A stretch of DNA of 63,325 nucleotides, filler included, from Reticulomyxa filosa (lineage: Eukaryota; Protista; Foraminifera), in NCBI GenBank assembly GCA_000512085.1. It is 24 parts of 24 records of this genome, joined end to end, with 100 filler letters (N's around TTAATTAATTAA, not from the genome) between each part and the next. Parts side by side here need not be neighbours in the genome. Positions count along the whole stretch, not along the records: positions 55,986 to 57,215 come from ASPP01003574.1; 23 more parts are not named here. One strand, 5' to 3'. The position numbers and the translations under genes are program-made. Position 1 is the stretch's first letter. Each line of letters begins with the position of its first letter. Under the pieces are notes generated by a model, which was not told where the DNA came from, did no database searches, and saw nothing but the letters and a program-made list of their open reading frames with translations. Below are positions 1 through 63,325 of the stretch, piece by piece.

Positions 1-510
1 AGGACCAGTATTGCTTGTAAAATAGCTTTGTTTCATCGTCAATGCACCTTGACTCATTGATGTTATCAACAAATAATCCAGATTGTTTGTGTCTTTTTTT
101 TTTTTTTATCACTTTATTTTTTTAAAGAAAGATTAAGTAGATATTGTCTCATTAATCTTTCTTTCTTGGCCTTAATTCTGGCCATTAACCTAATTAAGGT
201 CTCATCACTAATTAAGGCATGTGACTCAATTAAGGCTTATGCCGGATTTTGTCCGGAGGTTGAATATGCATCCAACATTATAACATCTCCCGGTGGATTT
301 GGGATAAGTATTGTTGGCCGTCGTCGTCATCATTGTCATTCTCTGTTGTCTCTTCGGACAACGACGACGGCCAGTCGACATCTATCAGTCGACTATTATT
401 TTTAATTTACTTGACGTATTCGTCAACGTCCATTTTCTCACGGGCGGGGACATCTACGTCCATAGGATCCACGGACATATCTTCGACTCATGTACACGTC
501 CACCCTCCGT
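1..510 (-). pseudogene. Degenerate coding-like segment, unknown product
   Basis: The minus strand reads as protein-like text (VEDMSVDPMDVDVPAREKMDVDEYVK*IKNNSRL...; ...GQNPA*ALIESHALISDETLIRLMARIKAKKERLMRQYLL...) with in-frame stops and a frame change. Confidence 0.35.
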
Positions 511-802
511 ATATATATATATTTTTTTTTTTTAAGTTTGAATGTGTAGCAAGTGTTGGCTGTGCGTACACACTATTTTTTTTTTTATTTACTTACCCAT
601 TTCCACAAATAATTTTCATTTCTTCTTTTTTTTTCTTTTTTTATTTTCTTTTTAATCGTTGGGGATGAGGCAATTTGAACTTTTTGTTGAAAACCCCTTT
701 CAATATATTTTGTTACTATTTACCTTTTTTTAACGAGTTGCCATGTTGTTGTAAACCAAAAGTTATTGTGACTCAGAAAAGCTTTCAATAAGTATAATCA
801 AA

Positions 803-2570
803 TTATACAATGAAATCTGTTGCAGAAAAAAAGATAACAAGTGTTTTAACCAAAAATTTATAGCTGAATAGTGAGAAACTACGTTGTATCATGTTTTTTC
901 TTTTGTTGGATTTACTGCCTCCATATTCTAAATGGATTAACAAATCATCCACTTTCAAAATTTTGTGGGAAATACTAGCCTTAGAATATGAATATATCAC
1001 AGCAACATTGTTTGTATTATGCCGATGATAAAGTATCAGAAAGTTCGTTTCAAAGAAAAAACTTTAAAGTGAGCGTCAAAAAAACCTGCAAACAAATTGA
1101 TTAGCTTAGTCAGCATTATCAAATGAAAAAGAGGTTTCTTTGTGGTTGTTTACACTATTTTGTTATAAGTATTCAGCAATGTCCGCCACCAATTTTGCTA
1201 CGATATGCCCTTTGCAGCACTGGTCGTGTGTTTTTCTTTTTTTTTCACTCCAATCGATAGTATGTTGCATGAAACAGAAGCAATTCATACTTGCACTGGA
1301 GGATTCCAATAACTTGCTAATACTGTTTTGTTTTTTGTTTGTATCGCATTTCGTAATGTGCCATGGTCGTACTCCTGGGAAAAAAAATTGACATATAAAA
1401 CAGAAAACGCATTAGTGCATAAAAAAAGTTGCATTACCTGTTATCTTTAGCACAACTTTTTTTGAAATCACGAGCCGATAATAGACCAGGAAACAATCTA
1501 AGAGCATATAGAATCTTCTGCAGTATTTGGACCTTTTCGTAACAGATCGAATCAAATAAAATGGTATTCCCGAACCAATCAGAATGTCGCAAAATGTTTG
1601 GCAAATAGTGAAAGGCCCTTTTAAATATGCTGTCGAACACGTAATTTACCAAATCGTCTTTTTCGTTCCTGAGCGCAACCTGCAATGGAACTTGGTTGTC
1701 CGATGGAGACGTTGTTGTACAGAAATGCTTTGATTGTATTGTTTTATTTGTAGTTTTAATATCATGAAAAACACATCCGAATTTGGTTTAATGAAAACAT
1801 AGTGTCGTAAAAAAAAAAAAAGATAGGATAAAAAAAGAGGAGGGAAGGAAAAAAATGTAGATAAAAAAAAATTGTAAAAAGAGTGCAGCACAACAAACCA
1901 TAAGCACTTTTTGTGGTGAAAACACTTGTTCCAATTTCTGATAAAACAGCAAATTTCCTTGTCGAGCGATCGAATGTAAACAGCTTCCGTTGAACTTATT
2001 AGCTTTGAAAAGAATTTGGTGGCAATCATTTTGTGGATGCGTTGGTATTGAGGCAAGAAAATCTAAAGTTTGAGTTTGAAAGAGGAAGTTCATCAAAATA
2101 CACACTTTGGATAATTGAACGCTTTATAAATAAATAAATAAAAAAAAAAATTATCCAAAACTATTTAAAGAATTTGTCGCGATGAATAATTCCAATTGCT
2201 TGGCCTTTTCAAAAAAGGGTGCTATACGAGGGTCTTTGCAAGGATAGTCAACGTATGGAGCATCAGCAATGAAAGTACAGACTTTGCACAATGCGCAATA
2301 CGAGTCCTCGACAAAGAGGGGATAGCTCAGGTCTTCCATCGTCTGATCGTCACTGTCATGACTGGACGTATTCGAAGACGAGATCTGTGTCTCCGAATCT
2401 GTCGGTGGTGTGCAGTTACCTGTGTTCGATTCGCTGTCGGCTCTGTGATCCTCAAATGCTTCTCGACTAACTATGTATCTGCCATCCATGGTGAAGGTTG
2501 CTCGTGTATCCAGATCAAACAAAACGATTGGTTCAGCATTTGCAATTTTTTTTGCAGGACGACCTTGATT
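803..2570 (-). CDS. Ankyrin-repeat-like protein, multi-exon, 5'-partial; 3' part possibly degenerate
   Basis: Ankyrin-like units NKFNGSCLHSIARQGNLLFY, DNQVPLQVALRNEKDDLVNY and DWFGNTILFDSICYEKVQIL in exons separated by T/A-rich introns. Boundaries approximate. Confidence 0.6.
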
Positions 2571-2612
2571 TGACCTTTACAATTTTTTTTTTTTTGTTTT
2601 TGGAATAAATAT

Positions 2613-2712
2613 NNNNNNNNNNNNNNNNNNNNNNNNNNNNNNNNNNNNNNNNNNNNTTAATTAATTAANNNNNNNNNNNNNNNNNNNNNNNNNNNNNNNN
2701 NNNNNNNNNNNN
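2613..2712. other. Artificial contig-joining spacer (N44-TTAATTAATTAA-N44), first of 23
   Basis: Identical 100-bp spacers start at 2613, 4042, 5168, 7495, 17767, 20218, 21976, 23219, 24581, 25760, 27428, 29134, 32319, 38538, 39638, 40844, 44629, 48025, 50912, 55886, 57216, 59985 and 61714. The 12-mer stops all six frames. Confidence 0.99.
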
Positions 2713-3609
2713 ACAAACAGTCCCGCGTTGCAATCCTATATTTGGACTTTATTATCATCTGTTTTCTCTTTGCCACTTTTAGTCGATACATTGAGTACAA
2801 AAATATGCCAATGCCACTTCCATTTGTCATCACGTTGTTGCCTATTTCTGTAATCTTTTTTTTGCTGTCATCGTTGCTTTCATTTCAAAGTTTTTATAAG
2901 TATACGTTACTGGATATGTATGCAATACTGTGATTTGCTTTTTTTTTTTTTTTCTATTCTTCTTCTGGCTTCACAATCTATAAAAGTAGTCTTTTTGTTA
3001 CTTTTTTTTGCAACTAATAATTGCAATCATATGCGCATGCACACAAGAAGCGCCATCCATCTTGACAGAATCTAAGTGTAAAAAAATATTTCACCACGTA
3101 TACAATGCCTCGAACCATTCTATCTTTCCACATGACCAGGCAAAACTCGATTCCCCAGGAGGAGGTAGTGTATTTATGTAATAAGAAATTGGTTCATTTG
3201 ATTGGCATTTGCTCATTAGGCAAGGCCACAGTATTTGATTCAATCCAACATTTTTGTACATGCTCTTCTTCTTTTCTTCATTTATGATTCCATTACCTGG
3301 TTCACTATCATCTCCACTTGCAGCCTTATCATATTACCTGAGATAGAAACAAAAAAAACAAAAATAAATTAATTGAAATAATTTGAAAGAAAGATAAAAA
3401 TAATAAATGTTTTTTTAACTTCAATTACTTTGAGCAAATTTTGCTATGTCCAATTTTGAGAACACACGAACAAACAAATAAAATATTTATTAAAAAAGTG
3501 GTTTGGATAAATTAATAAAAAAAGACAAAACAGTTGCAGTTTCACTTTGATGAAATACTCGAATCATTTTATATCAATCTTGCTTGGACGACGATAACCA
3601 GGTTGTTTT

Positions 3610-4041
3610 ATATTGAAAAAACAATCCAATCACCAAACGAATTGCAATAATCCACAATTTGAATATTCTCCACCAAACTGATACCCAATTTGCATCTTTG
3701 ATGTGTGTGTGGCATTGGAAACCACATACAACATAGTTGCAAATACATATAACATGTTAACCATGGGCACTTGGATAAATGACTCAAATCATCACAATTG
3801 GAGTGAATGTATTGTGTTCGAGCTAAATGTTATTTGCTGTGATTGTAGAACATGTTTCGTTTCCATTCATGTCATTCATAATCTCCTAGTGATGTATTGT
3901 GTCTGTCCTTTTTTTTTCCCACTTTTTCTCTATGGACGTGGACACGCCTTGCTTCTTGCGCTGGTACATTGTCATCGTGTCGTCGTCCCTCTTACAAATG
4001 ATCCATTGCTACTTGTCACATATTGTTTGAAGTAGTCGATA
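3610..4041 (-). pseudogene. Diverged member of the degenerate family also at 7595-8836 and 14026-15238
   Basis: Collinear shared motifs on the reverse complement: GACTA(C/T)TTCAAACA, ACGACGAC, AAGCAAGG..GTCCA, AACACAA..TTCACTCC, TTGTATGTG..CC.ATG.CACACAC, TTTGGTGGA. Confidence 0.65.
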
Positions 4042-4142
4042 NNNNNNNNNNNNNNNNNNNNNNNNNNNNNNNNNNNNNNNNNNNNTTAATTAATTAANNN
4101 NNNNNNNNNNNNNNNNNNNNNNNNNNNNNNNNNNNNNNNNNA

Positions 4143-4304
4143 TCTTCATTGGATCATACAATTCATTTTTGGGATATTCGATCAAATAAGAATGCATTAC
4201 ATGTTATCAAATGTGATTCTATAATTTCTTGTCTTAAATTTATTAAATATGATTGTAATTTATGTTATTGCTCAGGCAAAGGTGCTATTCATATTTGGGG
4301 GTAA
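4143..4304 (+). CDS. WD40-repeat protein, 3' end (multicopy host family)
   Basis: SSLDHTIHFWDIRSNKNALHVIKCDSIISCLKFIKYDCNLCYCSGKGAIHIWG*; same C-terminal pattern as 51012-51487. Confidence 0.85.
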   Translation, partial: SSLDHTIHFWDIRSNKNALHVIKCDSIISCLKFIKYDCNLCYCSGKGAIHIWG

Positions 4305-4469
4305 TTTACTTTTTGTCGAATAAGTAATGAAATACTTTTTTTTTTTAAAAAAAGTTTGATTTATTAAACTTGAAGATAAAAAACTTGTTAATACTATCAT
4401 AACAATAACGATAGTCTGTCTAATCATGTGTTTTCATAAATTGATAATTTATTTTTTTATGTAAAATAA

Positions 4470-4811
4470 TTTACTACTCCTGATGCAAAACAAGCTGTCG
4501 GACAATCGGTAGGGATTGTTCTCTTGAACTTTATTCCCAAAAGGCACATGGATCGACCATGGAAATATGAAACAAAGATTGACAATGTTATTTTTATTTT
4601 TCTTTTTTATAACACTTTTTTTTGAAATTAAACTGATCCAAAATAATAGTTGAACGAATTACAGCGTTTTCGCTGGAGACATATGTTCCCAGACTATCCA
4701 CAACTGCCAGTGAGCGAAGAGTTGAAGTATTTAGGCGAATTCCAAGTCCATACTCAACTCCTTCCCCAAAACGTCAGAGAAGAAACAACAATAAAAACTG
4801 GCTTTGAATGA
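4470..4811 (+). CDS. Hypothetical protein fragment, two exons
   Basis: TPDAKQAVGQSVGIVLLNFIPKRHMDRPWKYETKIDN, a GT..AG intron (~4588-4650), then LNELQRFRWRHMFPDYPQLPVSEELKYLGEFQVHTQLLPQNVREETTIKTGFE*. Confidence 0.4.
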
Positions 4812-5267
4812 TCTCAGACAAATTATTTTCACAAGCATCAAAGATAAACTTTTCGATGGTCCAAACACACATCATTTCCATCGCTTCTTTCGCATTTCGG
4901 TGACTTGTAAGGATAGAGAAAATATCATTCCTTTTGAAATGTTAAATTTTAAAAAATGTAAAAAAAAAAAGATAATGCTTATGTCGTTAACTTTGATAAT
5001 TGTTATGCAATTTTTTTTTTCTCGTAAAAAATATAAAATAGTTATAAACATCCAAAAAATTGTTCATTTTTTCATTTTTTGGAAATTGTAAAACAAAATT
5101 TAACATTTTTGGATTTCTAAGTGATGCAATATATTGTCTACAATATTAATTTAATCTTTTTTTTTTGNNNNNNNNNNNNNNNNNNNNNNNNNNNNNNNNN
5201 NNNNNNNNNNNTTAATTAATTAANNNNNNNNNNNNNNNNNNNNNNNNNNNNNNNNNNNNNNNNNNNN

Positions 5268-5969
5268 GTTGAATACTTATCCGAAAATGATGTATTGTGA
5301 TCCACTGAAAAGAAAGCAACGACTACGTAATTTAAAAAAAAAAAAAATACACACGTGCTCATTTATATGTACATGAAAATTGATTGTTTGAAAATGATCA
5401 TTGGGGGGGGGGGGGGAAGTTTAGAAAATTATCGAATCATCCAAAGTAAGTTCAAGTTTTGGAACACTACTGGTGAACCCCAACGATTTCGTACATTTGT
5501 GTACGAAATGATAAAACATTCAAACCAATTCATCAACTTGCATCCGTTGGAACACGCAACCAGTTTGACGGCGAGCTTGAGCACTTTTTTTGGAAGTGAT
5601 ATCCACTTTGTCGGCCGCGTAGAAAAGTTCAGTGAACATTGGAAGATATTGTCTCAGATTGATAAATGCAAAGATTTCGTCCCTTACACAAATGATATGA
5701 AAATCGCTCATCATATGCATTTAAACGGGGTGCATTCTCCGATGCCACAGAGATGGACATTAGATCCTCTCTATGTCAAATGGTTGTCCTTGGACACGCT
5801 CAATGTTACAGAAAGCACCAAAACTCAATTGCCGGCTTATAGGGCAATTGACCAAGATTTATTCAATGCCATCGTGGAACACTACTGGCAGGACTATGTA
5901 TGTTTCAACTATGATTACAACTATCCGTCACTAAACTTGACTTACACTGGTAGACTATCCAAAGATTAG
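5268..5969 (+). CDS. Carbohydrate sulfotransferase family (Sulfotransfer_2-like), 3' part
   Basis: FVGRVEKFSEHW and the C-terminal LFNAIVEHYWQDYVCFNY match the CHST-type FIGKFE / L..Y..DF..F.Y motifs; intron near 5327-5420. Confidence 0.7.
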
Positions 5970-6593
5970 GAAGCTAAAAAAAAATACAAAAAATTTTGAT
6001 AGCATTCTCTCTCTCTGCTCATACTGAAGATTTGTATAACTGAGAAAAGTAACTGGTCAAAAAAGTTGCTTGCGTTTTTTTGCCGACAGTCAACGACTTA
6101 GTTTTTTCAGTTTAAATACGTTGCAACTCGGTTTTTTTTCTTTCCTTTCTAAAAATACCATAATATCACTTACAAATTGCAAATGCTCATAGACCAACCA
6201 TTGATACAACCAAATACCTACTATTCACCAATTCGAGTTTCTACTGACACCAACTTTTGACTTCTGCAATACCAAACAAATAAATGCTCGGTCTATGATG
6301 CTCTTGCGTCATTGCAACAGTTCAACTTAAATGTTTGGTAATACGCTTTTTTTCTCACAAAAAACGAGTGCACTTGGCCGTTAGGTATAGTTCAATATTT
6401 CATTTTGGATTAACTTAATTGTTAAGCAATTTATTGATGCTTTATGCTTTACATAATACATTTTACACTCTTCTATAAGGAAGGATTCATGACAGTATGG
6501 CACAGTTGTCAGCACTCTAAATTTTTCTAGGTGGGAATACCTTAAAATTGAAATATTTATTTGGGAGACAAAAACACATTAATATCAAGTATC

Positions 6594-7460
6594 ATGGGTG
6601 CTTTGTGTTGCCAGCTTAGGTGTTTTTTTCATAACTCTTGTGTTGTTGATTTGTCTACGACACCTCTCACTCACTTTTCTTAAAAACGCTTTTTAGTGAT
6701 GAAACGACAGTTCAGCTAAACTATGAATTGGAGCAAAAAAGTCGTGAAGAAAAGGCAATCCGAAAGCTATTGTTATTAGGCAGGTAATAAAACAAAAAGA
6801 AAGAATAAAAAACTGTCATACACATATTGAGGCAAAAGTAAAGCAATTGAAAAACAAAATAAAACATAATCAAATAATGGATGAAAAGTGGAAGTGCAGG
6901 AAAGTCGACAATAATAAAGCAGTTGACGCGAATTCATGAAGGAGAGTTTCCCGCTGTATTAACCGAGCAAACGGCAATGACAATACAAAGCAATTGCGTA
7001 CAATGTATAGTAATATTACTAAAAAACGCGGCTCTTTTGTATGAGCGAGACAACATCTTGTACCGGGACTGCTTTGTTAAAAAAAAAAAAAAAAGTATAC
7101 GTAAAAAAAAAAAAAAGCAGTGCAACTTAAAAAAAAAATAAATAACATTAATAATGAGCAAATGATTAACGGAAAAAAAAAAAAGATAAATATAGACGAC
7201 GATCCAGAATTATTGACTAAAATAAAATTAATACTCGAAAACAAAGATTTGCCGAATGAGCGAGGCGACACTTCGTCATCATCAGCAGCATTGATGAAGG
7301 AAATAGGAAAAGCCATTGCAGACATATGGAAACTAGAAGCGGTGAAAAAGACCTTTCATATTCGTGGTAGCCGCTTTTCTTTTATTGAAAATATGGATTA
7401 TTTTTTCAATAAGGCCGAAGTTGTCATGGATTTTTCTTATGCCCCTTCTGAGGAAGTTTC
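6594..7460 (+). CDS. Heterotrimeric G-protein alpha subunit, 5' part (4 exons visible)
   Basis: Spliced: MGALCCQLS DETTVQLNYELEQKSREEKAIRKLLLLGSGSAGKSTIIKQL ... AIADIWKLEAVKKTF ... ENMDYFFNKAEVVMDFSYAPSEE. Shows the MGxxCC acylation motif, the P-loop and the helical domain. Confidence 0.92.
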
Positions 7461-7594
7461 GTAAATTCTTTTTTTTTTTTTATTAAAAAAAAAANNNNNN
7501 NNNNNNNNNNNNNNNNNNNNNNNNNNNNNNNNNNNNNNTTAATTAATTAANNNNNNNNNNNNNNNNNNNNNNNNNNNNNNNNNNNNNNNNNNNN

Positions 7595-8836
7595 CGAGAA
7601 AAAAATTAATGAAAAGTGGAAAAAAAAAAAGTGAAACATAAACATAGTCGGACTATTTCAAACAGTCGACAAATGGCAATGAATCGTATGAAAGAAAAAC
7701 GACGACGTATCAGTACAAAGAAGCATGAATCTATCGCGAAAGCAAGTCCTTTGTCGATGTCCACACAGAGGCAATGTAGATGAAGAGGACCAACAGAATA
7801 AATTCATTGGAGGTGCATACAGATGCTATACATGGAGACGATGAACACAATTAGCAATGTAGTGTTATGTGTTTGCAGTCAAACACAACTTTCACTCCCA
7901 AAATTAATTATATGAAAATATCCTACTGATTGGATATTATTGTTCGTCGCTTTTTTGCATGTGTTTGATGTGATATTGTATGTGCCTCCGATGTCACACA
8001 CCAAGTGTATGGAAACACTCAGTGATTCAAGTTGGTATAACGTCCGTATTGTTTTGGTGGAAGATATGAAACTTGTGACATGTCGTAATTCAATTGGTGT
8101 GCTAGCAAAATTGGTTAATATAATATTTGCTCAAAGTCATTCAAGTTAAAAATCATTTGTTTTTTTTATCTGTTTTCTCTTTGGTTACAAGAAAACATCT
8201 CATGATTAATGTAAAATGAATAGCATCAAGAAGTAGAAAGAGATAATAAGAGCTGGCTGCCAGCTTATTACGATGAAAGAGACCTGATTGTGTGATCCTC
8301 TGTTTAAAATGCATTGCATAAATATTTAATCAATGATCCACAAAAAACAAGAACTTACGCGTACCAGTATAGACACAATCAGCAGAAAAAAAAAATCAAT
8401 GCATTGTTCAAGAATTGAAAAGAAATACGTCGACAAGCACACAAACTTAAAGGACCATTGGAATTTATGTGAGAACATCGCTCTTGGCTACATGTTGTCG
8501 ATGGTGCACGAAATTTGATTTGAAATGTGGTTGTGACTATGCGAGACAGTTCATTTGTGCTGTGTGTAAGTGTATCAAATTGAAACGTTGTCAGCTGTGG
8601 GCTGAAAAAAACTCTCGTTTGTGCTGATTTAGTTGCTATCGTGTGAAGTGTTTGTTATTATTAAACTTCTAAAAATCCCCCCAAAAAACTTGGGTTACTG
8701 TTGAATTTTTTTTGTTATTTAATTTTAACAATTTTATAAATTTCTCCAATTGTTTGATATTTTTAAAATTTTCACAATTTTGATTTCAAATTTTAAAACA
8801 TTAAATAAAATATTTTTTGTAATTATATCAATAGAT
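7595..8836 (+). repeat. Copy A of a diverged direct duplication (degenerate gene-family unit)
   Basis: Aligns end to end with 14026-15238 (e.g. CATAAACATAGTCGGACTATTTCAAACAGT; TGTGTGATCCTCTGTTTAAAATGCATTG). Truncated by the contig start. Confidence 0.92.
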
Positions 8837-11099
8837 ACAAAATTCTTAATGTCAAAGAACACTTGATCATTAAGACTATTTGTACCTTAATGAGATAACA
8901 TACACACACATTATGTAAAAAGTGTGGCAGTGCCCACTCCAAAAAGAAAAAAACTACGAGGATCAGCAAAAAAAGGTTTATCTTTCTTTCGTCTTTTTTG
9001 ATTATTTTCTTTGTGTGCATTGCGACAACCGCTATGTTATTTGCTCAAAGCTTCTAAGATTAAGGAAAGCGATAGCGCCAGTGACAAGCTCAAAGATGTA
9101 GCAAAACGAATATGCTACTATCTTTCAACATCAAGGCCATAGCATGGTGACAGTACCTTCATTGTATATGACACTGATAAGCCACAATACGGTTCAGAAA
9201 GTACACCGAGCTCACAGGTAAATAATTTGTGAGTACAAATCAGAATAGAAGACGATAACATCCCTTTTGTTTTATTTTATTCGACAGTGAACTGTGGGTC
9301 TGTTGCTGTATTTTGTGTTCGTTTATGCTTTCTTTTTTGTTTCATTTTGAAATCTGTTTTTTTTTTTGTTAAAATTTTTCATTGTGAATAACACATAAAA
9401 AAACAAGGTGGGCATTATTAAACTTAACTTTAGGAGCTCTTGACTGTAACAGCGTCGTAAGCAAAACTTAAGAAAAATTAGGAAGTCATAGATGTCAAAG
9501 AGCAATAACGTTGTACCAGTTTTCATTTGAAGGTTGTTCGAATGTTGCTAGATTTAGATCTTCAAAAAAACTTTTTTTGGTCTAGAACTTTTTTTTTCCT
9601 GTTTGACATGAAAAGTATTGTAAAGTTATCTTGGTCAAATATTTTAATCAAAAAATTTTAATAAAAAATATATTATTTTGACGAAATATGTTAATTAAAA
9701 TTGAAAATTACAAATTCTTTTTTTATGGATGTGTGTTGTTGGGTAGTTATAAAAACTCTTTTTCTCTTTTCTTGGTCACCAAAGTCTGGGCTGGCGTTGC
9801 ATGATGATCATTCTGTATCAATATTTTCCCACAAATAACGCCCAAATCATTAATATGAAAAGTTGGCAGTCAACACCCTACAAACCTTTACACAGCCACG
9901 TCCAACGGGTGGCACGGCGATATCAACAACAACCACAAAAATTATTAAATCGACAAACACATCAACAATCAGACCAATCATCACATCAACTATTGCAAAA
10001 ATTATCAACAAAATATCATCACACAAATTGGAAATATAGACGCAGCAGATCAAATTCATGCACATCCAATCACTGGATTTTTTTTAAAAAATTGAGTCAC
10101 TCGATGTTGTGACCTTGCACTACAGTTACTTTCATTATATTTCTTTCAATTAAAAAAAAAAGATATAGAGAAGTATGTAAAAAAACTTTGATAACAATAA
10201 AATGACAATATGCTTCAATTATATAATTTTTTAAAAAATACAATAGACAGCACGTTATGACTACCAGAGAAAATGCTTTGCATTGTCTTGCATATGTAGT
10301 TGCTGAACTCGATCGCCGTACAAAAAAAAAAGCCCGTACGTGGAAGGGCAAAAAGGGCATTCTCACCACAACGACTGCGTATTGCGCAACAACAACAAAA
10401 AAGGCCAGCATATCAATGTCAATCAGACAAGGCCAATTGGTATATTAAACATTTTCTAGCATACGTATATATGTACATGCACGAAAACAATGTATATATT
10501 TTTTTTTCAATAGCGTATACTACGTATAAAAAATAACGTATAACAATGACGCGATGACAGCGATGACAACGACGACAATGACAAGCAGAAACGGGGTAGA
10601 ATCCACCCCTGTCTCCGAAAGGAGCAAAAGAGGTTTGCTATATCTTTTTTTTAAAAAAGTATATCAAGCTTATGTGTGTTTGTGTATAGGAATTCCCCGT
10701 CCACCAAAACTGTTACATGTACGCAAACTTCTGTCCACACACAAAATAATGGGGTCGAAGACCACCCGGCCTACGATAAAAATAAAAGAGGTATGCTGTG
10801 TTTATATATTTATATATTTTTTTCATCGACATAATGTAATTGTGTGTAATACATAGGAACTCCCCCGCACAAAGAAAAAAATTTATATTTATATTTTGTT
10901 GCCCCCCCCCCCTACATACTAAACAAAAAAAAAAATGGTTGAGTTTGTCCACAGTAGGAAAAAATTTGAAATATGATCGTGAGCTCCAACTAATATGTAT
11001 GTATATTTTGTTGATATTAAAAACTAAAAAATATTTTTTTTTGTGTTTGTACAGATGCACCAGCACGCAAATGTTTTTTTATTGAAGAAGTTGCAGAAA

Positions 11100-11390
11100 G
11101 AGATTGATGAAAAAAACAGTGGAAAAATTTATAAAAAATAATAGAAAAAAAATAGATAAAAAGGGGGGGGGGGAAAAAATATTTGAATAAAAAAAGGGGA
11201 AAAAAAGAAAGAATTAGAAAAAAAAGATGTTATATGATTATAAAAGAAAAAATTAAAAAAAGGTGTTGAAAAATAAGAAGAAAATAATATATAATAAAAA
11301 AGAATGATAAAAAAAAGAAAGAAAAAAGAGAAGATAAAAAAGAAAAAGAAAAAATAGAAAAAATGATAAAAAAAAAATGGAAACTTTATT
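11100..11390 (+). repeat. A/G-rich low-complexity tract
   Basis: About 290 bp that is mostly A with scattered G and T, including a long G run. Confidence 0.8.
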
Positions 11391-11649
11391 TTTTTTAAGT
11401 GTTGGAGCTATTACTCCAAAATGTTGATCTGATTGATCTCAACAACAAAAAGTTAAGTAAAATAAATAATTTTTTTTTTCATATTGACTTGTTTAAAATA
11501 AAAAAATATGAATTTAAATAGATTGCAGCGAAAGATCATCAGTGACAAGTTCAGTATACAAAAAAAATGATATCACATTCTATGTTCTTTCACTTTCCAT
11601 GATATCACTGTGCGTTTCCCCAATTTCTTTTTGTAACATAAAATAAGCA

Positions 11650-14600
11650 TTTTTTTTACATATAGACAGCAAACGAAAAAGGTATACGTTGATGAACCGT
11701 GAAGCCTTAGTGCCTGTGCAGTTAAGAGGTTGGTCATAATCAAATGGATATGGATGGATTGGTTGAAATAATTAGAATAGATATTTCAATGTCTTGGAGA
11801 GTTCACGTATTAATTCGCTTTCGTTTTGCAGTTTAAAACAATTAAAAAAAAAAATCACAAACAAAACATAAAGTTGCTATTAAGATACATTATTTTGTAA
11901 TATACAGACTGTGCGAATTAAACCAAAACTGTTGGCATTTTTGGACACTGGAGCGTAAAATTATATCAAAAATGAAGCCTTCGCATTGCACCAAAATCAT
12001 TTTGCATGGGAGGAATGAGTGTGATGAATCTGCCTTGCAATACCACCAAAGATATATATGTGGCAAAGAGTAATTTGTTGTGGGCTTTGTTTCGAGAACA
12101 CATTTACAATGGACAACAACTGTTCGTTATATCTGCTCGTCACACAAGCGCCGTCATATGCAATCACATATCGAATCATTTTCTCATCCTCCAATCAATC
12201 TTTGTGTTATTTTCCAAATTTTCTATCAATCTCCATTTTGTTGTGAGGCTGACTTTGGACCAAGTTATCCATTGTGCTCAAGCACACAAGTTTATTTAAT
12301 ATCAGTTGATAGAATGTGCCTGCATCGATTAAAGCAAATTACATTTCAAGAATTTTTTCGATAATATCGTGGAAAATGTGTTATCTATTGCCATGAGAGG
12401 CAGAAAAGTTTTTTGGTTTTTGTTTTTTGGTTTGCAGTTATTACTGCACTTGTGCTAACGTGGAGATTTATCACAGCGTGGAATTTAGTATGTTTTTACT
12501 AGATTCGCTGCGACAGTCCCTTCTGCGCTTGCACAAATTCGTTCGATCACGCCTCAGCAATGGTGCCAATCACTCACCATTCATATCTCACTGACAAGAA
12601 TCCCAGCTTTGAGCCAGTGCAAGACCAAACGGTAACTGTCTCAGTATTCTCAACAACACATCATACAATATCTTTCTATGCCTTTGTACTATAGATGTAA
12701 AGATGGTGCATATTGCGAGCTGTCAACGTGTCGTGGTGATTATGGCTGTTAAAAAGTCATCTTGGAGTTTGCCAGTCCGTTGTGTTTTTCCAATTACGTG
12801 GGTTATCTTGCCTGCTGATTAGTTGTGCTAACAGTGAAAAACAAGAGCGAACCTGTCGCACAAATGGCTGTACATATTGAATGCGATAGCACAGTAACAA
12901 AGATCCTGTGTTGCAAGTTAAATGGAACATCATCGAACAGATACGACAAACAACAAAAATAAATCAATTGCGAATTGAATTGAATAGTATCTAGATACAA
13001 TCGCGAACTCAAGGTCCCAATATTGATTATAGTGAGCATATCCGTTAACAGCTGTGAGTGGCGCAGAATTATTGAAGATAAATTGCACCGGCAGATAGCG
13101 ACAAGTTTTCAAGCGTGAAAATGAAGATCTTTATTATCAATGCATATGTAGATGAGTCTTTTGCGAATATATTCATCCAATTGTTCGATTGCAATCACGG
13201 AACAATGCAATGAGTGAATACCACAGTCAAGCGAATGTTATGTACAAAAATTTTTTTTGATTTATTGTCATTCTTTCGCGTATCAAATCACACATTATCA
13301 AAGAATGTAATCTCTTATTTCAATTCGAAGTCACGTCGTGGTCCACATTTTTGTAAAACATTGGTATCAATTTGGATTGGAGTATTAAAAATGTTTCAAA
13401 TGAAATGTCGAAAAGAAGTGCGCAATGCACGGATTTACTACTTGTAATGCAGTCTACAATGCACTATTTTTGCTGCATGCATTTAATTCAATTGCTGCTC
13501 CATTACCATTCCACTTTTTTATCGACGCCAACTGTTGTGATAAATGTATCGAAAGTATATAGATATTGGCTGACCATACTTCTGGACTCACTCCCAATTT
13601 GATGACCGATCATACAACAACGCGCAAAGATTTTGCTTTATTTATTCTGACTAAGCAAGAAATATCAAAGTTGACCAGAAGCTCGAACACGTATTACAGA
13701 AAAAGTCACATTAGATCAAAGGAATACACTAACCAATATTTGCAGCCCGTGGTCTCAATTATCTCATCTCCTGAATATCATTACACATTCTAACATCGCT
13801 TTCAAGACAGGGCACCTCCAACAATGGCGCTGCTCAAATTGACTGCCTCTGAATTTATGTTATCACAATGAAAAAGTCATGATCATATCAACAGTCGTAT
13901 TTCACTCTCAATGTGGATTTATACGTCATTTGTATCATATTGTCAGTGGTTGTAAATATGTATCATCCAAGTCAATGTGAACATGGATCCTTTCGTTGTG
14001 AAGTTATTTCTTTTAGCTTTGGATAGAGAAAAATTAATGAAAGTGGAAGAAAAAAAAAAGAAATGAAACATAAACATAGTCGGACTATTTCAAACAGTAC
14101 GACAACCAACAATGAAGAAAAACGACGACGTGTCAGTACAAAGAAGTATAAATCTATCATGGGAAGCAAGGCATTTGTCGATGTCCACACAGGAGGAGTA
14201 CCAACAGAGTAAATTCCTTGGAGGTGCATACAGATGCTATACATGGAGACGAGGAACACAAGTAGCAATGGAATGTTATGTGTTTGCAGTCAAACACAAC
14301 ATTCGCTTCCAAAATTAATTTTATGAAAATATCCGACTGATTGGATATTGGTTGGGTATTGGTGTTCGTTGTTTTTTCATGTATTCGACATGATATTGTA
14401 TGTGCCTCCGATGTCACATGCCAGATAGATGGAAACATTTCAGCGATGGAAGTTGGTATGACGTCCGTGTTGGCTTGGTGGAAGATATGAAACTTGTGAC
14501 ATGTCACAATTGAATTGGTCAATACAAAATTTGCTCAAAGTCATTAAGTTAGAAAGCATTTGTTTATTTTTTTTTCAAAGTAATTTGAATTAATGTGTTG

Positions 14601-15238
14601 TTTTCTCTCAAGTTACAAGAAAATATTTCACATTTGATTAATGTAAAACGTATAGCATCAAGAAGTAGAAAGAGAGAATAATTACTGTCTGTCAATTTAT
14701 TACGATGAAAGAGATCTGATTGTGTGATCCTCTGTTTAAAATGCATTGGCACACATATTTAATCAATGATCCGCAAAAACAAGAACTTACTCGTACCAGT
14801 GTGGATACAACCAGCGGAAAAAAAAGATTAAGCCATTATTCAAGAATGGAAAAAAAAAGCGTTGGCAAGCACACGAACTTAAAGAATGGACCATTTGAAT
14901 TTAAGTGAAGACATCGCTGTGGCTACGTGTTGTTGATGATGCACGAAATTTGATTTGAAATTGTGCGAGACAGTTCGTTTGTGGCTGTGTGTGCAAGTGT
15001 ACCAAATTGGGATGCCGTCAACTGTGTGCTGAAAATAAAAATTTTCATCCGAACTAATTTAGTTGACCGTCATGTTAAAGTATTTGTTATTACTGAACTT
15101 CTAAAAAAAACTTGTGTTAGAGTTGAAAGTGTATCTCCTTTTTTTTTGTTATTTGATTTAACAATTTTATTAATTTCTTTAATTGTTTGAATTTTTTAAA
15201 ATTTGTTGTACTTTTTGTAATTATATCAATCAATAGAT
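11650..15238 (+). pseudogene. Long degenerate coding region (possibly a multipass membrane protein); 3' part is copy B of the duplication
   Basis: Largely intron-free mixed-composition stretch broken into short ORFs with hydrophobic segments, many stops and frameshifts; 14026-15238 is homologous to 7595-8836. Confidence 0.6.
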
Positions 15239-15518
15239 AATTTTCTTCAACATCATTCACCTTAAAATACAATTCAATTTATAACATAGAACTAAGCGCT
15301 TTAAGTTTTTTCCAAGTCATGCGGAAATGTCTTTGGTGATTAAGTAAAAATTGTTTATATTTATTATTAAAAAATTCAAAATACAAAATTCTTTCTCTGT
15401 TTTGATCATCAACAGAGTAGAAGAGAATTAGATCTAGTCAAATATCTCTTTATACGCCTAAATAAAAGAGTCACTCTTTTCAAAAACCAAAAAAAAATAA
15501 TCGAAAACTGGTAAATAG

Positions 15519-16310
15519 TTACGAAAAAACTGGGGCAAAAGTGGAGAAGTGTATTTGACTGAGCGGCGCCTGGTTGCACACAAATTCCTGTTTGAATTTC
15601 ACTCTTCCATGGGGAGTTTTGAAAACAAGGACTGTTATCACTGTTGACTCTTTCAAATGAAGCAATAGCTGTTTCGGCAATGAACTCTTTATTTTTCTTG
15701 TGTCGCTGTGTGTTTCTTTCTGCCCCTTTGGCACTGTATACGTCTCGTCCATGGATTCATTGTTGATACTATGTGGTAATCAGCTCTGTTTTATATACAT
15801 ATATGCATGTATATTTTTTAAAAAAACCAACTGTTGAATAAAGACATACGTATCATTCCACTCCTTTCTTCTCCTTCATCGCTTTCATTTCCCGTGACAA
15901 GAGTGGGAGAGATACTGGGGCCTGAAGTCAGTTGCACGAGTACTGTGGGACTACGTCATTTCGAAGCACAGTGTACGGCGCAAGAGTGGAGCCAGTCGTC
16001 TCACTAGCCACAGCTGACACGTTGGCAGAGGGGTGTAATGGTTTGTCGACGACGGCAACGACGCGCTCGTCAGTGAAAGACGAGCCAATATGGATTCGTG
16101 GGCAACTGTTGTTGAAAAGACAAGCAACCTTTTTGGTTTCAGCGTAATGTCGTTTTTTGTTGTTGATTCATTGCCCAGCACACGTTGAACGACCATTGCA
16201 CTGTTTTTTTCGGATTGGTACTTGTGCTCGTTGTTGTCACTTGAGTTATTTTGTTCATTTGAAGGTATCACTGATACTCTTGCACTTTCGCACCCATTTG
16301 TATTGGTCAT
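15519..16310 (-). CDS. Hypothetical Ser/Thr-rich protein, multi-exon; may extend upstream to ~17000 in degenerate form
   Basis: ORFs 15951-16310 and 15519-15752 have coding-like composition and are separated by a (TA)-rich intron; no motif recognised. Confidence 0.4.
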
Positions 16311-18724
16311 TCTGATTCACAAATATGTTATTTCATGTGTTGTAATGTGGTTCATGATCACATGCAAATATATACACATATATGTGTATATATAAGTAAA
16401 TGAACGGACGTAACATCAAGATTGGAGTCTCTACGATATTGCAGTCAGTCGATTTTAACAGAACAAGAGACGGTGCAAAACCAAGGCAGTTCGATGGGAA
16501 TCCCTGTGCACACGTCGGTGGCATTTTGAAGTGGGATGAGTTTAATTGGAAATATTTTTATGAAACGCACCACTTGATGATATTGTGACAAGTGAAAAAA
16601 AAAAGGAGAATAATTTCAAAATAATCATACAAAATATTTTATAATTATATATTGTAACTGTAAAAAAAAAACACCTCTTCTTAACTGCGTAGAGTGCTAA
16701 GCAAAAATTCAAATACTCTTGGTCGTTCCAACTGCTGAATATGTACAGTGAGTGATTGTGATTGTGGTTCAATGTAACTGCGCTGTGTCCTACGCTGTAG
16801 ATTTCGTGCGCATTCTCCAATGAAGATATCAGAATCACTGACGGCTTATTACTTGTCGATACACTTTGCCATCCAAAGACGAAACATCGTGCCCACTGCG
16901 CTGGACCTTGCTTTTGAAAGGCCAAACGTCGTCATGCAGCTTTTCTGCTGCATTCAATGGATCAAACACTTTTGTTTTAAGCGGAGATGAGTAAAAGGAA
17001 TGTGTCTCGTTAAACAGTCAAAATCATGGCAAGTGCAATAATTCCATTATTAGATGTATCTGCTAAAGATTTACAACATCAACAGCCCCACTGGAATGTT
17101 TTTCAAGTTATTTAGTACATCGTTTTTCATCGTCAAAATTACTAGCCAAAATAAAATACAAACAAGAGATTCTTATTATTAGTAGTCTTACAAGCTATTG
17201 TACCTGCCATATTATGCAAATAAAAAATAACTACTAGTCCCAATAAAAAGTTTATTCTTAAAATATGAAATAACACTCATTTTTTAATTAATATTTAATG
17301 ATTTATCAAATGAAAAAAGAAATTGGATTGATAAATTAACAGCTAAATTAAAAGTAAATACACAAAATTACACTTGTGAATTTCTATAATTAATTAAAAT
17401 ATATTCAATATTAAATTAAGATCCTAATGAAAGGAAACAAATAGTGTGCATTCTTAATCAGTAATAGAGAATATGTGCTACAAGAAGAATATTTTTACAA
17501 AAAAAAAAAGAGACGCATGGAAAATATTAAAATTGTATCTGATTAGCAAGGAAATGATTGGTTTGTTTATTGATTCAATTACCTTTGGAAAGAATATATC
17601 AAAATTAAGATGAACGAAAATATTAATAAACCAATTCTATCAAAATAAAAAAAAACAAACAACTCGTCGAAAACTATGAAACATTGAATCATTAACTCGA
17701 ATATTTAAAGTTTTTGCATGTATTGACACAAAAACTAAGTCTCAAACATAAATTAATATTTCCTCCNNNNNNNNNNNNNNNNNNNNNNNNNNNNNNNNNN
17801 NNNNNNNNNNTTAATTAATTAANNNNNNNNNNNNNNNNNNNNNNNNNNNNNNNNNNNNNNNNNNNNTTTTTTTTTTTGAAAGGGGACATGATGGGGGGAC
17901 GAAAAAAAAAGAGAACCGAGATACCCAAAAAAAAAATTCTCAAAAACCACTTCTACGTAATTGCACACACTGTCTGTTTTTTTTTAATTATCGTCGTCTT
18001 ACCTATATACTCTGGCACGTGATAATATTTTTTTTATTCTTAGGGCGTGGTAAGAACAAGCAAGGACGCGACGATGGAAATTATCTTTTTCAAATATTTT
18101 CGTTAAGCAACGCCTTGACGTAGAATTCGCAGCTTCTAAAACTGCACTCCAAATCTCCATCAATGCTAAGTGCGCCAGTACTTTCTTTGGCCAATGTTAC
18201 ATTCTGGTTTTGGACCAGAGACCCTTCGACAGACCGAGACTTTGTCCGTTGCTTCCTCTTTTGCTGACGACAGCGTTTCCAAGGCCCTCGTGATTCTTGT
18301 GCTAATGTATTAGTTTTGCTTTGACGTAGCCATAATCGCACTTTCGTCTTGATTGTCATCTTGTCTATTGAAATTATGGGGTAATTAGTTTTTTTTCAAA
18401 AAGACTTGGTACAGCTTTACTTCCTCAAAAGAAAAGAACAAACACCATTGTTAAAAAATAATGTTATTTATGAATTTGTGAGAGTTGTGAAGTATTTGAA
18501 AGATGATAGAACACTTTTATAACTTTTATTCAATTATAAAAATCCACGTATAAAATTGCAAATTTACATACTTGCTTTTCCTTGTTTCACCACGACAATA
18601 TTTCTTATATAATTGTCAGCTACTACAAAATACTTAAAATTCAAGGAGGAGATATAGTCAAAATATTGCATATGTAGTAGTCAAAACAAAACTGGACAAG
18701 GGTCCAAAAGAGAGTGAGCGAAAG

Positions 18725-19820
18725 ATGGGACAAAGGAAAAATAAGTTTTTTTGGAATTGTAATAACATAGGGCTATTTTCAAACATGCCAAGCTCATATA
18801 GAGACATAATATGCTACTTCTGTCTATTTTGGATGGCCGCATCCGTTCTTGGGTATGTTGCAATTACCAGTTTCTTAAAGGAGTGGAACTCAGAAGCAAG
18901 ACGATGGTGGGGCTATGCAAATATTGTATTTGCCTTATTATTGTGCGGATCGATTTTTCATCAATTATATTGCTTAATCAAGAGAAATAGAAGAAAAGGA
19001 ATAGACGACGATCTGGAGGCAAATAACAATTCATCAGTGACTTTGTTTTTTATTTCATTAATTAAAAAAAGTTTGCAAACATTCATACATAAAAACAGTC
19101 ACTGCTTTTAAACGCAAAAAAGCATACAATAGATTCGCCTAGGTATGAATTGGGACTCTCTTTTGTAAGGAAAATAATTTCAAATTTTATTACATTAATA
19201 TACATATGTATATATGTAATATATATATAAATATATAAAATGGTAATGTATGTATGATATAACAGTGAAACACAAAACTTGGTGTCAAAACGTGAAGCAA
19301 ATGGAAGGAATGAGCATATTTCCTATGAAACACAAAACTCCACAAAAAAGAGGTTAAACCACTTGCAAAAACAAATGTTGCTTCTTATGCAGAATATGTT
19401 TGTGTTTGCGTGAATTTAGAAAAATTGGAGTAAAAGTGGTTAGCGACAAAAAGTTAGGTTTGCACATATTTCCGAGCCACTCTATTTTGTTGTTGTTATT
19501 GGATTGTCCTTCCCTTCAATTTTTTTTTTTTTTTCATTCTCCTCCTCTTCCTTCTTATTGATACAATTACAGGGATTCAATTGAATCGAACGAGAAACCG
19601 AAGAAAAGGTAACAGTGTTTATGATTGTCTGCACAAATGGTAAACAAATACTACAGCAATGCAACTGTCTCAATCTTATATCAATATATGTATACATATA
19701 CATATATAAAGGAGTGAGTGCAAAGAGCATGTTGACACCATTGCAAGGTGAGCATATTTGTATGTGCTACGTGCTATGTATCCCATTGACTCTACTTGGA
19801 TATACTCAACAAGCAACATA
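18725..19820 (+). CDS. Hypothetical membrane protein (two TM segments), multi-exon, possibly degenerate
   Basis: Two hydrophobic helices in ORF 18725-19111; downstream exon-like pieces include a Cys/His-rich remnant (EHICMCYVLC). Confidence 0.4.
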
Positions 19821-20317
19821 AACAAACAAATAAAAATAATTGAAATGTGCGAAGAATGAACCAAGAAAAATCCGAATTGGAACAGTTGCAATTCAAAACA
19901 AAACAATCATCAAAACTCGTTTATTTTTTTTTTTGATAATAAAATAAATAACATAAGATTGCATATGTAATGTAATGTATTGTGCGAATTGATTTGACAT
20001 GGAATAGCGAAAATAACACATTGAAAGAGAGTGTGACCAAATTGAAGCAGTTTCAAAAAAACAACAACACATAATGGTATCGATGTTCCATACAACTTTA
20101 CAAAATACTGTCGTTTGTCGGCGGGTGTGTCATATAGGGACAGTGAAGAAACGATGGCCAAATTGGCTCAACTAAACAGGTGTTTTTTTTTTTTGTCATT
20201 TGTGTTGCATTGAATTGNNNNNNNNNNNNNNNNNNNNNNNNNNNNNNNNNNNNNNNNNNNNTTAATTAATTAANNNNNNNNNNNNNNNNNNNNNNNNNNN
20301 NNNNNNNNNNNNNNNNN

Positions 20318-20685
20318 GGTGAATGGATCAAATACAAATCAAAATAGTCCAATCCACTGACCTTCAAGCTGTTGTTTACGGCAGAAATTGTTTTATTATA
20401 TCCGTGATTGTCCGACCACAACTTGTTTGTTACGAATATGTCTTCTCGACTCACTTTTTCGGTATTTTTTTTAAGGTACGATTGAATACCCTCGCCCCCT
20501 TCTTTTTCATTTTCATAAAATATTGCAGTGTCAACGTGTCGATACCCAGCTGCCAAAGCTGCTTGCACCATTTGACTACACGTTTTGCCTTTCAAGAGAT
20601 ACGTTCCGAAACCCAATTGAGGGATTTTTTGACGTGAGTTTAGTTCTACATAGGGACATTTTCCTACTTTCACTGCCTGAGTCAT
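20318..20685 (-). CDS. Aldo-keto reductase, 5' part
   Basis: IPQLGFGTY, AGYRHVDTAIFYENE, REDIFVTNKLW and GLDYFDLYLIH contain the catalytic D, Y, K and H. Confidence 0.96.
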
Positions 20686-20987
20686 GATAATTTGTTTTTT
20701 TTGATGTAGTTTTTTTGGAACCCTAAGCTCGTTGCCAAATGATTTGTGTTTGAATCTGATCCAGCAAAAAAAGACTCTAGATCAATGAAAGCAAGACTTA
20801 TTCTTTTGGAATGACAAAAAAAAGTATTAAATTTAATCTTTTAAAAAATTCTGTCAATTTGTCACAATGAAAGAAGTTCACTGGCTCCTTAGTTTTCAAG
20901 TTACACAACCGTTGAAAAAGTTTGGAAAAAAAGAAAAAAAAACGCAAAATAATGGAGAAAATAATGCTGAAGCAGCATCAGGCCTTT

Positions 20988-21275
20988 TCAATTGTAAAAA
21001 AAAGCACACTTGCATAACACAACAAACAACAAAAAAAGAGTGTCAAAAATGGATGCTTGATTGTTATAACACACATTTGTACCATTTATTTTCATACAAA
21101 AATTTTTTATGGCTCATTTTGTGTGTGCATTGGCTATGTTTTTAATTGTAAACAAAAAAAACACACACTTGCACAACACAAACAAAAAAAAAGTTTAAAA
21201 ATGGAGGCTTTGTTGTTATAACACCAATTTGTACCATTTGTTCTGCGCTCAATATCATTTCTTGTGACAGCTCCA
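20988..21275 (+). repeat. Diverged tandem duplication, ~154-bp period
   Basis: AATTGTAAA..CACACTTGCA.AACAC..AAAAATGGA.GCTT..TTGTTATAACAC..ATTTGTACCATTT occurs at ~20990 and ~21144. Confidence 0.8.
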
Positions 21276-22075
21276 TTTTGATTTTTTCATACCAGTAGAA
21301 AGAGTGATAATAATTGTATCTTACTTTCAATTGGAAAACAAGCAATACATATGAATATAATAAGCAAACATCATTGATGAAAAAATACTTAAAACCAATG
21401 GTACTAATCGGATTGCATTGTACCTTTGATGTAACCGAATTCTGCCATCCAGCCAAGCTATTGATTATTATTTTTGCAGGAAAAAAAATAAAAAAATAAA
21501 ACGAATTTCGACGATAATTTTTCTCTTATAATCTTGATAAGCATCGACAAAAATAATACATTAAATACATGGAATATAAGTAACAATAAGAGGTGAAATC
21601 CAATGCACCTATTTCAATAACGTGAACGCTGTTGTAGGACTAAGTTTGGTCGGAGTGATAAATATGTCAATAGATGGAGCCCAAAATAGTAATGAGTTTT
21701 GTGTAATTGAGGTAATGACATAAATGTATTGTAATGAGCAATTGCTCAGATGTACGACAATATCATCCAAATTTGACAAATTATTAATTGTGATAGGGTA
21801 GCAATCCTAATTCTGCTAATGATGCAAGTGTAAATATGGATTGAGAAAAATTATTTTGCCACATATCAAATATAAATCAAAGAAACAGTTGGTCCAAAGG
21901 AAATTGTCAGTTGTCGTATGAATGTAGAACGCGAAAACACATCAAATTTTACATATTATTAAACTTTCTTTTCAANNNNNNNNNNNNNNNNNNNNNNNNN
22001 NNNNNNNNNNNNNNNNNNNTTAATTAATTAANNNNNNNNNNNNNNNNNNNNNNNNNNNNNNNNNNNNNNNNNNNN

Positions 22076-22140
22076 GAAACAATAAACATTTGCATCGTCC
22101 GAATGTCAACAATGGCAATAGCAATAACAGTAATAATAAC

Positions 22141-22172
<32 letters not shown>

Positions 22173-23057
22173 TAATAATAACAATAACAATAACAATAAC
22201 AATAACAATAATAATAATAGTAATAATAATAATAATAATAATGGGAATAACAATAACAATTTGCTCGCTAAAAATAACGACTTCTTGCTGTACGATATCT
22301 ATGGGAATGTTCGCAAGTCCATCAACGAGATATTGCAATACAAAGACACACCCGAAAAGGAGTGGAAGAACAAACAAAACGCCAAATGGTACTGGGAAAT
22401 CGAACTCGACAAACACGCGAGCAAATACATTCGCTTGCTAAACAAGTCCAAAACCATCAAAAAATTCACTCTGTTCGACACATTATATCCCTTCATTTAC
22501 ATGGCTGGCCACGACAAAATCGGCTCCGAAGACGGCAAATATCGTCCCATCTTCTTCATCGTCGGCACTCGATTGCCTCCTTTCAAAATGATCAATGACG
22601 CTCTGCTGTATCTTATCAAGCACATGCACGCCACGTGCGAGTCCTGCACCGAGTACAGCGTCGTCTATATCCATTCGTGCATGGAGTGCGAAGAGCATCA
22701 ATCCATTGGCCAAGAGTGGCTCTGGAGTTTTAGCCATTGGAACACCTTGTTGCATGTCTGGAAAATTCTGTCCACCCATTTGGGCCAAAAGCTGAACCAT
22801 TGCTATGTCGTACATCCCTCCACCAAGTTAAAGTCCCTCTTTTATTGGCTGAGCACCAGCGATTTTATCATAAAAAGCTCAAATATATCGAATCGCTGCT
22901 CGAGTTTGTCGACTTTGGAATCGATGTCCACAATTTACTCATTCCGGGAAAATGCTGGGAATTTGAACGAGAATTGCATGGGGAACAGTATTTCACCGAA
23001 AGACTGGCACCTGATCCTGTCCTCGACGAGGTCTTAGATGGTCAGTTTTATTCTTGA
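22076..23057 (+). CDS. BCH/CRAL-TRIO_2 (Sec14-like) domain protein, GDAP2/BNIP2/RhoGAP1-type, 3' part; one frameshift
   Basis: Poly-Asn, then IYMAGHD..RPIFFIVG..LLYLIKHM..YSVVYIH..KLNHCYVVHPSTKLK. The domain continues in another frame (FYHKKLKYIESLLEF..LLIP) after a T-run at ~22863. Confidence 0.85.
22107..22260 (+). repeat. (AAT/AAC)n microsatellite encoding poly-Asn
   Basis: About 50 trinucleotide units, seen directly. Confidence 0.95.
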
Positions 23058-24680
23058 TTCCTTTTTTGTTTTCCTTCTTTCCCAATACAATACAATAAAC
23101 AAAATAAATAAATTAAAAAAAAATAAATAAATTTTTTTATTATTCCAATGTCTGACTTTGTCCTTTTTGTTGCTGTTGTTGTTTCGTAAATATCAAATGT
23201 GGACATCTCCCCCCCCCCNNNNNNNNNNNNNNNNNNNNNNNNNNNNNNNNNNNNNNNNNNNNTTAATTAATTAANNNNNNNNNNNNNNNNNNNNNNNNNN
23301 NNNNNNNNNNNNNNNNNNTTATATTTTTTAAAAATTTTTGATTTAGCAAATCAAACAAAAATTATTATTCAATTGCTCATGAAAGGAGAATCATCATTAC
23401 AAATGCATTTTTAATTGTTTTCGTTTTTCCAATTATTTGAAATGAAGGTTTGTTCTTTTTAAATTTTCTTTTCACATCTTTGTCTGATTTAATGATGTTA
23501 TCTTACATTTTCATTTCTAATTTTTTGAATGTCTGTAAATAATTTTTGCAAGAGAAAGATGATTTAATCTCGTATTTGATAACCTATTCAAATCAAAATA
23601 TTTTTAATTACTGAATTTAAACATTGTTAAAAATTTCTACAATTTTTAACATAAAAGTGAATTGAATTCAAAGATAATTTGATTGTTGGTAATTTTTTTC
23701 AAGTCTCTTAAGATGATGCGTCATTAATATGAGCTTTTTTTTTTCTATATATTTATTTAATTTAAAAAATGGCATAGAGTAAAGTGAATACAATTCCATT
23801 CTACAATGTTTTTTGAATTGTAATTATATTCTATTTTTATTGCAATTTGCATACATTTTATTAATTTCTTTGTTAATGCATTGTCACTTCTTTTTCAGAA
23901 ATCCTGTTTTTAGTTTCTTCGTTTTAAAATAACATTTTGACTTAATAATTGGGAAAATCAACAAGTGTGTTTTATCACAATTATAAATAGTTTTGAACAG
24001 ATAATAAATTACATCGATCAGGGAATCAAAAAATAATCAAATGTATCAAATAAATATTAATTATTAATTAAATTTGAAACATCAATGATTAAATGAATCC
24101 AAAATCTATTCTTTTTGTAAATACAATTCATTAAATTATCTAAACATAAATTATTCCTGAGATATTGAATCATTGCAATTTTTTGAATTACTGACTGTCT
24201 ATATTTTAACTCAGGAGGAGATATTGTTCTTGATAATACACCCTGTTATCACTTTAACATTTCCTTGTTTTGAGTATTTTGATGCTGTGCATGCAATGCG
24301 GTTTGATATGTCCTGTGTTGACAGAATTGTCTAATGAGAACATAAGAAACAAGATTCCAAATTGGTTTCTTGTTCAATGCTTTCTATCTAAAACCAGCTG
24401 TAATAATCAAGAAATTGGAATTATTTTAAACAGTCAATGTCTTTGCACAAAAATATAATACAAACGATCGACAGATTGCATATTTTCTTTAGGCAAAGTA
24501 CACCAGATTTTTGAGAGTTAACTTGATGTTTTGCATAATTCATAATTTGCTTATTTTATGGTTTTGGAATAAAAAAAACANNNNNNNNNNNNNNNNNNNN
24601 NNNNNNNNNNNNNNNNNNNNNNNNTTAATTAATTAANNNNNNNNNNNNNNNNNNNNNNNNNNNNNNNNNNNNNNNNNNNN

Positions 24681-25740
24681 ATTATTATTATTATTATTAT
24701 TATTATTATGACTATCATCGATATCACTGTCGTCATGAAGATGCTGATGCTCATGATATTGATGCTGATGAAGAAGAAGAACACCACGAGATTGACGTAA
24801 CATTTCTTCTTTCTTTCGATTAGCGGCACGAGCAATTTCGGTCTCTCCTCGACCAAAGTTGACCTCGGCGATAAAGCACTTTCGGAAATCCAAGGAATTT
24901 TCCGTCAGCGTGCCCGTTTTGTCGCTGAACACGTATTGGATTTGACCTAGATCTTCATTCAATCCGCTGTTTTGTACATTGCAAAACTTGTCCTGCTTGC
25001 CGTGCAGCCGCGTGTACATCTTCATGTCCCACTGCATGAAGAAGGCCTGAAAGTACTTGACCATCTCCATCGACACGAGCAACGATATCGGAATGAACTG
25101 CGCAAAGATGATAAACCACGTGAAGAACTTCAGCGTAGCTCCGCTCGCAACGTCGCTGGACACGTCCAAATACCACGCGCCCGTGTTGCTGTCTTGCCAC
25201 AGTCCGCTCAACACCGCACACAATATACATATCAACAATTGCGCCAGCGCCATGCAATAGATATAGCGGTTCATTTGCTTTTCCACGCTCGAGCGTTTGA
25301 ACAAGTGAATTCTAAAAACATGCAATAATATTAACAATTACATACATGCATATATGTATATATATGTATATAAAATAAATATAGAAAGTGTTTTTGTTAT
25401 TATTATTATTATTTTTTTTTTTTTTAACTTGCGCGATTGATTGTTCATATATATTTTACAATCGAATCCGACATAAACGACGAGCCCATAAATCCAATCT
25501 GAATTTCGTAGTTCGGAGCCTCTGAGAAGCAAGTTGTCTGCAGACAGCGACACGGTTTTGGTTTCAAACGTGCCCGGCCTTGGCTCCTCTTGTTCTTTGC
25601 CCTCTGTCTTTTTTGGTACTTTCAAATCGCCCAGCAGCGCCTCCCATTCGTCCAATTGTCCATTCGGCAAATCCATGCTTAACTTCACGCCGCTCAATCG
25701 ATCTTTCATTTCTCTGAATGTCTTGCTTTTTAATCTTTTT
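24681..25740 (-). CDS. Phospholipid-transporting P4-type ATPase, internal fragment (2 exons)
   Basis: NLLLRGSELRNSDWIYGLVVYVGFDCKIYMN, KRSSVEKQMN, FIPISLLVSMEMVK and LNEDLGQIQYVFSDKTGTLTEN. Confidence 0.97.
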
Positions 25741-25859
25741 TTTTTTTTTTTTTTTTTTTNNNNNNNNNNNNNNNNNNNNNNNNNNNNNNNNNNNNNNNNN
25801 NNNTTAATTAATTAANNNNNNNNNNNNNNNNNNNNNNNNNNNNNNNNNNNNNNNNNNNN

Positions 25860-26770
25860 GATGATGATGATGATGATGATGATGATAATGATAATGATTT
25901 AAAAAGGAGATGTGGATTATGCACAATGTGCATATCCGTCAGATCTGTCAACGGCGCTTCAAACTTTTGACTCCATGTCGGAGTGTTTTTCCAACTCTCG
26001 ATATCGTGTCTAACGGCACTGGAGTGGGTCGGGTCGGTGTCCTCTGCCGCGGCCAAAGTGTGCAAGACTTTTTCGACACCCACCTGTTGCTGTGTCAAAA
26101 TCGATGGCACTTGCAAATATTCTACGCATTCGGACTCCAAATCCGTCCCTCGCTTTTCCAGTAGTAAGCGCTCCAATGCGTCATATACAAACGGTAATTC
26201 TTCGTCCAAGTCCGGGTGCAACACTATTTCATTTTTATTTATTTATTTATTTATTCACTTTTTTTTTTTTTTATACATTTTTATTGGAATTATGATGCAT
26301 CAGAAATCAAACATACACTCTTTTAATTGGGAAGATATACACATATATATGTATATATTCTTAACGCTCTGGTACCAACACATAACCCTTTTGATGAAAG
26401 GCTTCGATTTCGGACTGTGCCATTTTGTAATACATCCCACGCCTTCTTTGCTTTGGAATGTCGTTTTTTTCACGCGAAAGTAATCACTACTCTTTTTTTG
26501 TCTTTTGCTGTCGTCGTGCCCCTGACTGCTCTCATTCTTTTCTCTCATCTCTTGATAGTGTTGATACACGTTACTTTCCTCGTACTGTGTCTTTTTGCTC
26601 TTTTTTTCTTTGATTTCGATCAGCTTTTCAATTACTGATTTGCCTTCCAGTGGCATCAAGCCCGTATATTTTGGAAGCGATTTATCTTCTTCTCGTATTT
26701 TTGAAAACCATCTTCTGCCATTATAAGTAACAATGCCAAGTGTACGCCGAAATAACGCCAAACTCGTCAT
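25860..26770 (-). CDS. Hypothetical protein with a mitochondrial-presequence-like N-terminus, 3'-partial
   Basis: MTSLALFRRTLGIVTYNGRRWFS is Arg-rich and acid-free with an R-x-F-S cleavage-like motif; a second exon follows an A-rich intron. Confidence 0.55.
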
Positions 26771-27527
26771 CTGTGATAATATTATATAATTTTTTATTTT
26801 TTATTTTGTCCTGCACCCTTCATTCGCATTTCTTCTGTTGATAGCACCTCTAAAATAGAGGTACAATTTAAATAACACAGATTGTCATGGAACTTGAAAC
26901 AGCATGTACATCCCTTGTTTGCTCAGCCGTTAACAAAAAAGTTCCAATTAAAAAAAAGGGGATTGTTAATATTTTAATCACATCAAGATTAGGATGTCTG
27001 ATACTGAATTACATAAAACAGCTCCTCGTTTTTGGTTCTACTACCATGTTTCCTTCAAGGGTGTTCAAGCAGGCGCGCTTGCAGGATTTGCAGCGTTTGG
27101 AATCCGCATGTTGTTCCACCGAACGGGAGTTGGGTTTTTTTTTGTCAGTTTTTTGAAATGAAGTTGGACAACCCGTTAAAAAAAAAATAGGAAAAACAAG
27201 AAAAACAAAATGACAAACCACAAGAGAATAAAACAAAAGAAGTATATAAAATGACAGTAATTGACACCTTGCGACGTTCAGTTTTTCATGGATCAATGCA
27301 TACTTTTTTCATCGGCTCTTTTGTCGCGGTTTATAATTTAGTCAGTTAAATTTTTTTTTTCCTTTCTTTCTTTCTTTTCTCCCTCCTTTCGGCTGTCCTC
27401 TTTTTTGAACTTTTTTTTCCCCCCCCCNNNNNNNNNNNNNNNNNNNNNNNNNNNNNNNNNNNNNNNNNNNNTTAATTAATTAANNNNNNNNNNNNNNNNN
27501 NNNNNNNNNNNNNNNNNNNNNNNNNNN

Positions 27528-27988
27528 AGGCGGGTCCGATGGTGAAACAGCTGCGTAAACTGGGCATCAAGGCCGCGTTCATGGGCGCCGATGGCGTCAA
27601 TACGCCGGAGTTTGCCAAACTGGGTGGCAAAGATGCTGAAGGCGCGTACGCATCCAGCGCTGGTGCCCCCAAAGAAGCGATGCCGGGTTTTGCCAGCTTC
27701 AACGATAAATTCAAGGCCCGCTTCAAGACTGACATCCAGGCCTACGCACCGTACACCTACGATGCAGCACGGGTGCTGATCGACGCCATGAAGCGTGCGG
27801 ATTCGGCCGATCCGAAGAAATTCCTGCAGGAAATCGGCAAAACCCAGTTGCAAGGTGTGACCGGCGCTATCGCTTTTGAACCGAACGGCGACATCAAGAA
27901 CGGTGCTGTCAGCTTGTACCAGCTGCAGGCTGGTGCCTGGAAGGGCCTGACCGCGGCTGCACCGGCGCAAGCCTCTGCCGCCCAGTAA
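27528..27988 (+). CDS. Bacterial branched-chain amino acid ABC transporter substrate-binding protein (LivJ/LivK/BraC family), 3' part
   Basis: FMGADGV, YAPYTYDAARVLIDAMKRADS, GVTGAIAFEPNGDIKNG; GC-rich and intronless. Confidence 0.92.
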
Positions 27989-28008
27989 GCCAAACTGAAC
28001 CAGCCATC

Positions 28009-28034
28009 AAAAGCGCCTTTCGGGGCGCTTTTTT
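28009..28034 (+). terminator. Rho-independent terminator
   Basis: AAAAGCGCCT-TTCG-GGGCGCTTTTTT hairpin with a T tail, 20 bp after the stop codon. Confidence 0.9.
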
Positions 28035-28070
28035 CATGCACAGGATTGACTGCCTGCTGATGGGCCGGCC

Positions 28071-28099
28071 TTGTCGCCAGTAGGCAAGTTGCGTAGAAT
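28071..28099 (+). promoter_or_regulatory. Putative sigma70 promoter of the BMP gene
   Basis: TTGTCG-N17-TAGAAT; GGAG ribosome-binding site at 28158-28161 before the ATG at 28167. Confidence 0.6.
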
Positions 28100-28166
28100 G
28101 CCGGCGATTTATCTTCTATGGAAGTAACATCCAAGGAAGCAACATTAAGTTTTTTTCGGAGCCCGT

Positions 28167-29133
28167 ATGATGCCACGCCAACTGACCGCCCTCGCCTTCA
28201 CCCTGACACTCGCCACGACGGCACACGCTTTTACCCCTGCGGTCATTTCCGGCTCGTCCGGCAAATTCGACAAAAGCTTCAATGAGGCGGCCTTTCAGGG
28301 TGCCGAGCGTTTCAAGAAAGCTACCGGTATCAGTTACCGCGAAGGTCAGGTCAATAACGACGCCCAGCGCGAGCAAGTGCTGCGTAATCTGGCACGCCGC
28401 AATGTCGATCTGGTGGTGGCTGTAGGCTTTGCCTTTACCCAGCCGGTACAAGCCGTGGCGCCGGAATTTCCCAAGGTCAAGTTCGTGATCGTCGATGACG
28501 TCGCCAAGGGTGGCAACATTCAGTCCATCGCCTTCCGCGAGCACGAAGGTGCCTACCTGGGCGGGATGGCTGCAGCCCTGGCATCCAAGACTGGCAAGGT
28601 TGGCTTTATCGGCGGCATGGATGCGCCGCTAATCCGCAACTTTGGTTGCGGCTTTGCCAGGGGCCAAAGCCGCCAAAGCGGCTACCGTGGTATACAGCAA
28701 TATGACCGGCACCACCTCCGCCGCCTTCAACGACCCGGCACGCGGCGGCGAGTTGGCACTTAGCCAGTTTGATCGTGGCGCAGACGTGATTTTCCATGCG
28801 GCAGCAGGCACAGGCTTGGGCGTGCTGCAGGCTGCAAAAGATCGCAACAAACTTGCCATCGGGGTCGATAGCAACCAGAACCACCTGTTCCCGGGCCGGG
28901 TACTGACCTCGGTGGTGAAGCGTGTCGACAATGTGGTGTATCAGGTAATGATGGATGCCAAGCAAGGCAAATGGCAGCCTGGCGTGGTGTCGATGGGGCT
29001 GAAGGAAGGCGGCATGGACTGGACGCTGGACCAGCACAATCGCGCACTGATTACGCCCGCCATGGAAAAGCAGATCAACCAGGCAAGCAGGCCATCATTG
29101 CAGGCAAGGTCAAGGTCTCTGACTACCGCGTGG
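28167..29133 (+). CDS. Bacterial BMP-family (nucleoside) ABC transporter substrate-binding protein, 3'-truncated, two apparent frameshifts
   Basis: Signal peptide, GKFDKSFNEAAFQG, FREHEGAYLGG, SKTGKVGFIGG, ADVIFHAAAGTGLGVLQAA, AIGVDSNQN, LTSVVKRVD. The frame changes at short homopolymers near 28660 and 29086. Confidence 0.92.
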
Positions 29134-29233
29134 NNNNNNNNNNNNNNNNNNNNNNNNNNNNNNNNNNNNNNNNNNNNTTAATTAATTAANNNNNNNNNNN
29201 NNNNNNNNNNNNNNNNNNNNNNNNNNNNNNNNN

Positions 29234-31000
29234 TCTTTTTCTTTTTCTTTGGTGTGTGGTTTGTCGTCTCCTTTTCTCTTTTCAAAATCGCTCGACGCCG
29301 AAGCGGTTGGAGACGAGGGCTTTTTAGTTTCTGTTGTTTTCGGTTGTGGCTGTTCGGATGGGGGCTCCACTAGCTTGTTAAAATCAAAGTCAAAGTCTTT
29401 CCCATCGTCTTTTATCGGTTCGGCTTTCGATTTCGCCATCGGCGTTTCCACAGCCGGATCTCCACCGTCTTGGCACGTCATTATGTTATGTCCCCCCCCC
29501 ACCATCATCATTCAACAATCAACACCATAAACTTCATATCGTTTTATTTCTCACACAACACATACCCACTCGCTCAAAGAGCCATTTTGACTACGAAAAA
29601 TGAGCAATGTCACCAAAGGAGAAAGATACGAGAGAGAGAGAGAGGGAGGAGAGAAGAAACAAAACAAAAAATAAATAAACACATCTACATACGTATACTC
29701 CCCCCCCCCAAAAAAAAAATTTATTTTAATTAAAAAAGAAGAGTAGAGGGGGGAAAGAAAAAAATCACAATTTAAAACGACACAAACGCACGCACAAATT
29801 TGGTAACACATACCGGCAAAGTGCACTGCAAAGGAAAATGTGGTAACAGGGAGAGGAGACGGGGACTTGGCCCGTTGCTTTTTTTCGGTAGGTATCCTTT
29901 GTCCTTTGGAACGCGGTGGGGCGATCAGTCCTTGCTGAGGAGACGAAACTTTATCCGTTGGAGTGCTCTGTTGTTTATAAACAAAAAAAAAAAGGGGGAG
30001 ACATAAGAAGGGGGAAATCAATTTGTTGAACGTACACATAAAAAAAAAAAAAAAGGCAAAATAAAAAAAATTGTGAAGCATATACTATATATACATACAT
30101 ATACTAAAACATTAAAAACTTTACGTACCGTGGCTTTCTTAAGGCCTTGAGAATTTTCAAGTCCCCAAATATCAGTTGTGTCTCCCACAGGTGAGTATAA
30201 AGAGTGCCCGTACCAATCTGGGATTCCAATTGCTCCTGAAGGATCAGTCGGGCTAACTGCGGAATCCGCTCTGTTGATTTTGACCAATCATTTGTGTAAC
30301 AAAATATATACACATATATATTTTACATTTACATATATACTTTTTTTTTTTTTTTTTGATCGCACATAAAAAGGGGGTACCAAAAAAAAAAAAAGGGAGG
30401 CAAAAGGGAAGAAGGGAAGAACAATTGCCTGGGAGATGGTGATGGTGACGTGTCGGGATTATCGACGCCGATATTCAAACCCAATGAAGGTTTTGTTGTA
30501 TTTTTATCCGAATCATTAAGAAAGGGATTGTCATATGAGGTTTGAGTTACTACTGGCTGTGCTTGCGAAGTGCCTTGCTGTAGCCACAAGAGAGGGATTA
30601 AAAAAAATCAAAAATTGGCAAGGTCTCGAATTTATTGTTTTATCTTTTTATACTTGTGTAAATACAAAAGATAACATGTATAACCTATGTGCTGTTCTCA
30701 ACTCGTTTTTTCACTTCAAGTGACAAACTTGTGGCAAATTCCGCCAGTTTGATTCTTCCAGAACTGTCCACACAGGTCTTTGACGCGAGTTGGACAAAGT
30801 CTTGGCATTCTTGGTCGGACATTCCCAGGTTTGGTATGTCAAGCATTGCCGCTTTACATTGCTTTGCTGTCAATAGACCGAGATCTGAACCATCGTATTC
30901 TTTTAGTGCAGCTACAATTGTTTCTTTCGACACTCCTTTACTTGTCTTATTGGATTCTGTTGTTGTTGTCGGCGCGGTATTCTCGACAGAAGGGGTCTAA
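29234..31000 (-). CDS. EF-hand-like protein with a long Pro/Ser/Thr-rich tail (NPF, FDFDF motifs), multi-exon, 3'-partial
   Basis: ALKEYDGSDLGLLTAKQCKAAM..DSSGRIKLAEFA resembles an EF-hand pair; at least four further exons separated by T/A-run introns. Confidence 0.6.
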
Positions 31001-31326
31001 CAGCAAACGTCGTTTTTTACTTTTCACAAAGGGAAATGAACAGATAAAAGACTACATCGATCCTAACATACATAAAAAAAATCCAAAAGATTATCAGAAT
31101 TGTTCGTCATTGAAAAGTGAAAGGGATGACCAACGATTAAGATTACCGAAATAAATTTATTTTTTTAGTTTCAAGGGAATACTTAATATCAGAGACACAA
31201 CATTTTGTTTAAAGAATAAAAAGAAATCATTTTTGAAATTTTTGTAGGACGCTATGTGTGTTGAGAGTTGTAAACTTGACCTAACAGCCAAGCTCGGTCC
31301 TATATTTTAAACTTTGCTCCTTGTCA

Positions 31327-32250
31327 ATGTCCGAAGTTAAACCAGCAAACTCGTCACTTTTAGACAATCATAGCTCAGATTTAGCGAAAAATGACCTAAT
31401 GGCAGCGTTTATTGATATTGGAAGCACACAGCCTTCCACGACCGTCCCGCAGACCACAGCGGACCCAACAGTCACAGGAGCAGGGACTCCGCGCAAGGGC
31501 AGCCGAAGATCGGTTGTGCGTGCAGAAAACCAAGCTCCACAACAAGACGTATCAGATGTGAAATTGTCAGGAATATTGTCCACACAGAATGAAAACAGCT
31601 TGAAAACAGAGCTGATCAAGCCATTTGAAGTACAAGAAGAGCCAGACGAGAAGACACAAGAAGAAATGACATTAGACGATTTGCATTTGGCAAACAGCTT
31701 TCCGTTGTTGCAGAACCATCGAGGAACCATTGTCACTGGCAGTGTGGTAACAACACCACAAGAGATGAGCAACAGTCGTCACGCGTTTTGGAATCTGTGC
31801 AAAGGATTTGTTGGAGCAGGTAAGGTCTAAAAACGGGGGGGGGGGAGGAGAGTTTTACAAAATATTTTTTAAAAAACATTATATACATACGTATAAAAAT
31901 ACAAATAAATAATTATATGTACATATTTTTTTTAAAAAAAAGTTGTTGTTTTGTTGACAAAAAAAAAATAAAATAAAATAAAATAAAGCATCGTTCAGTT
32001 TACCTTGGGCAGTGTCCCAATGCGGGTTGGGATTAGGAACGTTCGGGTTCATATTGTTAGCATATTTGACACAACGCACTAACCATTGGCTCATGCTTTC
32101 CGGACATTACACGTACCACGCTAAGCATAGGCCCACGTATCCCGAAGTGGCCTATGCCGCCATTGGGCAAGTCGGAACGGTTATGGTCTGGTTTGGAGTT
32201 TATACAAATATGGTTGGCGCGTGTGGGACATATTTACTTTTTATTGCTGG
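31327..32250 (+). CDS. Amino-acid transporter (Aa_trans, SLC36/SLC38/Avt-like), 5' part
   Basis: HAFWNLCKGFVGA | ASFSLPWAVSQCGLGLG .. TYPEVAYAAIG .. GACGTYLLFIA; GT-AG intron at ~31820-31988. Confidence 0.9.
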
Positions 32251-32252
32251 CA

Positions 32253-32283
<31 letters not shown>

Positions 32284-32534
32284 GGGGGTATTTTCCTTGG
32301 GGGCATTTTTTTTTTTTTNNNNNNNNNNNNNNNNNNNNNNNNNNNNNNNNNNNNNNNNNNNNTTAATTAATTAANNNNNNNNNNNNNNNNNNNNNNNNNN
32401 NNNNNNNNNNNNNNNNNNAATTCGGAATTACAGCATTCAGTTTGAGCACTCGTTTTTTTGATTTTTTTTTTTAAACAACGTATATTTCGAACATGCTTGC
32501 TTATGGGTGTATGTGGGTTGGTCATGAATTCAAG

Positions 32535-33756
32535 ATGACATCCACAAACGATGTACCTGCTTCCTCAAATCATGTAACGGAGCAAACGTCACAGCTGCAA
32601 ATTGCAACGTCCGCACCACAGCCCTTACCGAAGCAGATGGAACAAGTTTTGCAAAGTTGTCTGTTTCTCATCACATACATCAATTTAAAAAATTAGTAAG
32701 AAACTGTGATAATAACAATGGCTAAAAAAAAAAAAAGAAGACTCAAAAGAGGCGGAAAAGAGGAAAAAAGACGAACAACACGACCGAGAGCACAATCAGC
32801 GCAATAAACCCCAAGCAGCATAGAATGGAAAATTCTCATGACGTGATGCTTCCTCTCCATGATCAAATGCCGAACAAAGACCATTTGGGACAAGAGCGCT
32901 CGACGACATTGCCTTCCACTGTCAATCAAACGACCATAGCTACGGAGGATCAGCTACGAATGGCAACACAACCAATCACTTCGGATGAGACAAACTCGAC
33001 TGTTATCGTACAGATCATCGCTCCAAGCAAATCAATAAACAGTGCTCCGGTGGCAAGTACAATGGCATCGCGACTAAAACAACAACAAAAAATGCAAATT
33101 CGTTTGACTGAAAACGCAACAGGCGCTCCATTCCAACAACAACGGTCAAAAAATGAAAAAGCAAAACCAAAGCCAAAGAAAAATGCTCCTCCGACAAAGC
33201 AAGTGCCTCCGGCGTGGACAAACGATTCGAAATCCGTCAACAAAGCGACTCTTGCTTCAGTTTAATCTTTTTTAATGTTTTGTAAACAAGCGATTATTAT
33301 ATTTTCTTGTGTGTGTGTCTACGTGTCGTTCGAACAGCCTCTAAAAATGTCATCTGAGTTTAAACAATGGTGTCGAATCAAAATCGAGAAAATGAACAAA
33401 GAAGTCGATGCAGAAGTGGTAATTCAAATGCTTTGCAGCATTTCAGAAGAGCAAAGTATCCGGGATAATATCTACGACGTGTTTGGAAACAACCATGACA
33501 GCGTCCAGTTTGTTGACACTTTTTTATTAACTCGAAAATCTGAAAGGCAAAATGCTCAAAAGGCCAGTGGCCAACATCAAGGAGTTACTTTTTTATTTTT
33601 GTCATTTTTGTTGTATTGCATACGTTTTTTCTCGCATTCAATTTACTCACATCCTATTCACTATTTCGTGTGTTTGTTCTTGTGTGTTTTTTTTTAATGC
33701 TATCTCCTCTGAATTAACAGGCAAGAAAACACAAAAAATCCAAAGGAAAAAATTAA
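32535..33756 (+). CDS. GIGYF/Smy2-like protein, C-terminal part
   Basis: EFKQWCRIKIEKMNKEVDAEVVIQMLCSI..IRDNIYDVFG..QFVDTFL resembles the conserved helical C-terminus of GYF-domain proteins, preceded by a Q/K-rich region with a PAW motif. The GYF domain itself is not in view. Confidence 0.6.
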
Positions 33757-34292
33757 GTTTTTTCCTTCAAATTGGAAAGGTTTGTTTCCTGCTAAATAGG
33801 GAATATATTCCTTTTCTTTTGTTTCTTTTTTTTTGGGCGTGGGAAAAAATTTTAAAAATCCTTCAATATGCGAATAACAAACGTGAGTTGCACTTGTTAT
33901 CACTATTTTGTTGATTTGAATCATTTTGTGAATATCTTTTTGTTTGTGTTTGAACGTTGTATCTGTTCTTTCTTTTTTTAATTATTTGGTGTGTAGATGA
34001 GGACATGTAAATCTTCTTCAAATTTGCTTTAAACCTCAACTTTTTATAAAGAGACAAAGTCACGCTCTCACTCTTAAGAATATGTAGTACCACGTGTACA
34101 TTAATTTTTTTGATGAAGCTTAAAAAAATGGCAGATGCTTAAATCAGTTTTTTTTTACACGTGAGCACATTAAAAAAATCTAACAGACCGTACCGAATTA
34201 AAATTAATCCATTCAACAGTGTTAGTCGTAGTAATCAGCTTTACTGAAAGGTCGTTGAACTTTGGAGGATTATTGAAAATAGATAGAAAAAT

Positions 34293-35890
34293 ATGGATGA
34301 AAAACAGGCAATACAAATGGAAGATGATCCAGCATTGGCATTGCAACATGCAAAAGCAACGGATAAGGCGCTGCTGGCACTATGTGAAAGTGATTCAGAA
34401 GGAGTGAATCCAGCCCACGACTTGTTCACCAACACCAAAATTGTGCCTTTAATTGAAAGTTTTGCGTGAATTACAAAACCAGAAACAAGACATGACAAAA
34501 AAAAAAACCAATTAAACAACAAAAAATTAAAAAAAGAGGAAGCTGTGTGGCATCGAATAAAAGCAAATACAGTGACGGGTGAGCATTTTAACACTCTGTA
34601 TCCAGTGTACGAGTATCCAGCACTGTATTGCATCGACCCCAAAAATGGTACAGTGTTAGGTGCATGGTTTGGAAGAGAGGAGTTTTCAGTGGAAAAAGCA
34701 AGAAGCGAGAAGTTGTGTAAAGCAGTGGAATGGTTGCTCACACAAAGACAGAAACAAAAGAGCGCATCCAATGCCAATATAAGCGCAGATGTAAATGTAA
34801 ATGCAGATACAAATGATGCGAGCGCAAACACAACAAAAATGACACCCCAGGAAAAATTGGAGCAACTAAGACGAAAGGCGCAAGAACAAAAGCAGAAACA
34901 AAAAGAAAACAAAGAAAATGGAGAGAAAACCAGCACATTGCAACAGAGCGAAAGCGAAAAGTTGGAACAGCCCAAAGAACAAGTCAAAGAATCATCCAAC
35001 GATAAGCCTGAACACAATCGTAGAGAAATATCCAAAACGAAAGACACGACACAATTGGAAAGCACTTCAACCAAAGTGGAAAACAAACAAACATTGCTGT
35101 CGATTCATTGGAGTGACGACAGTAATGCTGATGTCTTCTCTCCTGTTATCCAACGCTTTCACTATGACTGTTCATTGGAACAATTGATACAATTCATCGA
35201 ATCTACCTCTGTCATTTCATCGTTGAGACAACAAAAAAAGGACGTGTCATTCGTTTTAACATGTAAATATCCACAATTGTCCATTGATCCGTTCAACTCA
35301 TCTCAATGGACTCTAATTCGTCAGCAAACTCTTGAACAGCTGCATCTTGTTCCGTCTTGTCGATTATACGTACAATTTGCGAGCGCTTCTTCTTTGTCTT
35401 CTGCTGTCCCCACCCACCATTCGTCGAAAAGTATCATTTCTTATGTTTATGATTTTGTACAGCTTATTATCGCCTTTCTCACTATACTTCTCCAAACTCT
35501 GTTGTGGCTGACTTTATTCATCCCTCGGTTTTTGTTGTGCAAGCATCAAATCTCACCACCTCCTTCTCCAATCGCCTTCCTATTGCAATGTTTTGGTATC
35601 CAAACATTTCGCTCTGACTCTGCACATTCTTCTACGAATCATCCCTACTCTCATCATGATCGCAACTCTTCTCATTCTCTCCAGTCACGCCGTCCATCCT
35701 CTGGCTCCAATAGTCTCACCAACAGGTTTTCTTCTCTCTTTTCTTATCTCTCTATCTGTGTCACTCACGTCCATATACACACTATTTGACTAGGCGCACA
35801 AAGAGGTTTGCCACGATAAGAGATTTGAATGCTTCGGGCCCCAATCAAAACAATGGAGATACCGATCCCAATCACAATCCTGACCAATGA
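34293..35890 (+). CDS. UBX-domain p97 adaptor, UBXN4/erasin-like
   Basis: Domain order matches UBXN4: thioredoxin-like N-terminus (FNTLYPVYEYPALYCID..G), coiled coil, UBX (FVLTCKYP..TLEQLHLVPSCRLYV), hydrophobic segment, short tail; two introns. Confidence 0.75.
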
Positions 35891-36283
35891 CATGACCTTT
35901 TTTGACGATATTTCTTTTCACGTATAATTTAAGCTTTCAGTCACTTTTTTTTTTTTTTTTTTTGTGTGTGAGCACTCAAACACTTTTCAATCTTTTTTCA
36001 AAAAAACTTTAATTAAAGAGTTAACTCATCATTTTCAGCATAATTTCTCTCCTCTCTCTCACAAATAAGGAAATAAATATGTTAAACATGTGTGAGATAT
36101 TTGCTAAAAGAAATTTAATATCTCTTTCTTAAACTAAAGTATATAATCGTAAATACCAGTGAACTAAGCAACTCAAATCACAAAAAAAGTTAAGTGTAAC
36201 CGTATATCCGGAACACAAAAAAAATAGAAAAAGCCCCCAAATGTATTGAACTTTTGTGTTTTCATATTTAGTATTTTGTACAA

Positions 36284-37434
36284 ATGAGTAAAGTTAGGAA
36301 CTTTTTGGCAGGTATATTTAGTCGAGGAAATGAAAAAGAGAAAATATTATTGAGCAGTCAAGACGGAAATTTGTTTCACTCGTTGCTGCTGGCATACGTT
36401 CGTATATTTGAGCACTCTTGGAACAAAGACCAGGTTAAAAAATTGCTATGCTTGTGATAACAACAAAAATAAGAAAAAAAAAAAAAACGTAAACAAAATA
36501 GTTAAATGAAGCAGAAGTATTGCCATCATCAAATGGAAATGAAGAAGTGGATGAAGCAGGACCATTGGTAATATTGCAACATATATTGGAAATAGCTCCA
36601 AAAGTATCAGAAAAAGAAATGATAGATGAATGCATTCAAAGAGACATAGTGCAAATGTTAAAAATAGTATCTCACCAATTCACAACCATGTACTATCACG
36701 GGAAGAACAGACAACGATTCACTTTCGAGAAACGCACTTGTTGGTCCCCACAGGATTGAATCAAGGCAATGAAACGGAGCCTGTGAGTAACGGGCCAGAC
36801 AATGCGTATGCTGCATTGCTGTACGTATCGATGCCAAGTGCAATCGATAGCAAAAGCAAATGGTCGCGTGGACTGAGTTTTGCACATACATTATTGCGAG
36901 GATCGTCGTCAATCACAATCCAGAACGACAAAGACAAGGACAAAGACAAAGAAAAAGAAAAAGAAAAGAAAAAGAAAAAGAAAAAGAAAAAGAAAAGGAA
37001 AAGACAAAGAAAAAGACAGAGAAAGAGAGAGAGATAAAGAGACACCCAATCACTCATTGAAAAGAGACTACGCATCCAATCAGCGATACAACAATAGCAA
37101 CATAAATAACAACAATGGTAAATCCGAAGAGTCAATATCACAAATGTCGAAAGGGAGTAAGAACAGCAGACAGATTCGTGATGACAATTATCACGAAACG
37201 CCAATGAGTAGAGTGGACAGTGACAATAATGCGACCTCGATCACTAGGAGCTGTTCTGTCGGGGCGGATATCCACGAAGGTGGTGGTGGGATTTGTTTTG
37301 AGTTGAATTGGATATCGAAGCCCTCGGTTGAGTCGATGAAACAAGGGCATGTTGTGGAGCAAGAATTGGAATTTGAAACTGATAATGATGATGATGATGA
37401 TGATAGTGATAATAGTGATGATGATACCAACAAC

Positions 37435-37472
<38 letters not shown>

Positions 37473-38537
37473 TAATAATAATAATAACAATGACAATGAA
37501 AGTGAAAATGATTCTCATTTAGAATCGCACTCGAAATCGGAATTGCATTCTGAATACGACGAAGACGAATTGCACTCCGAATACGAATTGGATTCCAACT
37601 TTGATTTGCGCTATGAAACGTTATGTGGACAACTCCATGACATGTTTATGCGCTTGAACTACCCATTTCCTTCCTCTTCTTCCTCGCGACGAGACGAAGT
37701 CACAGTGGATGTGGACGGGGACGTAGTATCTTTGCCTCAGCAAGGACTACTTCCATTCTTGGAGCAGCTGCTTTTGGAAGAGGGTCATTGTCACGGGCTT
37801 TTTCGTCCTTTGCATCAACAGCGCGTGGACGCCATTAATCAATATGGATGCCTTGCAAGTTGTTTGTGGAGATTATTGTACATTGTGAGGTTACAACAAT
37901 CAAAGAGAAGAGACGTGTGTGAGAGAGTATTGTGTTTGGTGTGTGTTGATGTGTGAACGTGAGCATTCCTCTTTTTCTTTTTGTTTTTTTTTTTTTTTTA
38001 GGCAGGAGAAGGAAAGAACGGAGACTTTTCACTTTTTTTTTTTTTTAATTTTTAAAAAAAGAATTGACAAACGCATCGAAATAAACGTATACACCAACCA
38101 ACACATAACATATATTTACGATGCACAATGCGCATGCAAATGTGACAAATTAGCCCACGGAACACGAGAGAATGGAGATGGTGGAAAAAAAAAAATCGAA
38201 AACGTAGTGAACTTTGGACTATGCTCTGCAAACGCCTGCTTCGATTAATAGTTCAACTCTGTCAACACTCCTCCACTGCCTTGGAATTAGTTCGCAGCCA
38301 GCAAATGCAAATGCTCTTTGAAGTGCTGATGTCCCCTTGGCATCAAAGTGATTCCACTGTCCATGGCAATATATTCGGACAACTCACACAGCCCACTGTG
38401 GCTTGTATCGTTTTGAACCAATTGGCAAGTTGCCAAATGTCCAGCTTGAATGACATTTGCAAGCATATTCATAAAAAACAATACATTCCATTCATATTGA
38501 AAACATTGGCTACAAAGAAGCGTTTGTGTATTTTTTT
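36284..38537 (+). CDS. WDFY3/ALFY/LvsA-like BEACH-family protein, N-terminal part; apparent frameshifts
   Basis: LASCLWRLLYI and LLRLIVQLCQHSSTALELVRSQQMQMLFEVL..VLNQLA..ICKHIHKKQYI parallel the WDFY3 N-terminal ARM region; EK/DK-rich and poly-D/N inserts. BEACH/WD domains are not in view. Confidence 0.62.
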
Positions 38538-38837
38538 NNNNNNNNNNNNNNNNNNNNNNNNNNNNNNNNNNNNNNNNNNNNTTAATTAATTAANNNNNNN
38601 NNNNNNNNNNNNNNNNNNNNNNNNNNNNNNNNNNNNNAAAAATGACCGTGTAGTAAATTCTTCCACATTCAAACAAAAAAAACCAACAAGTATTTGTTTC
38701 TTCTTTCAGATACTACAACAACAACCCCACAAAACTAAATTTGTATCTCTTCTCTTTCGTTTTCTTTCCTTTCTCTTGTTTTAATTAAATGAAAATGGAC
38801 AATTCAATCCGGTAATCTGTTAAAAAAAGCTCCAGAC

Positions 38838-39500
38838 TTACTTCAGCTTGCAAATCATGATGAGGAAAACAGCCATATTGACTATAACCAAAACAACAAA
38901 TAACGCAGTGGTTTGCTGAAACACCCATTCTCCAACGTACACTTGCTGATATACAGACAATCCAGTTAAAGCAATTGAAATGAGTATTCGCAAAACATGT
39001 TCAATAACAAATCCCCATCGAAAGCTGATATTTTGTGGCAGCCATTTTAAGCCAATAGAACATAGCAAATTGTAGCTACTGGAGATGGTGCCAATGGAAA
39101 AATATTTCAATGCATCTTTCCATTTGTTCGCAACTCCTGCTTTTAGCAAAACGAATCGCAACATCAGGAATTCATACAAAGAGAGCGCAACACACAAGCT
39201 CAAGAATATCTCCAAAGACCAATTTGGATAAAGCAGAACAATAACCAAGAAAGGTGTGACACGGGTATACAAATCGGACACAATGAATATGTACAAAATC
39301 AAGCAGAAAAGTAAGCCGTATCGACGAGTATTTTTTTTTTTTTTTTTTTTTTTTTCTTTGATTGGAGTTAGGCCGGTTGTAGGTTTTGTTTTCGTAGTAT
39401 TTTCGTGAGTTGTGGGTGTTGTTGAGCTGTTACTTAGACTTATTGTGGAGCCCAGCGACAACGCCGATGACGTTGTGGGGAGCGATGTTCCACTCTGCGT
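38838..39500 (-). CDS. Hypothetical multipass membrane protein
   Basis: 207-aa ORF with about four to five hydrophobic segments; exon structure unclear. Confidence 0.5.
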   Translation of the reverse strand, partial: TQSGTSLPTTSSALSLGSTISLSNSSTTPTTHENTTKTKPTTGLTPIKEKKKKKKKNTRRYGLLFCLILYIFIVSDLYTRVTPFLVIVLLYPNWSLEIFLSLCVALSLYEFLMLRFVLLKAGVANKWKDALKYFSIGTISSSYNLLCSIGLKWLPQNISFRWGFVIEHVLRILISIALTGLSVYQQVYVGEWVFQQTTALFVVLVIVNMAVFLIMICKLK

Positions 39501-39597
39501 GTTTACCTAACCATTTTCCATCAAACGTGCCCAAATAAGTGATTACACAAACAAATGAACAAAGCAAATGTAATCCAAGAAAAGCATTTTATCACAA

Positions 39598-39637
<40 letters not shown>

Positions 39638-39880
39638 NNNNNNNNNNNNNNNNNNNNNNNNNNNNNNNNNNNNNNNNNNNNTTAATTAATTAANNNNNNN
39701 NNNNNNNNNNNNNNNNNNNNNNNNNNNNNNNNNNNNNAAAAATTAGGTTCAAATCTTTATTTTTCATTGAGAAAATTGATTATCTTCATATAGTGCCATT
39801 TAGGTATGAGGGTTTTTTTTTGCAATCTACTGTAGCTTAAAAAAAAAAAGTATGTATGATGGTGCTTTAATCTATGCAAT

Positions 39881-40500
39881 ATACCATATCCATATGATCT
39901 GATTAATGACTAGTTGCAATTTAAGACTTAACACTGAGTCCTATCAACCAATCACCTGCTAACAATTACATATAGTAATACATATATATCGACATACTAT
40001 ATGTATAATGTATTCATCTTAAACTAGGGTTATACCATTGACCATCATATTCAATTTATGACATTATTGCAAGTTATCACATCGTTTGTTTATATATCAA
40101 CCATACCAAATCATATGCAATTTAAATAGAAGCTAAACACTATATTGTATCATACAATACCCTATTTGATAAATATATTATCATAAAAAAAAAAATTTAT
40201 GATGATGATTTAATACCATATCCCTATGCCCTAATTATCAACTAGTTGCAGTTTAAGGTTTAAAACAGACCACCCAACCACCAACCGACTATTACATATA
40301 TATCGCCATACTATGTAAACTTGATTTTGCACCTTAAACTGTAGTTATATTATTGACCATCATTTTCAATATATAACATTGTTATATTCATCCCTATACT
40401 GGTTTCGTTCAGCCATAACAAACTTCTAGGGAAATTTGAAACAACGAACACGCCTACTACTAGAGACTAATGTACCAATACTAGTTAATAAATATATTAT
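39881..40500. repeat. Diverged tandem duplication, ~315-330 bp period
   Basis: ATACCATATCC, ACTAGTTGCA.TTTAAG, TACATATATATCG.CATACTAT, CTTAAACT and ATTGACCATCAT.TTCAAT each occur twice in the same order. Confidence 0.85.
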
Positions 40501-40729
40501 ATCTAATGTTATATATATACTAACAAATTTTGTTCATGCATTCCACTTTTTTTTTTAAATTAAATAATCTTATTTTTTTCTAAAATTAATAATTTCAAAA
40601 TTTAATCATTTTAATCAATAAATTATATTTATCTTATATATTAATGTAGTTATCATAAAAAAAAAAAAAAGCAAAAAGAAATTATTTAAGATGGCACCTG
40701 ATTTAATTTTTTTTTGCTTTTTTCTCTTT

Positions 40730-40819
40730 TCTTTTTTTATAACGTCATTGGACAAATTTTATTTATCATTATCTTTTTTTATAACGTCATTGGACAAACT
40801 TTATTTATCATTATCTTTT
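40730..40819. repeat. 42-bp tandem repeat, 2 copies
   Basis: ATAACGTCATTGGACAAA(T/C)TTTATTTATCATTATCTTTT at 40739 and 40781. Confidence 0.9.
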
Positions 40820-40952
40820 CTGTCTATCGTGCCCATTTATGGCNNNNNNNNNNNNNNNNNNNNNNNNNNNNNNNNNNNNNNNNNNNNTTAATTAATTAAN
40901 NNNNNNNNNNNNNNNNNNNNNNNNNNNNNNNNNNNNNNNNNNNTCTTTATTA

Positions 40953-41010
<58 letters not shown>

Positions 41011-41029
41011 GTTTTTTTTTTTCCAATAG

Positions 41030-42682
41030 GAAAGGCCAATATGATTGGCAACAAAGGAGCAGCTGCAATATCCTTTCAATTCCAAGAGACAAGTTTTTGC
41101 TTTGTATCTTGCCATTTGGCGGCTCGTGCCGAAAAATATGAAAAAAGAGCCAAAGATGTATTTCGAATTGTGAAAATGCTGTCGCTTGGAAGGCCTGGGC
41201 TGGACATATTGCATCAATTTCATCATGTCATCTTTCTTGGCGATATGAATTACCGTGTCGAAAGGGAGTTTGAAAAGGTGTGCGAGTCGGTCAAAAAAGG
41301 AAAATGGAATGACATTGTTCAATATGACCAGTTAGTATTCCAGATGGAAAGAAAGCAGGTCTTTTACGGATTCAAAGAAGGTGATGTTTTTGTATTGTTC
41401 AAGAAAACCATCCCATACTTTCTATTTAAAAAATAAAAAAAAGAATTAATGCTAACGATACTTTTCATTAAACAGGCGCAATTGATTTTTCGCCGACTTA
41501 TCGATGGGAACGTCACGAAAATGTAATCAGTAACAAACGTGACCAAGCACCGAGTTATTGCGATCGGATATTGTACACCTCTTTGGATGAGACATTTGAC
41601 TTGAAACAATTTGCATACAAAAGCTCACCAAATGCCTTTGGAAGTGACCATCGACCTGTTTGGAGCGTGTTTACATTTGTCCCGAGAATGCCCTATTTCA
41701 CCAATGCAACGCATTTTCAAATTATTGGAGAAGAAAATGCCACTGAAATGCACAATAATCTCATTATCGAAAATGCTCGCATTGATTTGGTAGATTTGAA
41801 AGCCAGTTTTGCTGGAGTTCCTGGCCTGACAATCGAAGATGAATTACATGCAACATTCCATCATTACTACATTGAAAAACCAGTTTGTGTTGTTTGTTAG
41901 AAGGAGGTAAAAAAAAAAATAAAAATAATGAATGAATAGCGATAATAATAATCAAAGTGACAAACAATTCAATCATGTTATTACAAAAAATAAAAATAAA
42001 CCAGGAACGTATTGTCGGAGGAGTGTTTGAGCAACACTTCAATGCATTTTCTTGGCCAGGGATTGAATTAGAAACGCAATGTATTCTACACCCATATATA
42101 TCAGATCCGGAATACTTGTCACACACACATGTGTTTGTGGAATTTGTAAATGCTTCCAAGTCCTCACAAGTTGTTGGATACGCAACTATTTCATTGCACA
42201 ATGCGTTTCCAGTCAAATTATTGGCACGTGTCGATGAAATGAAAGAGAATCTGTCAGAGAAAAAAGTTCAACAACAAGAAAAACCTTCGGACGATACACC
42301 ATCGCATAAAACAGAGGAGAATGACAATGAACCTGATGATCATACTAGTGAACAGACCGAGAAAAGAAAAGAAAAGATAATACAAAAGAGAATCCAAGAG
42401 CAACAATTAATTGACAAAAGTAAACAAAAAGTTAATAATGACCCGGCTGTGGTTCAACAAAAGAAAGTTGTAGATATGAGTCGAGTTAAACGAGATGCCA
42501 ATGCGCCAAAGAACTTTGAGGTGCCGATATTATTATACGGAAAGCTCGTTGGCGGGGTACGTTTTATCGACATATATAATTGCTTTTAATTATTCTAAAA
42601 TCCATACTCTGAAAAATACACTTTGAAATAGCTTCGTGGATTTGTATACGGAGACGCTGAAATCAGCAAGGTCGAGACGTAA
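41030..42682 (+). CDS. Inositol polyphosphate 5-phosphatase, SHIP-like, with a following C2-like region; 5'-partial
   Basis: GNKGAAAISF, CHLAA, FLGDMNYRV, YDQL, FSPTYR, PSYCDRILY, SDHRPV; multi-exon. Confidence 0.95.
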
Positions 42683-43064
42683 ATTTGTTGAAATCGAATA
42701 ACATGCATCTTGTCCTGGTTGTTTTATTTGTCCTTTTTTTGGGTAGTGATTTTATAAAAAATGATTTGTTGGGTTCTGTGTAATGAAGCTTTTTTTTTCT
42801 CCAATCCTTATGTACTTCACAATTTGCAATATTATTGAAGTAGTTAACACTTGTCATTCTTTTGTAAATGAACTGGATAAAGATATTAATTGAAAAAACT
42901 TGTATGAAAAATTGGACTATTCTGAAAATTTAACATTTAAGAAGCAAACAGACCGGGATTTGTAAAATGTACATTTTTTATTTGCTGAGGATTGACTTTT
43001 TTCATTTATTTTACAAACAACAAGCTTTTATCTAAATTATTTACAAATAAATTCATACATATAA

Positions 43065-44585
43065 TCAAAACAAATGGAATTTTGATTTTCCCAGTACTTG
43101 CAACTTTTCATGCAACACTGTGACGTCTACTCGTAATGTCCATACCTGTGCAAAGTGGAAAAAATTTTAAGTAAAATGAGAGCGGTGTATTTCAAAATAA
43201 ATAAATTGTTAGTAGACAGACATCTCTTTGTAGTTCTAGTAAATCCAATGTTTGATTTGCCAAGGAATATCCAATGTCATCAAATCTTTGTTCCAATTCA
43301 CTTACAAGTTGTTGACTAGAGAGAAATTCCTGATGCTTTTGAATTTCTGTGTTGCGCATTAGTTCTTGTACTATCTTAAAGCTTTTTTTTGTTTCAGACA
43401 AAGTGAATTCTACCGTTTGAAGTAATGCTTTGTCCTCAAATCCTACTCCTCGTAATTTATTTCTGTAAGTTTTATCAGTTAAAACAATTTTAAAAACTGC
43501 AAAAAAAAAAAAAGAAAGAGAAAACTCTTCAGCACGATAGTTCGGTTTGGTTATATCAACATAATCTACATTTACAAGAATTTGCACAACTTTGCCCAGC
43601 TTTCCTATCCTAATATACATTTTGCACGTTAAAAAAAAACTATGTACCGTTTTTTCAAAAACCTATGAGAAGAGCAACAGGATTAGGGAAAAAAGTAACT
43701 GGTTGGCTTTGATTAGTCCACGCAATCCTTTGACCCACAATTTGGCTTCTTCGTGTGATTTGGCAACCAAATCCAAGGTTTTCATTTTAGTACCATAAAC
43801 AATTGAAAACGAAGCCTTTTCTAAAGAAGCTTGTGTACACTGTTTAAACACTTCCGTTTGCTGTCCTTCAAGTATGTGCTTCATGTCTGCTATTACTATG
43901 CTAGTTTCGCCAATGTTTTTTTTGTGTGAGAACCAGAGTAATTTGGACAAGTCGTTAGATAATTGGAATCGACGAAAGTGTGGAAATCCGTGTCTTCCGT
44001 ACTTTAGCTGTGCATTGCATTTTACGCATGCAAAAAAAAAAAAAAGTGATAAAACATACAAGAGACCCATAAAGATAGGAAAAAGTAAGAGAACAATGCG
44101 ATACAAGTTTTACATTGTCCGCAAAATCGTGTGTAAAATAAATATGTTGTAGCAATAAAAGTACATTTTGAAAAAGAAAAAAAAAAAGGAAAGGGAAAAC
44201 AAACCATAGCAGTGCCTCGTTTCATTTCAGCAATAGCATCGATTTTTTTCACTTGTTTTTTCTTCTTAGCTTTTGCTTTGCCGCCTTGCTTTTTGTTGTG
44301 TTTTTTTTTGCTTTGCTTTGGACTTAGACTTTGGCTGTCACTTTGGCTTTGAGTTTGCGTCTGTGTCTCCGTTCGAGTTTGGCTTTCAGCTTCCACTTTG
44401 TCATCTTCTTCGAAGCTGTCATTGCTGCGAGACACCTTAGATGACTCAGTCTCTTCGGCAGGTTCCACCAACAGGTCGTTGTTGTTGCTTTGTGATACTT
44501 CTTTTTTATGGTGCGTCTCTCTTTCGGTCAGTATACTTTGCACTTTTGCAATGGGTGTTTCCAAAACTGGATCTCCGCCATCTTA
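43065..44585 (-). CDS. PLC/Mcp5-type PH-domain protein with a C-terminal coiled coil; 5'-partial
   Basis: MKRGTAM | LKYGRHGFPHFRRFQLSNDLSKLLW..GQQTEVFK..SFSIVY..TLDLVA..EAKLWVKGLRGL. Confidence 0.88.
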
Positions 44586-45066
44586 TACATATACACATAT
44601 ATAATTTTTTTTTTTTTTTTTTTTTTTTNNNNNNNNNNNNNNNNNNNNNNNNNNNNNNNNNNNNNNNNNNNNTTAATTAATTAANNNNNNNNNNNNNNNN
44701 NNNNNNNNNNNNNNNNNNNNNNNNNNNNAGACTTACGCTGAAACAAATAATATATAATTAGAACATTGGAGTAACAAATGGAAAGCGTCATTATCCAAAG
44801 ATAGTAGCTTTTATTTTCTTTTTCATAAATTAAACAACTTGTGTTGGACGTTTCACTTTAATCATTGTAGTATCGATCCGTGAAGTAGGGATGCACTAGT
44901 TTCTTTTTAAAGTATTTCTGACATTTTTCTTAGATATTCGTTCTTCAATTAGAAATTCATCAGTTTTTTGCTTTGAAATTTGTGTAGTGGTAACACAAAA
45001 AAATATAACATCACTTATAATGATCAAAAATTAATTTGCACCATTTGAAGAGTAATTTTTTTTGAG

Positions 45067-46885
45067 TCAAGACCAAAGTGCCGAATCCAAGACCATATCC
45101 GGGAAAAAAAAATTGTCTTGAAATTTTTCCAGAAATACAAACAACATTTGATTGCATCTCGCATAATAATTAGACATTTTATGGATTAAATTTGCGTGTG
45201 ATGTCAATATTTGTTGAAGTGGACGTGGTTTAAATTTTGTGTTAAATGTTTGTTGTGATGTTAAACGATCCATCCCAATCCATTCCCTTATGTTGTTAGC
45301 TGTTGCAAACCACTTTTGTGTCATAACTTCAAAGGGAATAATTTTGAATAGCCCATTTTGGATAAAGTCTTTGCCATGTGCCCTTGTGTGCTGCAATAGC
45401 TGTGGATAGTAGCACCCTCGAAGAAATGTAGTCTGCTCATCAAACACAGACTCGCTTCTCCAATTCAATAGATTAAATGTCCGTTTGTACTGTCTCATTA
45501 CATTGTCTTCCGTCATACTTATCTCATGCTCTTCTTTGTGTGATGATGTCTCATATGTATACTCTTTCTCAAGCAGCTGTTTTCAATCACAAAACAAAAT
45601 AAAACCAAAAGTCATATTGCTATTGTCGTTATTGAACTTGATAACTTGATACAATACTGCAAGCTCTTTCCAGTACGGTTGGTGCTTTGAATACTTCGTT
45701 GTGACCATTTCAGTGTTGTCGTTGTAGATATTAGATTGGCCAACTAAATTCGATGATTGGTTTGTCACTCCTTGAATATGCTCTTCTATGATATTAATTA
45801 CATGGATCAGACATGGATATAGATCCGAATGATTTGTTGTGAGATTTGAGACTTTTTGTTTAATGATCAGTGGACTGCGAAGTTTTGATGAAAGTGTACT
45901 GCTAGATTGTGAATTGTGGTGAAGACAAGACATCCAAATGTCACTCCACAAACGATAGACTGGATTGCGCAAAATGACAAAAATTTTCAAGTGCGCATGT
46001 TGCTCGCTTTGTAAATGGATGGAGGAAAAATACTTTGTATACGTACCCAACAACTCTGTGGCTGAAGGAACCAATAAATACCCAGGCGTTTTTTCAACAA
46101 GGTAAAAAGAGAGATTTTGTCCTTTTTCGTTTGTTTGTATACTGATACTTTGCTGATATTCCTTCCAGTTTTTCATGTGAGTTTGCCACAAAAGTACGTA
46201 TTCCTTCCAAGAACAATATTGCGCATCTGCAACACAATTTTTTTTTTTTTTTTTGAAGAGTTGCTAAGTTTATTATGTTGAGTATTTTGACAAGCGCAAA
46301 AAAAAAAAATTATTATTTTGTTTGTTTGTTTTGAAGTGATACTCTCAAGTTGTACTTTGCTGTCGCTAGCAATTTGTCTGTTTTACTTTGATTCGGATTG
46401 GAAATGTTTCGATTGCATCTTTGATCGTCCCAATATCGGAATTCGTCTGTACTTACAATCAACTCTTTTGGATAAGTTGTTTTCTTGGTTGCTTTCAATA
46501 ATTTGACAAGGGCTGTACTACCACACTTTTGGCACCCCAAACCGATCACAACACCTTTTGGAGGGTTATGGTTGTACCACTCATTCAACACACATTGATA
46601 CTCGTCTTGGCCGTAACCCAGCAATGGGTCTGTCCATGGTTGTGCAGCATTCCTCACAAGTTTTGACAGGCATTTTGCATTAATTTTTTGCTCATCCCTC
46701 GTTTGTTGGCTCTCGACGTCTGCCCTTCTCGTTGCTTCCACCCGAAGAAGAAGCCAAAGACAGGTCAGTACCGTCATGCTTGCCAAGGCCAAGAGGAGGC
46801 ATGGTTTGGGAATAGTCAAAAATCTTGCAAAGTTATTCACAATTTGTACAGGGGTGTTGACGCAAACAATTACATTTCGTGCCAT
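45067..46885 (-). CDS. Golgi-type sulfotransferase (heparan-sulfate 3-O/NDST-like sulfotransferase domain)
   Basis: N-terminal signal anchor, 5'-PSB motif GCQKCGSTAL, EKTPGY, 3'-PB motif ILRNPVYRLWS, RGCYYPQL; intron at ~46227-46343. Confidence 0.88.
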
Positions 46886-47088
46886 ACTGCGCTTCCCTTA
46901 GTTAAGAGTTTTTTCCAGTGTGTCTTTTGCTCGGTGAACAACCAGTGTTAAATCTACTTTCTACTAAAAGGCAGACGCAGTGTAATAAGGTATACTATAA
47001 AGAATGGATTGCTAATTTCCCTCTTATTTTTGATAATCTATGTTTAAAAACCGACTGTGTGTTTTTTGTTGTAAAAAAAAGGTGTGAA

Positions 47089-47732
47089 ATGGGTAATACT
47101 TCTGCTCATGCGCCAACATCCTCGACATCAAATGTCTTATCTGATTCTCGTCCTTTACCTCATGGGGCAAAGTTGATGTCGACAGCATTGACAGATATGT
47201 TCAAAACAAATAGATTTGACCGGCAAACTTACAACAGTTAATGTCCTTCAAACTTGTCTGCTTTGGAGTGTCCGAGTTGATGCACTAATTTTAAAAAAAA
47301 ACAAAAAATACGAATGATCTATATACAAACACATTAGTGAAAGTGATAATTCGTGGAGATCGACAAACGGGCAAATCAGGTGTGGAAAAAAAAAAGGGGG
47401 GGGTGACAACAACCGACAATGGACACATCGGAACAAAAAAAAACTGTGTGTTGGAAAAATGACAAAGCACTGTTGCATCGACTGGAAGGTGGAAAGTTTA
47501 AATCGGAACACATACCAACGCCACAAATCCAAACGGCCCATGTGCCATGGACATATAAAACAACGGAAGAAATGGTGAAATTGGAAATCTGGGACGTCGT
47601 TGACAAGGCCATTGTTCCCGAGTTTACAGATGATTCACAAACAACTACATCGCACATTTCCGCTAGATGCTTGCCTGCAGATGCTTCCTCTGTTGATGTT
47701 TACAAAGGTTATATGATAAATAAATAAATAAA

Positions 47733-47787
<55 letters not shown>

Positions 47788-48024
47788 GTATTTATTTATT
47801 TTGTATTTATGTGCCTAGTTATTTCTATTGTGTGATCGGCTTGTATCTACATAACATACGTACAAATTAATATGCGATGCCATTTCGTCTTGGTCACAGG
47901 AGTAAACGCAGCCATCTTTACTATCGATCCGACTCAAAAATGGACTCTTGACTACGTTAAAGAGCGAATTTGCGGGATTCCGGTTGGAACCGAAAGGGTT
48001 TGAATTCCGGGTTTTTAAAAACCC
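47089..48024 (+). CDS. RABL6: Rab-like protein 6 (RBEL1/PARF) homologue, 5' part
   Basis: KVIIRGDRQTGKSALLHRLEG..HIPTPQIQTAHVPWTYKTTEEMVKLEIWDVVDKA..DASSVDVYKG..DPTQKWTLDYV closely follows the RABL6 signature; three introns. Confidence 0.9.
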
Positions 48025-48254
48025 NNNNNNNNNNNNNNNNNNNNNNNNNNNNNNNNNNNNNNNNNNNNTTAATTAATTAANNNNNNNNNNNNNNNNNNNN
48101 NNNNNNNNNNNNNNNNNNNNNNNNATAGAATGAAGAGAGAAGGTATTTAATTATTGCGAGTTACAAGCTCTTTTTTTTTTAATTGGTATCAATGAATCAA
48201 AAAAAAAATAAAAAAAAAAAAAAAAGAATAATAAAATAAGAATAGTAAGTTGCA

Positions 48255-49305
48255 TTACAAACGGGACCTTGTACCTCCAGCAATGGCAATAGTTTCCCCG
48301 GTGATATAAGCAGCATCCTCACTGCAAAGGAAAGCGACAACACCTGCGCAATCTTCAGGCGTTCCGAGTCTATTCAGCGACGTGCGTGAGACCATGAGAT
48401 CTCTGGCAATCTTGTTGGAGACCAAGGCATCACTAAATTTGGTAGGGATCAATCTATTTCATTTTTTTTTTTTTTTTTTTTTTGTATTGTTGATAATTTC
48501 AAACAAACAAACAAATAAATAAATAAATAAATAAAAATAAAGTTAAAAAAAAACTACCCTGGGGCAATGCAATTGACACGAATGCCATCCCTTCCCAATT
48601 CTTTGCTGAGTCCATGTGTAAGTCCCAACAGCGCAGTTTTGGACGCATTGTAGATTCCAAGTGTTGGCTCACTTTCATATGCGCCAATGCTCGAAACCAA
48701 CACCACCGAGCCTTTCACTTTTTTCAAATGGGGGTGAGCTTTTTGAACTAAGAAAAAGGACCCTTTCACGTTCACTTCAAAAATTTTACCTTTTTTTTTT
48801 TTTTTTTTTATGTTTATTTATTTATTATTACAAAAATACAAAATTACCAAAAAAAAAAAAAAAAAATATACCCATTGCTTTTCGGTCGCAGACATCATAC
48901 TGCCAAAATGGACATTCGAAGCGGCATTGACAACTACAATGTCAAGACGACCACACTTGCTAATGACAAAGTCAATCAGCTTTTGCACATCTGCGACGCT
49001 GCCTTGATGGCTGGCCATGCCAACTGCCTTTCTGCCTTTGCTTGTCAGCTCTTTCACCTCCTTTTCCACTGACTCGGCCTTTCGTGAGGTTATCACCACT
49101 GTCGCACCTTCTTCCGCCAACCGGTGTGCAATCGCCTTCACTCAGTCGTTTTTGTTGTTTTTTTATATTAGGTCGCAACACAAGCGGGGTTGCTTCGTGT
49201 AAAAATAGCAGTTAGTAGCAAGGCAAAGCTGAAGAGGCTAACTTTTCCAATGCCAGCAGTGGATCCAGTGACAACAGCAACTTTGCCAGCAAATCTTGAA
49301 CTCAT
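48255..49305 (-). CDS. Peroxisomal short-chain dehydrogenase/reductase, DHRS4-like (4 exons)
   Basis: [24 protein letters not shown] (YxxxK), [35 protein letters not shown] and a C-terminal SRL (PTS1). Confidence 0.93.
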
Positions 49306-50114
49306 TTTATTATTATTATTATTATTTTTTTTTTTTTTTTTTAAGGGGTGTTTTAAAGCAAAATGGAACTTTACTGGTCTTGGTACACTGTTTTGTAGGT
49401 TAAACATGTCAAAAGGAAAAAATTGCTCAAGTAAGTAAAATAATTCATCTGCACTTAATAATAAATCTCGTTGGTAGAATGCAAATACGTTGGACCTTTG
49501 GTCATAATTTTTGTTCCTTTAATCGTGTTAGGCACTCAAAAAAGTTACAAAATAAGAATAACATTGCAACATTAAAAATTGCTAAAGTGGTGTAGAGAAA
49601 CTAGAGTGGGAAAGTAAGTTTTAAAAAAAGTGAAAATAATTTTGTTGGATTAAATTAAAAAGAAAGATAAAGTCATTACGACGTAGTACTAACACTACGG
49701 TAGATTTCCTTAAATGTGGCAAAATATTTTTTTCGTCATCAACACACTTGTGTATTGTAGTTTATTTTCAAAACTTTCAAAAGTTTTGATTTTTCATTTA
49801 ATTCTGAGATGGTCATTTGCTCGACGCATTACATTTTCTGGAGTTGCGTCGGTTTAAAATTGCAAATGACTCGGAACACTAGGCTGGAAAGAGATAGTTT
49901 AGCCTCGAAGAAAAACGACTTACGAGGCTAGAACGCACACTCAGACTGTTTTTTTGGAAAAAAGCGACAACCTAAATTTTTCGTTCGTTTCTTTTGGAAA
50001 TGTTTGAATATAAGTGATTAAGCATTTTTTTGGACTTGTTTTTTTTTTGAAAAAAATACTTATCTCTGTCTTTTTCTCTCAGTTTTGTTCTAATTGTTTT
50101 GAAGTAAGAATAAA

Positions 50115-50690
50115 ATGAATGAAAAAATACGTAAAGTGTCTGCAAGTTTTCGAGAAAAGCTTGAGCAAATAAAAAAAGGTTGGGTTTTTTTTTTTAATTA
50201 TTATGAAAAAAAAGCAACCCCACAAATCATGCATACAATGACAGGAGAGAAAAAAAAAACAGATCCGACAGTGAACATTCGTTTGCGTAGTGACAGCGAC
50301 AAGTTAATGCACAGCTACCCAATACGTTGTGAAGGACATCCAACGAATGGGAATGCGAAGGGGGAATTCAAATGGTATCGAATGAGCAACACGAAGGACG
50401 TGGACCCGGGGAACAACTTCCAAGTGCTAGTGTCGACACAAATTCCAGTGTTTCATCCCACAATCGAAGATAGCAACAGTGAGATTGCCTGTCAATGGGT
50501 GCCTGACAGCAACTCCGTTGTGTCTCACCAACCATCCAACTTTGCACGTATCGGTCCACTCACCAAAGATCCCACCATATTAACTGACGCACAGACCATG
50601 CTCGACACAAACACCGCCAACTTCCACATCGACATGTCTAATTCAGGCGTTGATCCAATGTCCAAGCTTCTCAAGTTTTTTTTTTGTTTT
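50115..50690 (+). CDS. AIR9/SCAB-type Ig-like domain protein, 5' part
   Basis: FKWYR..VFHPTIEDSNSEIACQW..FARIGPLTKDP resembles the WYR..Y.P..ED.G motif of A9/SCAB Ig domains; intron at ~50179-50262. Confidence 0.5.
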
Positions 50691-51011
50691 TAACATGCGA
50701 AAAACAAAAAAACCCCTTTTTTTTTAAAAAAAAAAATTATTAAAATTATAAAAATTTTTTTCAAAGAAAATTGATTGTGTCTTATTGAAACTAAAAAGTG
50801 GACAATTTTTTTTTTTAATTAAAAAAGGGGGGGGGGGGGGTGGGGTGGAAAAGTTGAACCACATTAATAATAGAGTAGACGTAATTTTTTTTTTTTTGTT
50901 AGGCACACTAGNNNNNNNNNNNNNNNNNNNNNNNNNNNNNNNNNNNNNNNNNNNNTTAATTAATTAANNNNNNNNNNNNNNNNNNNNNNNNNNNNNNNNN
51001 NNNNNNNNNNN

Positions 51012-51487
51012 CATGGGATAAAACCATTCGAATATGGGATATTGAAACAACCAAACAATTCAATGAATTCAAAGGACATGCAAATAGTGTGATGAGGGTA
51101 AAATATGGACCAAATGGATTAGTGAATACCATATTATCTGGATCTGCAGATAAAAGTGTTCGTTTATGGGATATTCGATCTGGTAAACAAACTCAAGTGT
51201 TTAATGGGCATACAAGTTGGGTGTATGCTGTTGAATATTCACCACTTGTAATAAAGAATATGATTGGTAATTCAAATGTGATATGCTCTGCATCAACTGA
51301 TGATACAATTCGTTTTTGGGATATTCGATCAAATAAGAATGAATTATATGTGATTGAAGGAGATAATTATGGAATAACTTGTCTTAAATTTATTGCATTG
51401 AAAAAGAAAGAGAATACAAAGAATATTACATATGATTTTAATTTATGTTATGGTTCACGCAATGGTTTCATTCGTGTTTGGGGATAA
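51012..51487 (+). CDS. WD40-repeat protein, 3' part (multicopy host family)
   Basis: WDKTIRIWD, FKGH, SGSADKSVRLWDIRSG, FNGH, DDTIRFWDIRSNKNELY..LCYGS..IRVWG*; intronless. Confidence 0.95.
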
Positions 51488-52401
51488 TTGACTTTATGTC
51501 GAATAAGAAGTACAGTTTTTTTGATCAGCAAATGTACTTTGTATTAAATATAATTATATCAGGGACTGTCAATTGCTCACCAGATCGAACTTGTTGTTTG
51601 TTTAATCATTCTTAAAAATAATGTTTTGTAAATTATTTTTTGATGTAATTTCTTTGTTGTCCTGATTGATATAATGGTTCATTTTTGAAATTTCTTCATT
51701 TTATTTCTTTTCTGATTTCAAACGTTTAATATCATTCTTATAATTACGATAAAACAAAGATTTCTTGTTGAATGTTTTGTTACATTGACTCGAATTCCCC
51801 GATTACCAATAAAAATGTTGTTTTAAGCAAAGAAACAGTGCATTCACATAATCTAAAAACAGGATTTCTGAAAAGAAGTGACAATCAATATACTTTTTGT
51901 TTGTGTTAACAAAGCAATTGATGAAATGTATACAAATTGTAATGATGATAGAATATCATGGATGCTGTTTGTACAATTCTGAAATATTTAAAGTGAATGT
52001 ATCTGACTGCAATCAATTTACAAACAAAATGCTCTATGAAAGAGAAATAGTCAAATATTTTATGTGAATTCGTTATATAGAAAAATTTATGTTTGTCTTA
52101 ATTCATACATAACTCTCAATCAATTTGTGTAGTAAGATGCTTCCAATTCGAGTGATAGCAAATAAGTAAAAATGAATGTACAAGTGTATTATGTGATAAT
52201 TCTCGGTCAGAAAGAAAGAGTGAATTTTAAACCAAAAATCAATTCAAACTCCAATTACAACTTTTGTAGTGACACACACAAAAATTGTCGATAAATGAGT
52301 GTGACACGCATGCAAAACAAAATCATTCGGGCAGCTCAATTTAAAATGATGTGTGCAAAAAGAAAATAAATTATTTAAGACAAAAACAACTCTTTACAAC
52401 A

Positions 52402-53172
52402 TCAAGCAAAGGCAGCATCAATGATTTCCGTTTGTTCTTTTTTATCGACTTGGGGATATCCTGTCGCAGGAGCCGCACCCGATTTTCTGGAAATTAATCG
52501 CTGTTAATGTTTTATTTTTTATTTCATATGTTATTTTATTTTGAATTGTTTTCATTTGTATATTTACAAGTTCGATCGATATCAAACTTGTTGTGATAAA
52601 GTTGAAGTATCGCTTAACTAGAGCTTTCTTGGTGATGCCCTTTGAAGCAGTGTTAAATCGGGGGGCCACGTAACTCCAAGCGCCCATATTTTTAGGTTCC
52701 TCTTGCACCCACGCCAATTCGGCCTAAACATTGTTATTGAAGTTTAAGTCACTTTTTTTTTTAAAAAAAAAAAAAAAGGGGGAAAAAAAAAGAAAAAAAA
52801 AATTCTTTGGTGATGATATAAAAAAACATACATTGGGGTATTTTTTCAATTGTTGTTGGACCAAGTCATAAGGGAATGGAGCAATTTGTTCCAATCGCAC
52901 AAAGACGACATCGTTCAGTTTGGTGGGGTCTTTTGCGGAGATCTTTATGCGGTGGTCCATCAAATGGATCCATATTTTGCCGCTGCAAAACAGCACGCGC
53001 CGGACTTTGTCGTCTTTGGCCAAGCCTTGGGGCAGCCCATGTCCATCATCAGGGATGGCACGTTGGAATTTGCTATTGCCGCAAAACTCACTTAATTTGC
53101 TGGAGGCAATGGGATGGCGAAGGCCAAACTTGGGTGTAAAGACTATCAATGGTTTGCGAAAATCGCGATGTA

Positions 53173-53211
<39 letters not shown>

Positions 53212-54347
53212 GCGCATATATATAACCTTGAATAAAAAGTAAAAAGAAATAAAACTTACCTGTCTTCGCAAGACATGAAAGAAATTGGCAGGCGTGGTGC
53301 AATTGACGATTTGCCAGTTAATGGATTGGAGTTGTTCCAAATAGTTGAGAGAGAGTTCGTCGGCGTCGTCGTTGCAGGACTGAAGGAAGCGCTCCATGCG
53401 TGCGCTGGAGTGTTCGGGACCGCCCGACTCGTAGCCGTGCGGAAGCAGACAGACGAGCCCGGACGAGCGCAGCCACTTAGACTCAGCGCTGGATATGAAT
53501 TGGTCAAACACTACCTGCGCGCCGTTGGCAAAGTCTCCAAACTGTGCTTCCCAAAGTACCAGTGCGTTGGGATGCTCCGTCGAGTATCCGTACTCGAAGC
53601 CCAGCACCGCCAACTCACTCAAGTTACTGTTCGACACATGGAACTCGCCCGTCGCGCCAGGGATGTGACACAGTGGTCGGTACTGCGGTCTTTCCTGTGC
53701 GCTCACATTCTGCTGCTCGTGGATCACCGCATGTCTGTGTGAAAATGTCCCTCTCTCTGTGTCTTGTCCGGACAATCGTACGTGATATCCCTCCAATAGT
53801 AACGAGCCAAATGCTAAGGCTTCACCTGTGCCCCTGGGATGTATTTATATTTTTTCATTATATACATATACATATATGTACACATATGTATGTATATGTA
53901 CAGATTATTTGTACATATATTTATATTTATATATGTATACATATGTATATGTAGATATAATATTACCAGTCAATGCCATCTCCTTCTTCGATGGATTGCT
54001 TCTTTTTTTCCAAGATTTTTTTCAGATTGCGATGGACAGTAAAGCCCTCCGGGAGAGCGGTTAAAGCGATGCCAACTTTTTTGCGGTTTCTTGAGTGATA
54101 GCAGTGCTATGTTCGGTGGCGTCCAAATGGTGGCCCGACATTTTTTGCCAGTTTTGACCCAGCCAATCCGGAACCCCTTCTTTGTAACTTACCGACTTTT
54201 CGTACGCGTCGTTCAGTATGCCGACGATGCGATCTTCCATTCCTTTGATCTCTTCCGTCGTCACAACTTTGTCAGATATTAATTTTTCTTGTATCGTTCC
54301 TTTTTTTTTTTAATATGATATTGTTTTCCACAAAGTATATATACACA

Positions 54348-54378
<31 letters not shown>

Positions 54379-55885
54379 TATATATTTATTTATTTTTTAA
54401 AAAAATGTTACCAGGACAGTGTCGTTGGTTTTGATTTTTTCATCGATGATACGATACATGAATGGCTGCGTGAAGGCGGGCTCGTCTCCTTCGTTGTGAC
54501 CGTACCTTCGGAAGCACAGCATGTCGACGACGGCGTCGGTTTTGAAAGTCTGGCGATAGCGCACGGCCATTTTGGCACAGCGGACGACGGCCTCAGCGTC
54601 GTCGCCGTTGACGTGGAAAATGGGGGAGGCAATGGACCTGGCCACATCCGTGCAATACGGAGAGCTTCTCGCCGCATACGAATCGGTGGTGAAGCCAATC
54701 TGGTTATTTACTATCAAATGGATCACTCCGCCTGTGGAGTAGTCGGGCAGTTCTGTCAAAGCCATTGATTCGTATACACTTCCTTGTCCTGCAAAGGCCG
54801 CATCGCCATGTAATAATATGCTATATATATATATATACATGTATATATGTATATATGTATATAATGTGTGCTTTAAATTAAATTAAAATACAAACAACAA
54901 ACACAATAATCCTTACAAAAATATATCGTATTTACCAACAAGTCTTGGTTCGATCCGAATCTTTTTTGTAAAATTGCTTGGCTCGTGTTTTGCCCATGCA
55001 AATAGGGTTGACTGCTTCGAGATGTGACGGATTGGGGACCAGCGACAAATGCACTTTGATTTCGTCCGGCGTGAAACGGTCGGTGGAGTAACCCAAGTGA
55101 TATTTCACGTCGCCCGAGTCTTCGATTTGATCCCAAGGCAGGGCGAGGCCGCGGAACTCGTACAAAATGCGCTCCAAAGGCTTGCGCATTACCGAGCAAA
55201 GCGTCAGCAGTCGCCCTCGATGAGGCATGCCAATCACAAAGTCTGTTATCCCCAGTCGAGCTCCTTCGTCGATTACCTCTTTCACCAAAGGCACCATCGA
55301 CTCTGCCCCAATCACTCCAAATCGTTTTTGAGCGGGATATTTTATATCTAAGAATTTCTGCATTCAATAACAACAACAACAACAACAACAATGGCAACTC
55401 CAATTTCAATACAACATAAGATTTATTTACAAAAAAAAAAAAAATCAAAAAAAAAAAAAAACCAACTTCAAATTCGGTGGCCCAAATCAATCGATCGAGT
55501 ATTCTGAGTTGTTCTTCCTTTCCAAAGTGACGAGTTCCTCTCTCAATCATTGCCCTCAAATAGTTGTTCTTTTGGCTGTTTGCAATATGCATGTACCTAC
55601 ACAAACACAACCGAATAAGTTTAGGAAACTGTTTACATAAATATATATATATATACATATATATATATTTATGTAAATGTGTTTAAAGCATTGCAAAACT
55701 GATAGCCAACCGTCCCGCAATAGACTTCTTGCAATCGCTTGACAACCTCTCGGATGGTGACCCATCCGTCGGTGTTGCCCATCAAAGACAAGAATTGTGT
55801 GTGTTCCCCAACATAGATCTTGCGATCAATGTCTTTTCAGTAAACCCCCAATACTCGATATCTATTTTTGTTTCGAAAAGATGTT
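52402..55885 (-). CDS. OGDH: 2-oxoglutarate dehydrogenase E1, multi-exon, 5'-partial
   Basis: [113 protein letters not shown]. Confidence 0.98.
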
Positions 55886-56133
55886 NNNNNNNNNNNNNNN
55901 NNNNNNNNNNNNNNNNNNNNNNNNNNNNNTTAATTAATTAANNNNNNNNNNNNNNNNNNNNNNNNNNNNNNNNNNNNNNNNNNNNTCCCTTTCACAGAAC
56001 AATTTTTTAAGATACTTATAGCAAAAAGAGAAAACATTGCCTTAATGCAAATGAAGCCATCAAAATGAAAACACGGAGTGGATTCAATACAAAAACAGAG
56101 TGAACTGTTTTAAAAACAAAAAAAAGGATTGCA

Positions 56134-56520
56134 TCAAATGTTATTATTAACTTCTATAAGATCACCTATTTTAATTTTTTCTCGTATTGTACGATTAACA
56201 ATAATACAACCCTCTGACGCAGTGTGATTTAAAGCCTTATTATCTCCATGGATTCTAAAATTATCTCGTCCATGATTGTCATTCACATTCACTTCAGCCA
56301 ATACAAGAGTCAAAGGGCCCTTACTTGATGTAATGGCTGTAACTTTCCAAGTACCAACAGGAATCGGTCCTTGATTTTTCAAATTCTGCGATTTTTCATT
56401 ATTGTAATTAGTACTATTTCCTGAGTAAGCGTTGTTATCCACGTTCTTGCTGCTCCCGTCCAAACAAAATTTTCCAACTTTCGACTTGTACGAAAATGTG
56501 TGTGTGGTTTGATGTGCCAT
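56134..56520 (-). CDS. Tlde1/DUF2778 domain protein (L,D-transpeptidase-like fold)
   Basis: 128-aa intact ORF with AYSG, N...Q...QGPIPVGTW, GP..L.L, GRDNFRIHGDN and ASEGCII, including the catalytic His and Cys. Confidence 0.88.
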   Translation of the reverse strand: MAHQTTHTFSYKSKVGKFCLDGSSKNVDNNAYSGNSTNYNNEKSQNLKNQGPIPVGTWKVTAITSSKGPLTLVLAEVNVNDNHGRDNFRIHGDNKALNHTASEGCIIVNRTIREKIKIGDLIEVNNNI

Positions 56521-56797
56521 TTCTACGTAGAATGAAGCTCTTTGTAAAAAAACAAAAGTATTGTAATTGAAATGATAGAAGCAAAAAAACTAGAGACAAA
56601 CAGAACTAATTTGAAGATTTAGATTTAGTTTTGCCAGGATCTGTTTTAATGCAAAAAATTGAAATATTTGTTAAAAAGACAGAAAGTCTTTTTTTAAACA
56701 ATTTTCGATAACATATCAAATCTTGTGTACTTGATACATTGGAGTGATTTAATCATAAATAAATTTTAAGAAAAATAAGAAAGATCTGAGAGAAAAG

Positions 56798-57215
56798 ATG
56801 AGCAAAGGATAGGACGAGAAAACTCCAAAAGAGACACACTGGAATGACTACAGTGTCCTTTGAGCACTCATGTTTCGATAAAGACTGGATATTACAGCTG
56901 AGTCAAGCAGAGCAAATTGAACAGTTTATTTGTTAAATTTGCAAGCAAGTTGCCAACAATCTAATTGAAATAGATTGTTCGTAACATAAAGACATGGATA
57001 TATCACCTATTGTCGGTGATAATTTTCTGAAGCAGTTCTTGAATGTCAATCTTAATTCTTGTCCTGTTCAGCCTCATGATGGTCGTATATATGCACAAAC
57101 CAAAATTGCACATCGATATATTGATAATCTGAAAGTGACATGTCCACTACAATTTCAATTGGACTCATCAGATATCTACTCAATAAAAACAACAAATATG
57201 AGACTGTAATTAAAT
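56798..57215 (+). pseudogene. RING/TRAF-type zinc-finger family pseudogene (multicopy host family)
   Basis: SCFDKDWILQL..FIC*ICKQVANNLIEIDCS*HKDMD..IVGDNFLKQFL..NSCPVQPHD..LKVTCPLQFQ, with in-frame stops and a frameshift. Confidence 0.8.
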
Positions 57216-57315
57216 NNNNNNNNNNNNNNNNNNNNNNNNNNNNNNNNNNNNNNNNNNNNTTAATTAATTAANNNNNNNNNNNNNNNNNNNNNNNNNNNNN
57301 NNNNNNNNNNNNNNN

Positions 57316-59984
57316 ACTACCCCTTTTTTAGAAACACTTTATTGACATTTTCAGAATAACTCGAATGAAATCATTTATATAACTAATTTTATAATCTTTT
57401 TTAATATTATTATTGTAAAATTAGTTGACTTAAAAAAATATATCAACTCTTAAAAATGTGTATTGAATGTGCATCTTTTTGAACTTGTACTTATTTATTT
57501 AAAATAAATAGATTATATATTTAGTAAAGAAGTCAAATGATGAGTTATATCTATTTATATTTACACTCGAACAATTTCATCGAAGAAAGGAAATAAAGCA
57601 AATTTATTTCAAATGGATTTTATTCATTTGTAATTTGAAAAGATATTTGCACATAAACAATATTGTCAGCATAATATTGTTGTATTGATTACATCAATTA
57701 GATAGCCATAAGTCTTTTTCTGTTATTTAAGTACAAATTGAAATTTCGCACATATTTGAATTGTGCAAAAATTTTTATTAAGTACAATGATAATACCTTC
57801 GAAAATAAGTGCATGAATAACACTTTTTTTTACGAAAGTAAGAAATCTATTAAATATTTAAACAATATATTGAAGATGTTCATGACAGAATATGTTAAAT
57901 AAAGAATTTATTAAGGCAAATATAATTCACCAAAGTTATTGCTGATTTTTATGTCGTACTTGGGTTAAAACTTAGAAGATATGCTGTGATTTTGATATGA
58001 AAGAATAACCAAGTCTGCATGTATACTGTCTAACGAGACATGTTTTCTAAAAAATAAGTTAAAAAAACAAATATTCTTCTTCTTCTGTTGCATTCCTCTG
58101 TAAAGTGTGCAAGAACATGATATTCAAATACAAAAATTGGTGTATCTATGTCACAAACTTTTGCAAATCTCTAAATCTCTTTCGTATAGTCATTATAGCA
58201 ATCTCATGTTGTCCAGCACACAGTCTTTGTAGCGTATCTTCTACCTAACTCATCAACCTTCCACCATTATATCACATAAAAATTGATTTACTTATTGTTA
58301 CATATGTACATGGAAAAATTTAACAATGTGATGATCATCAAGTGTTTGAAAAAGTAAACAAACTTAAAACGAGAGTCTTATTCTCTATTATTCCAAATAT
58401 GCTTTTCCAATAGTAAATATATGAACAGTATGATCTGTACTTAAAAAAAGTATATTTTTATGAGCATTCATTATACTTTGATTGTTATTCTTTTCTTCAT
58501 TAATGACAATATGGTAATTAGTTTTATTAAATACAAAGCTGTTGCATTCTTGATTATGAAACAACACCACCCAAACGAACTCTATATCCAACATTGTGAC
58601 TTCTCTTAGATTTAAACAAAATAATTGAATAGTATGATCTAAATTCTGAAAATCTTATAAAAAGTAAATAATGAACAAGTCAAGCTCTTGCACTCGCGTT
58701 TCACAATGTTTTAATTCCATCTGCTTAGTTTATTGTTGAAAAACTTGTGAGACATATTGAAATTGTACAAAAAATCCAGCTGACAAAAAAAACTCTACAA
58801 GCTTAAACAAAAACTCTAAAAAACTTTAAACAAGCCCCTTCAGCAAAAGTTTTCAACAGTTCAGAAGAAAAAATCACCATGGATGGTCAAATAGAAGCAA
58901 AAGAGGATCTTCTTGCACAAACTTCAAGTAGTAACGAAGAAAAAAACGACAACGGCAAAGCACAAAGTAAAAACGAACAATCAAACAAAAATTAATGCGA
59001 TAATATAATTTCAAAACAAATCATTCAATTGAACTGAAAAATTTTTGTGGTGGCAACTCTAGTTTTTTGTTTTATATTAGATATCAAAACAACTGTTTAT
59101 ACAAAAAAGTAAAAGAGATTTACATAATTTTAGTTGAAATAAACTATTTATAAAAAAAAAATCCGATTCACAAGCACAAAAGTATTGTATTACATGTTTG
59201 CAAGCAAAAAAAAAGTATGTTTATTAAAAATCATTATTTTCATTATAGCTTTCTAATGTCTTTGTCAATCTTGATTTCTACTCTAGCTGTTTTAATTTGA
59301 TTGCATGAAGTGATTCAAACATTCACAATGTTAGAGCATGTTGAGTACAATACAACAAACAGTTTCTTTAAGTGTATTGATTTACCTGCTTAAGAACCAA
59401 ATGCTTCATAACTTATCGTTAAATATTCAAGCGCATCCTTTTGTTGAGAAAATTCCGTTTTTCAAATAATTATTGATATAGAAATTAAAAAAATAAGAAA
59501 CTGCGTTACAACCTATTTCAGAAATTATGTCTTTGAGAAGTGATTATGAAGAAACTAAAGAATACTAAAAAGAAGATAAGCATAGCTTGCAAATCGTTTA
59601 GCTTTTATTTTACTTTTTAATCAAAGTCAGCTCTTTGAAATGATTACAAATTTGTGAAATAGTTGACTACTGTGTAGACTCAAAGAAGATGGTTGAATGA
59701 TTAAGTGAAGTATGAGAACTAGATTGAGAATAAAAATGATTGTAAATGAATAAGTAGTAAAAAAGAACGAATAAAACAAAATAATGTTAATTTTTATGAT
59801 TATATTTAACACTGATTGATATGGTGTTATAAAAAAATATTATTATTCATATCATAAACTCAGAAATGAGTACAAATTGGTATGTCTGCAACATAGTTTG
59901 CATTTACAATCACATTAGATTATTTTTTATTTTTTTTATGAATTTTACAATTTCAAAATAATAAAAGTTTTGTTGATACTGAGT
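57316..59984. pseudogene. AT-rich contig of decayed gene-family fragments
   Basis: Only short interrupted ORFs (e.g. MDGQIEAKEDLLAQTSSSNEEK.. near 58879); family not assignable by eye. Confidence 0.35.
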
Positions 59985-60084
59985 NNNNNNNNNNNNNNNN
60001 NNNNNNNNNNNNNNNNNNNNNNNNNNNNTTAATTAATTAANNNNNNNNNNNNNNNNNNNNNNNNNNNNNNNNNNNNNNNNNNNN

Positions 60085-61713
60085 GGCAATGATGCCGACC
60101 AGCTTGTCGCCATAGCCCACCAGCATCGCTGTCTTGCCGTTTTGCTCCAGGCTCTGCATGGCGTCATCAGCCACACCGGTGGCGATGCCCTGCTGGGCCA
60201 GTAGCCGCCGGTTGCCCAGCCATACCGGCAAGCCGTTGACCTGCCCGCGAATGCCCAGACCGGCAAGACCGGTGATGGCGCTGGCCTGCGGCAAACTCAG
60301 CTGCCGATGGGCGGCCTCCCGCACGATCGCCTCACCCAACGGATGCTCCGAACCGGATTCCACCGCCGCCGCCAGACTCAATACCTCCAGCTCGGTGTGC
60401 ACGTCAAAGGCACGATGTCGGTTACCGTCGGCTCGCCGCGCGTGAGGGTACCGGTCTTGTCGAAGCCACGCAGCTGAGTTTCTCCGCCCGCTCCAGCACC
60501 TCACCGCCGCGAATAAGCATGCCGCCGTCCGCCCCCTTGCCAACGCCCACCATCAGCGCCGCCGGGGTGGCGATGCCCAGAGCACACGGGCAGGAGATGA
60601 TCAGCACCGCGATGAAGGCCAGCAGCCCTTGCGGGAAATCGCCAGCCAGCCACCAGCCGACAAACGCCAGCACCGCCACGCTGATCACGGCCGGCACAAA
60701 GTAGCGGGTCACCTCGTCCGCCAGACGCTGGATGTGGGCGGTGCTGGTTTTGGGCTTCTTCCACCATGCGGATGATCTGTGCCAGCGCGGTATCCGCCCC
60801 GATACGGGTGGCGCGGAAGCTGAACACACCGGCCCGGTTCAAGGTACCGCCAATCACGGTGCTGCCGGGCTGTTTTTCTACTGGCATGGATTCGCCAGTC
60901 AGCATCGACTCATCCACCGTAGATTGGCCTGAAATGACTTCGCCGTCGGTCGCGATTTTTTCACCGGGCTTCACCACCACGGTTTCCCCAACCATGATGC
61001 TACCGGCCGGAATCTCCACCTCCTGACCATCGCGCCGTACATGGGCGGTGGCGGGTTTGAGGTCAAGCAACCGGCGCACGGCGGCGGAAGATTTCTTCTT
61101 GATGATTTCCTCCATGTAACGCCCCAGCAGTACAAAGGCGATGATCACGGCGGAGACTTCAAAGTACACGTCACGCTCGGCCACTTTGATCGGCAACACG
61201 TCTGGGAAGAACATCACCACCACGCTGTAGAAGTACGCCACTGAGGTACCCAGCGCGATCAGGAAGTCCATGTTGATATTGCGGGTGCGCAGCGCGTTCC
61301 AGGCGCCACGATAAAAGGTCCAGCCGCCAATGAACTGCACCGGGGTCACCAGCAGGAACAGCCACACCCCCCAGGTGAACCATGGCAGATTGGGAATCGG
61401 CGCCCAACTCAGCAGCGTGGCACCAGTCGCCAACCCGAGGAAGGCGGCGGCCCGCAGCACCGCCAGCGCCAGTACCCCGGTCATGGCGATGGTGACGCGG
61501 GTTTCATCGACTTCAGTCGTTTCCGGCGACTCGAAAGTGCGCAGGCAGGTCTCGCTGCAGAAGTAATAGCTGCGTCCGCCACGTTCGCTCTTCAGCGCGG
61601 TAGCCTTGTTGACCAGCATGCCGCAGATCGGGTCTTTGGCCTTTTCCCCAGGTTCGGTCTCCGCGCTTGCGGGGGCATCGTGCTGATGTTGAGGCCCGGG
61701 CGCCGGCGCCGCC
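60085..61713 (-). CDS. copA: Bacterial Cu+/Ag+ P1B-type ATPase with a YHS/TRASH domain, internal fragment, apparent frameshifts
   Basis: [70 protein letters not shown]; GC-rich and intronless. Confidence 0.92.
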
Positions 61714-63325
61714 NNNNNNNNNNNNNNNNNNNNNNNNNNNNNNNNNNNNNNNNNNNNTTAATTAATTAANNNNNNNNNNNNNNNNNNNNNNNNNNNNNNN
61801 NNNNNNNNNNNNNATATATATATATAGGTTGTCGAAAAATATTTATTAATGGGCCCACAATCAACGACCAAATTGAATCAAAGGCTACGAGAAAAAAGAG
61901 AGGAACATGAACGCTTCCATAAAGAAGAGTCCGGATATGGACATGGTCATGATCATGGCCATAAACACTCAAGTGATGAAAACAACAAACAACATGACGA
62001 AGTACACGGAGGATTTTTTTAAGACTTGATCTAACTTGTTGTGTGAGTCAGCCAAACTTGCATTGGTTGCAATTGTGATCAAGATTTTACTAACACTTTG
62101 ATAACAGCAAAGTTTAAACGATCATTATTTTTTATTTTACTACAATTGCAATTTTCTAAATTTATCTCTGGATGTTTTGGCAATAACTTTTTCTAGACAA
62201 TATCAAGTTTATTCATTTGAAATAAGGATAATCTTCATAAGAGGTCTCAAACTGTTTTGTAACCTTGTTCGTTATTTCCAATTGTACAAACATCACAAAT
62301 TAAAACAGAAATATGTATGCATTTGCAAGAATTTCATATGAGTATTTTTTTTTAACGTGAAGTCGTGCTAAAGAGGATCAAAAGTGCAAACACAGTTGTA
62401 GAAAAAATCATATCAAAAAGTTAAAGTTTTTCATAAAAAAAAAACAAAAAACACGATGATCTTTGTCAAAATCACTTAAAAAATTAGGCTTTTTTTTGTA
62501 TAACAAACCGTCATATTCAATCGCTCAACTAAAATGAAATATTAAAGCAAATTATTGTTAACATTCTAGCGTCATATTCAAGATTTCGCCTGAAAACAAG
62601 TTTGAATTAAAATGTTGATGAATTTTGTCTCATTTGTAAGCTTCTAACCATTAGAAGCTAATTTGTTAATCTGACTCTTAAAGAAAACAAGCTTTTACAG
62701 AAAATAGTTTGTTATTGGTAATGTTATCTATAATTATTGAAGGGAAATGTAAACAAACAATGCAAGGAGAAACAAATAATTGATTGTAGAAATGAAAATT
62801 ATTATCGTTTCTTTTCTTTAACATTTTCAATGGGCTAATACGTTGTTTTTTTTTCGCTTGTACCTTTTTTATTAGTTTGTTGCTAATTGTTATTTAAATT
62901 GGAAAAATAAGATTGTAGGGCAAGTCAATATTATGGTATCTGAACGTCAAGTGAACGGAGGAATCCCTAGTATGTTAAACTTCATCAACAAACCTAATAT
63001 TACTTTATTGCTTCTATTTACTTTTCTTTTGTTGTCTTGTTTTATTATTTCAATTTCTTTCGTTTTACGAAGTCAATATTTTCTTCTTAGTAAACACATA
63101 TCGTATTAAAGTTAGTGTACCACTACTATCAGCAAACTTCCCACAAGATGTTATTTAGCGCACTTTCATTATCTTTTGTATTAAACTTCAACTGAAATTG
63201 AAACTTCTACAATTTATACGTGATTATAATATTTTGTTTGATAGTTAATTTAAGCAGTCAATCAACATATTTACACAAAGCTTATACAGTAAGATAAAAA
63301 AGAAAGTTGACACCTAAAATGCCAC

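Follow-up and report, generated by a model that had tools for sequence, protein, structure and literature searches.

Results

A Tlde1-domain gene opposite a broken host-type gene

The window analysed here, a stretch of 63,325 nucleotides (filler included) from the foraminiferan Reticulomyxa filosa, consists of 24 short contigs separated by N spacers. Most of these contigs have a eukaryotic look, with WD40, G-alpha, PH and CRAL-TRIO sequences and a split oxoglutarate dehydrogenase gene. One contig of 1,230 bp (55986-57215, GC 0.32) carries an open reading frame (ORF) for a Tlde1-domain protein and is laid out as follows.

55986..56133, no strand: downstream flank to the contig end, 148 bp, with host-like 4-mers
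56134..56520, minus strand: Tlde1/DUF2778 gene, stand-alone domain, single exon, 128 aa, without a hydrophobic N-terminus
56206..56268, minus strand: predicted active-site stretch R85-H91-S102-E103-G104-C105, from motif and alignment conservation
56521..56797, no strand: AT-rich spacer between the divergent starts, 277 bp; the host assignment rests on this junction
56798..57209, plus strand: 5′ part of a RING-like/TRAF/WD40-family pseudogene, with one TAG, one frame change and two TAA stops

The ORF runs from ATG to TAA without an internal stop or a spliceosomal intron, and none of 1000 base-shuffled versions of the contig gave an ATG-initiated frame of at least 128 aa. Its product contains the motifs AYSG (residues 31-34), GPIPVGTW (51-58), GRDNFRIHGD (84-93) and ASEGCII (101-107), has 13 residues separating H91 from C105, and is matched by the Pfam profile PF10908 (Tlde1_dom) with 53.3 bits against a cut-off of 30.1 (E 4.7e-14). 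The first-pass annotation had described an intact, intronless 128-aa ORF with the DUF2778 motif series and a 13-residue His-Cys gap. All of these were recovered, and the family assignment is borne out by the Pfam score and by the fold match to Tlde1a given below. No Shine-Dalgarno word occurs within 25 nt upstream of the ATG, in line with that annotation. A sigma-70 promoter scan stayed at chance level (6 versus 5.5), and blastn of the 1,230-bp contig against plasmids gave no match.

According to the accessible text on Salmonella, the immunity gene there lies upstream of the tlde1 effector gene. No immunity gene was seen upstream of the ORF, where the neighbour is the host pseudogene, and no linked T6SS, Hcp or VgrG gene was found on the contig. 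The earlier statement that operon neighbours and an immunity gene are lacking therefore stands for the upstream side; because the contig is 1,230 bp long and extends only 148 bp downstream, this absence is judged upstream only.

By hydropathy alone no signal peptide was seen in the ORF product, the top 9-residue value in its first 45 aa being 0.48. The sequence TACGTAG, which had been put forward as a possible splice acceptor leaving room for an upstream exon, is indeed located 2 nt upstream of the ATG. The exon itself was set aside: the relatives P0001 (RFI_22607 of R. filosa), P0002 and P0026 begin at the same position, also without a hydrophobic N-terminus, so that no upstream exon is needed, though the gene may still have one.

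Fold and predicted active site

An AlphaFold2 model of the ORF product, built from a 150-row alignment, reached a pLDDT of 94.4. Upon comparison with 48,161 solved chains by VIA-align, the best match was Tlde1a (7uma; Z 12.8, rmsd 2.2, 112 residues, 20% identity), followed by the L,D-carboxypeptidases Csd6 (Z 11.2) and Pgp2 (Z 11.0) and then by Bd1075. The top 20 rows all had the L,D-transpeptidase fold, and row 21 fell to Z 3.4. Foldseek returned matches at E ≥ 2e-3 only, and those listed were likewise of the L,D-transpeptidase fold. A sequence search of the PDB with the ORF product yielded nothing at E ≤ 1, Tlde1a included, and a profile search of the PDB gave chance-level matches only.

H91, S102, G104 and C105 are invariant in all 150 rows of the alignment, and R85 is present in 148. 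When matched by motif rather than by structural alignment, R85/H91/S102/E103/G104/C105 correspond to R115/H121/S128/H129/G130/C131, the residues named in the accessible parts of published work on Tlde1a. The ORF product is a Tlde1-domain protein with the catalytic His, Ser and Cys kept. Structure prediction, one of the checks proposed at first pass, thus returned the L,D-transpeptidase fold with the predicted His-Cys site in place.

His129 of the Tlde1a (S/T)HGC motif is replaced by Glu103. As far as the accessible text on Tlde1a goes, His129 aids carboxypeptidase activity; since the ORF product has Glu at this position, its specificity may differ. Glu is found at position 103 in the ORF product and in 80 of 150 rows and His in only 21, but this share is biased towards the ORF product's own state because the alignment was seeded by it.

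Evidence for a location in the host genome

The neighbouring frame starts at 56798, head-to-head with the ORF and 277 bp from its ATG. Codon 5 is a TAG, the frame shifts near 56835, two TAA stops follow, and the contig end cuts the sequence off. All nine of its matches are R. filosa proteins with 50-75% identity, mostly of the TRAF/WD40 type; RFI_28149 is 75% identical over 110 aa. Because a Pfam search of the neighbour itself gave nothing over the cut-off, the label 'RING/TRAF' rests on these relatives. A eukaryotic RING/TRAF pseudogene about 280 bp away had been noted before, and the distance, the broken frame and the R. filosa relatives agree with that description.

Contamination is a live concern in this window, since two GC-rich contigs look bacterial: one at 60085-61713 (GC 0.635) with YHS and heavy-metal P-type ATPase genes, and one at 27528-29133 (GC 0.584) with periplasmic binding proteins. 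Both are probable assembly contamination. Codon usage is strongly heterogeneous within the host: at 51012-55885, the gene for 2-oxoglutarate dehydrogenase E1 (exon GC3 ∼0.6) is split by TA-repeat-rich AT stretches that are likely to be introns, and the WD40 fragment adjoining it has a GC3 of 0.18.

Base composition was compared with a 4-mer model, for which 21 contigs of the window served as host training and 10 of 20 fetched regions (GC < 0.42) as bacterial training; the bacterial controls were translocase-bearing Alphaproteobacteria, stand-ins for Rickettsiales-like symbionts and not the real symbiont of R. filosa. Among 134 host windows the ORF ranked at the 43rd percentile, and 2.4% of 170 bacterial windows scored higher. 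The downstream flank lay at the 73rd percentile of host windows, topped by 0.8% of 280-bp bacterial windows. The spacer (56521-56797; GC 0.245, 14 A/T homopolymer runs per kb) was the least clear part: it ranked at the 23rd percentile among the host windows, and 6.7% of bacterial ones scored higher. None of 60 bacterial windows topped the score of the whole contig. The ORF had also been called AT-rich like the host; its GC of 0.354 (GC3 0.29) agrees with this, but host and symbiont cannot be told apart by AT content alone, since R. filosa has a Midichloriaceae symbiont with a GC of 0.375.

A profile search of 31 translocase-bearing small genomes gave no match (0/31; controls 3/3 positive), and neither did order-level searches around G141 (six genomes) and G110 (two genomes). 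Physical linkage to host DNA consists of one assembled contig shared with the Reticulomyxa-family pseudogene, i.e. of assembly and not of reads. The location in the host that the first-pass annotation thought likely is supported by this shared contig and by the host-like 4-mers. We regard it as highly probable that the Tlde1-domain gene resides in the host genome, and an origin from a symbiont or a chimera as improbable.

A second Reticulomyxa protein and a sign of selection

Among 1.84 billion representatives, the best match to the ORF product was the R. filosa protein RFI_22607 (70% identity, E 2e-48), encoded on a separate contig of 4,286 bp and labelled 'Tlde1 domain-containing' automatically in databases. 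A search for paralogues, as had been suggested, led to a close relative in R. filosa, which is either a paralogue or an orthologue of the ORF. The 36 differences between the two proteins fall in 1 of 23 columns conserved at ≥ 90% and in 35 of 98 others (Fisher p 0.0015), a protein-level comparison that reflects the period after the divergence of the copies and not present function. Moreover, 32 of 38 family-conserved columns are kept in the ORF product, with the catalytic residues all intact. The column comparison appears to be a sign of purifying selection on the gene since its split from RFI_22607. Selection had previously been argued from an intact gene beside a decayed one; the claim gains from the column comparison and not from that argument.

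A branch with ciliate members and a separate rotifer set

A tree of 87 rows was sampled from a pool of 271 proteins: 47 were selected, the 15 ranking next by score and 25 random ones were added, and the query was included. In this unrooted tree of ∼130 columns, in which the bootstrap had not settled and the group was picked after scores were known, the ORF product falls in a 15-row branch with support 98/88. The branch comprises the ORF product, RFI_22607, the Pseudomicrothorax dubius transcripts P0034 and P0176 and 11 others, and includes no named bacterium; ten of the 15 members come without taxon or context, and the Pseudomicrothorax records derive from a transcriptome that may contain prey sequences. 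The sister row of the branch is P0077, which lies on a viral contig (L019) with FtsK and further phage-like genes. The phylogeny called for at first pass accordingly gives a branch with foraminiferan and ciliate members and a phage sister row. In a 43-row LG+G4 tree, two rows of phage type, the phage protein P0077 and P0189, were placed inside the branch without resolution.

A further branch member, P0026, is encoded on a contig (L081) that looks eukaryotic, with a GC of 0.34, long spacers and a coding density of 0.48, the second lowest of 175 loci (for the 144 loci longer than 3 kb, the 5th percentile is 0.81). Visual inspection of positions 1-1800 of this contig showed no obvious alternative-code frame. 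Its neighbour gene had no Pfam match; by model features only (0.91), and as a lead only, this neighbour is akin to eukaryotic clusters.

Hydrophobic N-termini were seen in 5 of 13 branch members examined, whereas the ORF product, RFI_22607, P0002 and P0026 share the same start and lack one. Other members vary in architecture: in P0027 (538 aa), ∼410 residues without a Pfam match precede a Tlde1 domain at the C-terminus that belongs to the protist-like branch, P0036 combines a signal-like start with a Ser/Gln linker, and P0031 has a Cys-rich tail.

A separate, tight set of seven rows (P0178-P0184, 116 aa; support 99/99) is formed by bdelloid rotifers, with Adineta vaga (UJR17040.1, on an 18.1-Mb contig) and Rotaria (CAF2951684.1). 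All three rotifer copies examined lack a signal peptide, and the set groups weakly with Rhs toxin tips (91/85). The accessible part of an A. vaga RNA-seq table (PMC12220480) lists at least two PF10908 genes with base means of 50 and 17 and the HGT column blank; the same source gives a Dictyostelium purpureum match (XP_003287163.1, E 7e-7) for one of these, the rotifer DUF2778 gene FUN_001672-T1, which makes the Dictyostelium protein a possible amoebozoan family member. An AU test of the protist-like and rotifer rows as one clade was not rejected (p 0.141), so that the number of acquisitions is one or more. The one-off acquisition by a protist that was proposed initially does not fit a branch with ciliate members and a rotifer set of its own.

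Relatives in phages, Rhs toxins and T6SS clusters

The best full-length identity to the ORF product was 46% in 14 GTDB loci and at most 48% in 80 viral loci. Tblastn searches of plasmids and phages with the ORF product gave matches all below 60%, those listed ranging from 34% to 49%. A near-identical gene in an AT-rich bacterium, which the first-pass annotation had asked about, was seen neither in the 31 genomes nor among the 14 GTDB loci. No relative turned up when viral sequences were scanned with the single protein, a branch-specific DNA pattern gave 0 viral matches, and no giant virus or phage carrying a member of the 15-row branch was found among the viral sequences searched.

Of the 80 viral loci, 68 were counted (11 near-duplicates were dropped and one had no called ORF), with only membrane-type neighbours submitted to PHROGs. 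A holin (12) or spanin (6) adjoins the Tlde1-domain gene in 18 of these 68 phage loci, several of the 18 being close kin. In two loci (L008 and L016), the gene comes after a holin gene, with a head-completion and a tail-completion gene on either side, a position which we take to be the endolysin slot of P2-like phages. In L008 (4385-6601), L016, L015, L022 and L001, the Tlde1-domain gene is directly 3′ of the holin gene, and phrog_24118 is listed with 'unknown function'. These lysis-cassette positions suggest that the phage genes represent an under-annotated type of small endolysin of 116-130 aa. In the PhaLP database, PF10908 is entered once.

The Citromicrobium microvirus vB_Cib_ssDNA_P1, whose genome of 4.4 kb has six genes, encodes a homologue with 36% identity (L175, 1328-1738), annotated as hypothetical gpB and a candidate lysis gene. 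The contigs of P0189-P0191, at ∼4.5 kb, are close in size to this microvirus.

Context was further judged for 33 genome and long metagenome loci, from at most two same-strand neighbours per side: three lie beside a phage lysozyme, four are Rhs tips and one is in a T6SS cluster, where the family gene sits between VipA/VipB and Hcp (L115). In the Acidobacteria MAG loci L164, L165 and L170, the Tlde1-domain gene adjoins a phage-type lysozyme gene. The accessible parts of published work give 43-77% of the family as T6SS-linked; unlike this published family, the sub-branch of the ORF is not T6SS-linked. The first-pass annotation had assumed a T6SS-type donor. This view is not supported, since the closest relative outside eukaryotes is encoded by a phage and T6SS core genes adjoin the family gene at 1 of 33 loci; from an unrooted tree, a phage would be the better guess for the donor than a bacterial injection system.

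Discussion

Relation to known enzymes

The closest characterized relative is Tlde1 (Tae5-7, DUF2778/PF10908; Salmonella Tlde1a), with which the ORF product shares the Pfam family, the L,D-transpeptidase fold and the R..H..S-x-G-C residues. It differs in length (128 versus 172 aa), in having Glu for His129 and a longer His-Cys gap, and in its setting on a eukaryotic contig where no T6SS or immunity gene was seen. According to the accessible text, a capping insert is found in Tlde1a only; the ORF product probably lacks this subdomain, which is presumed missing because the chain is shorter. The phage lysis-cassette genes (phrog_24118; L008, L016 and L015; microvirus gpB) resemble the ORF in size, stand-alone domain and S-E/H-G-C motif at 35-48% identity, but have a holin or spanin beside them, their lytic role being deduced from position. 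The Rhs C-terminal Tox-LD-peptidase (L161, L148) is the same domain used as a toxin tip, whereas no Rhs shell or immunity gene accompanies the ORF.

A parallel with the dae genes had been drawn at the outset, and the analogy with domesticated wall enzymes of bacterial origin holds. In the accessible parts of the sources, Dae2 of ticks, NlpC/P60 proteins of Trichomonas and LdcA of aphids are peptidoglycan enzymes of bacterial origin that eukaryotes have retained to act against bacteria or to control symbionts. In these same parts, Dae and NlpC/P60 have a papain-like amidase fold, and Dae2 and several NlpC/P60 copies carry signal peptides, which the ORF product does not. The activities of all three have been assayed, whereas that of the ORF product is predicted. 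LdcA is a serine peptidase, and none of the three has the fold of the ORF product.

The L,D-transpeptidase fold is regarded as a bacterial one, associated with wall building, toxins and drug targets. Searches of titles and abstract starts for Tlde1, DUF2778, PF10908 and IPR021225, with few subscription journals covered, found no paper on eukaryotic members, and 12 of the 16 files of the PMC11258130 supplement held no match. Eukaryotic domestication of wall hydrolases is known; an L,D-transpeptidase fold in eukaryotes was not found described in this literature. Background was drawn from accessible parts of 10.1101/2020.02.18.954545, 10.1101/2022.08.05.502956, 10.1101/2020.04.10.036376, 10.1101/320382, PMC3482391, PMC9116674, PMC9144972, PMC8310338, PMC9753089 and PMC10847448.

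A probably captured enzyme that may cut bacterial walls

The gene is intact beside a broken host-type gene and has ciliate and rotifer relatives; therefore, microbe-eaters are likely to have borrowed it. The explanation we favour, with somewhat more confidence than doubt for origin and role taken jointly, is that of a gene in the host nucleus that came by horizontal transfer from the pool of phages and bacteria and that would encode a wall-cutting L,D-peptidase; by analogy, a small Cys-His enzyme of this kind would help the amoeba to digest or control bacteria. By the chemistry of Tlde1a and L,D-transpeptidases, His91 would activate Cys105, which Ser102 would brace. Cys105 would then attack the mDAP3-D-Ala4 bond, releasing the D-Ala side and forming an acyl-enzyme, to be resolved by water or by a D-amino acid, and the bacterial wall would be weakened or trimmed. 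The signal-less copy would encounter walls, whole or in fragments, in the cytoplasm, or via non-classical delivery to food vacuoles, while the signal-bearing ciliate relatives would be sent to a vacuole or to the outside. In a bacteria-eating amoeba, prey wall breakdown would be the simplest role.

By comparison with Tlde1a, Glu103 would disfavour a free D-Ala carboxylate. The short chain, Glu103 and the phage lysis-cassette position led us to the idea that the sub-family may cut the same bond inside cross-links. A broader and distinctly more tentative reading, which we think possible but rather doubtful as a whole, is that small enzymes of the L,D-transpeptidase fold are a widespread but overlooked class of antibacterial lysins among microbe-eating eukaryotes (foraminifera, ciliates, bdelloid rotifers and possibly Dictyostelium) that arose by repeated capture of phage endolysin and Rhs-toxin genes, and that an open cleft with Glu would direct the mDAP-D-Ala cut to cross-links (endopeptidase) and not to free tetrapeptides. 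If true, cross-link cutting would make the phage Tlde1-domain genes a little-recognised endolysin type.

Alternative explanations

The alternative that survives best, though we hold it to be unlikely, is that the host-encoded enzyme targets a resident cytoplasmic bacterium and trims the wall of an endosymbiont rather than that of prey. It would suit a product without a signal peptide and the association of R. filosa with a Midichloriaceae bacterium, and the accessible text on aphids describes LdcA as acting on Buchnera. However, signal-less and signal-bearing forms are mixed in the branch (5/13), and all three rotifer copies are signal-less although no such symbiont has been shown in rotifers.

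Less probable still is an assembly artefact, in which a gene of the symbiont, another bacterium or a phage became attached to host sequence, with the same foreign source for its relative in R. filosa. The tiny contig, the fragmented assembly, the intronless gene and the bacterial contigs in the window are all compatible with it, as are the closeness in GC of symbiont (0.375) and ORF (0.354) and a spacer that is the least host-like part by 4-mers. Yet the ORF and its downstream flank are host-like by the same measure, no Shine-Dalgarno word precedes the ORF, none of the 31 translocase-bearing genomes gave a match, and the closest relatives come from Reticulomyxa (a protein) and a ciliate (transcripts) rather than from bacteria.

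We give an equally small chance to a host gene that no longer acts on peptidoglycan, whether through a new D-amino-acid or peptide substrate or as an unexpressed, recently dead duplicate. Such a loss would accord with the missing signal peptide, with Glu at the position of Tlde1a His129 and with an adjoining pseudogene in a pseudogene-rich genome; it is at odds with the 32 of 38 conserved columns and intact catalytic residues, and Glu is the commonest state at position 103 in bacterial and phage relatives (80 of 150 rows). Capture of a T6SS cargo effector by the protist lineage alone is very improbable: among solved structures the T6SS effector Tlde1a matches best, one family gene sits between VipA/VipB and Hcp, and Rhs-tip forms exist, but there is no sequence match to Tlde1a at E ≤ 1 (20% identity by structure), the His-Cys gap is 13 residues versus nine, the sister row is a phage gene, and both a foraminiferan and a ciliate are represented in the branch.

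Implications

The capture of a wall enzyme by a microbe-eating host, the reading preferred here, is of limited surprise, since eukaryotes borrowing wall enzymes is an established concept. The sub-family of the ORF is likely to be common to several microbe-eating eukaryotes and to stand nearer to the lysis genes of phages than to effectors carried by a T6SS. A selected branch in unrelated bacteria-eating eukaryotes would add an enzyme class to the domesticated wall hydrolases, and would give a testable candidate for the breakdown of prey peptidoglycan by protists and rotifers.
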